The translations under genes and the position numbers were made by a program. The notes under the pieces were generated by a model, which did not search any database, was not told where the DNA came from, and was given only the letters and a program-made list of their open reading frames with translations. A stretch of 64,000 nucleotides of DNA from an uncultured Methanosarcinales archaeon (GTDB lineage Archaea > Nanobdellota > Nanobdellia > Woesearchaeales > DSVV01), in assembly GCA_964593285.1 (NCBI GenBank), contig CAZQHZ010000006.1:1-64000 (forward strand), written 5' to 3'. The stretch's first letter is position 1. Each line of letters begins with the position of its first letter. This document shows, piece after piece, positions 1-64,000 of the stretch.

Positions 1-99
1 AAAATATTATTAATATATAAATCTTTTCTATAATTTAAAAATGTTAAAATCTAAAAAAATAAATTTAAATACTTTAATAATATTTTTAAAAATAATAAA

Positions 100-480
100 A
101 TGGCAAATATAAAAAAAACAAATAAAGGAATTATTTCAACAAAAACAATTATAATTTTTTGGTTGGTTGTAATAATTATTGGATTTATTTTTGCAGGAAA
201 AGAACTAGCGTTAGGTTTATTTGTTGCTGCAATCATCAGTATAGCTATAATGCAATACACAATTAACACATCATGGCAAGGACAAATTCAAGATATTAAA
301 ACAAAACAAATAGAAACAAGTTCAGCTGATGATGAAGGATATAGTTACAAAAATGTAACTTATGCATATATAAAATTATCAAATGGAAAAACAAAAAAAA
401 TCCATGCATATCCTAACTGGAAAATAGGAGATAAAATCAAAAAAGAAAAAGGAACTTTTAGTCCTAAAATAATTAAATAA
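100..480 (+). CDS. small membrane protein, two N-terminal TM helices plus a beta-rich C-terminus
   Basis: 126-aa ORF with two hydrophobic stretches; function not recognised. Confidence 0.7.
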   Translation: MANIKKTNKGIISTKTIIIFWLVVIIIGFIFAGKELALGLFVAAIISIAIMQYTINTSWQGQIQDIKTKQIETSSADDEGYSYKNVTYAYIKLSNGKTKKIHAYPNWKIGDKIKKEKGTFSPKIIK

Positions 481-482
481 AA

Positions 483-1106
483 CTATTGTTTTTTACTTTT
501 TATATGCTTTAAACTAATGATATTTTCTCTCTCCATTTCTTCTAATCGCAAAGAAATAAAATTAGTTGTAGTCTGCATTCTTGGAATAATTGCAAATTCA
601 AGTGCATTTACTCGTCTTTTAGTTTTTTCAATTTCATTTAATATTTTTTTCATAGAAATTTCAATTTCAGAAACAATTATTGCTTTTTCAATAACTTTTT
701 CAAACTGCTTTGCAGCATCATCAATTGCATAAGAACCTGTTAAAATTCCAAAACCCCTATCTGAAATATTTTTTCTAATTTCACTTTCTTTTCTTATTTT
801 TGGAACTTTAATACCCATAATATTTTTGGTTTCAGCTCGAATAACAGGAACATTTGTAACTGCAAGTGCAAGTGATTTTAAATATAATTCAGACTCAACT
901 GTTCGTGCAATATTTAATTTTGAAACCGCATCTTTATAATCATTTAACATCTCTGCTCTAAGTGATTTAGCTTGCTTTAAAATTTCAAAAAATTCCATAA
1001 TAAGGCCATCTCTTTTTTTCTTTAAAAGACTATGACCATTTTTTGCTAATTTAATTTTTTTCTTAAAATTTAAAAGTTCTGATCTTGTTGGTTTTACATC
1101 TGCCAT
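483..1106 (-). CDS. atpD: A/V-type ATP synthase subunit D
   Basis: VKPTRSELL...GHSLLKKKRDGL and KTKRRVNALE motifs. Confidence 0.97.
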   Translation of the reverse strand: MADVKPTRSELLNFKKKIKLAKNGHSLLKKKRDGLIMEFFEILKQAKSLRAEMLNDYKDAVSKLNIARTVESELYLKSLALAVTNVPVIRAETKNIMGIKVPKIRKESEIRKNISDRGFGILTGSYAIDDAAKQFEKVIEKAIIVSEIEISMKKILNEIEKTKRRVNALEFAIIPRMQTTTNFISLRLEEMERENIISLKHIKSKKQ

Positions 1107-1126
1107 TTTTTATCAATTAATATTTT

Positions 1127-1795
1127 TTAAACTAATCTTTTAATTCTTGCATTAACTATATTTTCATTAACTAATTTCAAACATGAAGATTTTTTCAATT
1201 TATCAATATTTTTTTCATTATTTATATTAGTTAAATAAATTTTGCATTTTTCATTGCCATAACTTTTATTTAAATCTAACATTAATCCAATAATCATTAA
1301 ATCACCATTATCAATTAAATCTTTATATTCTAAAGATGCAAGTGAAATTTGATAATCTAAACTAACCTCAGCTAATTTATCAACACATAAATTATCATTT
1401 AAATCAATTCCATGATCTTTTAATCCTAAATTTAAATAATCTAACTCATTTTTTATAGATTCATTTTCATTTGAATAATCACTAATACCTGCTTTTATTG
1501 CACCACAATTAGTATGCCCTAAAAAAACTAATAAAGGAGTTTTAAGATGAAGTATTCCATAATCAATACTTCCTTTTGCAGTTTTAAATTGATTACCAAT
1601 ACATCTAATTGAAAAAAGATAATTAACAGTATCTTTTTTTATTGTATTTATATCAAGTCTTGAATCAGAGCAAGTAACTAAAGTAATTTTAGGATTTTGC
1701 TTAAATTCTAAACCATCATAAATACTATAATCTAAATTATCTACATAATTTAAATTCTCATCAAAAATATTTTTTATTAATTTATCATGTACCAT
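1127..1795 (-). CDS. beta-class carbonic anhydrase
   Basis: Zn ligands and dyad in CSDSR (CxDxR) and HTNCGA (HxxC); RCIGN motif. Confidence 0.9.
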   Translation of the reverse strand: MVHDKLIKNIFDENLNYVDNLDYSIYDGLEFKQNPKITLVTCSDSRLDINTIKKDTVNYLFSIRCIGNQFKTAKGSIDYGILHLKTPLLVFLGHTNCGAIKAGISDYSNENESIKNELDYLNLGLKDHGIDLNDNLCVDKLAEVSLDYQISLASLEYKDLIDNGDLMIIGLMLDLNKSYGNEKCKIYLTNINNEKNIDKLKKSSCLKLVNENIVNARIKRLV

Positions 1796-1818
1796 TTTTT
1801 AAAATTAAATGAAAAATA

Positions 1819-3201
1819 TTAATTTTCATTAACATTTTCTTTATAATACTTGTCTCTTAATTTTGGATCAATTCTAGTTAATTCATCTTTTGGAATTAAA
1901 CCAAGTAGTTCCCATCCAATATCTAAAGTATTTTCACCAATAGCTCTATCTTCTTTTTTACTTTGTCTAACAAATTTATCTTCAAATTGTTCTGCAAATT
2001 TTAACAATCTTTTATCTCTATCACTAAGTGACTCTTCACCAACAATAGCAACAAGACCTCGTAAATCCCTACCAGCTGCATAATTTGCATATAACTGATC
2101 TGATACTTGTTTATGATCTTCTCTAGTTTTCCCTTCGCCAATACCAGAATTCATCAATCTAGACAATGAAGGTAAAATATCAACAGGAGGATAAATTCCA
2201 TTTCTATGTAGTTCCCTAGATAATACTATCTGCCCTTCAGTAATATATCCAGTTAAATCAGGAATTGGATGAGTTATATCATCTCCAATCATTGTTAAAA
2301 TAGGAATCTGAGTAATTGAACCAGCTTTTCCTTTAATCATACCTGCTCTTTCATATAAAGATGCTAAATCAGTATACATGTAACCAGGATATCCTCGTCT
2401 TCCAGGAATCTCTTCTCGTGCAGCACCAATTTCTCGCAATGACTCACAATAATTGGTCAAATCAGTTAAAATAACTAAAACATGCATATCATGTTCAAAT
2501 GCTAAATACTCAGCTGCAGTTAAAGCCATCTTTGGAGTTACAATTCTTTCAATTGCAGGATCAGACGCTAAATTCAAAAATACAACTGAACGCTCTAGTG
2601 CACCAGTCTGCTCAAAATCTTTCATAAAATATTGTGCTTCTTCATTAGTAATACCCATAGCAGCAAAAACAATCGCAAAATTAACATTTTTTCCAATAAC
2701 TTTTGCTTGCCTTGCAATCTGAAGTGCAATTTCATTATGAGGAAGACCTGAACCTGAAAAGATAGGTAATTTTTGTCCTCTAACTAATGTATTTGTTGCA
2801 TCAATTGTTGAGATACCTGTTTGAATAAAATCAGACGGATTTTGTCTTGAATATGGATTTATAGATGAACCTATAATATCTAATTTCTTTTCTGCAAAAA
2901 CTTCAGGACCTTCATCAATTGGCTTACCAGAACCATTAAAAATTCTACCAAGCATTTCTTTTGAACAATTAAGTTTAATTGTCTCTCCAATAAATTTAAC
3001 TGAACAATTTTGATCTATTTTACTTGTACCTTCAAACACTTGAACAACAACAATATCTTCTGATGAATCTAGTACTTGACCATTCTTAATAGTTCCATCC
3101 CCTAGTTTAATTTTTACTAAATCTCCATATGCTACCTTATCTGTTTTTTCAACAAAAATTAAAGGTCCTGCAACTCTTGTTATAGTTTTATATTCTTTCA
3201 T
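1819..3201 (-). CDS. atpB: A/V-type ATP synthase subunit B
   Basis: [29 protein letters not shown] and [26 protein letters not shown] upstream. Confidence 0.98.
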
Positions 3202-3213
3202 TGATAATCACCT

Positions 3214-4950
3214 TTAAGCTTTAAGAGCTTTAAATTCCTCTTCCATTTCAGATTTTACTTCATCTAAAACTCTCTTATAATTTTTTTCAAATTTAGCATT
3301 TGATATTTTTTCTTTTGCTTTTGTTGTAAGTATTGATTTTATACTAACTCCTCTATCAAGTGCATCATTTGCAATTGAATCAAAAAATAATACAGTTTTC
3401 ATAAGCATATAACTTTTTTCTAATTCACAAAAAGTATCAACATCATGGAATGCATTTTGTTGTAAAATAAATTCTCTAACCAACCGTGATGTTTCAAGAG
3501 ATAATTGTTGTTTTTCAGGCAAAGCATCTGATCCAACTAATTGAACAATTTCAAGTAATTTTTCTTCTTCTTGAAGTTTTTTCATTAATTGTGAAACAAA
3601 ATCATGCCAATCTGACGCAATATTTTTTGAAAACCAAGGTTTTAGAGTTTCTAAATACAATGAATAAGATGTAAGCCAATTAATTGACGGAAAATGTCTT
3701 CTTCTTGCTAAATTTGCATCAAGTGCCCAAAATGTTTTTGCAACTCTTAGAGTATTTTGAGTTACAGGTTCTGAAAAATCTCCTCCTGGCGGACTTACCG
3801 CACCAATAATTGTAACAGAGCCTTCATCTTCTTTTCCAAAAGGTACAACTTTTCCAGATCTTTCATAAAATTCAGCAAGTCTTGTAGATAAATATGCAGG
3901 ATATCCTTCTTCCCCTGGCATTTCTTCTAACCTTGAAGAGATTTCTCTCATAGCTTCAGCCCATCTTGAAGTTGAATCAGCCATTAAAGCAACACTATAA
4001 CCTTGATCTCTAAAATATTCAGCAATAGTAATTCCAGTATAAATAGAAGCTTCTCGTGCAGCAACTGGCATATTTGATGTATTTGCAATCAATACAGTTC
4101 TATTCATTAAAGGTTTTTTAGTTTTTGGATCTAATAAATGCGGAAATTCACTTAAAACTTCAGTCATTTCATTTCCTCGCTCCCCACATCCAATGTAAAC
4201 AATAATTTCTGCATCACACCATTTTGCAAGTTGCTGTTGTGATACAGTTTTTCCAGCACCAAAAGGACCTGGAATTGCAGCAACTCCTCCTTTAGCTAAA
4301 GGAAAAAAAACATCAAAAATTCTCTGACCAGTAATTAAAGGAATTTCAGGAGCTAATTTTTTAGTAAATGGCCGTGGAAATTTTATTGGCCATTTTTGCA
4401 TCATAGAAATTTTTTTTCCATCTTCTAATTCAGCAATTGTTTCATCAATAGTAAATTTACCAGATTTAATTTCTTTAATCTTACCACTCATTCCAAAAGG
4501 AACCATTATTTTATGAACCATTCCTTCAGTTTCTTCAACTTCACCAATAATTTGTCCTTGTTTTACACTATCTCCTTTCTTTATAGTAGCCTTAAAATCC
4601 CATTTTTTTTTATGATCAAGACCTGGTGCATCAACACCTCGTAAAATAAAATCTCCCATCTTTTCTTGTAATTTTGGAAGAGGTCTTTGAATACCATCAT
4701 ATATGCTTGTAAGCATACCAGGGCCAAGTTCTACAGATAAAGGAAGACCAGTATTAATAACAGGCTCACCAGGTTTTATCCCAGTAGTATCTTCATATAC
4801 CTGAATAGTTGTATTTTTTGCATCTATTTGAATAACTTCTCCCATAAGTTTTTCATTACCAATTCTTACAACATCAAACATTCTAGCTTTAATTCCTCTT
4901 GCAACAACAACAGGACCTGCAATTCTATATATATATCCATTTTCTGACAT
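3214..4950 (-). CDS. atpA: A/V-type ATP synthase subunit A (catalytic)
   Basis: Walker [27 protein letters not shown]; no intein. Confidence 0.98.
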
Positions 4951-5062
4951 TTACTATCACCTTACAAAATTTATATTTCAACATTTCACTTTCATTTTAA
5001 AAATTTAATTTTTTGAATTTAATTTTTTTAAAAATTTAATTATTATCACAAATTTATAAAAT

Positions 5063-5368
5063 CTATTTATCCCACAAATCTACACCAATTGATTTTTTGA
5101 TTAATTTTTTTAATTCTTCATTTGTATCTTGCTGTGAAATCATTAAAAAAACAGGTTCAATTGATTGTAACATTTTTTCTCGCAATTGTTCATTTAAACC
5201 ATCTAAAACTTTCTCTTCAACAATCACTAAACCAATATCATCATTTGACATTAATTCATTAATTGTTTCTTCTGGATGATCCCTACTTAACTTAAATGAA
5301 TTTTTAATTCCTGCAAGTTCAAAACCAAGTGAAAATTTATCATCTCCAAGTACTGCAATTTTTTTCAT
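5063..5368 (-). CDS. atpF: A/V-type ATP synthase subunit F
   Basis: IAVLGD...GFELAGI and C-terminal KSIGVDLW; operon position. Confidence 0.93.
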   Translation of the reverse strand: MKKIAVLGDDKFSLGFELAGIKNSFKLSRDHPEETINELMSNDDIGLVIVEEKVLDGLNEQLREKMLQSIEPVFLMISQQDTNEELKKLIKKSIGVDLWDK

Positions 5369-5396
5369 TCTAAAAACCCTCTATTTTATTAAAAAC

Positions 5397-6431
5397 TCAA
5401 ACAATTAATAATTTTTTTTCAATATAATCTTCATCTATATCAAAATATTTTGATTTAACAATCAAACGTATATTTCTAACTTCAATCATTTTTCTAATCA
5501 TAAAACTAATAACCCCTTCAATTGACATTGGATTTAAATTAGACTTAGTTATTGCAAATTTTAAATTATAATTATTTAATGCAATCTCTAAATCAATTAT
5601 TTTTTCTTCATCATTAAAATCAATATATTTAGCATAATAAGTCTTTTTTAATTCATCCAATACACCTTTAAGAGTATTTTGAGAAATTATTTTTTCAAGA
5701 TTTTTTTTAGATAATTTTTTACCACTATAAATCATCATGTTTAAAATTTTTTCTTTATCCATGCCTTCTTTTTTAAATCTAATAATATTTTTAATGTTAT
5801 TAATATCAATATCACGAAGTAAAAAATCTTTTAATGTTTTTCCGTATTCACCATAAATTTGTGTTCCATCAATTGCTTTTTTAAAATACACTTGATCTAA
5901 ACTATTTTCTAATTCAATTAAACGATTTTTACTTTTAAATTCTTCAATAGCATTTTTAATTTCTTTCTCTTTAACAATTTTTGAATAAATTAATGAATCT
6001 ATAATAGAATTTTTTTCAAATAAATTAATAAAATGTTTTTTATCGAAATTGCCTATATTAATTATTAAATCTGAAACTTCTTTTTTTGTTGAATTACTAT
6101 AAATTCCTCTTAAAACTATTTTTAAATTATGATAATCCCATCTATTAAGATACAAATTAATAATTTCAACAACATTTCTTGGACTAATTTTTTTAAGTTT
6201 AACAAAAGTTTTAACTTTATTTTTTCGTAAAGCCTGGTCCAACAAATCAAGTCCAGAATACTTAACAGACAATTTAGTTATTACATCTTTATATTCTGAT
6301 TCTTGCAAAAATCTAATTATTGAATCTGGATCTAATTTTAACAATTTATAATAATCATTCTTTTTAATAAGTTTACTTTTCATAGCACTAACTCGTGCAA
6401 AAGTGTAAGGCAAACTTTTTTCATCAACCAT
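5397..6431 (-). CDS. atpC: A/V-type ATP synthase subunit C
   Basis: PYTFARVSAMKSKL, WDYHNLK and EVRNIRLI; operon position. Confidence 0.92.
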   Translation of the reverse strand: MVDEKSLPYTFARVSAMKSKLIKKNDYYKLLKLDPDSIIRFLQESEYKDVITKLSVKYSGLDLLDQALRKNKVKTFVKLKKISPRNVVEIINLYLNRWDYHNLKIVLRGIYSNSTKKEVSDLIINIGNFDKKHFINLFEKNSIIDSLIYSKIVKEKEIKNAIEEFKSKNRLIELENSLDQVYFKKAIDGTQIYGEYGKTLKDFLLRDIDINNIKNIIRFKKEGMDKEKILNMMIYSGKKLSKKNLEKIISQNTLKGVLDELKKTYYAKYIDFNDEEKIIDLEIALNNYNLKFAITKSNLNPMSIEGVISFMIRKMIEVRNIRLIVKSKYFDIDEDYIEKKLLIV

Positions 6432-6484
6432 TTTTTTTCATCAAATCTCCAAATTTTTAATTAAAAATATTTTTCATACAAAAA

Positions 6485-7036
6485 TTAATCAAACAAAATA
6501 TTTGAAACTTCCGCGCTATATTTTTCTTTTAATTCAGCAATAATTGTTTCAAAACTATAATCAACAATAATTTCTTCTGATTTATCTATTGCAATAATTC
6601 CACCAATCATATCTTTTATTTCAACAGAATAATCATCTTTTATTAAATCTGAATCTAATTTATTACAAATAATTTTTTTAATATCTATTTCTTTTTTTGC
6701 TTTATCTATCAAATTTTCAATAATAGCTTTTCTCTCTTTTTTAACCAATTTATTTTTCAACTGATCTTTCACTTTTTCAAAAACTTGCTCAATTAAGTCC
6801 TTTTTTTTTAATAAAATCCTTTTTTTTGATTCTAAATTTGCTGATGCAATTTCTTTTTTTTCAAACTGCTCTGAAAATGAATTAATTTCTTGTTTTGTTT
6901 TTTCTTCAAGGGATTCTATTTCAAGTTCCAATTTTCTTTTTGATTCATCAGCTTCTTTATAAGCAGTTTTAACAATTAAATCTGCTTCTTTTTTTGCATT
7001 TTCTAATACTTTTTTTTTTAAATCATCAAATCCCAC
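6485..7036 (-). CDS. atpE: A/V-type ATP synthase subunit E
   Basis: Coiled N-terminus and C-terminal IGGIIA...VDYSFE; GTG start with GGTGA SD. Confidence 0.9.
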   Translation of the reverse strand: MGFDDLKKKVLENAKKEADLIVKTAYKEADESKRKLELEIESLEEKTKQEINSFSEQFEKKEIASANLESKKRILLKKKDLIEQVFEKVKDQLKNKLVKKERKAIIENLIDKAKKEIDIKKIICNKLDSDLIKDDYSVEIKDMIGGIIAIDKSEEIIVDYSFETIIAELKEKYSAEVSNILFD

Positions 7037-7081
7037 AATAAATCACCATTATATTTTAAATTAAAATAAAAAAATAAAAAA

Positions 7082-7315
7082 TTAAATTTTACCCAAAAGT
7101 AAAATTGCAACAACTAATCCAAAAATAACAAGTGTTTCTGGAATAACTGTTAAAATTAGTCCTTTACCGAATAATTTTTCATTTTCAGCCATAGCACCAA
7201 TTGCTGCACTACCAATTCCTTTTTCTGCAACTGCAGAAGCATAAGCACTAATTCCTACAGCAAGTGCTGCACCAATTCCAATTAAACCCGCTCCAACTGT
7301 ATATTCAACTGCCAT
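7082..7315 (-). CDS. atpK: A-type ATP synthase proteolipid subunit K (c), single hairpin
   Basis: Two TM helices; ion-binding Glu in VIPETLVIFG; SD GGAGG. Confidence 0.96.
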   Translation of the reverse strand: MAVEYTVGAGLIGIGAALAVGISAYASAVAEKGIGSAAIGAMAENEKLFGKGLILTVIPETLVIFGLVVAILLLGKI

Positions 7316-7356
7316 TTTTTTTCCTCCTTAACTTTTTTTTCTAAACATTTCTTTCA

Positions 7357-9279
7357 TTATTGATCTTCAGCTCCAAAAGGAGAAAATTCTTTTCCTCCTC
7401 CTTTGTAGAATTTTGTAAAATATTCTACATAATGAAGCCTTAATGAATGTAAAAAAGGACCAATTATTCCAAGTGCAATATTAATTGTATGTCCTATTGT
7501 AAATAATATAATTGCTGCTATTATTCCAAAAATACCCATACTAAATAAAGGGACAGTCTGCTGATTTACAACAACAGCTAAACCAACAGATGCAAGACCT
7601 ATAGCCATAAGCCTCATATATGATCCTATATGAACAAATATTGATGGAAGTTCAACTAAACCTTGTATTCCTTCACCTAAAAATAACATTATTGCTGAAA
7701 CTAAAATTAAAAATAATCCAAACCATAACATTTGAGGAACTAAAATGTTCATTGAAGATAATACAATTATTAAAACTGCAAATTGAAGTAAAAACCAAGA
7801 ACCTTTTTCAAATATTGCATGCTTAAATCCATGGTTTTTAAAAACATTAATAAAACCTAGTAAAAGACCAAAATTAACATGAAAAAAACCAATAATTGCA
7901 GTTAAAATTATTAAATTTAATGCATTATCAGCATTTCTATGTAAAGGCCATGTTGTAATCCATTCAAAAAAACCATGTGCTTCATGATGTCCATGATCAC
8001 CCACTACTTCTTCATTACTACCCATAAATTCAGTAACTTCAAAACCAAATACTTCGCCATATAATGCTCCAAAAGCTATTGACGAAATTGAACAAAAAAT
8101 CATTATTGTAAGCAAAGGTTTTGCTGATGGTATTTTTTTCATCAATATTAAAAATAAAATTAAAGTAACAACACCATAAGCCATATCTCCTAGCATAAAA
8201 CCAAAAAATAATGGAAATGTAATAAACATAAATAAAGCTGGATCAATTTCTTTATATGAAGGCATTGAAAAAAGTCTTAATAAAAATTCATACGGTTTTG
8301 CAAAAAATGGGTTGTTTAATAAAATAGGTGGTGAATCTTCTTCTTTTATTTCAAGCTCAATAATTGAAACATTATTATCTGTAATTTTTTCAATAGTTTT
8401 TCTAAATGTATTTAATTTTTTAGAAGGAAGCCATCCACTAATAATTGAAAAATTTTTAGTTTCAGCAAAATTTAATGGTGCTTCATTTTTTTTTGCACTA
8501 ATAGTTAATAATTTTTCACTAAATAAAATTTCTTTTTCATGTTTTTTTTTCAAATTTTGAATTTTCTTTTCAATATTTTTTTTAACTTCATATTTTTTAG
8601 ACAATTCAAATTCTAAATCATCTAAAGAATAATTTTCTTCTATTAAATTCAAATCAAGTTTTACTTCAGAAAATAAATGGTTCTTTAAAATGTTTAATAC
8701 ATCCCATTCTTTATCTTTACTTACAAATATACAAACTAAATTTTTACCTTTACTATTATAATTAAATATTTCATAATCTATTTTAATTTTATTTTCTAAA
8801 TCCAATTTTAGCTTATTAACATCATCAACATAACCTAAAAAATGTTTTACAAATTTACTTTTTTTAAACAATTTAGAACTTACATTTAATTTTTTTAATA
8901 ATTCAAATTTTTCTATATTTTGCTTAAATCGTTTAATATCTAAATTAATTTGTTTTAATTCATCTAATAAAGCAACAGTATTTTCATTTAAATTTGAAAT
9001 AAAATCAACATAGCTTAAAGCATTTTTAAAATCAGATCCTTTTAGATTAATATCTGACATACTATCTAATTCTAATTTATATATTAATGATCTTGCTTTA
9101 ATTGCACCTTCAGAAATTTTTGAATTATTATCTAGGGGACTTCCAATATCTAAATTTTCATCTTTAGAATGTTCAATAATGTCTAAAGCCTTAGCATTAT
9201 ATAACTCATCAATAATACTTTTAACATCTTTTTTTTGACATAAAATTCTTAATTTAGTCATTTCTTGTGCTTTTAACAT
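7357..9279 (-). CDS. atpI: A/V-type ATP synthase subunit I (a)
   Basis: PSYKEIDP, FFGFMLGD, SYMRLMA (essential Arg), LRLHYVEYFTKFY. Confidence 0.97.
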   Translation of the reverse strand: MLKAQEMTKLRILCQKKDVKSIIDELYNAKALDIIEHSKDENLDIGSPLDNNSKISEGAIKARSLIYKLELDSMSDINLKGSDFKNALSYVDFISNLNENTVALLDELKQINLDIKRFKQNIEKFELLKKLNVSSKLFKKSKFVKHFLGYVDDVNKLKLDLENKIKIDYEIFNYNSKGKNLVCIFVSKDKEWDVLNILKNHLFSEVKLDLNLIEENYSLDDLEFELSKKYEVKKNIEKKIQNLKKKHEKEILFSEKLLTISAKKNEAPLNFAETKNFSIISGWLPSKKLNTFRKTIEKITDNNVSIIELEIKEEDSPPILLNNPFFAKPYEFLLRLFSMPSYKEIDPALFMFITFPLFFGFMLGDMAYGVVTLILFLILMKKIPSAKPLLTIMIFCSISSIAFGALYGEVFGFEVTEFMGSNEEVVGDHGHHEAHGFFEWITTWPLHRNADNALNLIILTAIIGFFHVNFGLLLGFINVFKNHGFKHAIFEKGSWFLLQFAVLIIVLSSMNILVPQMLWFGLFLILVSAIMLFLGEGIQGLVELPSIFVHIGSYMRLMAIGLASVGLAVVVNQQTVPLFSMGIFGIIAAIILFTIGHTINIALGIIGPFLHSLRLHYVEYFTKFYKGGGKEFSPFGAEDQ

Positions 9280-9305
9280 TTAATTAACCTCTAATAATAA
9301 AATTT

Positions 9306-9617
9306 CTAATAATTTTTTAATTTTGTAATTATAAAATTGACCGCATCATCCACTTTTTTCTGTGAATTACCTAACATTTTTGTAATTTCAATCTCATTTC
9401 TTTTTAATATTTCTTCTTTTCGTCTTTTAGACTCAGCAATTAATGAAGAAATTTTTTGTTCTCTTTTTTTTTTAATTTCAGACATAGAATTTTCCTTAAA
9501 TTTTGAATTATCTAATAATGATTTTTCTTTTATCATATTAGCCTTTTTTGTTGCATTTTCAATTAACTCATCTGCTTTTTTTTCAACATCAAATACTTTT
9601 TTTATATCTTCATCCAT
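9306..9617 (-). CDS. atpH: A-type ATP synthase subunit H/G (peripheral stalk)
   Basis: Charged coiled coil at the head of the operon; ATG 9617 preferred over TTG 9632 because of a GAAGGT SD. Confidence 0.75.
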   Translation of the reverse strand: MDEDIKKVFDVEKKADELIENATKKANMIKEKSLLDNSKFKENSMSEIKKKREQKISSLIAESKRRKEEILKRNEIEITKMLGNSQKKVDDAVNFIITKLKNY

Positions 9618-9900
9618 TCTAATTACCTTCAATTTGTATAAAATATCACATTTAACCTCATTAAAATAATTTATTTTTTTATATTTAAAAATAAAAATTA
9701 ATATTTTAATTGGATTTCTGATCCTTTTAAAAAATGTATCTATTTACTATAAATAGACTAAGTATTTTTTGATTAATAACATCTTTATTTAAAATTAAAA
9801 TAAATTTAAGAAATTAAAACAATTTAAGATAATATAGTTTAGAAAAATTTATTAATCAATTATTTATATTTTATTTTTAAATAAATTTTCAGTTAAAAAA

Positions 9901-11316
9901 ATGGAATTTAAAAAAAAAAGAAAAGGGTTTCTTGAAGAAATAAATACTGCATTTTTAACAAATCATGAAAGTTATATTAATTATTGTCTAATGCATGCAA
10001 ATGATAGATTAAAAAATTATAATTGCACTAAAAAAATAAAAGAACATGAAGAATTATTAAATATATACGAAAATATAGAATATCTAAAAGAACCAAAAAA
10101 TATATGTCTTTTAGATTCTAATGGTTTAACTAATGATGATTTAAATGAAGCTTACAAATGCGTTCTTGATGGAAAATTATTTTCAGAACACACAGCTGCA
10201 GGAGAAGCTACAAGACTTGGACTTGGAACTAAATATCTACTAAATATTTCAAGAGAACTTCCAATTGAAAGAATTTCAGACATTATGACAAATGAAAAAG
10301 GCTCACAAGTTACAGTAAATGATGTTTTAAAAAAAACAAATAATGTAAAATCTGAAGATTTACTTGATTTATCACTTGGAACACGGCACATGATACAATT
10401 TTCATTTGATATTGCAAAATTAGCAAAAAAATTTAATTATTCAGTAGATGAAGTTTTAAAAAAACAAAAAATGTTAATTGTATTAAATGAAAGAACTTAT
10501 GAAAAAATAATCAAAGAATTTGTAAGATATAACTTTTTTGGATTCAATAGAGAAAATATAATGTTCATGGTTCAAGAGTCGTTTCATGGCATAACTTTTA
10601 AGGATAATAAATACATTTATGATGAAAATTCTCCAAAAAGATTACACAACCATGGACAAATGGTCATGCAACAAACAATCGATAATCAAATATTTAAAAT
10701 TAATTCAAGTGGTAATAAAAAATATCTTTCAAGTGAAGAATACGGTAACATTTTAAAAGATATGGAAAATAAAATTTCATATAACATCGAAGACTTAGAT
10801 TATTTAACAGGTTCCATTGACTATGAAAGTTTAGCATTTGCATTAAAAAAATCTAAAGAAGGATATAGAATGTTAATGGAAATTGTAAGCAATAACAAAG
10901 AAAACCCACAAAAAGGTGGAATGGCTGCATTTGATAATAAATTACAAAGAAATGTTATGATTGAAGGTTTTCAATTAAAAGGAATAAAAAATCATGAAAT
11001 AAAATATTTAAACAAAAATTTCAATCATTTTCCAAAACCATATGAATCATGGTTAATGCTTAAAAAAAATGGATTAAACATGCCAATTACAGTCAAAAAC
11101 GAACATTTATACTTCCAACCAGTACAAGGAGATATAAATTTTCTTGTAACAACTGAGTTTTTTAGAAGAACAAAATTAAAACCAATAAAATCATGGAAAT
11201 CTCCAGCAACAACGCCACTTGCAGTATACCATAAATACCTGCAAGATAAACAAGAAGGTTTTACTGACTTTTGTGAACAAATAATGGATTTTAAAGTAAA
11301 AAAATTTAATTGTTAA
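9901..11316 (+). CDS. divergent UDP-sugar pyrophosphorylase (UGP/UAP-like nucleotidyltransferase)
   Basis: AAGEATRLGLGTK nucleotide loop, then FMVQ, HNHG, NIEDL and QKGG in the order of the UDPGP family. Confidence 0.7.
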   Translation: MEFKKKRKGFLEEINTAFLTNHESYINYCLMHANDRLKNYNCTKKIKEHEELLNIYENIEYLKEPKNICLLDSNGLTNDDLNEAYKCVLDGKLFSEHTAAGEATRLGLGTKYLLNISRELPIERISDIMTNEKGSQVTVNDVLKKTNNVKSEDLLDLSLGTRHMIQFSFDIAKLAKKFNYSVDEVLKKQKMLIVLNERTYEKIIKEFVRYNFFGFNRENIMFMVQESFHGITFKDNKYIYDENSPKRLHNHGQMVMQQTIDNQIFKINSSGNKKYLSSEEYGNILKDMENKISYNIEDLDYLTGSIDYESLAFALKKSKEGYRMLMEIVSNNKENPQKGGMAAFDNKLQRNVMIEGFQLKGIKNHEIKYLNKNFNHFPKPYESWLMLKKNGLNMPITVKNEHLYFQPVQGDINFLVTTEFFRRTKLKPIKSWKSPATTPLAVYHKYLQDKQEGFTDFCEQIMDFKVKKFNC

Positions 11317-11317
11317 A

Positions 11318-12103
11318 TTAATTTTCTAAATTTTTAACCATTCGTAAAATTATTTTTTCAGGTACTGCAAATATATCATACTTTGCAGAAAAAATTTTAT
11401 TATTTTCACTATAGCAATCAACTCTTGCATTAACATTTCTTTTACTAACTTTCTCAAAATTAACGATATAATCTAAATTATTATTAATTTTTAAAAAAAA
11501 GCCATTTTCTAAATTAATATCAAATGAATTATATACAGGTAATACATCTTTTTTTTCAAAAATCAAACTAACATCATTGAATTTTTCATTTGTATTATTT
11601 AAATAATCAAGCAAAATTTTTGAAGAATAAGAAATTGAATAAAGTGTTTTTACTAAATTTGTATTTTTTGTTTTAATTAAATTTGAATAAACATTTAAAT
11701 CATCATTTTTTATTAAGATAGATTTTTTATCTCCAGATAAATTTTCATCTAAATTTGCTTTATTAAAAAAATATGAAATATTATTTTCTTTTTTAAAAAT
11801 ATCATTACCTAAAGAATTATAAACACAAATAGGTAATTTCTCATTATCATATAATTTGACATTTGGCTTAATAAAATCATCAGAAAAAATCATTGAACCA
11901 AGATTAATTTTAACTGAATTAAAAAAATACAAATATTTTTTAAATTGTGAAATTGTAAATGCAATCGAATACATTCCAGGAACTATTGTTTTTTTATTCT
12001 TTTTTTTCATATATTTAGGACTATGTAAATTATTAAAATCTTTAGTTACATCACAAAATTTTTCAATCTTTTCATCACTAAAAATTAATTTTTCTAATTC
12101 CAT
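11318..12103 (-). CDS. MaoC-like hot-dog fold protein
   Basis: FCDVTKDFNNLH and IVPGM resemble the hydratase-2 motif. Confidence 0.6.
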   Translation of the reverse strand: MELEKLIFSDEKIEKFCDVTKDFNNLHSPKYMKKKNKKTIVPGMYSIAFTISQFKKYLYFFNSVKINLGSMIFSDDFIKPNVKLYDNEKLPICVYNSLGNDIFKKENNISYFFNKANLDENLSGDKKSILIKNDDLNVYSNLIKTKNTNLVKTLYSISYSSKILLDYLNNTNEKFNDVSLIFEKKDVLPVYNSFDINLENGFFLKINNNLDYIVNFEKVSKRNVNARVDCYSENNKIFSAKYDIFAVPEKIILRMVKNLEN

Positions 12104-12183
12104 AAAAACAAAAATATATATTTAATTTAAAAAATTAACTAAAGCTTATATTTTAAAAAAATTTAAAGAAAAAGAAAAAAAAA

Positions 12184-13458
12184 TTACAATTCATCTACAG
12201 TTAAAATTGTAACTTTTGATGGTTGTTTTAATTTATTTTCCATTGCAATTAAAAATTTAATATCAGTTTTTTCTGCAACTGAAAGTAAATCTTTTTCAAT
12301 AGAACCATCAAACACAACAGCATAAATTCCAGAATTTAAACTTTTAATAGTACTAACAAGTTCAGTAGTTGGAACTTTTCCTAAAATATTTAAATCTGAA
12401 TCAATAATATATGCACCACGTGTTCCAATTAAATTTTCAAGCATCCCTTTTATTTTTGTTTTTTCTTGCAGAGTGATTTTTTGTTGTTGCTGTGATTGTT
12501 GTTGTGTTTGCGATTGTTGGTTTTGCTGTCTATCTTTATATGAAACTGCATGATTTGGTCTTTTTTGATACTGCATTGAATGCCTTTTATTATAACTTTT
12601 GTTTGCATCATTATTTTCAGCATGTGTTGTCATCTCAAGTTTTGCTTGTTCACTTGAAATCTTACTTCGAAGTGCTTTATGAATTTCTTTTTTAGTTAAT
12701 TCCTCAACTTCTTTTCCATCTGGTGCAAAAGTTACAAAATCAATTTCAGCAACATCTAACAATTCCTTAATTATTAATTGTCCACCTCTATCTCCATCAA
12801 CAAAAATAGTCACTATTTTTCTTTTACACAATTCTGGAAGAGTTGATGGAACACCAGTTCCACCTATAGCAATTGCATTTTTAAAACCATGTTTCAATAA
12901 ATTTATAACATCAGCTCGCCCTTCAACAACCATAATTTCATCAGAATCCTCAACATTAGGCCCAGCAGGCAATCTTTCTTTCCCATATTCAGTAATTTCC
13001 ATTACTCTAACAGAATATGCAACCTCATCAGCTAATTCTTGAGAATCAGGCATACTTGAATCAATAAGACTTTTTAACAAACTTTTTGCCCTATCAATGA
13101 CATATTTTCTTTTTGAAACCCGCACATCTTCTATATTTTCAACCCTAATTTTTGCAATACAAGGACCAATTCTTTGAATTATCTCTAAAGCCGCCCCAAC
13201 AATAGAAGTTTCAGCTTTATCTAAACTTGATGGAATAATAATTGTTCCATTTGTTTTTCCAGATTTTGTTTCAACATTAACTTCAATTCTTCCAATCCTT
13301 CCAGATCTTTGTAATTCTCTAAGTTCCAAATCTGTTCCAAGCAAACCTTCTGTTTGTCCAAAAATTGCACCTATTACATCTGGTTTATCTACAATTCCTG
13401 TAATTGCAATACTTGCATGAATAATATATTTTGATGATACAGGACTAATTTTTCCCAT
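12184..13458 (-). CDS. dnaG: archaeal DnaG (TOPRIM; exosome-associated in studied archaea)
   Basis: [33 protein letters not shown]; start 13458 follows a GGAGGA SD; Gln-rich linker. Confidence 0.96.
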
Positions 13459-13499
13459 TTTAAATTCCTCCATACTCTACTTTTATATTTTTATAAATT

Positions 13500-13800
13500 A
13501 AATAGAACAAATAATGAAAAAATAATTATTCTTAAACCTAAAAAAACTTTTTACAGTTTATTTTTTCAAAAAAATAAAAAACATGTGAAATTTATGAATA
13601 AATAAGCATTATATTGTTCTATTTTCAATTTTAAGCATTAAAAATGTTTTGTTGCCCGTAAAACTAACTCCCAAGCTCATTGCTTGACTTTGTCGTATGC
13701 TTCCTTGAGTACTCTCGTAACGGGCTGTAATACGCAGGAGTGTCTTTATTTCATCGCTAAAAATATCTTATTTTACTCTAAAAAGGACCCATCTGCATAT
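13500..13800 (-). ncRNA. candidate structured RNA (dnaG leader or independent ncRNA) with predicted pseudoknot
   Basis: 43/90 GC at 13651-13740 in otherwise very AT-rich intergenic DNA; several short helices; 17-bp stem 13500-13516/13607-13624; no credible ORF. Confidence 0.65.
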
Positions 13801-13912
13801 TTTTGATTAATTTTAAATAATCAATCCGTATTTTTAAATATTTATATTATTTAACAATAAAATACAAAATAAAACAATAAAATTATAAATTACATGTAGT
13901 TTTTATAAATAA

Positions 13913-14620
13913 ATGATTAAAACTGATTATTTAAAAAATTACAACAATAAAATTAGTACAGGTAGCACTGTTTTTGATAAATTACTAGATGGTGGATTTG
14001 AAAAAGGAATTATTACTACAATCTATGGTGCTTCTGCAACTGGAAAAACAACAATTGCAATGCTTACATCAATTGAAAATGCAAAAAAAAATTTAAAAAC
14101 GTTCTTTATTGACACAGAAAAAGGATTTTCTATTGAAAGATTTAAACAACTTACAAATTCTGATAATTATTTATTATCAAAAATACTTCTTTTAAATCCA
14201 CATAATTTTTTTGAACAAATGAAAAATATTGAAAAAATAAAAAAAATTATTAACGATAAAATAAAATTAGTAATTATTGATACAATTTCTATGTTCTATA
14301 GATTTGAAATTAGTTCTAATAATGAAATAAAAAAAATTAATAATTTACTTGGAATACAAATTGCATGGCTTAGCGAGATTGCAAAAGAACAAAATATACC
14401 AATAATTATTACAAACCAAGTTTATAGTGATTTTAAAATAAAAGATAATGTGAAAATGGTAGGTGGCGATTTATTAAAATATGCAAGTAAATGTTTAATA
14501 GAATTAAAAGAAGTAAATGAATACAAAAAAGCAACAATAAAAAAACATAGATCTTTACCTGAAAATAAAGAAATTAAATTTAAAATTGAAAATTTTGGTT
14601 TTACTCAAATAAAAGATTAA
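13913..14620 (+). CDS. radB: DNA repair protein RadB
   Basis: Short RecA fold: GASATGKT, FIDTE, ITNQVY and the KHRS basic patch. Confidence 0.93.
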   Translation: MIKTDYLKNYNNKISTGSTVFDKLLDGGFEKGIITTIYGASATGKTTIAMLTSIENAKKNLKTFFIDTEKGFSIERFKQLTNSDNYLLSKILLLNPHNFFEQMKNIEKIKKIINDKIKLVIIDTISMFYRFEISSNNEIKKINNLLGIQIAWLSEIAKEQNIPIIITNQVYSDFKIKDNVKMVGGDLLKYASKCLIELKEVNEYKKATIKKHRSLPENKEIKFKIENFGFTQIKD

Positions 14621-14622
14621 TA

Positions 14623-15357
14623 TTAATTTTCATCTATTAAAATTGTTTTCAAATAAAATTCTTTTTCTAAAAATTCTTTTAAATTTTGCATAAATAAATC
14701 TCCTGGTTCATTTAAATCAATATAAGATTTTGATAATGTATTTCCTTTTTCAAATTTTTGTAATTTCCATATCCAATTATCGTTTATTTGTTTTCCAATT
14801 TTCACTAAATCTTCTTTTCTAAATAATAAACTTGGAATAATTGTAGTTATTATCTTAACATTTATTTTTTCTAAATAATTTTCAAATAAAATTAAAGTTT
14901 TTTTAAAATCATTTATTATTTGAGTAGTATTAATAAAAAAAGTACTAGATTTAGTTATTTTATAAAAATAGTTTTCATCTAATGGGCTTTTAAAATCTAA
15001 AATGAAATTAGTTATTAAATCATTCTTTAATAAATATTCAATACATTCAGGTTTAGAACCGTTTGTATGCAAAATTACTTCAATATTATTTTCTTTACAA
15101 AATAAAGATAATTCAATTAATGCAGCCCGCTGCAGTGTAGGCTCGCCACCACTAAAAATTACACATTTAGTATAACTTGTTAATTGAAGAATACTTTGTT
15201 TAATGTCCTTTAAATCCACCAAAAATTCTTCTTTCCTAAAAAGTAAATCAGGAGTATAACACCATGGACAATTAAAATTGCATCCAGAAAAATTTATTTG
15301 TGTAACTTCTTTATCATCATAATTAATATTTAAAACATCTTTTATATATGCTTCCAT
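14623..15357 (-). CDS. radical SAM protein, anaerobic RNR activase-like
   Basis: GCNFNCPWC, FSGGEPTLQ, HTNGS. Confidence 0.8.
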   Translation of the reverse strand: MEAYIKDVLNINYDDKEVTQINFSGCNFNCPWCYTPDLLFRKEEFLVDLKDIKQSILQLTSYTKCVIFSGGEPTLQRAALIELSLFCKENNIEVILHTNGSKPECIEYLLKNDLITNFILDFKSPLDENYFYKITKSSTFFINTTQIINDFKKTLILFENYLEKINVKIITTIIPSLLFRKEDLVKIGKQINDNWIWKLQKFEKGNTLSKSYIDLNEPGDLFMQNLKEFLEKEFYLKTILIDEN

Positions 15358-15388
15358 TTTTTATCAAAAGAACAAAAAAATAAAAAAA

Positions 15389-15475
15389 TTATTCTTCCTT
15401 TTCATCATCCTTTTTTTTTTTGAAAAATTTTGATAAAGTTTTATTTTTTTTTATTGTTTCATATTTAATGCTCAT
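15389..15475 (-). CDS. possible 28-aa small protein coupled to dut
   Basis: MSIKYETIKKNKTLSKFFKKKKDDEKEE*; ATGA overlap with the dut stop codon. Confidence 0.3.
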   Translation of the reverse strand: MSIKYETIKKNKTLSKFFKKKKDDEKEE

Positions 15476-15915
15476 TTTATACCACTGCTCCCAAATCCAC
15501 CTTCTCCTCTTTTTGAATTATCTAATTCTTGTTCATCTACTTCTTTTATATTTGCATTAACTATTGGCTGAATTAACATTTGAGCAATTCTTGTATTTTT
15601 TTCAATTTGAAAATCTTCATTACCTAAATTAATCATAACAACACCAACTTCTCCTCTATATCCAGAATCAATAACACCAGCAAGACAATGAAGAGAATGC
15701 TTTGCTGCAAGACCACTTCTATCCCAAATTAAACCAACAAAACCTTCTGGAATTGCCATTTTAATTCCGGTTTTTATTATTTTTTTTTCACCAGTTTTAA
15801 TCAATTCATTATGACTTGAACGTAAATCAAACGCTGCATCATGTTCATATGCATAAAAAGGCATATCAATACTTTTATCTAATCTTGAAATTTTCAATTC
15901 AACCAAATTACTCAA
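15472..15915 (-). CDS. dut: trimeric dUTPase
   Basis: Motifs AAFDL, RSGLA, GVIDSGYRGE, RIAQ and RGEGGFGSSG. Confidence 0.96.
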   Translation of the reverse strand: MSNLVELKISRLDKSIDMPFYAYEHDAAFDLRSSHNELIKTGEKKIIKTGIKMAIPEGFVGLIWDRSGLAAKHSLHCLAGVIDSGYRGEVGVVMINLGNEDFQIEKNTRIAQMLIQPIVNANIKEVDEQELDNSKRGEGGFGSSGIK

Positions 15916-15948
15916 TCCCCCAATATTTTTATTTTTTTTAAATTTATC

Positions 15949-16485
15949 TTAACTTTTTTTTAAATTCAATATAGATTCCTTTTTATGTGAAATTACATCT
16001 AAATTTAAAGCATTAACTTTAATATTTACAAAATTTAATGATTTTGTAATATAAGTAAAATTATAAATTGTATCTTCTTCAATTACTTGAAGAATAATCA
16101 TTTTTTTAGTAATTACTTCTGAATAATTTTTTTCAAAAAATGAATTAGTAAAATTTAATACTTCATCTAAATTTGTTTTAATATTATTTAAATTTAACTC
16201 TGATATTTTACCAGATTCCTTAAATGCTTCCTGTGCATCAATTATTTGAATAAAATCATCAACATCTTCATTTTCAATAAAATTAGTATATTTATCTACA
16301 TCATTTAAATTTATTTTTATAATAAAACTAATTATTTTATCTGTATCTGGATTATAATAACCAATTTGAATGTCTTGATTGTCCATCAAAAAAACATGAG
16401 CAAGATAATAATTACTATTATTCTTATGCCAATCAATAAACTTATTACTATTTGTTAATTTTTTAATAATTCGACTAATTTCCAT
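15949..16485 (-). CDS. hypothetical protein
   Basis: 178-aa ORF; no family recognised. Confidence 0.7.
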   Translation of the reverse strand: MEISRIIKKLTNSNKFIDWHKNNSNYYLAHVFLMDNQDIQIGYYNPDTDKIISFIIKINLNDVDKYTNFIENEDVDDFIQIIDAQEAFKESGKISELNLNNIKTNLDEVLNFTNSFFEKNYSEVITKKMIILQVIEEDTIYNFTYITKSLNFVNIKVNALNLDVISHKKESILNLKKS

Positions 16486-16597
16486 AAAAAAAGAAATTAA
16501 CTATTATTATAAAAAAGTTTTTAATTATTTATAAAACATATGAAAATTAAAAATTTTTGATTTAAAAACAAAATAAACTTTTAAAAAACCCTATAAA

Positions 16598-17131
16598 TTA
16601 AATAAATTCTTCAATTAATTTAATTTGATCTTCATGTGAATAAAGAAATGAAGAAAATATTTCAACTAATTGATCTGACTCAAGTAAATTAATACTATCT
16701 TTTAAAAAATTTAAATATTTTTTTTGAATTTGATACAATTCTGCAGTGTTATCTTCTTCATATTCATAAATTTTTGTTTTTAAAAAATTATCTTTTATAG
16801 CATCATTTAAATTAAAATCTTTTTTTAAAAAATTTTTTAAAATTAATAACTGATTTTCTTCAATTTTAATAATTGCTAAAAATAAATTTTTAATGATTTG
16901 ATTACTAATTTGATCAAAAGATTTTTTAAGAAAAGATAATGAATTAATTTTTTTATTTAGTAAATCATTAACTATTTTTTCTTCAAATGGCTCAATCATA
17001 AAATTTTCATAATAATATCTATCTGCTTTTATAATATTACTAGAAATTACATTACAATAAGGACAATTACTTGGTTTATCATTTAAAAGAAAACTATTTT
17101 TACAAATATTACATTTCCAAATACTTAACAT
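16598..17131 (-). CDS. rubredoxin-like domain fused to a degenerate ferritin-like domain
   Basis: WKCNIC...CPYC followed by a four-helix-type region with eroded ExxH motifs. Confidence 0.6.
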   Translation of the reverse strand: MLSIWKCNICKNSFLLNDKPSNCPYCNVISSNIIKADRYYYENFMIEPFEEKIVNDLLNKKINSLSFLKKSFDQISNQIIKNLFLAIIKIEENQLLILKNFLKKDFNLNDAIKDNFLKTKIYEYEEDNTAELYQIQKKYLNFLKDSINLLESDQLVEIFSSFLYSHEDQIKLIEEFI

Positions 17132-17297
17132 TTTTTTATTATATTTTTATAAACTATAAATGTCTTGCCACAATAAACGCACTTTTTTTTCTTAGTTTTA
17201 TTTATTTTAAAATCTAAAGATTGATATTTCATAAAATTATTACATTTTGGACATTTTAACATATACATTTTAAAATAAATATTAAGACATATCTACA

Positions 17298-18167
17298 TTA
17301 TTTATTATTACTATTTTTCACACTATTATGCTTTTGATTATTTTTATCAACACTTTCAGTTTTATTAATGCTCAAATTTTCATCAAACACTTCATTTCCC
17401 TTATTTTCTTCATTTCCCTTATTTTCTTCATTTCCCTTATTTTCTTCATTTTGATTTTTTAAATTTTTTTCATCTGATTTTTTTAAAGATTCATTATAAA
17501 CATTATCATTTTGCCCATCTATCTTTATTTCATCATTTAAATTATCATCCTTTTTTTGAGTAATAGCATTTTCACTATCAACTACTTCATTATTTTTTTC
17601 TTTAACAACATTATTTTCTTTATTATCATCAAACACATCAACCTTTAGTTGCTCTTCAATATCAAAATCTTTTATATTTTTAAACAACTTTGAAATATCC
17701 TTCTTATCTTTTAAATCGAAATATTCAAAAAATTTTTGTGTTAATTTTAAAATATATGTTCTTTTATATTTTTCTTTAATAATAAAACCTAATTGCTCTA
17801 ATTCGGTTATATGATCATATGCCTTATTAGTTCTAATATGAATAACTTCACTTTGTAAAATAGGAGATTTCCATGCAATGACCGCCAAAGTTTCCATAAT
17901 AGTTTTTGAAATTTCAGTATGTGGATTAATTTTTCTAACTAAAGATAAATATTTTTCTCTAATAGTCATTTTAAATCCACTACCTTCTTCAATTATCAAA
18001 ATTGGTGAATCATTTTTTATATAATCTTCTTTTAATTGTTTTGCTAACTTATTAATAATTTCAATCGATTTAAAATTAGTTAATTTAGAAATTTCTTCAT
18101 TAGTTAAAGTTCTGCCTGCAGAAAATAATAATGCTTCAATTTGTTTTTTTAATTCAGCTTCATCCAT
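17298..18167 (-). CDS. scpB: SMC-Scp complex subunit ScpB
   Basis: IEALLF and ETLAVIAWKSPI; low-complexity tail. Confidence 0.92.
   Translation of the reverse strand: MDEAELKKQIEALLFSAGRTLTNEEISKLTNFKSIEIINKLAKQLKEDYIKNDSPILIIEEGSGFKMTIREKYLSLVRKINPHTEISKTIMETLAVIAWKSPILQSEVIHIRTNKAYDHITELEQLGFIIKEKYKRTYILKLTQKFFEYFDLKDKKDISKLFKNIKDFDIEEQLKVDVFDDNKENNVVKEKNNEVVDSENAITQKKDDNLNDEIKIDGQNDNVYNESLKKSDEKNLKNQNEENKGNEENKGNEENKGNEVFDENLSINKTESVDKNNQKHNSVKNSNNK
17391..17451. repeat. 18-bp tandem repeat, about 3.4 copies, in the scpB tail (NEENKG)n
   Basis: Unit TTCATTTCCCTTATTTTC, three perfect copies plus a partial. Confidence 0.95.
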
Positions 18168-18299
18168 TTTTTTATTTAATTAAAAATCATTTAAAAATAT
18201 ATCTGTTTTACTAATAAATTGACATTTAATACTGCTTAAATAATTTTCGGAAAAATAATTATTATTTTTAAGAAAAAATAAAAAATAATTAATAAAAAA

Positions 18300-20444
18300 T
18301 TAATAAATTGGTATATTTGCAGGTTTCTCTTCTAAGGTAATATTTTTAACTGATTTTAATGTTTCAAGTTCATTTATCCTTAAAAGGGTTTGAGATTTTG
18401 TATAAAGCATATCTTCAATATACAAACTTCTCTCAACATTTGCACCATAATAATACCTTTGACTAGATGATGCCATTGAATGATCAATTAACCCTCGAAG
18501 AGTAATTTCATTTTCTGTTATCCTAAAAACAAATGCACCATTATATCCTTTTGATGGATCATCATAATCATGGCTATATGCTGGTATTACCAATAAATTC
18601 TTATCTTTTGAAAACAAAAACGCTTTATGTTCATATAATGCAGTTGATTGTGCATAACGCTCTTTTGTTACAAATGTTACTTTTTCTACAGGATTTTTTA
18701 CATCACTTACATCAAATAATGAAATTTTAAGTCCAGTAGTTCTACCAGTTTCTGTTGCATCCCTACCTATCCCAATAATTGTATTTTCATCGTATGGATG
18801 TAAATATCTAGAAAACCCTGGTATTTTTAATTCACCTAAATCTTTTGGATTTTCTGGATTACTTAAATCAATCACAAAAAATGGATCAATTTCTTTAAAT
18901 GTTACCATATATAATTTATCTTCAATAAATCTTGTTGAATAAATACTTTCATCTTCAGCTAATCCTTCAAGTGTTCCAATGATTTTCATTTCATCATCTA
19001 ATGTATAAACATTATTAGTTGATAATGTTCTATCTCTTGAAACACTAGACCACCTTCCACTAAGCGTTGTTGCAATTCTAAAAACATCATCATGTTCATC
19101 CATTGAAAATTGATTAATAATTTTTCCAGGAACCTTACCATTATTTTTTATAGTAATTTTTCCATTATCAATTTCAATCTTATTAATTATTGTATATTCA
19201 AAATATTCTATCTTTTCTATCTTTTCTTTTAATTTTAATTCTAATTTATCTTCTAATTCTTCCTGCTGTGTATTAGACATCATATAAACATAATTCATAT
19301 ACACCTCAACAATTTTTTGTTTTTTTTCATTTTGAGTTAATACATCATTATCAGTTAATTTAATTTTTTCAATTAATTCTTTATCTTCTTTAGTAATTTT
19401 ATCTTCCAAAAATTCCATCATAATATCCATTCGCAAATCATATTCATTAATATATTCAGAATATGTAATATAAATATTATTATGAGACATATACATATTT
19501 TGACTTCTCTCAACAGCAACTGATTTTGAATCAGTATTTTTTAAACTATCCAAATTAATAGAATAAACATTTATTAACTCAACATTGTTATATGGCCTAT
19601 TATAATAAAAAACATCATTAACTGCCATTGTTTTCAAATTTTCACCATCAATGATTATTGGAATTGGTGGTGTTATTTCATAATTCATACCAGTTGAAGT
19701 TACTAAATAAACTTCATTACCAATCATTCTTGCATTAAAATAATTTCCTTGAAATTTATATTCTTTAACTAATTCAGGATTTTTTTTATCAGATACATCA
19801 TATATATTAAAATATGAAAAACTACTTCGTGTGCTTAAATCATATTTTTCAAAATAATCCAGATCTCTAAAATTTCCAAAAACTGCAATTTTATCATCTT
19901 TTAAAAATAAATTTGATGGTTTTTGATCAAATTCAATAGTTGAAACAATTTCTGATTCATCCCCTGGATATGCATGTATTATAAACAAAGTATTTCCAGA
20001 TATTGTATAGATATAATTTCCATCTGTTTTTATTATATCTGCTTCATCAACACCTTTTACTTGTACATTTGTTTCTGAATAATCATTTGGCGTACTTTTT
20101 GCCATATCATTAGAAATTTCTGAAGACTCCATGGCAACAGAATCAACCATCATATCAGAACTAATCGCTCTATTAGAACTCATAGCATAATTAGCAGAAT
20201 TTTGCTCATTATTTTTAATAAATTCTTGAAATTCTTCTTCTGATTTAAAATTTAATGTTTTTAAATCCTTTGAAATATCTAAATTAATTTCATCATATGT
20301 TCCAAATTGATAATTTATATCTGTTTTAGAATCTGGTTTATCAATTTCACCGTTTGTGCAACCAATTAATGCAATTAATAAACTAAAAACACAAAATACT
20401 AAAAAAATTTTAAAAATATCATTATTATTCTTTTTTAATATCAT
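18300..20444 (-). CDS. secreted beta-propeller domain protein, probable lipoprotein
   Basis: Signal peptide with LIGC; YSETNVQVKGVDEADIIKTDG, NQFSMDE, LKIPGFSRYLHP. Confidence 0.88.
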   Translation of the reverse strand: MILKKNNNDIFKIFLVFCVFSLLIALIGCTNGEIDKPDSKTDINYQFGTYDEINLDISKDLKTLNFKSEEEFQEFIKNNEQNSANYAMSSNRAISSDMMVDSVAMESSEISNDMAKSTPNDYSETNVQVKGVDEADIIKTDGNYIYTISGNTLFIIHAYPGDESEIVSTIEFDQKPSNLFLKDDKIAVFGNFRDLDYFEKYDLSTRSSFSYFNIYDVSDKKNPELVKEYKFQGNYFNARMIGNEVYLVTSTGMNYEITPPIPIIIDGENLKTMAVNDVFYYNRPYNNVELINVYSINLDSLKNTDSKSVAVERSQNMYMSHNNIYITYSEYINEYDLRMDIMMEFLEDKITKEDKELIEKIKLTDNDVLTQNEKKQKIVEVYMNYVYMMSNTQQEELEDKLELKLKEKIEKIEYFEYTIINKIEIDNGKITIKNNGKVPGKIINQFSMDEHDDVFRIATTLSGRWSSVSRDRTLSTNNVYTLDDEMKIIGTLEGLAEDESIYSTRFIEDKLYMVTFKEIDPFFVIDLSNPENPKDLGELKIPGFSRYLHPYDENTIIGIGRDATETGRTTGLKISLFDVSDVKNPVEKVTFVTKERYAQSTALYEHKAFLFSKDKNLLVIPAYSHDYDDPSKGYNGAFVFRITENEITLRGLIDHSMASSSQRYYYGANVERSLYIEDMLYTKSQTLLRINELETLKSVKNITLEEKPANIPIY

Positions 20445-20562
20445 TTTTATCCTCCTTTTTAAAAATTATTTTTTTGTAAATATTTAATTATTTTAAAAGG
20501 TAGTTTTCCTGTTTTAATATGTTTTGTTATAACTTTAAAGTTATTTGAAGTTATGTAAAATA

Positions 20563-20997
20563 TCATTTAACTTTTTCAATTGAATCTGAAATTGAAACTA
20601 ATCCTTGTTTTAAATTTTTTAAATCTGCTATTTTTTCATGTGCAAATGGAGATAAAATCCATTTTTTATCATGTTCTTTTGTATAAGGATTTACAAAAAA
20701 TATTTTTAAATTAATAAATTTAGAAAAAGTATTCCAATTTTTAACACAACTATTTAAATTATTTTTACTATTTAAAGTAATAATATTAAATTGCTCATTA
20801 TTATTTAACTTTTTAATTTGATTAAATAAATCTTCAAGCAATGGCGTAACATAATATTTTATTTTATTTTCTTTATATGTAACTTCAACTAAATTATCAT
20901 TTAATTGAGTTATTTTGATTATCTTTTTTAAAAAAATGTCTCTATGTTTAATGTACTCAATAAACCAATTCTTTAAATCAATTATTATTTTTTCCAT
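20563..20997 (-). CDS. hypothetical protein
   Basis: 144-aa ORF co-oriented with the Nudix gene. Confidence 0.7.
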   Translation of the reverse strand: MEKIIIDLKNWFIEYIKHRDIFLKKIIKITQLNDNLVEVTYKENKIKYYVTPLLEDLFNQIKKLNNNEQFNIITLNSKNNLNSCVKNWNTFSKFINLKIFFVNPYTKEHDKKWILSPFAHEKIADLKNLKQGLVSISDSIEKVK

Positions 20998-21012
20998 TTT
21001 TTTTAATAAATT

Positions 21013-21417
21013 TTATTTTTCCTTTAAAAAAGTATTGAATTTATTACTAAAAAATAAAATATCTTCTTTATGTGTCAAAATTTTTCCTACATCATCAAAA
21101 TTTACCCAAAAAGCACTTGGGTTTTCTATATCAAGTGGTTTTAATTCTTTTTTATTTGTTTTAAATAAATATAAATGAATTCTTTTTATTTTATCTGTTT
21201 TACTACATCGTCTTTTAAAAAATCCAAGTTTTCTTATAAATTTTAATTCTTGTTTAAAAATACCTGTTTCTTCATAAATTTCTCTATAAGCACAATTAAG
21301 CAACTTTTCATTAATTTTTAAATGACCTTTTGGAAATGAATAAGTTTTGTGTTTTTGTTCAACAATTACCACTTTTTTTTCTGTATTAAAAATAATTCCT
21401 CCAGCACTAATTTCCAT
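21013..21417 (-). CDS. Nudix hydrolase
   Basis: SAGG and Nudix box PKGH...AYREIYEETG. Confidence 0.9.
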   Translation of the reverse strand: MEISAGGIIFNTEKKVVIVEQKHKTYSFPKGHLKINEKLLNCAYREIYEETGIFKQELKFIRKLGFFKRRCSKTDKIKRIHLYLFKTNKKELKPLDIENPSAFWVNFDDVGKILTHKEDILFFSNKFNTFLKEK

Positions 21418-21554
21418 ATAACATTTTTAATAGTTTTTATTAATAAATTTTTTGTTTATTAATCAATAAAAATATATATTTAATACAAAATTTAATATTC
21501 ACACAATATAAAATAAAAATATATTTTTACAAAATATCTAATATAATAGAAAAA

Positions 21555-21654
21555 NNNNNNNNNNNNNNNNNNNNNNNNNNNNNNNNNNNNNNNNNNNNNN
21601 NNNNNNNNNNNNNNNNNNNNNNNNNNNNNNNNNNNNNNNNNNNNNNNNNNNNNN
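21555..21654. other. assembly gap (100 N)
   Basis: Run of n. Confidence 1.
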
Positions 21655-21719
21655 TTTTATGGCTAACTTTACACTTACAAATAGAAAAACATATTAAATA
21701 ACTTTTTTTACTTATAAAT

Positions 21720-22451
21720 ATGAATAGCACAAATATTAAAAAAATAAAGAAAAACATTAAAAAAAAAACCAAAACAAAAAAAACAAATAATAACAATATT
21801 AATAATAAAAAAGAAACTGTTTTAATTTTTTGTGCACATAATGATGATCACACTCTTGGTGCTGGTGGCACAATTGCAAAATATTCAAAAGAAGGAATTA
21901 ATGTTGTTGTTGTAATTTTTTCTTATGGTGAAAATTCACATATTTGGCTTAAAAAAGAAGAAAGCATTAAAATGCGAGTTTTAGAATCTAAAAAAGCAGA
22001 CAAATTACTTGGAATAAAAAAAACATACTATTATGGATTAAAAGACGGATTTTTTTCAAATGAAAATCAAAAAAAAAAAATTATAAAATCAATTAAAAGA
22101 ATTATAGCAATATTAAAACCAAGCAAAATATTTACGCACTCATTTGATGACCCACATCCTGACCACAAAACAGTATACTATACAATTAGTCAAGTTTTAG
22201 AAGAAATAAATTATAATTGTGATGTTTATTCATTTGACATATGGAATCCATTTAATTTAAGAAAAAGAGATTCACCTAAATTATTTGTTGATATAACTGA
22301 CACATTTAAAATCAAAATGAAATCATTTTCTCTCCATAAAAGTCAATGGATGACCAAAATAATTATGATCCCAACAACCTACACAAGAGGATTAATAAAC
22401 GGACTTGAGCGTGGTATTAAATATGCTGAAGTATTTTATAAAATCAAATAA
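21720..22451 (+). CDS. PIG-L/LmbE family deacetylase
   Basis: AHNDD and HPDH metal motifs. Confidence 0.9.
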   Translation: MNSTNIKKIKKNIKKKTKTKKTNNNNINNKKETVLIFCAHNDDHTLGAGGTIAKYSKEGINVVVVIFSYGENSHIWLKKEESIKMRVLESKKADKLLGIKKTYYYGLKDGFFSNENQKKKIIKSIKRIIAILKPSKIFTHSFDDPHPDHKTVYYTISQVLEEINYNCDVYSFDIWNPFNLRKRDSPKLFVDITDTFKIKMKSFSLHKSQWMTKIIMIPTTYTRGLINGLERGIKYAEVFYKIK

Positions 22452-22510
22452 AAACCAGATAATTTTAATATAATAATAATATAATACAAAGATAATATAA
22501 TACAAAGAAA

Positions 22511-23647
22511 ATGAAAATTGCAATTAAAAAAAAAAAATTAGTTATTGCAACAGATGCATTTTTACCAAGAATTGACGGAATTGGTAGATTTTTATTAGAA
22601 ATTATTCCAAGAATTGAAAATGATTATGATATTACAATTATTGCACCAAACTTTAAAGGAGAATTTAATTTTAAATTTAAATCAAATATAATAAGATGTA
22701 ATCTAATAAATTTTCAATTAGCAGATACTTACTTTAGCTATGTAAAATATAAAAAAATAAAGAATGTTATTAAAGAAGCAGATCTTGTTTTTATTCAAAC
22801 CATAGGGCCAATTGGGATTAAATCAATTAAAATAGCTAAAAAATATAAAAAACCAATAATTGCATTTATCCATATATTAGAATGGGAATTAATTCCTAAT
22901 AGTCTAAAGAGATTTAAATTAATTGGAAAAATAGTTGCAAAATATTTTGCTAAAAAATACTATAATAAATGTGATTTATTAATATTTCCATCAGAAGAAA
23001 TGATGTATAAATTTGAAAAAAATTCAATAAAAACTAATAATACAATTATTAATCTTGGAACAGATACAGAAAAATTTAAACCAATTTTAGATAAAAAAAA
23101 AGCTAAAGAGAAAATAAATATAAATAGTAACCAAACCATAATTGGATACCATGGAAGAATTGGAAGAGAAAAAAATTTAATTACACTATACCGTGCATTT
23201 AGAAAACTTGAAAAAAAATATAACAACATAAAATTACTTATAGTTGGAAGTGGTGTAAAAGATCAAGAAAATATTTTTTCATCTAATAGAAATATAATTT
23301 TAACTGGTAAAAAAGAAGATGTAATTCCATATTTACAAGCAATGGATATATATGTACTACCTTCATTAACAGAAACATCATCACTATCAACAATGGAAGC
23401 AATGTCATGTGGTTTAGCAGTTATTACAACACCTGTTGGATATGTAAAAGAATATATCAATGAAAAAGAAAATGGTATGTTTTTCCCATTTAAAAATTCA
23501 ACAAGATTATATATGAAACTTGATTTATTAATTCAAGATTTAGCTCTAAGAAAAAGACTTGGAAAAAATGCTAGAAAAACAATAATTGAAAAATTTAATT
23601 GGGATAATACATATAGTAAAATAAAAAATACAATTAACTCATTTTAA
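22511..23647 (+). CDS. GT4 glycosyltransferase
   Basis: TDAFLPRIDG, GRIGREKN, ETSSLSTMEAMSCG. Confidence 0.92.
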   Translation: MKIAIKKKKLVIATDAFLPRIDGIGRFLLEIIPRIENDYDITIIAPNFKGEFNFKFKSNIIRCNLINFQLADTYFSYVKYKKIKNVIKEADLVFIQTIGPIGIKSIKIAKKYKKPIIAFIHILEWELIPNSLKRFKLIGKIVAKYFAKKYYNKCDLLIFPSEEMMYKFEKNSIKTNNTIINLGTDTEKFKPILDKKKAKEKININSNQTIIGYHGRIGREKNLITLYRAFRKLEKKYNNIKLLIVGSGVKDQENIFSSNRNIILTGKKEDVIPYLQAMDIYVLPSLTETSSLSTMEAMSCGLAVITTPVGYVKEYINEKENGMFFPFKNSTRLYMKLDLLIQDLALRKRLGKNARKTIIEKFNWDNTYSKIKNTINSF

Positions 23648-23649
23648 TA

Positions 23650-23679
23650 AATAATAATAATAATAATAATAACAACAAC
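23650..23679 (+). repeat. (AAT)7(AAC)3 microsatellite
   Basis: Read directly; lies between convergent genes. Confidence 0.95.
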
Positions 23680-23712
23680 TATAAATATTTACAATTAAAA
23701 AATAATAAAAAA

Positions 23713-26700
23713 TCAAATTTTTAAAGTTACAACCTTACTAACACCATCTTCATTCATAGAAACACCATAAAGTGTTTTTGCTTCTTGAATAACACCATCT
23801 TTATGAGAAATTATAATATATTGTGCATTACCTGAATACTTTTTAATTAAATCTGCAAGTAATTCTGAATTTTTTTTATCAAGTGCAGCATCTACTTCAT
23901 CAAATACATAAAAAGATGCAGGTTCAAATTCTTGAATTGCAAAAATAAATGCAAGTGCAGTTAATGTTTTTTCACCACCAGACAAACTTCGAATATCCAA
24001 AAATTTTTTCCCACTTATCCTAACCTTTATTCTAAGTCCAGCATCAAATGGATTTTCTGGGTTTTCAAGTTCAATAAATGCATCACCTTTAGCAGATAGT
24101 TTATTAAACATATCTCTAAATGAATTATCTATTTTATCAAAAGTAACCATAAAAATATCTTTCTTCTTTGTCTCTATTTCGTTAATCATCAATAATATGT
24201 CTTCTTTTTCATTTTTTAATAAATCTCTTTTTTCAAGCAATTTATTATACTCATCATTTATTTGATCATACACTTCAAGTGATTTCATATTTATGTTACC
24301 TGCATCATCCATCTTTTTCTCAAAATTATAAATTTCACGTTTCAATTCATCTTCTGATTTTCCTCTAAATAATTGAACATCTTTATATTTATTATTTTCA
24401 TCTGTCAAAGTACTAATTTCAGCACTAATGCCTGCTTTTTCAATAGAATAAACATTAGCTTTTTTTTCAAGAGTTCTAGCTTGTTCTTCATATTTAATAA
24501 TTGAAGATTCAATTTTTTGTAAATCTTCATTTAATTTATCTTTCTTGGTAAATAACTCTTTATACTTACTATAAAATTCCTTTTGTTGCTTTTCCTTTTC
24601 CTTTAAATTAATTTCATCATTTTTAATTATATTTTTCAAATTATCAACTTCTGCTTTAAATTTTGATTCTTCTTTTTTTTGCTGTGATAATATTTTATTA
24701 GTATTTAATGCTTCAGGCTCTAAAATATTCTTTAATTGCATATCTATATTTTTTATATTCGCATCAATTGTTATATTTTCTTCTCTAAGCTGTGTTTTTT
24801 TTTGCTCAAATGCATTTAATTCAGCAATAACCCTTGGGTTTTTCATTTTAGCAATATTATCCTTCAACTTTTGCTTATTCATTTTTAAATTAGCCATTTC
24901 TTTATTTATAGAACTAATTTTAGACATAATATTATCTATTTTTTTATCCAATTCTTTCTTTTGATTATTTAATTCTTTTTTTTGTGTTTGGTTTGTTTCA
25001 AGATCAGATGAATCAAGATGCAAGGATTTTTCCATCTTAATTATTTCACCTTCAAGTTCTGATTTAAAACTTCTAAGTTGATTAATTTTATCTTCATTTT
25101 TAGTTTTTGAATCTTCAAGTTTTAAAACAACACTTTCATAATCATTTAATTCCTTTTCAATTGCATTAATTTCTGATGATAATTCTTTTTCTTGAAAACT
25201 ATGCTGGGTATGTTTTTTTCTATATCCACCCTGCATTGCACCAGAAGTTTCTATTAAATCGCCATCCAAAGTTACCATCCTAATATTACCAACACCAATT
25301 CTTCTTGCAACATCAATATTTTCAATAACAATTGTACTTCCAAAAACAAAGCTAAATGCTTTTTTAAATTTAGCTTGAAAACTAACAAGATCAACAGCAA
25401 GACCAAATACACCATTAGTGTTTAAAAAATTAGAAATATTTTGTTTTTCATCACGAGATTTAATTTTATTTAAAGGCAAAAATGTTGCTGTTCCTAACTT
25501 TTTTGATTTTAAATACTTAATACAATTAGAAGCTGTTTTTTCATTGTCAACAACAAGACTTTTAATTCTAGTTCCAGCAGCAATACTTAAAGCTTGCGAA
25601 TATTTATTTTCAACCTCGCCTAAATCAGAAATTGTTCCAAATACTTCTCCAAATGAATTCTTTGATTCAAGTATAGTTTTTGTTGCAATATTATCTGCAG
25701 CACCTTGTTTTAATGCAGAATTTTTAGCTTCTAATTTTGAATGTTTTTCACGCAATTCATTTAAATTTCTTCGTGCATTACCAAGCTGTGCAGCAATTGA
25801 AGAATCATTTGAAATTAATTTATTCAACTCAAGAGTTGTTTTTTTAAATTCATCTCTTTTTAATTTTAAATTCTCTATCTCTTTTTTATATTTTATTTCA
25901 AGTTCTTTAACCTTTGATATTTTTTCATCATAAGAAGAAATTAATAAATCAATTTTATCTTTTTCTCTAAATAAATTTTGCTGTTCTTCTCGTAAAATTA
26001 ATATTTCTTTTTGTTTTTCTTCAAATTTATTATCTATATCCTCAATTTCTTTTTGAGTTTGATCCCCATCTTCCAATTTATGCTTTTTTTTCAATCCAAC
26101 AATTTTATTTTCAAGCATAATAATATTTTTGTCATTTGATTCTTTTTCTTTTTCTTTATTCTTTTTATTAGAAGAAACTTCTAAAATTTTTGAATTTGTA
26201 TCTTTTAAGTTTTTTTCTAATTGCTCTTTTCGCGAAACAATTCTTTGTAATTCTTCATTATTTGAAGAAATTTTTGTTTTATTAGTTGCAATATCTATTT
26301 TTAATTGCTCAATTTCTTTTATAATTATTATTTGTTCCTTTTCCCCTTTATTTTCAATTTCTAAATTTAAATTTTTAATCTCTTCTTTTTTCTTAGAAAT
26401 ATCATCTTTCAATGCTTTTATTTTAGAATTAAATTCTTCTATTTTTTTAGTACTTTCATTTATTCTTTTTTCAATAATTTCTTTTTTTTCATTCTTTAAT
26501 TTAATTTTTAAATGACATAATGTTGCTTTTGATCGAACAAGATTATCTTTTATTTCTTTAAATTTTAATGCTTGATCTCGCTCTTTTTTTAATTCCTTTA
26601 AGTATGTTTCTCGTTCTTTTAAAATAATTTCAGCTTGATTAATTTTTTCTTCTGCTTTAGTTAACTCATTTAAAGCTTTATTTTTTTTATCTTCATAAAT

Positions 26701-27207
26701 AGTAATTCCAGAAATATCTTCAACAATTTTTCTTCTCTCAAGAGATGACATATCAACAAGTCGAGCAATATCACCTTGTAAAACTATATTATATCCATCT
26801 GGATCAATATTTGCAATAGATAATAATTCTAAAATTTGCTGTCTTGTTCTTGTTTTATCATTTATTTTATATACACTTTGACCAGTTTGCCTAATAATTC
26901 TAGAGATTTTTAAATATTCCTCATCTGTTGGAAAAACTTTATTAGAATTATCAAAATAGATGCTAACTTCACCTTCTTTAGCAGGTTTTTTTGATTTACC
27001 TCCATTATAAATTAAATTTGCAGATTTATCAGCCCTAAGTCCTTTTGCAGAACCTTTTCCTAAAACAAAACAAACAGCATCCATAATGTTGCTTTTACCA
27101 GAACCATTTGGTCCAAGAACACAATTAAAATTACTATTAAATTCTAAATCAACCCTTTTACCAAATGATTTAAAACCCTTCATAGATATTTTATATATTC
27201 TAGTCAT
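23713..27207 (-). CDS. smc: chromosome segregation protein SMC
   Basis: GPNGSGKS, hinge VTLDGD...GAMQGG, LSGGEK, DEVDAALD. Confidence 0.97.
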   Translation of the reverse strand: MTRIYKISMKGFKSFGKRVDLEFNSNFNCVLGPNGSGKSNIMDAVCFVLGKGSAKGLRADKSANLIYNGGKSKKPAKEGEVSIYFDNSNKVFPTDEEYLKISRIIRQTGQSVYKINDKTRTRQQILELLSIANIDPDGYNIVLQGDIARLVDMSSLERRKIVEDISGITIYEDKKNKALNELTKAEEKINQAEIILKERETYLKELKKERDQALKFKEIKDNLVRSKATLCHLKIKLKNEKKEIIEKRINESTKKIEEFNSKIKALKDDISKKKEEIKNLNLEIENKGEKEQIIIIKEIEQLKIDIATNKTKISSNNEELQRIVSRKEQLEKNLKDTNSKILEVSSNKKNKEKEKESNDKNIIMLENKIVGLKKKHKLEDGDQTQKEIEDIDNKFEEKQKEILILREEQQNLFREKDKIDLLISSYDEKISKVKELEIKYKKEIENLKLKRDEFKKTTLELNKLISNDSSIAAQLGNARRNLNELREKHSKLEAKNSALKQGAADNIATKTILESKNSFGEVFGTISDLGEVENKYSQALSIAAGTRIKSLVVDNEKTASNCIKYLKSKKLGTATFLPLNKIKSRDEKQNISNFLNTNGVFGLAVDLVSFQAKFKKAFSFVFGSTIVIENIDVARRIGVGNIRMVTLDGDLIETSGAMQGGYRKKHTQHSFQEKELSSEINAIEKELNDYESVVLKLEDSKTKNEDKINQLRSFKSELEGEIIKMEKSLHLDSSDLETNQTQKKELNNQKKELDKKIDNIMSKISSINKEMANLKMNKQKLKDNIAKMKNPRVIAELNAFEQKKTQLREENITIDANIKNIDMQLKNILEPEALNTNKILSQQKKEESKFKAEVDNLKNIIKNDEINLKEKEKQQKEFYSKYKELFTKKDKLNEDLQKIESSIIKYEEQARTLEKKANVYSIEKAGISAEISTLTDENNKYKDVQLFRGKSEDELKREIYNFEKKMDDAGNINMKSLEVYDQINDEYNKLLEKRDLLKNEKEDILLMINEIETKKKDIFMVTFDKIDNSFRDMFNKLSAKGDAFIELENPENPFDAGLRIKVRISGKKFLDIRSLSGGEKTLTALAFIFAIQEFEPASFYVFDEVDAALDKKNSELLADLIKKYSGNAQYIIISHKDGVIQEAKTLYGVSMNEDGVSKVVTLKI

Positions 27208-27508
27208 TTTTAATTAAATTTTATCTCGTTTATCTATTTAATTTATTTTATCAATAATTAATAATTTTTTAAAATAATGTTTATTCACTTATTTATAAAA
27301 TTAAAATTACAAATAATTTATAAATGTATATCATAAAATACTATATTATTAATTATAACTATATGCTACAAATATTAATTACCAATTATTTTTAAATATT
27401 TTATTCAATTATTAATTTAAAATTATTTTAAAAAAATTTATATTATAAAATTTTTTAATAGTATTTCTTTTATTAATTAATTATAATAATCATAAAAAAT
27501 TATAATAT

Positions 27509-27535
27509 AATAATAATAATAATAATAGTAGTAAT
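27509..27535 (+). repeat. (AAT)6(AGT)2AAT microsatellite
   Basis: Read directly; in the divergent smc/gap spacer. Confidence 0.9.
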
Positions 27536-27815
27536 ACAACTATATTAATACTAATATTAACTTTTTTTAAAAATATATTTTTAATATTATTTATAAAATT
27601 TTTGGATTTTAAAATGAATTAAATTTATTGATATATAATGGTAACAAAGAATTTTAAATAAACACAGCAAACAAATATATATAAATAAATATATAAATAA
27701 ATACAGCAGATAATTAATTTTTACAATAGATAATTTAAATAAAAATACCATAAATTATTTTAATATTTGAAAAATTTACAAAATAAATTCAAAAAATTAA
27801 GGGGTGTTTAAAAAA

Positions 27816-28805
27816 ATGGTAAGAGTTGCAATTAATGGGTTTGGAAGAATTGGAAGACAGGTTTTTCAAGCAGGATATAATGATGATAAAATTGAATGGA
27901 TAGCAATAAATGATTTAACAGATACAAAAACATTAGCTCATTTATTAAAATATGATTCAGTTCATGGTAAATTTAAAGGAACCATTGAATACACTGAAGA
28001 TTCATTAATTATTAATGGCAAAGAAATTAAAGTATTCAAAGAAAAAGATCCAGAAAAATTACCTTGGAATGATTTAAATATTGATGTAGTAGTTGAATCA
28101 ACTGGTTTTTTTACAAATAAAGAAGGTGCACAAAAACACATAAATGCTGGTGCAAAAAAAGTTTTAATCAGTGCTCCTGCAAAAAATCCAGACATTACTA
28201 TTGTTAAAGGTGTAAATGAACATTTATATGATAAAGAAAAACACCACATAATTTCAAATGCATCATGCACTACAAATTGTCTTGCACCAATTGTTAAAGT
28301 ACTAGAAGATAATTTTGGTGTCAAAAATGGTTTTATGACAACAACACATGCATATACAGCAGACCAGCGTCTTGTTGATTCACCTCACAAAGATTTGAGA
28401 AGAGCAAGAAGTGCTGCAGTAAACATTATCCCAACATCAACAGGTGCTGCAAAAGCAGTAGCAGAAGTAATACCTAAATTAAAAGGAAAACTAGATGGTA
28501 TATCACTTAGAGTTCCAGTTCCTAGTGGTAGTATTACTGATTTTGTTTGCAATTTAGAAAATGAAGTAACAGTTGATGAGTTAAAACAATTGTTTGAAAA
28601 TGTTTCAAATAATCAATTAAAAGGTGTTTTAGAATATTGCAACGAACCAATTGTTTCAAAAGATATAATTCATAACCCCCATTCATCCATAATTGATGCA
28701 GATTTAATTAGTGTTAATAAAAAACTCATAAAAATTGTATCATGGTATGATAATGAATGGGGATATAGTAATAGAATAATTGATATGATTAAATTTATTT
28801 ATTAA
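27816..28805 (+). CDS. gap: bacterial-type (class I) glyceraldehyde-3-phosphate dehydrogenase
   Basis: INGFGRIGR, ASCTTNCL, WYDNEWGYS; SD GGGGTG. Confidence 0.97.
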   Translation: MVRVAINGFGRIGRQVFQAGYNDDKIEWIAINDLTDTKTLAHLLKYDSVHGKFKGTIEYTEDSLIINGKEIKVFKEKDPEKLPWNDLNIDVVVESTGFFTNKEGAQKHINAGAKKVLISAPAKNPDITIVKGVNEHLYDKEKHHIISNASCTTNCLAPIVKVLEDNFGVKNGFMTTTHAYTADQRLVDSPHKDLRRARSAAVNIIPTSTGAAKAVAEVIPKLKGKLDGISLRVPVPSGSITDFVCNLENEVTVDELKQLFENVSNNQLKGVLEYCNEPIVSKDIIHNPHSSIIDADLISVNKKLIKIVSWYDNEWGYSNRIIDMIKFIY

Positions 28806-28901
28806 TATTTATCATAATTATTTTTTTATTTATAAATAAATATTTTTAAAAAACTTTATATATTAGCTTTTTTCTTTAAATTTTTAATGGTGTTTGTATA
28901 A

Positions 28902-29594
28902 ATGACTAATGAAAAAAATCCTAAACACATTGGCATAATAATGGATGGTAATCGAAGGTTTTCAAAAAAATTAATGTTACAGCCATGGAAAGGTCATGAA
29001 TGGGGAGCAAAAAAATTAACAAAAGTTTTAGATTGGTGCAAAGAATACGATATAAAACAATTAACCCTTTACACATTTTCTATTCAAAATTTTAATCGCC
29101 CAAAAGAAGAATTTGACTATTTAATGAAAATATTCATTGAAAATTTTGATAAATTAAAAAATGACAAAAAAATTCATGAAAATAAAATTAAAATTAATGT
29201 TATTGGAAGAATTGAAATGTTTCCAGATGAAGTTCAAAAAAGACTTTTAAAAATAATGGATTTAACAAAAAATTATAATGATTACATAATAAATTTTGCA
29301 ATGGCATATGGTGGTCAAGAAGAAATAGTTGATGCAGTAAAAAAAATATTAAATAAAAAATTAAAGCCAGAAGAAATTGATAATAAAACATTTTCTGAAA
29401 ATTTATATTTAAATAATTCACCTGAATTAATTATTAGAACTGGTGGCGAGAAAAGAACAAGTAATTTTTTATCTTTTCAATCAGCATATTCAGAATGGTT
29501 TTTTGTCGATAAAATGTGGCCTGAATTTGAAAAAGAAGACTTTGTAAATATTATTAATCAATATTCTAATAGAAATAGGCGATTTGGAAAATAA
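28902..29594 (+). CDS. uppS: cis-prenyltransferase (undecaprenyl-PP synthase family)
   Basis: HIGIIMDGNRR, RTGGEKRTSNFL, C-terminal RRFGK. Confidence 0.95.
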   Translation: MTNEKNPKHIGIIMDGNRRFSKKLMLQPWKGHEWGAKKLTKVLDWCKEYDIKQLTLYTFSIQNFNRPKEEFDYLMKIFIENFDKLKNDKKIHENKIKINVIGRIEMFPDEVQKRLLKIMDLTKNYNDYIINFAMAYGGQEEIVDAVKKILNKKLKPEEIDNKTFSENLYLNNSPELIIRTGGEKRTSNFLSFQSAYSEWFFVDKMWPEFEKEDFVNIINQYSNRNRRFGK

Positions 29595-29621
29595 AAAAAG
29601 AAAAAAATAATTAAATTTAAC

Positions 29622-30164
29622 TTAATCTTGTACTACAGCAGATATTTCAATTCTTGCAGTTTGACCAAATGAATTACTTGAAGCTGCAGAAAACCATTCA
29701 ACATCAATATATCCTTTAATTCTACTTCCTGCAGGAAATTGATCTCCATCATCACAATTAACAAATATTTCACCAGTTTGTCCATCAGGCCATGGTAATG
29801 TTGTAGATAAACCATCAGTATCAAATGTTGTTGTGTCATCACCAATAGTTATTTCACCACTATAATTTAGACATTCTGCTCCACCATAATCTGTTCTTGC
29901 ACTAATATTTGCAATTTTTATTGGCCTACCAAATGAATTCATCATACCAACACCTAATGAATCTGTAGTTGATTGTGCAATTCTAAGTTCACCAGACATA
30001 TGTTGGAATGGATGTGGTACTGTTGCTCTATCTGGAAGTATTCTATCTGGATTTAATACACCAAAATAAGCAAGTGCCGCAATCATTATCAAAATAACCA
30101 TAAATGCCCAGCCATAAGTCATTAAGAATTCTAATGCTGCTTGAGCTTTTTTCATTCTCCTCAT
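29622..30164 (-). CDS. type IV pilin-like protein with class III signal peptide
   Basis: KKAQ/AALEFLMTYGWA followed by a hydrophobic helix; SD GAGGTGA. Confidence 0.88.
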   Translation of the reverse strand: MRRMKKAQAALEFLMTYGWAFMVILIMIAALAYFGVLNPDRILPDRATVPHPFQHMSGELRIAQSTTDSLGVGMMNSFGRPIKIANISARTDYGGAECLNYSGEITIGDDTTTFDTDGLSTTLPWPDGQTGEIFVNCDDGDQFPAGSRIKGYIDVEWFSAASSNSFGQTARIEISAVVQD

Positions 30165-30295
30165 TTATCTTTCACCTCTTTTTTAAATTAAAAATAATAC
30201 TATAACCTTTTTTTGAATTAACTTATATATAAAGTTTTCTTTTTTGAAAAACAATTAGAAAATTTTATAAATATAATATGATTTTTTTAATTATA

Positions 30296-31354
30296 ATGAA
30301 AAAAGCAAGTAAAATTATCAATGAAATAAAAGAACGAGAAAATAAAGGCTTCATTAGAAGAAAAAAAATAGAACAAGAAAATGAAAATACAAGAACTACT
30401 ACTTTTGAATCGTCTTTTCATATACAAAATGCAATTAAATTAACAGGAGAATTTAAAATTCTTGAAAAAATTGATAAAATTATTATATGTGGTGTTGGAA
30501 TTAATGAAATTTCAGGAAAAATTTTAAAAACTTATCTAAAAGAATCTTCAAAATTAAAAATTAAAACAATTTCAAATTACTATTTACCAGAAAACGTTAA
30601 TAATAAAACATTAGTATTTATAGTTTCATCATCTGGATATGAACAAGAAACTATGCTTTGTTATAGAAATGCACTGCGAAAAGGATGTAAAATTATAGGA
30701 ATTTTTTCAAAAGGAAAATTAAGTGAATCATTTAAGCGAAATAATATAGAACACATAATTATACCATCAAATATCAATGAAAATACATCACTACCTTATC
30801 TTTTTTTTATTATGCTAAAAATACTTGAAAATTCAAGATTAATTAATAATCAAAAAAAAATAATTGAAGAAGTTATTTTATCATTAAAAAATACAAAATA
30901 TAAAGAAATGGCAAAAATTATTGCAAATAGCTGTAAAAATAAAATTCCATTAATATATTCTTCAAAAAAATTAAGTTGTGTAGCACTAAGATGGAAAAAT
31001 TCATTTAATAATTTTACAAGAATACAAGCATTTTACAATACTATTCCAAATTTATGTTATAATGAATTAAATAGTTTCTTATTTCAAAAAAAAAATTTCC
31101 ATATTGTTTTACTTAATGATTCATACGACAATAAATATGTACAAAAATCATTTTCAATAACTAAAAAAATAATAAAAAATAAAGGATTTAGTGTAACTGA
31201 AATTTCTATAAAAGGAAAAAATCTGTTAAGTAGGATATTTTCATCAATTTATATTGGAGAATTATGTTCATATTATCTAGAAAAAGAATATAATATAAAA
31301 GATAAAGAAAATCTTGTAAACCAATATAAAGAAGAATATAATGAAACAATATAA
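30296..31354 (+). CDS. PGI/PMI-like double-SIS protein, catalytic residues degenerate
   Basis: IICGVG, VSSSGY..ET, RWKNSFNN, PNLCYNE. Confidence 0.75.
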   Translation: MKKASKIINEIKERENKGFIRRKKIEQENENTRTTTFESSFHIQNAIKLTGEFKILEKIDKIIICGVGINEISGKILKTYLKESSKLKIKTISNYYLPENVNNKTLVFIVSSSGYEQETMLCYRNALRKGCKIIGIFSKGKLSESFKRNNIEHIIIPSNINENTSLPYLFFIMLKILENSRLINNQKKIIEEVILSLKNTKYKEMAKIIANSCKNKIPLIYSSKKLSCVALRWKNSFNNFTRIQAFYNTIPNLCYNELNSFLFQKKNFHIVLLNDSYDNKYVQKSFSITKKIIKNKGFSVTEISIKGKNLLSRIFSSIYIGELCSYYLEKEYNIKDKENLVNQYKEEYNETI

Positions 31355-32570
31355 TTTTAAAATGACAATAAATATTCAAACAAAATATTCAACCATTAAA
31401 AATTTTCATTTAATAAAAGATAAATTAAACAAAATTAAAGAAATGAATCCTCCATCTTTTGAAACTTTCAATATAGACATTGATGAAATAATTAATAAAT
31501 GTTCTAACTTAAACAAATACAAAAATGTAATTATTATAGGCAATGGTGGCTCTGTAAATAGTACAAGAGCATTTTATAATGCTATTGATTCAAAACGAAA
31601 TTTTTGTTTTGTTATGACAATGGAACCTGATTTTTTAAATTATGTTTTAAAAAAATATCCAAAAGAAAATTCAATTGTAATTGCAATTTCAAAATCAGGA
31701 TCAACCATAGGTGTTTTAGAAAGCTTAATGTTTTTTATTAACAATAATTATGATATAAGTGTTATAACAAGTTTTAGTGGTCCCTTATATGAAATAGCTA
31801 AAAAAAAAAAATATCATTTAATAGAACATCCAAACATTGGTGGAAGATATGGTGCTAAAACTTCATGTAGTTTCATTCCTGCATATCTTATGGGTTATGA
31901 TTTAAATAAATTAAACAATGGATTTAAAATAGGACATGAAAGATATTCTTTTAATAAAAATATAGATGAAAATGATGCATTAAAACTTGCAACTGTATTA
32001 TATAATCTAGAATTAAAAGATATTGTTGATGTATTTATGCCAATTTATTCTTCAAAATTATCAGGATTTTTACCAATAATTGTTCAATTAATGCATGAAA
32101 GTTTTGGTAAGGAAAAAAAAGGCATGAGTTTTTTTGGAGATTTAGCCCCAGAATCACAGCATCATACAAATCAGCGATTTTTTGGTGGAAAAAATAATAT
32201 TTGTGGTGTTTTTGTAAATGTATTAAATCAAGATGATTCAACTTCAAAAGTAATTATTCCAAATGAATTAGGTGATATTAAATTAGGAGATGAATTTTTA
32301 AAAAATTTATCAAATATTCCATATCACAAATCTTTAGAATATGAATTTTTAGGAACATACAATGATGCAATAGAGAAAAAAATTCCAATATGTTTAGTTA
32401 GTGTTAATAAAATAAATGATGAAACAATTGGTGAATTCATGGCTTTTTGGCAATATTTTGCAGTTTATTCAGCAATTTTAAGAGAAGTTAATCCATACGA
32501 TCAACCACAAGTTGAAAATTCTAAAAAAATTAGTATTAAAATGAGAAATCAATATACTAAATCATTATAG
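31341..32570 (+). CDS. pgi: glucose-6-phosphate isomerase
   Basis: IGNGGS, ISKSGST, IGGRY, ESFGK, QHH, NPYDQPQVENSK. Confidence 0.9.
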   Translation: MKQYNFKMTINIQTKYSTIKNFHLIKDKLNKIKEMNPPSFETFNIDIDEIINKCSNLNKYKNVIIIGNGGSVNSTRAFYNAIDSKRNFCFVMTMEPDFLNYVLKKYPKENSIVIAISKSGSTIGVLESLMFFINNNYDISVITSFSGPLYEIAKKKKYHLIEHPNIGGRYGAKTSCSFIPAYLMGYDLNKLNNGFKIGHERYSFNKNIDENDALKLATVLYNLELKDIVDVFMPIYSSKLSGFLPIIVQLMHESFGKEKKGMSFFGDLAPESQHHTNQRFFGGKNNICGVFVNVLNQDDSTSKVIIPNELGDIKLGDEFLKNLSNIPYHKSLEYEFLGTYNDAIEKKIPICLVSVNKINDETIGEFMAFWQYFAVYSAILREVNPYDQPQVENSKKISIKMRNQYTKSL

Positions 32571-32727
32571 TTTTATTATTTTATATTTCATCATATAATC
32601 TAATAAAAATTATAATAATATTAATTAAAAGTTAATACAAATTAAAAATTTTAATTTTAAAAATTCTAAAATCAATTTAATAAACATAATGAATAATTAT
32701 TTATATCTTATTTTATTTCATATCAAT

Positions 32728-34785
32728 ATGATTATAAAATCTATCAAATTAAATAACATAAGGTCATATAAAGATGAAATATTTAATTTTCCAAAAGGGA
32801 GTGTTTTATTAAGTGGTGACATTGGATGTGGAAAATCAACAGTATTACTATCAATTGAATTTGCATTATTTGGAGTTAAACGAGGAAACTTTTCTGCAAC
32901 AACCCTGCTTAGACATGGAGAAAAAGAAGGATATGTAGAACTAACTTTTGAAATTGATAATCATAAGTACATCATTAGAAGAATACTAAAAAAAGCTTCA
33001 AAAGGAGTAAAACAAGAACAAGGTTTTATAATAATAAATGATGTCAGACATGATTTAACAACTGAAGAACTAAAAGCAAAAATATTAGATATATTAGGAT
33101 ATCCAAAAAGCTTGTTAAAAAAAGGAAAAGATTATGTTTATAGATTTACAGTATATACACCACAAGAAGAAATGAAAGCAATTTTATTTGAAAAACCAGA
33201 TGATAGATTAAATATTTTAAGAAAAATTTTTGGAATTGATAAATATAAATCAATTAAAGAAAATGCTTTAATTTACATATATGAATTAAAAAGTAAAAAA
33301 AGAGAATATGAAGGAAAAACTTTTGGTTTAAATGAAAAAATTAAAATTTTAAATGACAAAAAAAATGAACAAAAAGAAATTTTTAACAATTTAACAACTA
33401 AAAAAAAATTATGGGAAGAACAAAAAAATATATTAGAAAATAAACAAAAAAATCTAGATGAATTAAATGAAAAAATTAATAATCTTAACAAAATTAATAA
33501 TTCAATAAGTATTATTGATACAAAATTGATGAACTTTTTTTTACTTAGAAAAAACAATTTAAGAAAAATTGATGACATCAATAATCAAATAAATATACTA
33601 GAAAAAGATATCAATAAAGACATCAAAGATATCAATTATTCTAAATTAATTAATGAAAAAGAATCATTATTAGAAAAAAATTTAACTACATTAAATGAAA
33701 TAAATGAAAAAATATCTTATAATAATGCATATATCTCAAATTCAAATAAAATAATTAGTCAAATTAAAAATCTAGATAAATGTCCAACCTGCAAACAAGA
33801 TGTAAATTTAAATCATAAAAATAATGTTTCAAGTGAAGAATTAAAAAAAATTTCTGAATTTAATGAAAAAATTAAAATTTTAAAAGAAAATAAAACTAAA
33901 ACGCAAGTTGTAATTGAAAATTTAAAAGAAAATATAAAAAAATTAAACAACGATTTCTTTGAATCAAAAAGTTTAATTGAAAAAAAAAAGAATATTAATA
34001 ATAAAAAAAATGAAATAGAAAACCTAAAAACTGAATTAATTGAAATAAAAAAAAATATAGGTTTATTAAATTTAGAAAAACAAAATAAAAAAAAACAAAT
34101 TCAAGGCAAGGATAAATTTGAAAAACAAATTAATGAATTAAAAACCAAAATTGATGATATTTCAAAAATTGAAAGAAAATTAGGAAACGAATATTATTCT
34201 TTAAATGCTATATATTTAGAAAATAAAAAGACAATCATGCTCTATGAAAAAGAAATAGAACAAAAATTAAATTTTAAAAATACAATTGAAAAAATAAATA
34301 ATTTAATTAACTGGTTAGAAAAATTTTTTATTAAAGTCTGTTCATTAATTGAAAAAAAAGTTATGGGACAAATATATAATGAATTTAATTATTTATTTGT
34401 TGACTGGTTTAATATTTTAATTGAAGATGAAAATATAATGGTTCGATTAGATGATAGTTTTTCTCCAATTATTGAACAAAATGGTTTTGAAATTGAAATC
34501 AATAATTTATCTGGTGGTGAAAAAACCGCTCTTGCACTAGCATATAGATTATCATTAAATAAAGTGATTAATGATTTTATAACAAATATTAAAACTAAAG
34601 ATTTATTAATTCTTGATGAACCAACAGATGGCTTTTCAAATCTACAATTAGATAATGTAAAAAAAGTAATTGAGCAATTAAATATAAAACAAAACATAAT
34701 TGTTAGCCATGAATCAAAAATGGAAAGTTTTGTTGAAAATATAATTTATATCTTAAAAAATAATTCTATTAGTAAAATAATTTAA
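32728..34785 (+). CDS. Rad50/SbcC-like SMC-family ATPase with zinc hook
   Basis: NIRSY, GDIGCGKS, central CPTC, LSGGEK, LILDEPT; start 32728 preferred over 32689. Confidence 0.9.
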   Translation: MIIKSIKLNNIRSYKDEIFNFPKGSVLLSGDIGCGKSTVLLSIEFALFGVKRGNFSATTLLRHGEKEGYVELTFEIDNHKYIIRRILKKASKGVKQEQGFIIINDVRHDLTTEELKAKILDILGYPKSLLKKGKDYVYRFTVYTPQEEMKAILFEKPDDRLNILRKIFGIDKYKSIKENALIYIYELKSKKREYEGKTFGLNEKIKILNDKKNEQKEIFNNLTTKKKLWEEQKNILENKQKNLDELNEKINNLNKINNSISIIDTKLMNFFLLRKNNLRKIDDINNQINILEKDINKDIKDINYSKLINEKESLLEKNLTTLNEINEKISYNNAYISNSNKIISQIKNLDKCPTCKQDVNLNHKNNVSSEELKKISEFNEKIKILKENKTKTQVVIENLKENIKKLNNDFFESKSLIEKKKNINNKKNEIENLKTELIEIKKNIGLLNLEKQNKKKQIQGKDKFEKQINELKTKIDDISKIERKLGNEYYSLNAIYLENKKTIMLYEKEIEQKLNFKNTIEKINNLINWLEKFFIKVCSLIEKKVMGQIYNEFNYLFVDWFNILIEDENIMVRLDDSFSPIIEQNGFEIEINNLSGGEKTALALAYRLSLNKVINDFITNIKTKDLLILDEPTDGFSNLQLDNVKKVIEQLNIKQNIIVSHESKMESFVENIIYILKNNSISKII

Positions 34786-34874
34786 TATTGTTTTTTGTCG
34801 ACGAGAAAAAAATAATTTAACAAATATCTTAAAAAAAATTTAATTTTTACACAAATAAATTAAACAAAAAATAA

Positions 34875-34890
34875 TCGAAACATTTATATA
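34875..34890 (+). promoter_or_regulatory. archaeal BRE-TATA promoter of the histone H1-like gene
   Basis: CGAAAca followed by TTTATATA about 36 nt before the ATG; SD GAGGTGA at 34914-34920. Confidence 0.6.
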
Positions 34891-34925
34891 GTATTTAAAT
34901 CAAAATGAAGCTAGAGGTGATTTTC

Positions 34926-35282
34926 ATGGCAACTAAAAAAAAAACTGTGAAAAAAGCAGTGAAAAAAGCGGTGAAGAAAGTTGCAGCAAAAAAAAAGGCT
35001 GTAAAAAAAGCTGTTAAGAAAGCTGTAAAAAAAGTTGCAGTTAAAAAAAAAACTGTTAAAAAGGCAGTAAGAAAACCTGCTAAAAAAGCTGTAGCTAAAA
35101 AAAAGACTGTGAAAAAAGCAGTGAAAAGGCCAGTTAAAAAAACTGTAGCAAAAAAAAAAATTGTGAAAAAAGCAGTGAAAAGACCAGTTAAAAAAGCTGT
35201 AGCTAAAAAGAAAACTGTGAAAAAGGCAGTTAAAAAACCTGCTAAAAAAGTAACAAAAAAACCGGTTAAAAAAAGAAGATAA
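34926..35282 (+). CDS. histone H1-like (Hc2/AlgP-type) Lys/Ala/Val repeat protein
   Basis: Repeated KKTVKKAVK(R/K)P(V/A)KK units; no acidic residues from this start; strong SD. Confidence 0.85.
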   Translation: MATKKKTVKKAVKKAVKKVAAKKKAVKKAVKKAVKKVAVKKKTVKKAVRKPAKKAVAKKKTVKKAVKRPVKKTVAKKKIVKKAVKRPVKKAVAKKKTVKKAVKKPAKKVTKKPVKKRR

Positions 35283-35283
35283 A

Positions 35284-36285
35284 TTATTTTTTTTCTTTTT
35301 TTATCAATTTTATTATTTTATCAATATTTTTATCTTTTAATAACGAAACTTCTAATATCAAATTTTCTTTAAATAAATCCTTAACATCATTAATTTGTTT
35401 TATACTGCACAAATCAATTTTATTTAATATCAAAATAATTTTTTTATCTGTTAATTTTAAAACTCTATTAAATAATTTTATCTGTTCATCTACACTATAC
35501 CCACAATATTCACTTACATCAATTAGAAAAAATATAATATCACAACCTTTTTCAATAACAGTTATTGCATTTTTTTCAATATAATTCATTTTTGTTTTAT
35601 CTCTATTAAAAGTTCCAGGAACATCTACAAGTTGAATTTTATCATCTTCTAAAATTAAATAACCAACATTTATATTTGTAGTTGTAAATGAATAATTTGA
35701 AATTTTAACATTACAGTTTGTTAATTTATTCAAAAGAGTAGATTTTCCAACATTTGGATAACCACAAATTACAATTGTAAATAAATCTTCTTTTAGATCA
35801 GGAAGCTTTTTTAAAACATGTCTATATTTTTCTAATAATTTTAGATCTTTTGAAATTTTATTCATAATTGATGAACTTCGAGCATAAAAACTATTTCGTT
35901 GCTTAGTAATTAATAAAGTATCTTCCATATTTTTAATACTTTTTACATAAAAATTTTCCAACTCCTTTATTTTAACAAAAGATTTCTTTATTTTAGACAA
36001 ACTTATCTTAAATTGATTTAAATCCAAATTATGACTTATTAATTCAACATAAACTTCTGGTAATTCTATTATTTTTGGAAAACTAGAATAAATTTTGTTT
36101 AATCTTTTAACCATTATTTTTGAAGCATAATTTAACCGTGTAATTTCTGCATTTTTTGTTCTAATAACCCTATTTTTATTTTTAGATTCCATCCAAATTA
36201 ATTCACCTTCTTTTTTAGCTGTACTAAAAGCTAAATCTAATATGTTTTCTGCACTTTCTATAGGTTTAATGTTTTGAAAATTCAT
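35284..36285 (-). CDS. NOG1-family GTPase
   Basis: Helical N-domain, GYPNVGKS, YSFTT, DVPG, NKID. Confidence 0.9.
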   Translation of the reverse strand: MNFQNIKPIESAENILDLAFSTAKKEGELIWMESKNKNRVIRTKNAEITRLNYASKIMVKRLNKIYSSFPKIIELPEVYVELISHNLDLNQFKISLSKIKKSFVKIKELENFYVKSIKNMEDTLLITKQRNSFYARSSSIMNKISKDLKLLEKYRHVLKKLPDLKEDLFTIVICGYPNVGKSTLLNKLTNCNVKISNYSFTTTNINVGYLILEDDKIQLVDVPGTFNRDKTKMNYIEKNAITVIEKGCDIIFFLIDVSEYCGYSVDEQIKLFNRVLKLTDKKIILILNKIDLCSIKQINDVKDLFKENLILEVSLLKDKNIDKIIKLIKKEKK

Positions 36286-36329
36286 TTTTACTAAGTTATA
36301 TTGAATAATTTATAAATTTTCTTAAATAA

Positions 36330-36480
<151 letters not shown>

Positions 36481-36521
36481 AAGATTATTTTAAAATAATT
36501 AAACCTACATTAAAAAATATA

Positions 36522-37577
36522 TCATAAGAATTGAACTAAGGTATCTATTTCATCATAAGTTGGATATTGTTCAACAACTGCAATTTTAAATTTTTCTTGT
36601 TTTAATAAATTTTTATAATCATACATATCTTTTGGTGAAATAATAATTCTGTTTTTTGATTTTTGTTCAACAAATTCAATTTTATTATTAATTAAAAAAT
36701 TTATTATTTTTTGTTTTCTACCATAAATAACTGCCCTTAAAAGTAATCCTTCATCTGTAACATGATCAAATTTTGTTTTGATATTTTTTGCTCGCAATTT
36801 TATTCTATTTTTCATCTGAATAAAATCTTTTAATTTAGGTGTACAAAAATGGACATCTAATTTTTTTGTTTGACAATATTTTAAAATTTTTTGTGCAGTT
36901 TCATAGCTTCCAATAATTGCTAAAGATTCTTTCTTTCTAATTTTTAAATTTCTTTTATTAAAATTAACAAAATTTGTCTCAGCACTTTCCAATTCATTCA
37001 AATTTAAAAAATCAATTTTTTTTTCAAAAAAATCAACAAGAAATTTAATTTTTTCAAAATATGTTGGAATAACAGGAATTTCAATACCAATCTTCCAAGA
37101 AAAAAATCTTGCATTTTCTATTTTTTCCCACAACAAATTATCATCTAAATCTGCATGAAATCTAATTTCATCAACTCCAGCAGCATAAATTTTTTTTAAA
37201 TTTTCTTTTGATGCTAAATCAAAAGAAGTATATAAATGGATGTGGAATGTATTTGAAAATTCTTTTTTTAGTAATTTAACTATTTTTACAGTTCTATTAA
37301 TTTTAGATAAAGGATCGCCCCCTGTAATTCCAGCACCCATTGCATTTGTCAATTTTGCTTCAGTAATTATATCTTTAAATTTTTTAATTGGAACTTCATT
37401 TGCATAAATTACATCTTTATTTTTTTTCTTTTCAGACAAAGGACAATACCAGCAATTTTTAGGACATATTCCAGTAACAAACAAAACCAATTTTCGACCA
37501 AAAATGCATTGATTGCATCCTTTTGCTAATTTTCCAATTTTTTGTGAATAATATTTTGTTTTAACAATTTTTTTCAT
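36522..37577 (-). CDS. archaeal radical SAM protein, function unknown
   Basis: CPKNCWYCP, GITGGDPL, DEIRFH, FLNLNELE. Confidence 0.88.
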   Translation of the reverse strand: MKKIVKTKYYSQKIGKLAKGCNQCIFGRKLVLFVTGICPKNCWYCPLSEKKKNKDVIYANEVPIKKFKDIITEAKLTNAMGAGITGGDPLSKINRTVKIVKLLKKEFSNTFHIHLYTSFDLASKENLKKIYAAGVDEIRFHADLDDNLLWEKIENARFFSWKIGIEIPVIPTYFEKIKFLVDFFEKKIDFLNLNELESAETNFVNFNKRNLKIRKKESLAIIGSYETAQKILKYCQTKKLDVHFCTPKLKDFIQMKNRIKLRAKNIKTKFDHVTDEGLLLRAVIYGRKQKIINFLINNKIEFVEQKSKNRIIISPKDMYDYKNLLKQEKFKIAVVEQYPTYDEIDTLVQFL

Positions 37578-37663
37578 TATTATATAAATAAAATTACTAT
37601 TTATAATATTTTTTAATTTTAAATCGATTATTTTAAATATTTTAAAATTATTTAATAAGTAGA

Positions 37664-38374
<711 letters not shown>

Positions 38375-38376
38375 AA

Positions 38377-38925
38377 ATGGAATGTGAATATTGTAAAATA
38401 ATAAAAAAAGAAAAAGAAGCATTAATTATTTATGAAGATGAATTATTTATGGCATTTTTATCAGAAGATACAATTATTGGTCATACAATAATTATTCCAA
38501 AAAACCATTACATTATTTTAGAAATGGTTAAAGAAGACAATTTAAAAAAAATAGGTGGTATTATAAATAAAATATCTTTATCAATTATTGAAAGCATAAA
38601 TGCCCTTGGAATGAATGTTATTATAAATAATGGAACTAGTGCAAAACAAAAAATACCTCATTTTTCTATTGAATTAATCCCAAGAAAAGAAAATGATAAT
38701 GTTAATTTCTTTTGGAATCCAAAACAAATAAGTCAGGAAGAAATTAATGAAATTCATCCAAAATTAAAAGAATTAATTATTAATTCTAATAATTTAAATG
38801 ATGAAACAATTAATAATTTAAATAATAATAATAATAATAATAATAATACCAAAATAAATAATCAAAAAAATAAAAAAACAGAAGAAGAAAACTACCTTAT
38901 TAAAAGTTTAAATAGAATTCCCTAA
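38377..38925 (+). CDS. HIT-family protein with degenerate triad and poly-Asn tail
   Basis: CEYC, GHTIIIPKNH, PHFSIELIPR; (AAT)9 at 38821-38847. Confidence 0.88.
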   Translation: MECEYCKIIKKEKEALIIYEDELFMAFLSEDTIIGHTIIIPKNHYIILEMVKEDNLKKIGGIINKISLSIIESINALGMNVIINNGTSAKQKIPHFSIELIPRKENDNVNFFWNPKQISQEEINEIHPKLKELIINSNNLNDETINNLNNNNNNNNNTKINNQKNKKTEEENYLIKSLNRIP

Positions 38926-39193
38926 TTAATTATTTTTTAAAATTTTTTTTGCCTAACTCTTAATTTCTTTTTTGACGAATTAAATTAATCATTTTTTGGT
39001 ATTAGTAATATCATAATAATAATTTTATAACTATTTTATCCATTTTAAAAAGATTCAAATTTAATTTGATATTTGGTTATATTTATTTAGCTTAATTTTT
39101 TTACAATTGTATTTTTAAACAAAACATTAATTTTATACTAAAAAATTTCAAATAATAAAAAAAATTAGAAAAAATCTTATAAATAACATAAAA

Positions 39194-39349
39194 TTATTTT
39201 AAATCTGATAAATATCTAAATGTTTCATTTTTTTGTACTTGTTTTAATTCTAAACATTTAGTACAATAAAATAACCAATATTTTGTATTATCAGTGTCAA
39301 TTCCAGCATCAAAATACCTAAATTCATGTTTACAAATTTCCATTACCAT
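39194..39349 (-). CDS. 51-aa zinc-ribbon-like small protein (not in ORF track)
   Basis: MVMEICKHEFRYFDAGIDTDNTKYWLFYCTKCLELKQVQKNETFRYLSDLK*; CxH...CxxC. Confidence 0.7.
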   Translation of the reverse strand: MVMEICKHEFRYFDAGIDTDNTKYWLFYCTKCLELKQVQKNETFRYLSDLK

Positions 39350-39463
39350 TTGTAAAAATAACTAATATACAAAATTTATTATATACAATATTTATTACCT
39401 TATAAAGCCATTTTAATAAATTTAAAACCTTTTTACTACATAAATTACTAGAATAAATAAAAA

Positions 39464-39549
39464 TGCGGGGGAAGGGATTTGAACCCTCGAACCCACTAAG
39501 AGACAGGATCTTAAGTCCTGCGCATTTGACCAGACTTTGCTACCCCCGC
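39464..39549 (-). tRNA. tRNA-Leu(TAA)
   Basis: GCGGGGG/CCCCCGC acceptor stem, CAGGA-CT-TAA-GA-TCCTG anticodon arm, long variable arm, TTCAAAT T-loop; CCA not encoded. Confidence 0.96.
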
Positions 39550-39708
39550 ATAATTTAAAGTTATTTTCTATTAAGAAAAATAAATTATTTATAAATTTAA
39601 CTATAGATTTAGCCTTGTCTGAATAAAAAAACAAAAAATCCATAAAAATGATTATTATTAAAATAATTTATAAAAAAATTTTTAAATAATAGAATAGAGC
39701 TTTTTAAA

Positions 39709-41031
39709 ATGTTAAAATACCTATTAAAAACCTTTAAAGGTGGAATTTATCCAAAAGAAAAAAAGATTGGAAAAGACATACAATTACAAAAATTAAAAAT
39801 ACCACCAAAAATAACAATTCCACTAAAACAACACATTGGAAAAGAATGTAAACCAACTGTAAAAATAAATGATTCTATAAAAAAATATCAACTAATTGCA
39901 GCACTTAATGATAATGAACTTCACTCTAATATTCATTCTTCAACATCTGGAATTGTAACAAATATAACACAAAAAGAATTTCCAATATATGGCACAATTA
40001 ACTGTATAGAAATTAAAACAGATGGAAAAGATGAAAGTCTCAAATTAAATAAAATTAACCAAAAGAATTTAACATTAACTAAATTTATAAAAATAATAAA
40101 GGATGCAGGAATAGTTGGTCTTGGTGGTGCAGGATTTCCAACTCATAAAAAATTTGATACTAAAGATAAAAAAATTGAAACCATAATTATAAATGGATGT
40201 GAATGTGAACCCTTCATTTGCAGTGATCACAGAATTATGTTAGAATATTCAAATGAACTAATAAAATGCTTAAAATTATTAATAAAAATAACAAAAGCAA
40301 AAAATACAATCATTGGAATAGAAGATAATAAAACAAATGCAATTAACAAATTAAATAAAATAATTACTAAAGAAAATTTAAAAAATAAAATAAAAATCAA
40401 AAAATTAAAAACAAAATATCCACAAGGAGCAGAAAAAATGCTCATTTATTCTACAACAAAAAAAATAATACTAGAAAACGAGTTACCAATCAATAAAGGA
40501 ATTATTATCATAAATGTTTCAACACTAAAAGCCATTTATGATGCAATTTTTGAATCTAAACCTTTAATTGAAAGAGTAGTTAGCATAACAGGGGATATAG
40601 ATAATCCAAAAAATTATATTGTAAAAATTGGAACACCAATTGATTATTTAATTAAACAAAGTAATAATAAAATTAATAACCAACAGATCTTAATGGGTGG
40701 GCCAATGATGGGTATTTTAACAAATGAAATTAATCCAATAATTAAATTAAATAATGGGATTACCATTTTAAATAAAAGAGAAACAGAAAATGAAGAAAAA
40801 TGTATGAAATGTGGAAAATGTATTACTGTATGTCCTTTAAATTTAGTTCCATCAAAAATTGCTTTATTTTCAAAAAAAGAAATGTATGAAAATGCAAAAA
40901 ATCTTTTTGCATTAAATTGCTTTGAATGTGGATCTTGTACTTATATATGCCCATCAAAAATTCATTTACTAAAACATATAAAATCTGCAAAAAATGAAAT
41001 TTTAAAAAAAAACAAAATAACTAACAAATAA
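39709..41031 (+). CDS. rnfC: Rnf complex subunit C
   Basis: PLKQHIG, GLGGAGFPT, NGCECEP, YPQGAEK, GGPMMG and two CxxCxxCxxxCP motifs. Confidence 0.96.
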   Translation: MLKYLLKTFKGGIYPKEKKIGKDIQLQKLKIPPKITIPLKQHIGKECKPTVKINDSIKKYQLIAALNDNELHSNIHSSTSGIVTNITQKEFPIYGTINCIEIKTDGKDESLKLNKINQKNLTLTKFIKIIKDAGIVGLGGAGFPTHKKFDTKDKKIETIIINGCECEPFICSDHRIMLEYSNELIKCLKLLIKITKAKNTIIGIEDNKTNAINKLNKIITKENLKNKIKIKKLKTKYPQGAEKMLIYSTTKKIILENELPINKGIIIINVSTLKAIYDAIFESKPLIERVVSITGDIDNPKNYIVKIGTPIDYLIKQSNNKINNQQILMGGPMMGILTNEINPIIKLNNGITILNKRETENEEKCMKCGKCITVCPLNLVPSKIALFSKKEMYENAKNLFALNCFECGSCTYICPSKIHLLKHIKSAKNEILKKNKITNK

Positions 41032-41034
41032 AAA

Positions 41035-42011
41035 ATGGAAAAAGAAAATAATTTACAATCACCATTTATTAGATCAAAATACACAAAGCAAAAAATAATG
41101 CTTTATGTTTTTTTATCGTTAATTCCATCAAGCTTATTTGGAATTTATATTTTTGGAAAAAACGCAGCTTTAATTATAATAATTAGTTTAATTACTGCAA
41201 TTATTACAGATAATTTAATGCAAAAAATAACTAATGAAAAAATTGGAAAAGTAAATTATTCATCACTTTTAACAGGATTGATTTTTGCATTAATAATACC
41301 TCCAACTGTCCCATTATGGATTCCTGTAATAGGTGTAATAATATCGATTATTTTAGGTAAATACATTTTTGGAATTGCAAGCAACATATTCAACCCTGCA
41401 TTAGTTGGAAGAGTTTTTTTAGTAATATCATTTCCCGTATTTATGACTGCATTTATTGCACCAATAAATACATTAGATTCAAATAATTTATCAATAACAA
41501 ATGAAATTGATACAGTAACTTCTGCAACACCTCTATCGTATACAAAACAATTGAGCAATGAAGAGCTAATGAACAAATATTCAATTAAAGACCTTTTTTT
41601 TGGTTTTAGTGAAGGTTGTATTGGAGAAACATCTGCATTTTTATTAATTATTGCAGGAATCATATTAATTTTCTTAAAAATAATTGATTGGAGAATACCT
41701 GTTTTTTATATAGGTTCATTTACTTTTTTTTTATTAATATTTAATGAAAATATTTTATTTCATTTATTTAGTGGTGGATTAATATTTGGTGCAATTTTTA
41801 TGGCAACAGATTATGTAACTAGCCCCATAACTAAAAATGGAAAAATTATATTTGCAATATCTTTAGGATTACTAACTTTTTTATTTAGGATATATTCATC
41901 AATACCCGAAGGGGTTATGTATTCGATATTATTTATGAATTTATTAGTCCCTTTAATTGAAAAATACACAATGCCAAAACCTTTTGGATATGTAAAATCA
42001 AAATCAAAAAA

Positions 42012-42033
<22 letters not shown>
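41035..42033 (+). CDS. rnfD: Rnf complex subunit D
   Basis: NIFNPALVGR, flavinylation site TSATPL, GCIGETS, FMATDYVTSP. Confidence 0.96.
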
Positions 42034-42592
<559 letters not shown>

Positions 42593-42610
42593 TAAATGAA
42601 AAATTAAAAA

Positions 42611-43219
42611 ATGTTAAATAAAATAAAAAAACTAATAAATGAAATAATTAAAAAAAACCCAGTATTTGTTTTAATGCTTGGTCTGTGTCCAACACTTGCG
42701 GTAACAACATCTATTGAAAATGCTATTGGAATGGGTATTTCAACTTTTTTTGTTTTATTAATGTCTGGAAGCATTATCTCAATAATAAAAAAATTTATTC
42801 CACCAAATATAAGAATACCATGCATTATTTTAATAATTGCAACATTTGTAACAATTATTAGTTTATTACTCCAAGCATTTTTTCCAATAATATTTGAAAA
42901 TCTTGGAATTTATATTCCATTAATAGTTGTTAATTGCATCGTACTTGGAAGAGCATTATCTATATCATATAGATCAAATTTAAAAAAATCATTAGAAGAT
43001 AGTTTTATCATAGGAACTGGTTTTTTAATAGCACTAATATTAATTGGTTTTATTAGAGAAATAATTGGAAATGGAAAAATAGTTTTTTTAAATAAAACAT
43101 TAATAAATATACCTTTTGATGGATTATTTATAATGATACTTCCTGCTGGTGCATTATTAACAATTGGTTTTTTACTTGCATTTTTTAATTATTTAAAATT
43201 TAGAAAAACAAAAATATAA
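42611..43219 (+). CDS. rnfE: Rnf complex subunit E
   Basis: LGLCPTLAVT, RIP, IPLIVVNC, REIIG. Confidence 0.96.
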   Translation: MLNKIKKLINEIIKKNPVFVLMLGLCPTLAVTTSIENAIGMGISTFFVLLMSGSIISIIKKFIPPNIRIPCIILIIATFVTIISLLLQAFFPIIFENLGIYIPLIVVNCIVLGRALSISYRSNLKKSLEDSFIIGTGFLIALILIGFIREIIGNGKIVFLNKTLINIPFDGLFIMILPAGALLTIGFLLAFFNYLKFRKTKI

Positions 43220-43245
43220 AAAAATAAAAATTAATAATATTAAAA

Positions 43246-43821
43246 ATGGATAATATATACACTTTACTAATAAGTTCAATTTTTGTAAATAATGTAGTAT
43301 TAATTATGTTTCTTGGAATATGTCCTTTCATTGGTGTTTCAAAAAAAACATCTCCTGCATTTTATATGGGCATTGCTGTAACATTAATTATGGTTTGTAG
43401 CTCATTTTTAACTTGGATAATCTATAAAAAAATACTTGAAAAACTAAATCTTGAATACATGTGGATTGTTATATTTATATTTATAATTGCATTAATGGTT
43501 CAAGGGATTGAAATTTTTATTAAAAAAAAAAGCATTTCATTATATCAAAAATTAGGAATATATCTTCCACTAATAACTACAAACTGTGCAATACTTGGGA
43601 TTGCTTTTTTAAATATCACAAATGAATTTTCACTACTTTATGCAGTAATAAACGGATTTGGTGCAGGGATTGGTTTTATGATTGCATTAATTATGATGTC
43701 ATCAATTAGAGAAAAATTAGAACTTGGAAATGTTCCAGAAATATTTAAAGGAGTCCCTATTGCATTTATAACTGCTGCTATAATGTCATTAGCATTTTTT
43801 GGATTTAAAGCCTTTCTTTAA
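43246..43821 (+). CDS. rnfA: Rnf complex subunit A
   Basis: FLGICPFIGVSKK, LGIYLPLITTNCAILG, IREKL. Confidence 0.96.
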   Translation: MDNIYTLLISSIFVNNVVLIMFLGICPFIGVSKKTSPAFYMGIAVTLIMVCSSFLTWIIYKKILEKLNLEYMWIVIFIFIIALMVQGIEIFIKKKSISLYQKLGIYLPLITTNCAILGIAFLNITNEFSLLYAVINGFGAGIGFMIALIMMSSIREKLELGNVPEIFKGVPIAFITAAIMSLAFFGFKAFL

Positions 43822-43917
43822 AATTAAAAATTTAAATAGATACATATAAATTATAATAAATATAAGAAAATAAAAAAATAAGATAATATTTTTTACAGAA
43901 AAATTAAGCTGATAAAC

Positions 43918-45063
<1,146 letters not shown>

Positions 45064-45165
45064 AAAATAATTTAATTTTATATGTATTTTACATATTTTT
45101 AAATTAATAATTAAAAAATTATTTTACAAAAAATATATATATACTCTTTTTATCTTAAATAAATA

Positions 45166-45420
45166 ATGGAAATAAATTTAGAGCTTCAAAAAATAATTTC
45201 AATAATTGAAAAAAATAAATATAAAAAAATATGTATTCAACTCCCTGATGGCTTAAAACCAAAATCTAAAATGATACATGATTATTTAAAAAAAGAAACA
45301 AATGCAGAAATTTTTATATGGGGTGGCTCTTGTTTTGGTGGCTGTGATATACCAAATATACCAAAATTTTTAAAAATTGATTTGTTTATACAATTTGGAC
45401 ATACAAAATTTATTAAATAA
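45166..45420 (+). CDS. stand-alone Dph2 N-terminal domain (diphthamide synthesis family)
   Basis: IQLPDGLK, GSCFGGCD, QFGH; only 84 aa. Confidence 0.85.
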   Translation: MEINLELQKIISIIEKNKYKKICIQLPDGLKPKSKMIHDYLKKETNAEIFIWGGSCFGGCDIPNIPKFLKIDLFIQFGHTKFIK

Positions 45421-45425
45421 CAAAA

Positions 45426-46779
45426 ATGGAAATAAATTTAATTATAAAATCAGAAAAATTAGAAAAAATTAAACAAGAATTATTAAATACAGCAAATGAA
45501 ATAAAAGATGCAATTAATAATAAACAACCTATATGGATTAGACATCATAATGATTGTGATGGTTACTCTGGTGCTGTAATACTTGAAAAAGCAATTTTAA
45601 CACATTTACACAAATTCCATAAAAGAGAAAGTGATATTTTTTATTATTTTAAAAGATTTCCACTAAGAACACCATATTATGACTATTTTGATGTAACTAA
45701 AGATATTTCAACATTTTTAGCAGATTATGAAAGATTTCAAAGAAAAAAACCGTTAATCATAATAATAGATACAGGAAGTAATACCGAAAGTTTACTAGCA
45801 TTAAAAAAACTTGCAGTTTACAATATTGATGTAATAGTAATTGATCATCATCCAATCAATGATGAAAATATAAAATACATAAAAAAACACATAAATTCAA
45901 CAACAATTAATGATGGCTCAATCACAGCAGGGATGCTTTCTTGTGAAATTTCAAAATTATTAGAACCAAATATTAAAAATCCGGAATTATTTGCAGCACT
46001 ATCAGGAATAGGCGATAAATCTGAAAATTTTGAACAAGAAGAATATTTTAAAAAAACACTAAATCTTGGATTTACAAAAGAATATTTAAGTGAATTAAAA
46101 GACATGATTAATTTTGAATCTGATTATTTATTATTCAATGAATCAAAAAGCTATATTCATGATATATTATTTAATTCAATAGATAATCAAAAAAAAATAA
46201 TTGAAATAACAAAAGAAGAAAATAATAAAATCAATGAAAAACTACTTTTTACTATCAAAAAATATATAGAAGAAATAAATTGTAATATTTCTGAAAATAA
46301 AAACAATTCTGAAATTTTTAATAATNNNNNNNNNNNNNNNNNNNNNNNNNNNNNNNNNNNNNNNNNNNNNNNNNNNNNNNNNNNNNNNNNNNNNNNNNNN
46401 NNNNNNNNNNNNNNNNNNNNNNNNNAATAACAATAAATTTATTTTAGGATTAATTAATGTTGAAAAATATTTCCATAAAAATTATAAATCATATAGTAAA
46501 ATTTCTTCATTATCATTAAATTATTTAGACAAGAAAACAAATAAAAATATAGTTATGATTGCTTATGGTGATGATATAATTACATTTAGAATTTCAAAAA
46601 AATTATCGTTTGATGTAAACAAAATAAAAAAAGCTTTAATCCAAAAATTTCCTTATGCATTCATTGAAGGTGGAGGACATGCTAAAGCTGGAACAATTAC
46701 ATTTAATAAAAACTCAAAGAATGATATAATTGAATTTTTAAAAAAATATTTTAAAGGTGAATTAAATGATAGATTATAA
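45426..46779 (+). CDS. DHH/DHHA1 phosphoesterase (RecJ-like), spanning an assembly gap
   Basis: HHNDCDG, DTGS and IDHH before the gap; open frame from 46426 to EGGGHAKAG after it. Confidence 0.85.
46326..46425. other. assembly gap (100 N) flanked by AAT/AAC units
   Basis: Run of n. Confidence 1.
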
Positions 46780-47308
46780 TCATATAACTTTATTTTTTAT
46801 TTCTATTAGCACATTTTGTGGGATAATTATTGGATATTTACTTTCATTAATTGCACCAGAAGAATTAATATGTGGAAAAAAATATTTTATAAATTTTAAA
46901 AAAATTTTAATTACTATATTTATTTCATTTTTTATAACATTTTTATTTAATAATTTAATAATCAAAAGTATTATATTTATCATCTTAGTTATTTTGTCAA
47001 ATATAATATTATTTAAAATAAATATTAAAAATAAATATTACTCAACATTTTATTATGTTTCATTTTTACCAATAATTATTGTAAGTCAAAATATAAATTA
47101 TTTAATTACAATGTCAATTATAGTATATATTCTCTCAACAGTTTATTCTACAATTTTTTCAGCAAACTTAAAATATGTAAAAAATGAAAAAATAATCAAT
47201 AAAATTACTTTATTTAAACATACAATGCTCAATTTTTATCCATATCTAATATTTTCTAATATTGGAATTATTATTTTAATAATTATTGATAACATCAAAC
47301 TAATTTAA
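46766..47308 (+). CDS. polytopic membrane protein
   Basis: Several hydrophobic segments; SD AGGTGA; overlaps the upstream stop. Confidence 0.75.
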   Translation: MIDYNHITLFFISISTFCGIIIGYLLSLIAPEELICGKKYFINFKKILITIFISFFITFLFNNLIIKSIIFIILVILSNIILFKINIKNKYYSTFYYVSFLPIIIVSQNINYLITMSIIVYILSTVYSTIFSANLKYVKNEKIINKITLFKHTMLNFYPYLIFSNIGIIILIIIDNIKLI

Positions 47309-47509
47309 AATTATAATTAAAAATAAATAGTCCAATTATTTTCTTTTATAAAAAACAAAAATGTACATAAAATATAAATGTACAATAAAGTTGTTATTTG
47401 GATAGAAAATAGCAATAGTAAAACAAAACATTTATAAATGTAAAAAAGTTACCACTAAATAATAATATAAATTGTGGATTTTATAATGAACAAAATGGGG
47501 GATAAAAAA

Positions 47510-49159
47510 ATGAATCTAAAAAACATATTGATATTTTGCATCGCATTTATATTTATGAGTTTTTTTGTAAATGCATCATTAGATATAGATTTAAACCTAC
47601 ATCCAACAACTGCTTATACAAATGATGACTTAAGATGTAGTTTTAATGTTGAAGGAAATCTTTCAACTTACAATGTAAATGTACAATGGATAAAAGATGA
47701 AGCAAACCATAGTACACCAATTGCAATTGCTGCACAAAATAACACATTAACAAATGTAACACTAGCATCAACACAAACTTCAAAAACAGAAAATTGGAGA
47801 TGCAATGTTAGTACAACAAATAATGTAGTAAATGAAAGTGCTCTATCAAATACAGTTACAATACTAAATAGTGCACCAACAATTTCATCTATTTCAACAC
47901 AAAATGCAGAAACTGATAAAAGTTTTAGTTATCAAGTAAATGCAAATGATTTAGATGGAGATACATTAATTTATAGTTTAGTAACAAATCCAGAGGGTAT
48001 GACTATCAATAATAACACTGGTAGAATCTCATGGACACCAGAGGAAGATCAAGTAGGAAATCATGATGTAACTGTTAGAGTTAATGATGGTGCAATAGCA
48101 ACCGAAACTTCTTTTGAAATTAGTGTTAGCAGAATGAAATTAGAAGTTGATAGAATAAGAGCTTCATGTTCACCTAGTTGCAGAGATTATACTGATAGAG
48201 AAGATGGTGGAAGTATAGAGCGAGTAAGACCTGGTTCTAGTTTAGATTTAGAAATAACTCTTGAGAATTTATGGGATCGTAGAAGTGATGAAGATTATAG
48301 AATCGAAGATATTGAAATTTTTTCAGAACTTGAAGAAATGGGATCATCATGGAATTATCAAGATGATGAAGAAAGTATTAGAAGACTTGATGCTGGACGA
48401 ACTGAAACTGTTAAATTTACCTTTGATATTCCTGAAGATACTGACGATGATAGATACGATCTATTTGTTGAAATTGAAGGAATTGATGAAAAAGATGGAG
48501 AAGTTTATAGAATTACACATCGAATAGATGTTGAAGTTGAAAAAGAAACAGATAGTATGATTTTTAAAACTGCAAGTTTATCACCAAGCACAGTTTCATG
48601 TGATAGAACAACACAATTAAGAGTAAATGTAAAAAATATCGGTTCTAATACACAAAGAGGTGCACAATTAAGTGTCTTAAATTCAGAACTTGACATTGAA
48701 AAAATTGAATTTTTTGATGTTTATTATGGTTACTATGATGATAGCGATACAGAATTTGAAAAAACATATACACTTAATATACCAAAAAATACAAATCCTG
48801 GAACATATGACATCGAATTAAGAGCATATTATGAAAGAAGTAGTAGATATGAATCAAAAACACTTCCATTAGTTGTAAAAGAATGTGTAACATATGAAGA
48901 ACCAACAGAGCCAACAGAGCCAAAAGATAGTGATGATGATGAAAAAGAAGAAGAAGTAATTGTAGTAACACAGCCACAAATTCAAATACCAACAACACAA
49001 ACACCAACAACCACAACAGATGAATCAAAAACAACATTTCAAAGAAGTGCTGAAGATTTTTATGACTCAATTGCATTTACAGTAATTTTAGTGTTAGTAT
49101 TTATACTACTTTTACTTGGAGTTATATATCTTGGAAAACTTGCTTTTGCAAAAAAATAA
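47510..49159 (+). CDS. cell-surface glycoprotein with Ig/cadherin-like and S-layer-like domains
   Basis: Signal peptide, NSAPTI...ANDLDGDTLIYSL...GRISWTP, NxS/T sequons, P/T/E linker, C-terminal TM. Confidence 0.85.
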   Translation: MNLKNILIFCIAFIFMSFFVNASLDIDLNLHPTTAYTNDDLRCSFNVEGNLSTYNVNVQWIKDEANHSTPIAIAAQNNTLTNVTLASTQTSKTENWRCNVSTTNNVVNESALSNTVTILNSAPTISSISTQNAETDKSFSYQVNANDLDGDTLIYSLVTNPEGMTINNNTGRISWTPEEDQVGNHDVTVRVNDGAIATETSFEISVSRMKLEVDRIRASCSPSCRDYTDREDGGSIERVRPGSSLDLEITLENLWDRRSDEDYRIEDIEIFSELEEMGSSWNYQDDEESIRRLDAGRTETVKFTFDIPEDTDDDRYDLFVEIEGIDEKDGEVYRITHRIDVEVEKETDSMIFKTASLSPSTVSCDRTTQLRVNVKNIGSNTQRGAQLSVLNSELDIEKIEFFDVYYGYYDDSDTEFEKTYTLNIPKNTNPGTYDIELRAYYERSSRYESKTLPLVVKECVTYEEPTEPTEPKDSDDDEKEEEVIVVTQPQIQIPTTQTPTTTTDESKTTFQRSAEDFYDSIAFTVILVLVFILLLLGVIYLGKLAFAKK

Positions 49160-49255
49160 TTTATTTTTTTTATTAATTTTATTATAAAATTTCAATATCA
49201 AAACAATATATTTATAAATAAACAATTATTTTAAAAAAATTACATTTAAAATCAA

Positions 49256-49349
49256 GAGATAAGTCGGTAAAAATTTGCTTACTTATACTGGAGAAATAAG
49301 CTTATTTCTATTTGCTTAAAATCTCCAAAAAAATGTGGAGGCTAATAAA
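49256..49349 (+). promoter_or_regulatory. candidate structured ribosomal-protein leader of uS15
   Basis: GAGAT/ATCTC closing stem around two hairpins; alternative CTCCA/TGGAG hairpin over the SD. Confidence 0.6.
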
Positions 49350-49805
49350 ATGGCAAGAATGTACTCAAGAAAAAGAGGAAAAAGTGGGTCTAATAAACCA
49401 ATAAAAAAAGAAATTCCATCATGGATTAGATACAAACCAAAAGAAGTAGAATTACTAATTGTAAAAATAGCAAAAGAAATTAAAGAAGCTTCAAAAATTG
49501 GGATAATATTAAGAGATACATATGGAATTCCTTCTGTAAAATTAATAACAAAAAAAACAATTACACAAATTTTAAGAGAAAAAAATTTAACACAAGAAAT
49601 TCCAGAAGATTTGATGGCTGTAATTAAAACAAACATAAAAATTAAAAAACATCTTGAAGAAAATAAACAAGATAAAGTTGCTAAAAGAGGATTACAAATT
49701 GCAGAATCAAAAATTAAAAGGTTAGTTAATTATTATAAAAAATCAAAAAAACTACCAAAAGACTGGAAATATAATCCTGAAAAAATAAGACTTTTAATAG
49801 AATAA
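49350..49805 (+). CDS. rps15: 30S ribosomal protein uS15 (S13e)
   Basis: MARMYSRKRGKSGS, ILRDTYGIP, ESKIKRLVNYYK; SD GGAGG. Confidence 0.97.
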   Translation: MARMYSRKRGKSGSNKPIKKEIPSWIRYKPKEVELLIVKIAKEIKEASKIGIILRDTYGIPSVKLITKKTITQILREKNLTQEIPEDLMAVIKTNIKIKKHLEENKQDKVAKRGLQIAESKIKRLVNYYKKSKKLPKDWKYNPEKIRLLIE

Positions 49806-49814
49806 ATTTTTAAA

Positions 49815-51221
49815 ATGAGTCTTGATTTATTTAATTTTCAGCTAAATGAAGCTGTTAATTTTTTTAATTCTTTTAATAATAAAAAAACAATAAAAATTGT
49901 TTCACATCATGATGCTGATGGTATATGTTCAGCTGCTTTATTAATTAAATTATTAAATAATTTTAAAATAAATTATAGTATTTCTATTGTTTCAGTCTTA
50001 AATTCAACAAACATAAATGAATTTGCAAAAGAAAATTATGAACACTATATTTTTTCAGATCTTGGTTCTTCATATATCAATTTAATTAATGATGTATTTG
50101 ATGAAAAAAAAGTTTTAATTTTGGATCATCATATAATAAATCAAAATATAAAAACAAAAAAAAATATATGCCACATTAACCCTTATTTATCAAAAATTAA
50201 TGCATCTAATGAAATTTCAGGTTCTGGTGTTGTTTATTTATTTTGTGAAAAGCTTGATAAATCTTTTATATCTTTATCATACCTTGCATTAATTGGAGCA
50301 ATAGGCGACTGCCAGGAAAAAAAAGGATTTACTGGAATTAATTTAGATTTATTAAAAAAATCAAAAAAGAATAATTTAATAAATCATTTTAAAGGTATAA
50401 AAATAATAGGTTCATATTCAAAACCAATTGTTAAATTTATAAAGCAAAGTATTGATCCATTAATACCTGAATTATCAGGGGATGAAGTAAAAACAATCAA
50501 TTTTTTAAGAAAAATAAATATTGAACCAATCAAAAATAAAAAATATAAAACTTTATTTGATTTAAATGATGAAGAAAAAAGCAAATTAATTATTGAATTA
50601 TCAAAATTAATCCCAAAATCAAAAAAAAAGAATTTAATTGGTGATGTCTATTTAATTAATTCACAAACAGGACCATATAAGGATATACGAGAATTTTCAA
50701 CAATATTAAATTCATGTGGCAGATTAAATAAATCAACAATAGGAATTGGAGCTTGTTTAAATGATAATAAAATGAAAAAAAAAGCTCTTGAATTGTTAAA
50801 TGAATACAAAAAAGAAATTTTAGATATGATTAAATGGTTTAAAGAAAATAAAAATACAAAATTAATAATTGAATCAAATAATTTTATAATAATTAACTGC
50901 AAAAATTTTATTGCCCCAAATATGATTGGAATTTTTGCATCTATAATATCATACTCAAACATGATTAATAAAAATAAATTTGTTCTAACAATGTCAAGAA
51001 ATGATGATAATACAACAAAAATATCATTGAGATATTCAAACAAACAAGATAATGTTAATTTATATGAAATTATTTCAAAAATAACAAAAATGGTTAATGG
51101 CGAATTTGGTGGACATAAAAATGCAGCAGGTGCAATTATTAATACAAATTTAGAAGAACAATTTATAACTAAAGCACAAGAATTATTTAAAAATTTATCA
51201 ATACAAGAAAAAATTGAATAA
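49815..51221 (+). CDS. DHH family RecJ/GAN-like nuclease
   Basis: HHDADG, DLGS, LDHH, GGHKNAAG; typical position after rps15. Confidence 0.92.
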   Translation: MSLDLFNFQLNEAVNFFNSFNNKKTIKIVSHHDADGICSAALLIKLLNNFKINYSISIVSVLNSTNINEFAKENYEHYIFSDLGSSYINLINDVFDEKKVLILDHHIINQNIKTKKNICHINPYLSKINASNEISGSGVVYLFCEKLDKSFISLSYLALIGAIGDCQEKKGFTGINLDLLKKSKKNNLINHFKGIKIIGSYSKPIVKFIKQSIDPLIPELSGDEVKTINFLRKINIEPIKNKKYKTLFDLNDEEKSKLIIELSKLIPKSKKKNLIGDVYLINSQTGPYKDIREFSTILNSCGRLNKSTIGIGACLNDNKMKKKALELLNEYKKEILDMIKWFKENKNTKLIIESNNFIIINCKNFIAPNMIGIFASIISYSNMINKNKFVLTMSRNDDNTTKISLRYSNKQDNVNLYEIISKITKMVNGEFGGHKNAAGAIINTNLEEQFITKAQELFKNLSIQEKIE

Positions 51222-51232
51222 AATATATAAAA

Positions 51233-53137
51233 CTAATTTAATCTTATTGTTTCTAAATTCCTTGGAACAGTTGTTTCTATCCTATAAGATTTATAAATAG
51301 AACTTGCAAGATCAATACTTCTTGATTGTTCTCCATGTTGCAAAATAATTTTCCTTGGTTTTGGATTTAATTTATAAACGAAATTCATTAATTCTTTTCT
51401 AGTAGAATGTCCTGTAAATCCATCTATTGATTCTATATTTAATTTTAAAGTATAAATATCTTGTTTATTTCCATTTAAAAATGCAATATCTCTCTCTCCT
51501 CGTTGAATCCTCTTACCCAAAGAACCCTCACCTTGATAAGATGAAAATATTAACATATTTTTAGGACTTTCTGAAAATGCCTTTAAATATTCCACACTAG
51601 GCCCCCCAGTAAGCATACCTGAAGTTGCAAGAACAATACAAGGACCTGTTTCTTCAATAACTTGTTTTCTTTCTTTGTTTGAGCCAACTCTTTTAAAATT
51701 TTCAGATAAAAAAGGATTTTGATTTTGATGAAAGATTAATCGTCTAACATAAGAATTTAAATATTCAGGATATGCAGAATGAATTGCAGTAACATCCCAA
51801 ACCATCCCATCAATATAAACAGGTATATCTTTTAATAAATCTTTTCTATATAATGAATCTAAAATCACTAAAACTTCTTGTGCTCGGCCAACTCCTAAAA
51901 CAGGAATTAAAACCTTTCCATTATTAGCAATAGTATCTTGAATTAATTTAACAAAATAACTTTCAGATTCTTTTCTAGATATAGGATTATTATTTTTACC
52001 ACCATAAGTTGATTCAATCATCATGGTTTCAAGTCTTTGAAATCTTGAAACAGCTCGTTCAAGTAATTCTGTTTTTCCAAATTTCATATCACCAGTATAT
52101 AAAAAATTATGTAAACCATTTCCAATATGCATATGAACCATTGAACTTCCAAGAATGTGCCCTGCATTATGCATAGTTATCCTAACATCTGGTGTTATAT
52201 CAGAAACTTCATCATATTCTAAAGTAATAGTATGTTTTACCATTTCTTTAACATCGTCAATTGAATATATTGGCTCTTTACCTGTGGATTTCATAATTTT
52301 AATATAATCTAAACACAATAATGACATAATATCTCTTGTTGGAGATGTACAATACACAGGTCCTTTGTATCCAAATTTAAATAAATAAGGAACAAAACCA
52401 CAATGGTCTAAATGACTATGACTAACAATTACAGCGTCTAATTCATCAACTTTAAATTCAGGTGCTTCTAAATGCGGAAAGGCATTATCTTCATTTGCAA
52501 CATCAACACCACAATCAAGTAATATTCTAGATTCAGGTGTTTGTAGTAAAAAACAACTTCTTCCAACTTGTCTGCCTGCACCAAGTGCAGTTAATCTAAT
52601 CCATTCTTGTTTTTTTCCACGAATCCAACCATCATAAATTCTATGACCGATTTTATTTAAAAATTTACGTCTATAATCGCTATTTTGATAAATTACATTT
52701 CTAATATTTTCAATAAGCATTGACCTAATAGGTGGTGTTCTTCTAATAATTGGAACCCACATTGTTTTTTCTTTAATTTCTCTAAGCAGTGAACCTTGCT
52801 TACCAATTGCAACACCTGGTTTTTCTGTTTCAATAATTACAATAGAACGTTGACTATCGAATAAAATTTGTGCAATCCCAGCATCTTCTGGTATTATTTT
52901 TTTAATTTCATTTTCAGCTTTTTCTATATCTAAAGTAACAGAAGGATCAGGTCGCAGTTCAACCCTTTTCTTAATATTATTAACAATTTTTTTAATAATA
53001 CCATCATTATTAAATAAAAATTCTTTATCTTTAGTATACAATACTATATTTGCTCCTTCAAAACCAGCATCACTTATTTTTCCATCTGGCACTTGTTTTA
53101 AAATTTCTTTTATTATTGGATTGTTCATGTTTATCAC
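51233..53137 (-). CDS. fttA: beta-CASP ribonuclease aCPSF1 (FttA)
   Basis: Two KH domains (PGVAIGKQG), HSHLDH, AGHILGS, GFTGHS. Confidence 0.96.
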   Translation of the reverse strand: MINMNNPIIKEILKQVPDGKISDAGFEGANIVLYTKDKEFLFNNDGIIKKIVNNIKKRVELRPDPSVTLDIEKAENEIKKIIPEDAGIAQILFDSQRSIVIIETEKPGVAIGKQGSLLREIKEKTMWVPIIRRTPPIRSMLIENIRNVIYQNSDYRRKFLNKIGHRIYDGWIRGKKQEWIRLTALGAGRQVGRSCFLLQTPESRILLDCGVDVANEDNAFPHLEAPEFKVDELDAVIVSHSHLDHCGFVPYLFKFGYKGPVYCTSPTRDIMSLLCLDYIKIMKSTGKEPIYSIDDVKEMVKHTITLEYDEVSDITPDVRITMHNAGHILGSSMVHMHIGNGLHNFLYTGDMKFGKTELLERAVSRFQRLETMMIESTYGGKNNNPISRKESESYFVKLIQDTIANNGKVLIPVLGVGRAQEVLVILDSLYRKDLLKDIPVYIDGMVWDVTAIHSAYPEYLNSYVRRLIFHQNQNPFLSENFKRVGSNKERKQVIEETGPCIVLATSGMLTGGPSVEYLKAFSESPKNMLIFSSYQGEGSLGKRIQRGERDIAFLNGNKQDIYTLKLNIESIDGFTGHSTRKELMNFVYKLNPKPRKIILQHGEQSRSIDLASSIYKSYRIETTVPRNLETIRLN

Positions 53138-53180
53138 TATTTAAATTATTTATAAAAATTAAAATTTAAAAAAATACAAT

Positions 53181-53822
53181 TCATTTTTCAAGAAATACAT
53201 CAATATCTTTATCAATTATTTTTTTAGTTCCATCTTTATTAATAACTAAGATAACAAAACCATTTCCTGATGCACTATCTCTTCTAAGCGAAGCATTCAA
53301 AGATTTAATTGCAAGATTAATTCCTTCATCAACATTAATACCATCTTCATATAATGTTTCTAAAACACCATACGCCATAGTACTTCCAGAACCTGATGAA
53401 ACATAATCTTTACATTTATTTAATGAACCATCAGGATATATATCATACAAATGATAACCTTCTTCATCCATTCCAGCCATTACTAAATGAGTAATTCCTG
53501 GAAGCATTGAAGGTTTTCTTATATTTCCATACACAAATGAAGAAAGTAAATTTGCAGCTTCACCAACACTTGTATTTCTGTTAGTTCTAACATTTTTCAA
53601 TTTAATCTCAGCCCTAATTAATTTAATTAATAACTGATTATCAGAAACGCCACCTGCTGTAGTTACAGCCATATTTTCTCCTATTTCATAAATCTTTTGT
53701 GCATTCTTATCAGCAATTAAATTGCCTGCTGTTGCTCTTTTATCAGCAGCTAATATTACACCATCTTTACACAAGATACCTACAGTAGTTGTACCTTTTA
53801 AAATATTTTCTTTTCCTACCAT
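53181..53822 (-). CDS. psmB: proteasome subunit beta
   Basis: Propeptide then G/TTTVG, AADKRAT, SGSGS, RDSASG. Confidence 0.96.
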   Translation of the reverse strand: MVGKENILKGTTTVGILCKDGVILAADKRATAGNLIADKNAQKIYEIGENMAVTTAGGVSDNQLLIKLIRAEIKLKNVRTNRNTSVGEAANLLSSFVYGNIRKPSMLPGITHLVMAGMDEEGYHLYDIYPDGSLNKCKDYVSSGSGSTMAYGVLETLYEDGINVDEGINLAIKSLNASLRRDSASGNGFVILVINKDGTKKIIDKDIDVFLEK

Positions 53823-53953
53823 TTAATTTACACCTAGAAATTCCATTTTTATCTTAATTTAAGAAATTACTTATCATAAAGTATTTTTGTCTTATTTATA
53901 TATTTTTTGTTTTAAAGTTGAAAATCAACAATTATCAACTAAAAATTTAATTA

Positions 53954-54182
53954 TTAACCATATCTTTCAATGCATATTATTTTATTTTTTGACTTTTTTC
54001 CTTTTATAATTTTAATTTGATTTTTTTTAACACTAAAATAATTTGATAATAATTTAATTAATTCACAATTAGCCTTACCATCTATTGGCAGTTTAGTTAA
54101 ATGAACTTTTAATTCATTACCATTTTGAATGCAATTTGTTTGTTTTGAATTAGTAATAACTTTAACAAAAAAATTTTTCCAT
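53954..54182 (-). pseudogene. DUF167/YggU-family gene whose nearest ATG is out of frame by 1 nt
   Basis: VKV...PIDGKANCELIKLL...IIKGKKSKNK; ATG at 54182 stops after 6 codons unless one T of the T7 run is skipped. Confidence 0.65.
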
Positions 54183-54192
54183 TTTAAAAAAA

Positions 54193-54342
54193 TGGGGGTA
54201 CAGGGATTTGAACCCTGATCTGCCGGTAACTTCCTCAAGAGTAATTTTCTTGACTTACCAATAAATATCAATCATAGGCAAATTGCCTCATCGCTCCATA
54301 AGACTGGAGCCGGCCATTCTAGCCAGGTTATACTATACCCCC
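54193..54342 (-). tRNA. tRNA-Trp(CCA) with a 76-nt intron at 37/38 (54228-54303)
   Basis: GGGGGTA/TACCCCC acceptor, GCCGG-CT-CCA-G|intron|A-CCGGC, BHB-like junction. Confidence 0.95.
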
Positions 54343-54398
54343 ATAAATATTATTAAGAATAGAAAAATAATTTATTTATTAATGTTTTTATTTTAAAA

Positions 54399-56255
54399 CT
54401 AATGATGTTTATAAACATGTGATGAAGGAGGCGGTGGTAATTTTCCACTAATTTTTTTATTAATTCTATGTGTCATAAACAAATTTGTAACATTAATTAA
54501 TATTAAAAACAAAATAATTCCAATATATATTAACTCATTAGTTTTTGATTTAATTCCAGAAATTATAGTAATTAATGGAGATGTATGTGCACCATCAACT
54601 TTTAGTGGGTCTAAACCCACAATATATAATTCACTAACACTATAAGTTCCTGTTCCATTAACAGTATAAGCAACATTCCAAGTATAATTTTCAGCTCCAG
54701 TTGCATTAGGACCTTTCATTGGACCAAGTGATGAATTCATATCCCCTTTCCATGGAATACTCCAAACATAAGAATCACCATAATAATTAGACCCTTCAAT
54801 TCCTACACTCTGGTTATTAAATGTATCATCGCTAAAATTCCATGCAGTAAATTCATCTGGAACAAAATCATACACAGTTACAGCTTCATAAATTGGTGTC
54901 CAACCATTACCAATATTTTTAACAGTAGTATTTATTCTATATTGCCCTTCACCTATATTACTTATATTTTTTTCAATTTCAAGCCAATATCCATGAACAA
55001 CATAAATATATTTCATATATAAATCTTCACCACTAACAGTAGTTGTATGATTTAATATCTGACCATAGTCATTAGTAATAAGCCATTCTGGTCTTATCCA
55101 AACAACTGGTGGATCTGTTGAATCTGTATAATTAAAATACCAAAAATAACTTGAATTACCCCAGTTTGTTGTTAAATTTATTTCTTTTAATGGCATTCCT
55201 TCATGTGTAACATTTAAACCACTTACAATATCATTTGGATTACCATCAGTATTTGTAACCCAAAGTTCTACCTTATTTAAATCATATGAAATATTTAATT
55301 CTGAATAAACTTTAGGTCTAACTTCCCAAGTAACATTACTATTATTTAAATTATCAGCAGGCCTAAAAATTCTTTTTTCTTCGCTATATTCAATATCTGC
55401 AGAAGCATTTATCTGTTCAACAGTTAAATTTGTCATTGCATATGAAACGTCATATGTTATATTTTCAAGTAAGGCCATAAAAGTTGCAGTAAAAGGAACA
55501 CTAAATGGTGCAGTCATATTAAATTTAATTGAAACATTATCCCCATGTGGAAGTGTACCACCATTAACATCCCATATCCACATACTAGGATCAGCTGTAT
55601 TTACATTTAAATTATCACCAAGTTCATATAAGCCTGCAAATACAAAAGGAAAAACATTAGTATCGTTCCATACAACATCTTGTGGCATCATATTTATATT
55701 TAAATTAGTAATATCATTACCTAAAGGATTATTATTAATAACAGTTTGATTTAAAGTCCAATTATATCCAGCTAAAACTTTTTTATTAATATCTGGATGA
55801 TCAGAATTACTATAATTTGTTAAAATTTCAACAGGTGGGTCTATGCCCATACAAGACATATTATAAACAAATACAGAATCTTCTCCAGCTCTAAGTTCAG
55901 GTATATAAAGTATTCTAGAAACATTTGATGAATCATTCATCAAATAACCAATTCTTCCACTAAAATAAGTAAAATTTGTAGTTAATCTATCTATATTATC
56001 AAAAGCTAAAACAATATCAAAAACAGTATCTGAACTTGGATTTGTAGTATTAATTACAGCTTCAACCATACAATATTCTTGCTGATTAGAATAATTATAA
56101 TCTTTTCCATAAGATACATTTTGATAAACAGTTTCTGTTATTGTCAAATTAATTCGATTTTCATATGCAAACATAAAAGGCAATGAAATTAAAAAAATAG
56201 AACAAATTAACAATAACTTACTATACATTCCTTTTTTTTTATCTAAAAACACCAT
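54399..56255 (-). CDS. membrane-anchored surface glycoprotein
   Basis: Signal peptide, many NxS/T sequons, beta-rich body, C-terminal TM. Confidence 0.8.
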   Translation of the reverse strand: MVFLDKKKGMYSKLLLICSIFLISLPFMFAYENRINLTITETVYQNVSYGKDYNYSNQQEYCMVEAVINTTNPSSDTVFDIVLAFDNIDRLTTNFTYFSGRIGYLMNDSSNVSRILYIPELRAGEDSVFVYNMSCMGIDPPVEILTNYSNSDHPDINKKVLAGYNWTLNQTVINNNPLGNDITNLNINMMPQDVVWNDTNVFPFVFAGLYELGDNLNVNTADPSMWIWDVNGGTLPHGDNVSIKFNMTAPFSVPFTATFMALLENITYDVSYAMTNLTVEQINASADIEYSEEKRIFRPADNLNNSNVTWEVRPKVYSELNISYDLNKVELWVTNTDGNPNDIVSGLNVTHEGMPLKEINLTTNWGNSSYFWYFNYTDSTDPPVVWIRPEWLITNDYGQILNHTTTVSGEDLYMKYIYVVHGYWLEIEKNISNIGEGQYRINTTVKNIGNGWTPIYEAVTVYDFVPDEFTAWNFSDDTFNNQSVGIEGSNYYGDSYVWSIPWKGDMNSSLGPMKGPNATGAENYTWNVAYTVNGTGTYSVSELYIVGLDPLKVDGAHTSPLITIISGIKSKTNELIYIGIILFLILINVTNLFMTHRINKKISGKLPPPPSSHVYKHH

Positions 56256-56487
56256 TGTTAAATTAATCTCAATATATCAATTCATATACTAATATAATTT
56301 TATTAATATAGTAATATATAAATGTTTCGTTTTTTTTTTATTAGTTGTAATTACTAAAAAATAAAAACTAAACCATTTTATTTTCTAAAGTACTAATAAA
56401 TCATCATTATTAGTTCATAAAATAATATAAGATATTAATTTATACAAATTATATTTAATTAAATATAATTATATAACTATTAATAAT

Positions 56488-56967
56488 TTACTTTTTCTTT
56501 ATATTAATAATATCTCCAATAGTTAATTTTGTATTTTTAACTACCTTTTTTTTTGTATTCCTTACTTCTTCGTATGTATCAATTAATTTTATATTTAAAA
56601 ATCTTTCAAACTTTTTTGCAAGTTCAAGAGATGGTGTAATATTACCTCTTTCAATATTTTGAATTAATGATTCTTTCTCAGAAATTTTTAATGCAAATTC
56701 ATTTTGTTTTAAACCAAGTTTTTCTCTTTTTTGTTTTATAAGAGTAGAATAATCATCCACAATATATTCGATAATTTCTTTTTCTTCATTTTCTACTTGA
56801 TCAATATTTTTTTTACTTTTTTTAAAATCACTCTTTATTTTATCTGGATCATACGACTTTTTAACAACCTTACCATATTTTGCACAATTTTTACAAACAT
56901 TTAATTGAGTTCCTTCAATTAAAGTTTTATATAATATTCCACTTGAACCACACATATCACATTGCAT
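56488..56967 (-). CDS. archaeal MBF1 (zinc ribbon plus HTH)
   Basis: CDMCG...VCKNCAKYG, HTH, C-terminal TIGD. Confidence 0.93.
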   Translation of the reverse strand: MQCDMCGSSGILYKTLIEGTQLNVCKNCAKYGKVVKKSYDPDKIKSDFKKSKKNIDQVENEEKEIIEYIVDDYSTLIKQKREKLGLKQNEFALKISEKESLIQNIERGNITPSLELAKKFERFLNIKLIDTYEEVRNTKKKVVKNTKLTIGDIINIKKK

Positions 56968-57052
56968 AAAAAACACCCATTTTTTTAAAATATTTATTTT
57001 AATAAATTAGCTTAATATTTATTATTTAAATAACTTATTATTTTATATATTA

Positions 57053-58003
57053 TTATTGAAATAAATTTTTACAAACATTTGTTGCATAATCTCCTTTATT
57101 CAAAAAGAAAGTTATTTTTACCTTTTTTTTACCTAAATTTAATTCATCATCTACTAAATCATATATTTTTAAATTAACAATTTTTGAAAAAACATTTCTA
57201 ACACCACCTTCAGATGTAAGTTCAGGAAACTCCCTTATAATAAAATCTCTTAAAGTTAAATTTTCTTTATTCAATATATTATTTATAACATCTTTTTTAA
57301 TTTCATTTTCTTCTTCTATTCCAAATCCAATAATTGGAAAAACTTCATTAAATTTTAAATCATACTTTGAATATTTTTTTATGCATTCATTCCAAAGATA
57401 AGATTGATATGCACTAATATAAAATTTAAGCGTTTTTTTAGGTAAATTTCTCAATGAACCAATATAATCATTTGGTTTTTTTTCTAAATATTCTTTTATT
57501 TTATATTCATTTCTTTGAATTAATAAATTAACAACATCACTAAATTGCCTCTTTATAAACATTCTACCAATCATATGATTGTCTTCATATTTACCAAATC
57601 TTTGACAATCAAAATAATTTATTACATAATCTTTTCTTTTAGGTAATTGATTTATATTTCGAACAACTATTTCAAAATAATTTCCCTCATGAACACCAAT
57701 ATTTATTCTTTCTTTGCCGCTACCTAAATACTCTAAATTAAATGTATCAAAAGAAAAATTTTTTCTAATACCTCTAAAAATTGATATATATTGGTAAGTT
57801 ATTGCTTTTTTATCTTTTAAACCTGAAGCATTAATATATTTTGGATTAATTTTTAAAAAATTAGCTATTTTTTTAATACATTCAAATGTTGAAATATTTT
57901 TTTTTTTAAGTAAATAATAAGAATAATTACCATTATCAGTAAATTTTAAATCTAATTTTTCTTTGACAATAAAATCTTCTTCTAACTGTTTTAATTTATA
58001 CAT
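57053..58003 (-). CDS. truD: tRNA pseudouridine(13) synthase
   Basis: EDFIVKE, GLKDKKAITYQ, GNYF, NYFDCQRFG, AYQSYLWN. Confidence 0.93.
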   Translation of the reverse strand: MYKLKQLEEDFIVKEKLDLKFTDNGNYSYYLLKKKNISTFECIKKIANFLKINPKYINASGLKDKKAITYQYISIFRGIRKNFSFDTFNLEYLGSGKERINIGVHEGNYFEIVVRNINQLPKRKDYVINYFDCQRFGKYEDNHMIGRMFIKRQFSDVVNLLIQRNEYKIKEYLEKKPNDYIGSLRNLPKKTLKFYISAYQSYLWNECIKKYSKYDLKFNEVFPIIGFGIEEENEIKKDVINNILNKENLTLRDFIIREFPELTSEGGVRNVFSKIVNLKIYDLVDDELNLGKKKVKITFFLNKGDYATNVCKNLFQ

Positions 58004-58058
58004 TTTATACAAAAAAGTCAAAAGATATATAAATTTAGCCTTAATTCAAAAAAAATAA

Positions 58059-58154
58059 GAGCCTGTAGCGTAGTCTGGATAGCGCGAGTGCCTCCTAAAT
58101 TAAATAAAAATTGAAGAAAGCACTAGGTCGTGGGTTCAAATCCCATCAGGCTCG
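58059..58154 (+). tRNA. tRNA-Arg(CCT) with a 21-nt intron at 37/38 (58098-58118)
   Basis: GAGCCTG/CAGGCTC acceptor, AGTGC-CT-CCT-A|intron|A-GCACT. Confidence 0.93.
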
Positions 58155-58189
58155 GTTTTAATAATTAAAATTCAATCAATAAAATTTTT

Positions 58190-58660
58190 TTAATTAAATT
58201 CACAAACACATTTTTCATCAACATCAACTGTTGTACATAAACTAACATGTTTATCATTAAATCCTTTTTCAACAATAATTCTACCAGTACTTATTACTTC
58301 TCGAGTAACATTTGCACAAACAACTGTATTTAAAGCATATGTAAAATTTTGATTTATTGACTCAAAAACAATAAAAGAATAAGTTTCTTTTGTATTATTA
58401 TATGTAAAAATATTTAAAATAGATTTTGGTATTTGGTATGAAATTTCTTTTTTAAATATTCCTGTAGTATAAAAAGCTTCAGTTGTAACTTCATTTATTT
58501 TCTCTGCAATAAATGAAATTTGCTCAGCTGAAACTTCATCCTCTGCAGATTGTTGATAATATATTAAAAAAGATACAGCACCTAAAATTCCAAAAAACAT
58601 AATGCCTACAACTAACATATATTCAAAAGATGCCTGCGATTTTTTAAATGTAAATAACAT
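58190..58660 (-). CDS. pilin-like protein with class III signal peptide
   Basis: KKSQ/ASFEY followed by a hydrophobic helix. Confidence 0.8.
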   Translation of the reverse strand: MLFTFKKSQASFEYMLVVGIMFFGILGAVSFLIYYQQSAEDEVSAEQISFIAEKINEVTTEAFYTTGIFKKEISYQIPKSILNIFTYNNTKETYSFIVFESINQNFTYALNTVVCANVTREVISTGRIIVEKGFNDKHVSLCTTVDVDEKCVCEFN

Positions 58661-58782
58661 GTATTTATTTACATATAAGTATTGATATAAAAATATTATG
58701 TTTTAGAAAATAATAACAATTTCGAAAATATTTCATTTTTTTTTAACTAAATTATATAAAGAATATTAACTTTAAATAAAAT

Positions 58783-59451
58783 ATGAAAATAAAAGAATTA
58801 GCTCTACAATTAAGACCAAGGGAACGAATGCTAAAAAATGGAGCTGGAAAATTAAATGATGCAGAACTTTTTGCAATACTTTTAGGAAAAGGAACAAAAA
58901 ATAATAATATAATTGATATTTCAAATAATTTAATTTCAAATAATTCTTATAATCAATTAGCAAATCTTTCAATAAATGAATTAACTAAATTTAAAGGCAT
59001 AGGTCAAATAAAAGCACTTCAAATTAAAGCAATCTTTGAATTATGTAAAAGAATTAATTTAAATACTGAAAAAATAATAAATTTAAATTCACCAAAAAAA
59101 GTTTTTTTATACATGAAAGATGCATTAAAAAATTTAAACCAAGAACATTTTTTTGTATTATGTTTAAATTCAAAAAATTGCTTAGTATCTCAAAAAATAG
59201 TTTCAATTGGAACAATTAATTCAACAATAATTCACCCAAGAGAAATATTTAGAGATGCAATTAAAAATTCTGCATGCTCTATAATAATTGTTCATAACCA
59301 TCCATCTGGTTGCTCTAAACCTTCAAATGAAGATTTAGAAATAACAAAAAACATAATAGATGCATCAAAATTAATATCTATTCAAATATTAGATCATATA
59401 ATTATTGGAAATAATAATTATTGGAGCTATAAAGAAAATTATAATATTTAA
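58783..59451 (+). CDS. radC: RadC (JAB domain) protein
   Basis: RPRERM, HhH GIGQIKA, HPREIF, HNHPSG...SNED, DHII. Confidence 0.94.
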   Translation: MKIKELALQLRPRERMLKNGAGKLNDAELFAILLGKGTKNNNIIDISNNLISNNSYNQLANLSINELTKFKGIGQIKALQIKAIFELCKRINLNTEKIINLNSPKKVFLYMKDALKNLNQEHFFVLCLNSKNCLVSQKIVSIGTINSTIIHPREIFRDAIKNSACSIIIVHNHPSGCSKPSNEDLEITKNIIDASKLISIQILDHIIIGNNNYWSYKENYNI

Positions 59452-59488
59452 AAAATTAAATAAATTTTAAAAAATAATAAATAAAATA

Positions 59489-60232
59489 TTAATCATTATA
59501 ATTAAATTTTAATCTCATAAACATATTTTCATTTGGAAAGAAAATGTTGGCTGCATTTGGTTTAAAATGGTTTTTAAAATATTTTTTACTAACATCAGGA
59601 TGCATACAAACATACATTCCATTTTGATCTATATTATCACTAATATATTTACAATCATTTTTTTTAGTTAATGCTATTTTACAATAAGGTATATTATAAA
59701 TACTTTCATTTAAAAATAAATTACCATTACAAACATCTTCTAAATTAGTTAAAGAACTTTCATTAATTAAATTATCATCATATTTAATGAAAGCTTTTTT
59801 TAAAAACAAACTAATATAATTACTGTCAATCTTATGATTTCTAAGCCCTTTTGTTACTTGATTAACATAGACTTTTGATGGTGTACTAAGTTTTCTTTTA
59901 ATAGGCATTTGATATGTATAAGCACTAATAAAATCGTTTTCATTTTCAAAATTAACTTTTAATTTTTTTCGACTAAAATGATTCTTATAAACACCATTAT
60001 CAAAATCTAATTTTAAAATATCATCATCATTAATCTCATAAACAACCCCTCTAACATGTTCACCTTTTTTCCTAACAATATCTAAAATTCCTGTTTTTGC
60101 ATTATTAGTTCGTTTTCTAAAAGAAATCCGATGGTTAAATAAAATTGCTTTAAAAGAATTTGGCATATAACCAATTGATTTTTCTAAATTATTTAAATTT
60201 AAATTTTTACCATATTCAAAATACCACGCCAT
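59489..60232 (-). CDS. gamma-glutamylcyclotransferase-like domain with a Cys-containing C-terminal extension
   Basis: YFEYGKNL, VRGVVYEI, AYTY, PSKVY. Confidence 0.7.
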   Translation of the reverse strand: MAWYFEYGKNLNLNNLEKSIGYMPNSFKAILFNHRISFRKRTNNAKTGILDIVRKKGEHVRGVVYEINDDDILKLDFDNGVYKNHFSRKKLKVNFENENDFISAYTYQMPIKRKLSTPSKVYVNQVTKGLRNHKIDSNYISLFLKKAFIKYDDNLINESSLTNLEDVCNGNLFLNESIYNIPYCKIALTKKNDCKYISDNIDQNGMYVCMHPDVSKKYFKNHFKPNAANIFFPNENMFMRLKFNYND

Positions 60233-60322
60233 AGTAAAAACAAAAACAACACTTCTTTTTATTTTTTTCGATAAAAATGCAAAATAAATATATAAAACTA
60301 CAATAAATAAATAAATAAATAA

Positions 60323-60422
60323 NNNNNNNNNNNNNNNNNNNNNNNNNNNNNNNNNNNNNNNNNNNNNNNNNNNNNNNNNNNNNNNNNNNNNNNNNNNNNN
60401 NNNNNNNNNNNNNNNNNNNNNN
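60323..60422. other. assembly gap (100 N) flanked by (AAAT)n on the left and (AAT)6/AGT on the right
   Basis: Run of n. Confidence 1.
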
Positions 60423-60527
60423 AATAATAATAATAATAATAGTAATAATAGTAGTAGTAATAAATAACCCTAATAAAAAATAATTTTAAATAGATAATTT
60501 TTTATAATTCTTAAAAATATTAACTTT

Positions 60528-61124
60528 ATGAAAATACTTGCATTTACAGATGTACATGGTTCAATTAAAGAATTAAATAAATTAAAAAAAAAATCAAAAT
60601 CTGCAGATTTTATCTGTTGCTGTGGAGATTTTACAATATTTGAGACAAATCTTTTAAAAATACTAGAAAAAATTAATTCATTTAACAAAAAAATATTTTT
60701 AATTACTGGAAATCATGAAGATCCAAAAACAATTGAAGTCTTTTCTGAATTATTTGAAAATATAATTTTTTTAAATAATTCATATTACTTATACAAAGAC
60801 ATACTAATTTTAGGAGCAGAAGGAAATGGCTTTGCTACTATAGATAACGAATTTAAAAAAACCGCAAATTATTTTAAAAAAATAATTAAAAAAATAAATC
60901 CAAAAAAAATAATTTTAATAACTCACGCACCACCATATAAAACAAAACATGATAAAATTGATAATTATTATAATGGAAATAAAACAATTAGAAAATTCAT
61001 TGAAGAAATAAAACCATTATATGCATTTAGTGGCCATATCCATGAAAATTTTAATACAACCGATAAAATAAAAAATACAATAACAATAAACCCAGGATTT
61101 ACAGGTAGAATTATAAATATTTAA
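60528..61124 (+). CDS. calcineurin-like metallophosphoesterase
   Basis: DVHG, GD, GNHE, THAPP, GHIHE, NPG. Confidence 0.92.
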   Translation: MKILAFTDVHGSIKELNKLKKKSKSADFICCCGDFTIFETNLLKILEKINSFNKKIFLITGNHEDPKTIEVFSELFENIIFLNNSYYLYKDILILGAEGNGFATIDNEFKKTANYFKKIIKKINPKKIILITHAPPYKTKHDKIDNYYNGNKTIRKFIEEIKPLYAFSGHIHENFNTTDKIKNTITINPGFTGRIINI

Positions 61125-62065
61125 TCAAAACTCATAATTCTTGAATCAAAATCTTCTTTCATTAATAAAACAACCCTACTTTCCTTTTGTTCATCAATAA
61201 TTTTATAATCAGAATGTTTACAAATTTCTTCTGCAAAATCTTTAACCTCATTATGTCTTGGCATATTTTCAATATCTAATCGATTTCTAGAAAAACCAAC
61301 AAACATATACGCTTTAACTTCAATAAATAAAGGGTTTGCTAATTTAATTAAATTAGCCCATTCATCTGGATTAATCATATTTAAATTTTTAATCAATGTT
61401 AATCTCAATGTAGTTCTAGTTTTATTTTTTAATGTATTTAATATCTTAAGAGATTTAACTAACCTATCAAAACCATCAACTAAAGATGATTGATCTATTT
61501 TTTCAAATAATTCTTTATTTGGTGCATCCACAGATAAATATAATTGCGTTGGCATTTCATTTAATTTTTCAAGTTTTTCTGGCATCATGCCATTGCTTAC
61601 AATAAATGTAGTTTTATTTAATTTATGCAATTTTTTTAATAATTCATTTAATGCAGGATAAAAAAATGGTTCCCCACTAAGAGAAATTGCAAAATGCATT
61701 GGTTCATTTGATTCTTTTAGTTTTTTTTTATCAGTTTTACTAAAACCACCAAGTCCTGATAATAATTTTTTTTGACCAATTAAAGTATTATTAATAATTT
61801 CATTTGGTTCATCAAAATAATTCATATCTTCTGTTTTAGTATACTCCATAGGTCTCCAGCAAATTAAACATTTATTTTGGCAATACCCTATAGTTGTTGA
61901 AATTTGAGCACACAAATGGCATCTAATTCCATAAAATTTTTCTTTATAGCATACCCCCTCATTTTTTATAGACTTTTTAGTCCAGCTACAAATTTTTACA
62001 GCACTATTTTTGCCAGTAATAAAATAATGTTGTTTTAAAAGAAGTTTTTTATGTTCAGCATCCAT
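61121..62065 (-). CDS. taw1: 4-demethylwyosine synthase (Taw1/TYW1)
   Basis: VKICSW, CYKEKFYGI, CQNKCLICWR, AISLSGEP, EVKAYMFVG. Confidence 0.94.
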   Translation of the reverse strand: MDAEHKKLLLKQHYFITGKNSAVKICSWTKKSIKNEGVCYKEKFYGIRCHLCAQISTTIGYCQNKCLICWRPMEYTKTEDMNYFDEPNEIINNTLIGQKKLLSGLGGFSKTDKKKLKESNEPMHFAISLSGEPFFYPALNELLKKLHKLNKTTFIVSNGMMPEKLEKLNEMPTQLYLSVDAPNKELFEKIDQSSLVDGFDRLVKSLKILNTLKNKTRTTLRLTLIKNLNMINPDEWANLIKLANPLFIEVKAYMFVGFSRNRLDIENMPRHNEVKDFAEEICKHSDYKIIDEQKESRVVLLMKEDFDSRIMSFD

Positions 62066-62151
62066 TAAATTAAGAAATAAATTAAATTTTAAATATGTTT
62101 TCAATTTAAAATTAATATCTTTTAAAAATTTAATAATTTTATTTTAAAATT

Positions 62152-62392
62152 TTAATGATTTTTTTTATGACTTTTTTTATTCTTTTTAATGTGTTTTTTA
62201 TTTTTTTTATCATTATTATTTAAATTATCTGTATAATCCATATCTAAATCTATATCTAAATTTTTTAAAGCTTTATTTTTTTTAAAATTTTTATCATTCT
62301 CTAAATTATCTTTTTTATTTTTAAAATTATTTTTAAATAAAATAAAATTAATGATAAAAACAAATTAATATTAAAATTATTTTACTTCTCAT
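62152..62392 (-). pseudogene. signal-anchored Lys/Asn-rich small protein gene with a 1-nt frameshift
   Basis: SD AGGGGT and ATG 62392; removing one T near 62362 gives MRSKIILILIVFIINFILFKNN...KKNH* (79 aa). Confidence 0.45.
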
Positions 62393-62438
62393 AAATAAAC
62401 CCCTTTTTTTAAAATAAACAAAATAAATATATATAAAT

Positions 62439-63074
62439 TTATTGTATAACTACTTCATCATTTGTTTTCAAATTTAATTTTTCTCGTAGATAATAATCAC
62501 AAATAATTTCTAAAATATCTTCTTTATGAGATGTTCTTTTTGGAATAATAATTGCACAATCTAAATTATTTATTTTAACTTTATATGCATAAATATCACC
62601 AAAAGATCTATTTTTTTTAACAAAACCCTTAATTAATACCATATTTTTATTTTCAAGAAATTCTTTTACTTCAAAAGGCTTTATCTTTACATTCAAAGTT
62701 CCATGAAAAGGAATAATACCTAATTTTGAAAAAAATTGATTTTTATATTCTTTTTTTGAAACATAATATTTTCCTTGAGAAAGTCCATCAACAACAACTC
62801 CTCTCAATTCTTTTTTTTTATTAATAATATCATCTAAAATTTGATAGTACTTTTTTATTAATTTTATAGATTTATCTTCTAAAGATATAATAATACCATC
62901 ATTTAAAGGATTTCTTTTAATATAATTATTACTTTCTAATTCAATTAATATACGTGAAGCACTTTGCTGTGAAATATTCAAGGTTTTCGCAATTTCCTTA
63001 GTTTTAAATTTAAAATTACCATAAAGTCCACATTTTTTTGCTAAAAAAATAACATATTCAAGTTTATTAACCAT
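62439..63074 (-). CDS. ribK: HTH-fused CTP-dependent riboflavin kinase
   Basis: SQQSASR HTH; GVVVDGLSQGKYY, PFHGTLN, YLREKLNL. Confidence 0.92.
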   Translation of the reverse strand: MVNKLEYVIFLAKKCGLYGNFKFKTKEIAKTLNISQQSASRILIELESNNYIKRNPLNDGIIISLEDKSIKLIKKYYQILDDIINKKKELRGVVVDGLSQGKYYVSKKEYKNQFFSKLGIIPFHGTLNVKIKPFEVKEFLENKNMVLIKGFVKKNRSFGDIYAYKVKINNLDCAIIIPKRTSHKEDILEIICDYYLREKLNLKTNDEVVIQ

Positions 63075-63105
63075 TTTTCTAAAATATAAATATCAAAATT
63101 AAAAA

Positions 63106-63681
63106 TTATTTATTTTTATTTCTCCCACGCATTTCAACAATTTCAAGTCTTTTCAATACTTCTTTATTTGTATAATGTTTCATTATTTCACTAAAACAAA
63201 TTTTTGAAATTTTTGAATGTTTACTATCAAATGCTTGTTTTAATAGATGTAAATCAACTGCCATGTCTTCAATTTTTCTTGAAAAATAAGATAAACCAAA
63301 ATCAATAAAATACACTTTTTCGTTATAAATCATATTAGATGTTGTCAAATCACCATGAATTACATTTAAATTATGCATAAATAATAAATTTTTTGCAATA
63401 CCTTCACAAATTATTTTATAATTTTTTTTATTAATTACCTCTGAAACTTTTTTCCCATTTAATTTCTCCATTTTAATTAGCATTTTATCCTTATCAAAAA
63501 AAATATATTTTGGACAAATACCAACAAGTAATTTTAGTACTTTAATTTCACGTAAAGTTCTTGATTTTCTTAAATAAAAATCAAGTATAGAATTTCTATA
63601 TTCTTTTTTTTCTCTAATTTTGATAATGTAGTCACTATCTTCATAAATTTTTGCTTCAGCACCTATAGCAATTAATTTCAT
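63106..63681 (-). CDS. bud32: KEOPS kinase Bud32
   Basis: GAEA, HGDLTTSN, IDFGL, C-terminal RGR. Confidence 0.94.
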   Translation of the reverse strand: MKLIAIGAEAKIYEDSDYIIKIREKKEYRNSILDFYLRKSRTLREIKVLKLLVGICPKYIFFDKDKMLIKMEKLNGKKVSEVINKKNYKIICEGIAKNLLFMHNLNVIHGDLTTSNMIYNEKVYFIDFGLSYFSRKIEDMAVDLHLLKQAFDSKHSKISKICFSEIMKHYTNKEVLKRLEIVEMRGRNKNK

Positions 63682-63778
63682 ATTATAAAAAAAGAATTAA
63701 TAAATATAAATCTTTTGGTAAAAATTTTTATAAAAATATTAAAAATAAAAACATATAATAAAATATAACAAGAAAAAA

Positions 63779-63961
63779 TTAATCTTCAACTACAATTGCT
63801 AATTCAGGACACTGAACTTCACAAGCTCTACAACCAATACATTCATCAGGTAATTTAACAATTGCTGTTTTTTCTCCTTTTTCAAAAACATTAACAGGAC
63901 AAATGTCAACACAAGTATTACAATTTGTACATTTTTTTTCATCTATAATTGGTTTTGCCAT
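63779..63961 (-). CDS. 2x[4Fe-4S] ferredoxin
   Basis: CTNCNTCVDICP and CIGCRACEVQCP. Confidence 0.95.
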   Translation of the reverse strand: MAKPIIDEKKCTNCNTCVDICPVNVFEKGEKTAIVKLPDECIGCRACEVQCPELAIVVED

Positions 63962-64000
63962 TTTTTTAAACACCTTCTTTTTTTACATTATCAGTTTGTT

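What the first reader, a model, noticed from the sequence alone, without database searches (positions are those of the whole stretch)
13654..13800. GC-rich, pseudoknot-capable non-coding RNA candidate upstream of archaeal dnaG
Seen: 13651-13740 is 43/90 GC in intergenic DNA that is otherwise nearly pure AT, and has no credible ORF. On the minus (dnaG-sense) strand the segments run P1a ACUCCU (13741-36), P2a CGUAU (13734-30), PKa GCCCGU (13725-20), hairpin GAG-AGUA-CUC (13716-07), P2b AUACG (13698-94), hairpin CAAGC-AAUGA-GCUUG (13686-72), P1b GGGAGU (13672-67), PKb ACGGGC (13659-54). PKa lies inside P1/P2 and PKb outside, which is a pseudoknot. TATA-like sequence sits upstream at about 13831-13846. 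Known: archaeal DnaG is an RNA-binding exosome subunit with a TOPRIM domain. Inference: this is an undescribed cis-regulator, ribozyme, or a partner RNA co-transcribed with DnaG. It is my best candidate for a novel system in this window.
Basis: partly seen in the sequence, partly recalled or inferred. Interest (0 to 1): 0.85.

Follow-up and report, generated by a model that had tools for sequence, protein, structure and literature searches.

The report
Two-hairpin H/ACA pseudouridylation guide RNA
The GC-rich island upstream of dnaG is an archaeal box H/ACA guide RNA gene that most likely directs pseudouridine formation in two functional loops of 23S ribosomal RNA; it is a known kind of RNA, not a new riboswitch or ribozyme.

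Summary
The GC-rich island is real: 43 of 90 bases are G or C at 13651-13740, against 10-14% in the flanks. On the minus strand, 13803-13646 is a conserved non-coding RNA gene. The RNA folds into two hairpins. Each has a lower stem, an internal loop, a 6-bp upper stem, a K-turn signature and a 3' ACA. In this model 28 of 40 pairs show compensatory changes across 29 homologues.

That is the anatomy of an archaeal box H/ACA guide sRNA. The 3' hairpin pocket matches helix 69 of the genome's own 23S rRNA. The 5' hairpin pocket matches the A loop, and the guide changes together with the rRNA in three relatives.

A covariance model finds exactly one copy in 139 of 151 genomes of the class. One copy lies at the place where the single Nanoarchaeum equitans H/ACA sRNA was published.

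Caveats:
- Cbf5 is missing from this assembly.
- Gar1 was not found in any of 61 genomes.
- Expression is not shown.

Verdict: a new member of a known kind, of modest interest. The conserved linkage to dnaG and a second long-range helix at 13624-13500 remain unexplained.

The parts
13831..13840 (-). TATA-box-like promoter element of the sRNA gene. The predicted transcription start near 13812 is inferred from the usual archaeal spacing, not shown.
   Evidence: sequence; a TTTAWATA-like box about 30-38 nt upstream of the element in nearly all of 25 relatives, judged by eye. The N. equitans H/ACA sRNA has a box A promoter and a T-stretch terminator (PMC3491384, passage read).
13646..13803 (-). 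Whole H/ACA guide sRNA as delimited by the covariance model R1 (158 nt, two hairpins).
   Evidence: own match C6:13646-13803 (-), 165.2 bits, E 2.8e-39; alignments; 90.3% of cells paired, 28 of 40 pairs with compensatory change, 0 of 500 shuffles as high. RNAalifold finds both hairpins independently.
13730..13800 (-). Hairpin 1 (A-loop guide). Lower stem 13800-13793 / 13737-13730. 5' pocket 13792-13786. Upper stem 13785-13780 / 13749-13744. K-turn GA 13778-13777 and bulge+GA 13755-13751. Distal stem-loop 13776-13756. 3' pocket 13743-13738.
   Evidence: in helix 1 all 8 pairs show compensatory change, in helix 2 5 of 6, in helix 3 6 of 6; the K-turn G and A on the 3' strand are invariant in 26 sequences.
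13726..13728 (-). Hinge box ACA, directly between the two hairpins, 15 nt from the top of the hairpin-1 pocket.
   Evidence: the last two letters (CA) are conserved. By my reading of the 29 rows the first letter varies: ACA in about 11, otherwise CCA, UCA, GCA or other.
13654..13725 (-). Hairpin 2 (helix 69 guide). Lower stem 13725-13720 / 13659-13654, extended by 13719-13717 / 13664-13662 with a UU bulge at 13661-13660. 5' pocket GAGAGUA 13716-13710. Upper stem 13709-13704 / 13675-13670. K-turn 13703-13701 and 13681-13676. Distal part 13700-13682. 3' pocket AGUUA 13669-13665.
   Evidence: pocket letters invariant or at least 90% conserved in 29 sequences; in helix 4 3 of 9 pairs show compensatory change and 5 never vary; in helix 5, 4 of 6; in helix 7, 2 of 3; this hairpin is kept in all 17 further loci of other families.
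13650..13652 (-). 3' ACA box, one base after the lower stem of hairpin 2 and 17 nt from the top of its pocket.
   Evidence: A163, A164 and C165 at least 90% conserved and A166 invariant (positions of the first sequence). Some other families carry UCA.
13640..13644 (-). Oligo-T run, a candidate transcription terminator (inferred).
   Evidence: a run of 3-5 T lies 4-8 nt after the ACA in most relatives.
13500..13624 (-). Second element, not part of the sRNA. A long-range inverted repeat, AAAUAGAACAA (13624-13614) with UUGUUCUAUUU (13510-13500), encloses about 100 nt between the sRNA and dnaG. Its function is unknown.
   Evidence: a helix of 9-23 bp at the same relative place, containing or matching variants of the GAACAAG/CUUGUUC core, in most of 25 loci (at least 20 by my reading); in the own locus alone it is no better than chance (8 of 20 shuffles); over all loci 64 of 500 shuffles reach the observed score; fold z -2.41.
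12184..13458 (-). dnaG-like gene (Toprim domain) downstream on the same strand. The likely true start is the ATG at 13458, preceded by GGAGG, not the ATG at 13473 that opens the ORF.
   Evidence: Toprim families; relatives' proteins align from residue 4-6 of the 429-aa ORF and begin with MGKISPV.

Best explanation
Window 13803-13646 (minus strand) encodes a two-hairpin archaeal box H/ACA guide sRNA of a Woesearchaeota-type (DPANN) archaeon. Each hairpin would bind L7Ae at its K-turn, and Cbf5-Nop10 at its lower stem and 3' ACA. The open internal loop then base-pairs with 23S rRNA on both sides of a uridine, and Cbf5 converts that uridine to pseudouridine. Hairpin 2 pairs with helix 69. Its 3' guide AGUUA pairs with UAACU and its 5' guide GAGAGU pairs with ACUCUC, leaving AUA (or UAUA) unpaired. 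The predicted targets are the two universally modified uridines of helix 69 (E. coli 1915/1917; numbering recalled). This is the atypical 'UNUN' mode shown for stem-loop 2 of Haloferax sR-h45. Hairpin 1 pairs with the A loop (helix 92): the own 23S reads GGGGUGU[UC]ACCCAUU there, and the predicted target is own U2582 and/or U2581 (E. coli U2555/U2554; numbering partly recalled). Shown here: the gene, its conservation, the covarying two-hairpin fold, the box and K-turn signatures, the complementarity, and a guide-rRNA co-variation. Inferred: protein binding, transcription, and the modifications themselves.
For: Conservation:
- blastn finds it at E <= 1e-5 in 45 of 60 relatives' genomes.
- Model R1 finds one copy in 139 of 151 genomes of the phylum sample: 112 of 116 in the same order and 26 of 34 in other orders of the class.
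- R1 also finds it in 4 of 5 genomes that blastn had missed.

Structure:
- 90.3% of cells are paired and 28 of 40 pairs show compensatory change.
- 0 of 500 shuffles reach these values, and slid controls give 33-41% paired.
- RNAalifold recovers both hairpins on its own, with 25 of 42 pairs compensatory.

Anatomy against the published rules (PMC2377435, abstract and passages: H2 of 5-6 bp, ANA-to-target 14-15 nt, K-turn, 1-3 hairpins):
- Both upper stems are 6 bp.
- Hairpin 1 has 15 nt between pocket top and ACA.
- The K-turn GA on the 3' strand is invariant in both hairpins.
- The terminal ACA is nearly invariant.
- Hairpin 2 has 17 nt. sR-h45 stem-loop 2, which guides the helix 69 uridines, has 17 and 19 (PMC7075261, passages).

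Targets:
- Both pockets have their best site in the own 23S rRNA.
- Counting only contiguous Watson-Crick pairs with the conserved pocket letters, hairpin 2 gives 11 pairs at helix 69 (0 of 300 shuffles reach this).
- The same test gives hairpin 1 10 pairs at the A loop (15 of 300 shuffles).
- Guide AUGGGU goes with rRNA ACCCAU in 13 genomes and guide AUUGGU with rRNA ACCGAU in 3. None is discordant.

Link to a described RNA:
- The R1 hit in a 490,885-bp single-contig genome lies between a class I Trp/Tyr-type tRNA synthetase gene and a hypothetical gene.
- This is as published for the 159-nt two-hairpin H/ACA sRNA of N. equitans, seen by RNA-seq (PMC3491384).

Partners and Rfam:
- Nop10 and L7Ae are in the own genome.
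- Cbf5 scores over its cut-off in 54 of 61 genomes of the order.
- The best Rfam match, far below threshold, is an archaeal H/ACA family, HgcE/Pab105.
Against: - Cbf5 was not found in this assembly (PF01509, TIGR00425 and tblastn with a relative's Cbf5). The assembly is 95.9% complete in 38 contigs.
- Gar1 (PF04410) scored over its cut-off in 0 of 61 genomes of the order. The same search also scores over cut-off in only 2 of the 4 archaeal controls.
- No Rfam family reaches its threshold.
- With a permissive scoring that allows G-U pairs and offsets, the helix 69 match is not unusual (39 of 200 shuffles score as high). The A-loop match is only moderately unusual (7 of 200).
- Helix 69 leaves 3-4 target bases unpaired and the box spacing is 17 nt. 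Both lie outside the canonical rules.
- The hinge box is ACA in only about 11 of 29 relatives. In sR-h45 the ANA of the hinge is needed in vivo (PMC7075261).
- In the own sequence one K-turn position of hairpin 2 is A where most relatives have G.
- The three co-varying genomes may reflect a single evolutionary event.
- tRNAs and 5S rRNA were not scanned as targets.
- No transcript evidence exists for this genome.
Confidence: 0.9

Rival explanations
1. A pseudoknotted cis-regulatory RNA, riboswitch or ribozyme in the dnaG leader, built from P1, P2, two small hairpins and a PK helix.
For: All the listed pairings exist in the own sequence. P1 is paired in 91% of cells across homologues. The element lies upstream of dnaG on the same strand in 40 of 41 loci.
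Against: P1 has no compensatory change in 6 pairs. P2 is paired in 63% of cells. The CAAGC/GCUUG hairpin is paired in 78% with no compensatory change, and the variation on its 3' side is instead compensated by the upper-stem strand of the H/ACA model. The PK helix is the ordinary lower stem of hairpin 2. A TATA box sits upstream and an oligo-T run lies directly behind the ACA. Hairpin 2 also occurs in a genome of another order where the neighbours are not dnaG.
Confidence: 0.02
2. An H/ACA-like K-turn RNA that no longer guides modification. It might act as an L7Ae-binding or rRNA-folding chaperone RNA, as proposed for the processing roles of some eukaryotic H/ACA snoRNAs. Alternatively it might target an RNA other than 23S rRNA.
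For: Cbf5 was not found in this assembly. Gar1 was not found in 61 genomes. The hinge box often departs from ANA. The helix 69 pairing is atypical, and its permissive score is not significant.
Against: Cbf5 scores over cut-off in 54 of 61 genomes of the order, and Nop10 is present here. The pocket letters are the most conserved part of the RNA and are exactly those complementary to helix 69 and the A loop. The guide and the rRNA co-vary. The atypical helix 69 geometry has an experimentally proven precedent (PMC7075261).
Confidence: 0.06
3. Same RNA, different biogenesis. The sRNA is not an independent gene. It is cut out of a longer sRNA-leader-dnaG transcript, and the conserved long-range helix at 13624-13500 acts as a processing or regulatory signal.
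For: The sRNA-dnaG order and strand are kept in 40 of 41 loci, while the upstream gene is not conserved. A helix with sequence-variable but complementary arms lies between them in most of 25 loci. Its 5' arm begins only about 13-15 nt after a TATA-like GCTTAAAA. That is too close for a start from this box to include the arm (an inference from the usual archaeal spacing).
Against: An oligo-T run follows the ACA in most relatives. The N. equitans homologue has its own promoter and terminator and is not next to dnaG. In the own locus the helix is no better than chance (8 of 20 shuffles). No transcript data are available.
Confidence: 0.2

Closest known systems
The single box H/ACA sRNA of Nanoarchaeum equitans (159 nt; Randau 2012, PMC3491384, passages read)
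   Same: Same phylum-level lineage. Two hairpins, each with a K-turn, separated only by ACA. About 158 nt long. Box A promoter and T-stretch terminator. One copy per genome. R1 matches (75.2 bits, E 1.3e-16) at the described kind of place in a 490,885-bp genome, and hairpin 2 there carries the same pocket letters.
   Different: The 5' hairpin of that genome has a different pocket, so it has another target. It is not linked to dnaG.
Haloferax volcanii sR-h45 (PMC7075261, abstract and passages read)
   Same: [quoted passage not shown] Its 3' stem-loop guides both helix 69 uridines from one pocket, with 3-4 unpaired target bases and a box-to-target distance of 17/19 nt. Here the distance is 17 nt from pocket top to ACA. 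Sheared G-A pairs are needed in each stem-loop.
   Different: [quoted passage not shown] Sequence homology was not tested because no sR-h45 sequence was at hand.
Pyrococcus abyssi Pab40 motif 3 (and Pf7, Afu4) (PMC2377435, passages read)
   Same: An archaeal H/ACA motif that guides one of the two conserved helix 69 pseudouridines. H2 is 5-6 bp and carries a K-turn.
   Different: It is part of a three-hairpin RNA. Active Pyrococcus motifs have a canonical 14-15 nt spacing. No homology test was done.
Yeast snR10 (A-loop pseudouridine, LSU 2923) and snR191 / human U19 (helix 69)
   Same: Eukaryotic H/ACA guides for the same two rRNA loops. For snR10 see PMC7814045, passage and table row. For snR191/U19 see PMC7075261, discussion.
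   Different: These are eukaryotic snoRNAs with an H box, no K-turn and a different protein set (Nhp2 in place of L7Ae; recalled). Whether an archaeal A-loop guide is already in print could not be settled (searches; Hansen et al. 2002 is not held).
Rfam RF00060 HgcE (Pab105)
   Same: Best Rfam match. The alignment places the ACA, the lower stem and the AAUGA K-turn strand in register.
   Different: 12.1 bits against a gathering score of 50, E 6.8. It is not a member.

Membership tests
Archaeal box H/ACA guide sRNA | One to three hairpins, each with a lower helix H1 of at least 7 bp | tested here: met
   Hairpin 1 has 8 bp, all 8 with compensatory change. Hairpin 2 has 6+3 bp with a 2-nt bulge, and 3 of the 9 pairs are compensatory. 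The rule is from PMC2377435.
Archaeal box H/ACA guide sRNA | Internal loop (pocket) with 5-11 nt on each strand | tested here: met
   Hairpin 1 has 7-8 and 6 nt. Hairpin 2 has 7 and 5 nt. RNAalifold closes part of each loop with pairs that never vary, which says nothing either way.
Archaeal box H/ACA guide sRNA | Upper helix H2 of 5 or 6 bp between the pocket and the K-turn | tested here: met
   6 bp in both hairpins, with 5 of 6 and 4 of 6 pairs compensatory. The rule is from the abstract of PMC2377435.
Archaeal box H/ACA guide sRNA | K-turn or K-loop with tandem sheared G-A pairs (L7Ae site) | tested here: met
   Sequence signature only. GA on the 5' strand, and a 3-nt bulge plus GA on the 3' strand, in both hairpins. 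The 3'-strand GA is invariant. In the own hairpin 2 one 5'-strand G is A. L7Ae binding cannot be tested here.
Archaeal box H/ACA guide sRNA | ANA/ACA box just 3' of each hairpin, 14-15 nt from the target position | tested here: inconclusive
   The terminal ACA is nearly invariant but lies 17 nt from the pocket top. The hinge ACA lies at 15 nt, but its first letter is A in only about 11 of 29 relatives. A 17-nt spacing has a proven precedent in sR-h45.
Archaeal box H/ACA guide sRNA | Two-sided complementarity to rRNA around an unpaired U-N | tested here: met
   Hairpin 1 forms 7+7 pairs around UC in the A loop. Hairpin 2 forms 5+6 Watson-Crick pairs around AUA in helix 69. The statistics are mixed: 0 of 300 and 15 of 300 shuffles in the strict test, 39 of 200 and 7 of 200 in the permissive test. 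Guide and rRNA co-vary in 3 genomes.
Archaeal box H/ACA guide sRNA | Protein partners Cbf5, Nop10, L7Ae and Gar1 encoded by the organism | tested here: inconclusive
   Nop10 and L7Ae were found. Cbf5 was not found in this assembly but scores over cut-off in 54 of 61 genomes of the order. Gar1 scores over cut-off in 0 of 61.
Archaeal box H/ACA guide sRNA | The RNA is expressed and the target uridines are pseudouridines | not testable with these tools
   The only RNA run that held words of the stretch covers 13301-13456 (dnaG) alone. RNA-seq evidence exists for the N. equitans homologue (PMC3491384).
Any Rfam family (release 15) | Score at or above the family's gathering threshold | tested here: not met
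   There are no matches in the region at gathering thresholds. The best match is HgcE at 12.1 bits against 50.
   Only the PK helix is supported. P1 has 0 of 6 pairs compensatory, P2 is paired in 63% of cells, and the hairpin in 78%.
Small protein-coding gene | A conserved open frame | tested here: not met
   The only frame is a 40-aa TTG ORF on the opposite strand. The homologues differ by 1-nt indels and by paired compensatory changes. Codon periodicity was not computed.

The most novel reading that the evidence does not exclude
Hairpin 1 would be an archaeal RNA guide for pseudouridylation of the ribosomal A loop. In the literature I could read, this site is H/ACA-guided only in eukaryotes (snR10). 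It would work in a lineage where no Gar1 is detectable. In addition, the guide RNA, a previously undescribed long-range helix (13624-13500) and dnaG would form one conserved unit across the order. In that unit the helix would be a processing or autoregulatory signal, coupling an rRNA-modification guide to the exosome subunit DnaG.
Probability: 0.2. Interest if true: 0.55.

Novelty: new member of a known kind. Interest (0 to 1): 0.35.

Why it matters
It gives a concrete function to a conserved, unannotated RNA gene that Rfam does not detect. The gene is present once in about nine of ten genomes sampled from a large class of uncultured DPANN archaea. It predicts that these reduced genomes keep RNA-guided pseudouridylation for two key sites of the large subunit: helix 69, an inter-subunit bridge, and the A loop, where tRNA is accommodated. 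The covariance model and the alignment could seed an Rfam family and improve annotation of such genomes. If the A-loop guide, the missing Gar1 and the dnaG linkage hold up, they offer testable leads on how a minimal H/ACA system works. None of this changes the general picture of H/ACA RNAs.

Tried and rejected
- Rfam at gathering thresholds found nothing in the region. At E <= 10 it gave a spurious STnc410 match and the weak HgcE lead.
- ARAGORN and Rfam rule out a tRNA here. I considered by eye a tRNA, split-tRNA half, 5S rRNA, SRP RNA, RNase P RNA and C/D box reading. I dropped all of them because no defining motifs or matches were seen.
- My first target scan used fixed pocket borders and found no convincing site. 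The sites appeared once offsets and 3 unpaired bases were allowed. The borders were therefore chosen after the fact.
- Sequencing runs: of 9 listed, one is RNA. Laid on the stretch, its single 157-nt contig covers 13301-13456 only. This gives no information on the sRNA, neither for nor against expression.
Only 39 of the 80 loci tested match R1. The Halorubrum and Methanocorpusculaceae rows are chance matches inside coding sequence, so they give no direct link to sR-h45.
- I looked for Cbf5 at the place syntenic with a relative. The neighbour's homologue in this genome is followed by alanyl-tRNA synthetase, so synteny is not kept and nothing can be learned from it.
- I guessed that the guide-independent pseudouridine 2603 of P. 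abyssi lies in the A loop. I dropped this, because the numbering offset I derived from the paper's own statements places it elsewhere.
- G042 and G031 carry the variant A loop, but they have another 5' hairpin or none, so they give no further test of co-variation.
- A second TAGAACAA...TTGTTCTA pair in the own genome (C1:8461-8630) lies inside a coding frame and is taken as chance.
- The count of 43 G-U against 5 A-C pairs in the long-range helix is biased by my scoring and is not used as evidence of strand.
- The search of earlier findings returned nothing.
Full report
**1. What is there**

The intergenic space between a Toprim-domain gene (dnaG-like, 12184-13473, minus strand) and a Rad51/RadB-like gene (13913-14620, plus strand) is 10-14% G+C. 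The exception is an island of about 160 nt. 13646-13803 holds 61 of 158. The only ORF in the island is a 40-aa TTG frame on the + strand.

**2. It is a conserved RNA gene**

- blastn with 171 nt of the minus strand matches 45 of 60 relatives' genomes at E <= 1e-5. Identity is 68-91% within otherwise AT-rich spacers. The hits cover the same family and many other families of the order.
- Names on public contigs that carry it read Candidatus Woesearchaeota, Nanoarchaeia or Nanobdellota. Some carry automatic labels that look wrong.
- I built covariance model R1 from 26 of the 30 fetched homologues. Three with a divergent 5' hairpin and one truncated locus were left out.
- R1 finds exactly one match per genome in 139 of 151 genomes sampled from the phylum. 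That is 112 of 116 in the same order and 26 of 34 in other orders of the class.
- R1 also finds the gene in 4 of 5 genomes that blastn had missed.

**3. The fold**

- P1 has no pair with changes on both sides.
- P2 is paired in 63% of cells.
- The CAAGC/GCUUG hairpin is paired in 78% of cells, with no compensatory change.
- Only 'PK' covaries.

A two-hairpin model does well:
- 90.3% of 1160 cells are paired.
- 28 of 40 pairs have changes on both sides.
- 0 of 500 column shuffles reach any of the five measures.
- Sliding the partner by 1-3 columns gives 33-41% paired.
- RNAalifold, run without my structure, returns the same lower, upper and distal stems, with 25 of 42 pairs compensatory.

'PK' is the lower stem of hairpin 2.

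**4. Anatomy**

Each hairpin has five parts:
- A lower stem: 8 bp in hairpin 1; 6+3 bp with a UU bulge in hairpin 2.
- An internal loop whose letters are the most conserved of the whole RNA.
- A 6-bp upper stem.
- A K-turn signature: GA on the 5' strand opposite a 3-nt bulge plus GA on the 3' strand. The latter is invariant.
- A distal stem-loop of variable sequence.

ACA follows hairpin 1 after one base (13728-13726) and hairpin 2 after one base (13652-13650).

This is the descriptor of archaeal box H/ACA motifs. The published rules are H1 of at least 7 bp, loop strands of 5-11 nt, H2 of 5-6 bp, a K-turn, and ANA 14-15 nt from the target (PMC2377435, abstract and passages). Hairpin 1 has 15 nt between pocket top and ACA. 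Hairpin 2 has 17 nt.

The weak Rfam match that first suggested this reading is to HgcE/Pab105, an archaeal H/ACA family, at 12.1 bits against a threshold of 50.

**5. Targets**

I scanned the genome's own 16S and 23S rRNA for the H/ACA pairing scheme. In that scheme the target's 5' part pairs with the 3' guide, then come unpaired bases, and the 3' part pairs with the 5' guide. A scan with fixed pocket borders gave nothing convincing. With offsets of 0-2 nt and 2-3 unpaired bases, both pockets have their best site in 23S rRNA.

- **Hairpin 2** matches GGGGGUAACU[AUA]ACUCUCUUA, which is helix 69.
- **Hairpin 1** matches GGGGUGU[UC]ACCCAUU, which is the loop of helix 92, the A loop. It forms 7+7 pairs around a canonical unpaired U-N.

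The statistics are mixed.
- Under the permissive score, 39 of 200 shuffled guides do as well as hairpin 2, and 7 of 200 as well as hairpin 1.
- Counting only contiguous Watson-Crick pairs made by the conserved pocket letters, hairpin 2 gives 11 pairs (0 of 300 shuffles). Hairpin 1 gives 10 pairs (15 of 300 shuffles).

Three further points support the assignments.

(a) The letters that pair are the invariant ones.

(b) The helix 69 geometry matches what was shown by experiment for stem-loop 2 of Haloferax volcanii sR-h45. There is one pocket, 3-4 unpaired target bases, and a long box distance. sR-h45 stem-loop 2 makes both helix 69 pseudouridines with unpaired UNUN, and its ACA lies 17 and 19 bases away (PMC7075261).

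(c) The guide follows the rRNA. Helix 69's paired segments are the same in all relatives' 23S sequences that printed in full (part of that output was cut), and so is the guide. The A-loop stem varies.
- rRNA ACCCAU goes with guide AUGGGU in 13 genomes.
- rRNA ACCGAU goes with guide AUUGGU in 3 genomes.
- No genome is discordant.
- One genome has ACUCAU with AUGGGU, which G-U pairing allows.

The three variant genomes belong to three genera of one family and may reflect a single event.

In 12 of 26 sequences the top letter of the 3' guide is C rather than A (my count). The neighbouring uridine would then also be unpaired, so the target may be own U2581, U2582 or both. The equivalents are E. coli U2554/U2555. 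That numbering rests on UmGm 2552/2553 being the first loop bases (PMC2584109) and on recall.

**6. A described relative**

In a 490,885-bp single-contig genome of the same class, the R1 hit (152 nt, 75.2 bits) lies between a class I Trp/Tyr-type tRNA synthetase gene and a gene without a family.

The one H/ACA sRNA found by RNA-seq in Nanoarchaeum equitans is described as follows (PMC3491384):
- 159 nt long;
- located between tyrosyl-tRNA synthetase and a hypothetical gene;
- two hairpins with K-turns, separated only by ACA;
- a box A promoter and a T-stretch terminator.

Hairpin 2 of that locus has the same pocket letters as the window's. Its hairpin 1 has other letters. The window's RNA is therefore best filed as a member of this already described kind. 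Its 5' hairpin differs between lineages:
- the A-loop guide in this family and several others;
- another pocket in G021, G043, G053 and G042;
- none at all (a one-hairpin RNA behind its own AT-rich, TATA-like upstream region) in at least ten other families.

**7. Expression signals**

A TATA-like box lies 30-38 nt upstream of the element in nearly all of 25 relatives. In the window it is at 13840-13831. A run of 3-5 T follows the ACA by 4-8 nt; in the window it is at 13644-13640. Transcription itself is not shown. The one RNA run holding words of the stretch covers only a piece of dnaG.

**8. Partners**

- Nop10 (C33) and L7Ae (C4) are encoded in the genome.
- Cbf5 was not found in this assembly by two profiles or by tblastn. 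It scores over its cut-off in 54 of 61 genomes of the order. With 38 contigs and 95.9% completeness, an assembly gap is the simplest reading, but that is an inference.
- Gar1 (PF04410) scores over cut-off in none of the 61 genomes, three single-contig genomes included. The same search scores over cut-off in only 2 of the 4 archaeal control genomes. So this may be divergence, insensitivity or loss.

**9. Linkage to dnaG, and a second element**

dnaG lies downstream on the same strand in 40 of 41 loci with flanks (39 of 40 genomes). The exception is cut by a contig end. The upstream gene is not conserved.

Between the sRNA and dnaG, most of 25 loci carry a long-range inverted repeat of 9-23 bp (at least 20 by my reading).
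- Its core is GAACAAG/CUUGUUC, with complementary variants such as GAAUAAGC/GCUUAUUC and GGAAAGAGC/GCUCUUUC.
- It encloses 70-190 nt that contain UUCAU/AUCAC-type repeats.
- In the window it spans 13624-13500 and ends 26 nt before the 13473 ATG that opens the ORF (41 nt before the likely true start at 13458).
- In the own locus alone it is not better than chance (8 of 20 shuffles). Over all loci 64 of 500 shuffles reach the observed score.
- It is single-copy in the genome.
- It matches no Rfam family.

I cannot say what it is. A leader structure of dnaG or a processing signal of a joint transcript are the readings I would test.

**10. Verdict**

The observation (a GC-rich structured RNA with a TATA box, upstream of dnaG) is right. 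The pseudoknot, and the idea of a new class, are not.

The best explanation is a two-hairpin box H/ACA guide sRNA for helix 69 and the A loop of 23S rRNA.
- Confidence in the class: about 0.9.
- Confidence in the helix 69 target: about 0.8.
- Confidence in the A-loop target: about 0.65.

It is a new member of a known kind.

Noticed in passing
window 13500-13624 (minus strand); relatives' loci listed: A long-range inverted repeat, AAAUAGAACAA ... UUGUUCUAUUU, lies between the sRNA and dnaG. It is conserved in place, with complementary variants, in most of 25 loci (at least 20 by my reading). Inside it are UUCAU/AUCAC repeats. A TATA-like GCTTAAAA sits 13-15 nt before its 5' arm. It matches no Rfam family and its function is unknown.
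   Followed up: partly
window 13458-13473: The dnaG-like ORF is opened by an ATG at 13473. Relatives begin at the equivalent of the ATG at 13458 (MGKISPV), which is preceded by GGAGG, so 13458 is the likelier start.
   Followed up: partly
window 54193-54342 (-) and 58059-58154 (+): Rfam calls two tRNAs of 150 and 96 nt that ARAGORN does not report. They probably contain introns.
   Followed up: no
L067 (G042), L070 (G034), L073 (G038), just 3' of helix 69 after UUAAGGU: The 23S rRNA genes of three relatives carry insertions of several hundred nt at the same site, directly next to the predicted helix 69 target. They look like rRNA introns, and the longest may encode a protein.
   Followed up: no
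G054:C10:3549-6014 and G001:C65:19228-21735: In two relatives the Cbf5 match is split in two (profile positions 6-174 and 167-320) within a single open frame of 844-851 aa. This looks like an intein-type insertion in Cbf5.
   Followed up: no
61 genomes of the order: Gar1 (PF04410) scores over its cut-off in none of them, single-contig genomes included, although Cbf5 and the guide RNA are present. This may be divergence, an insensitive search or loss.
   Followed up: partly
G000:C33:4628-4774 and 4832-4921: There are two adjacent Nop10-like matches in separate short frames (68 and 44 aa) near the end of a 6.2-kb contig.
   Followed up: no
L076 (G021), L021 (G043), L024 (G053), L226 (G042), L223 (G111): The 5' hairpin of the sRNA has other pocket letters in these genomes, and it is missing in at least ten other families, while the helix 69 hairpin stays. 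The 5' hairpin seems to be an exchangeable module.
   Followed up: partly
L083 (G040), L085 (G052), L087 (G058), L089 (G050): The distal part above the K-turn varies a great deal. It is a short K-loop-like cap in hairpin 1 of G040, and it carries insertions of 40-60 nt in hairpin 2 of G052, G058 and G050.
   Followed up: no
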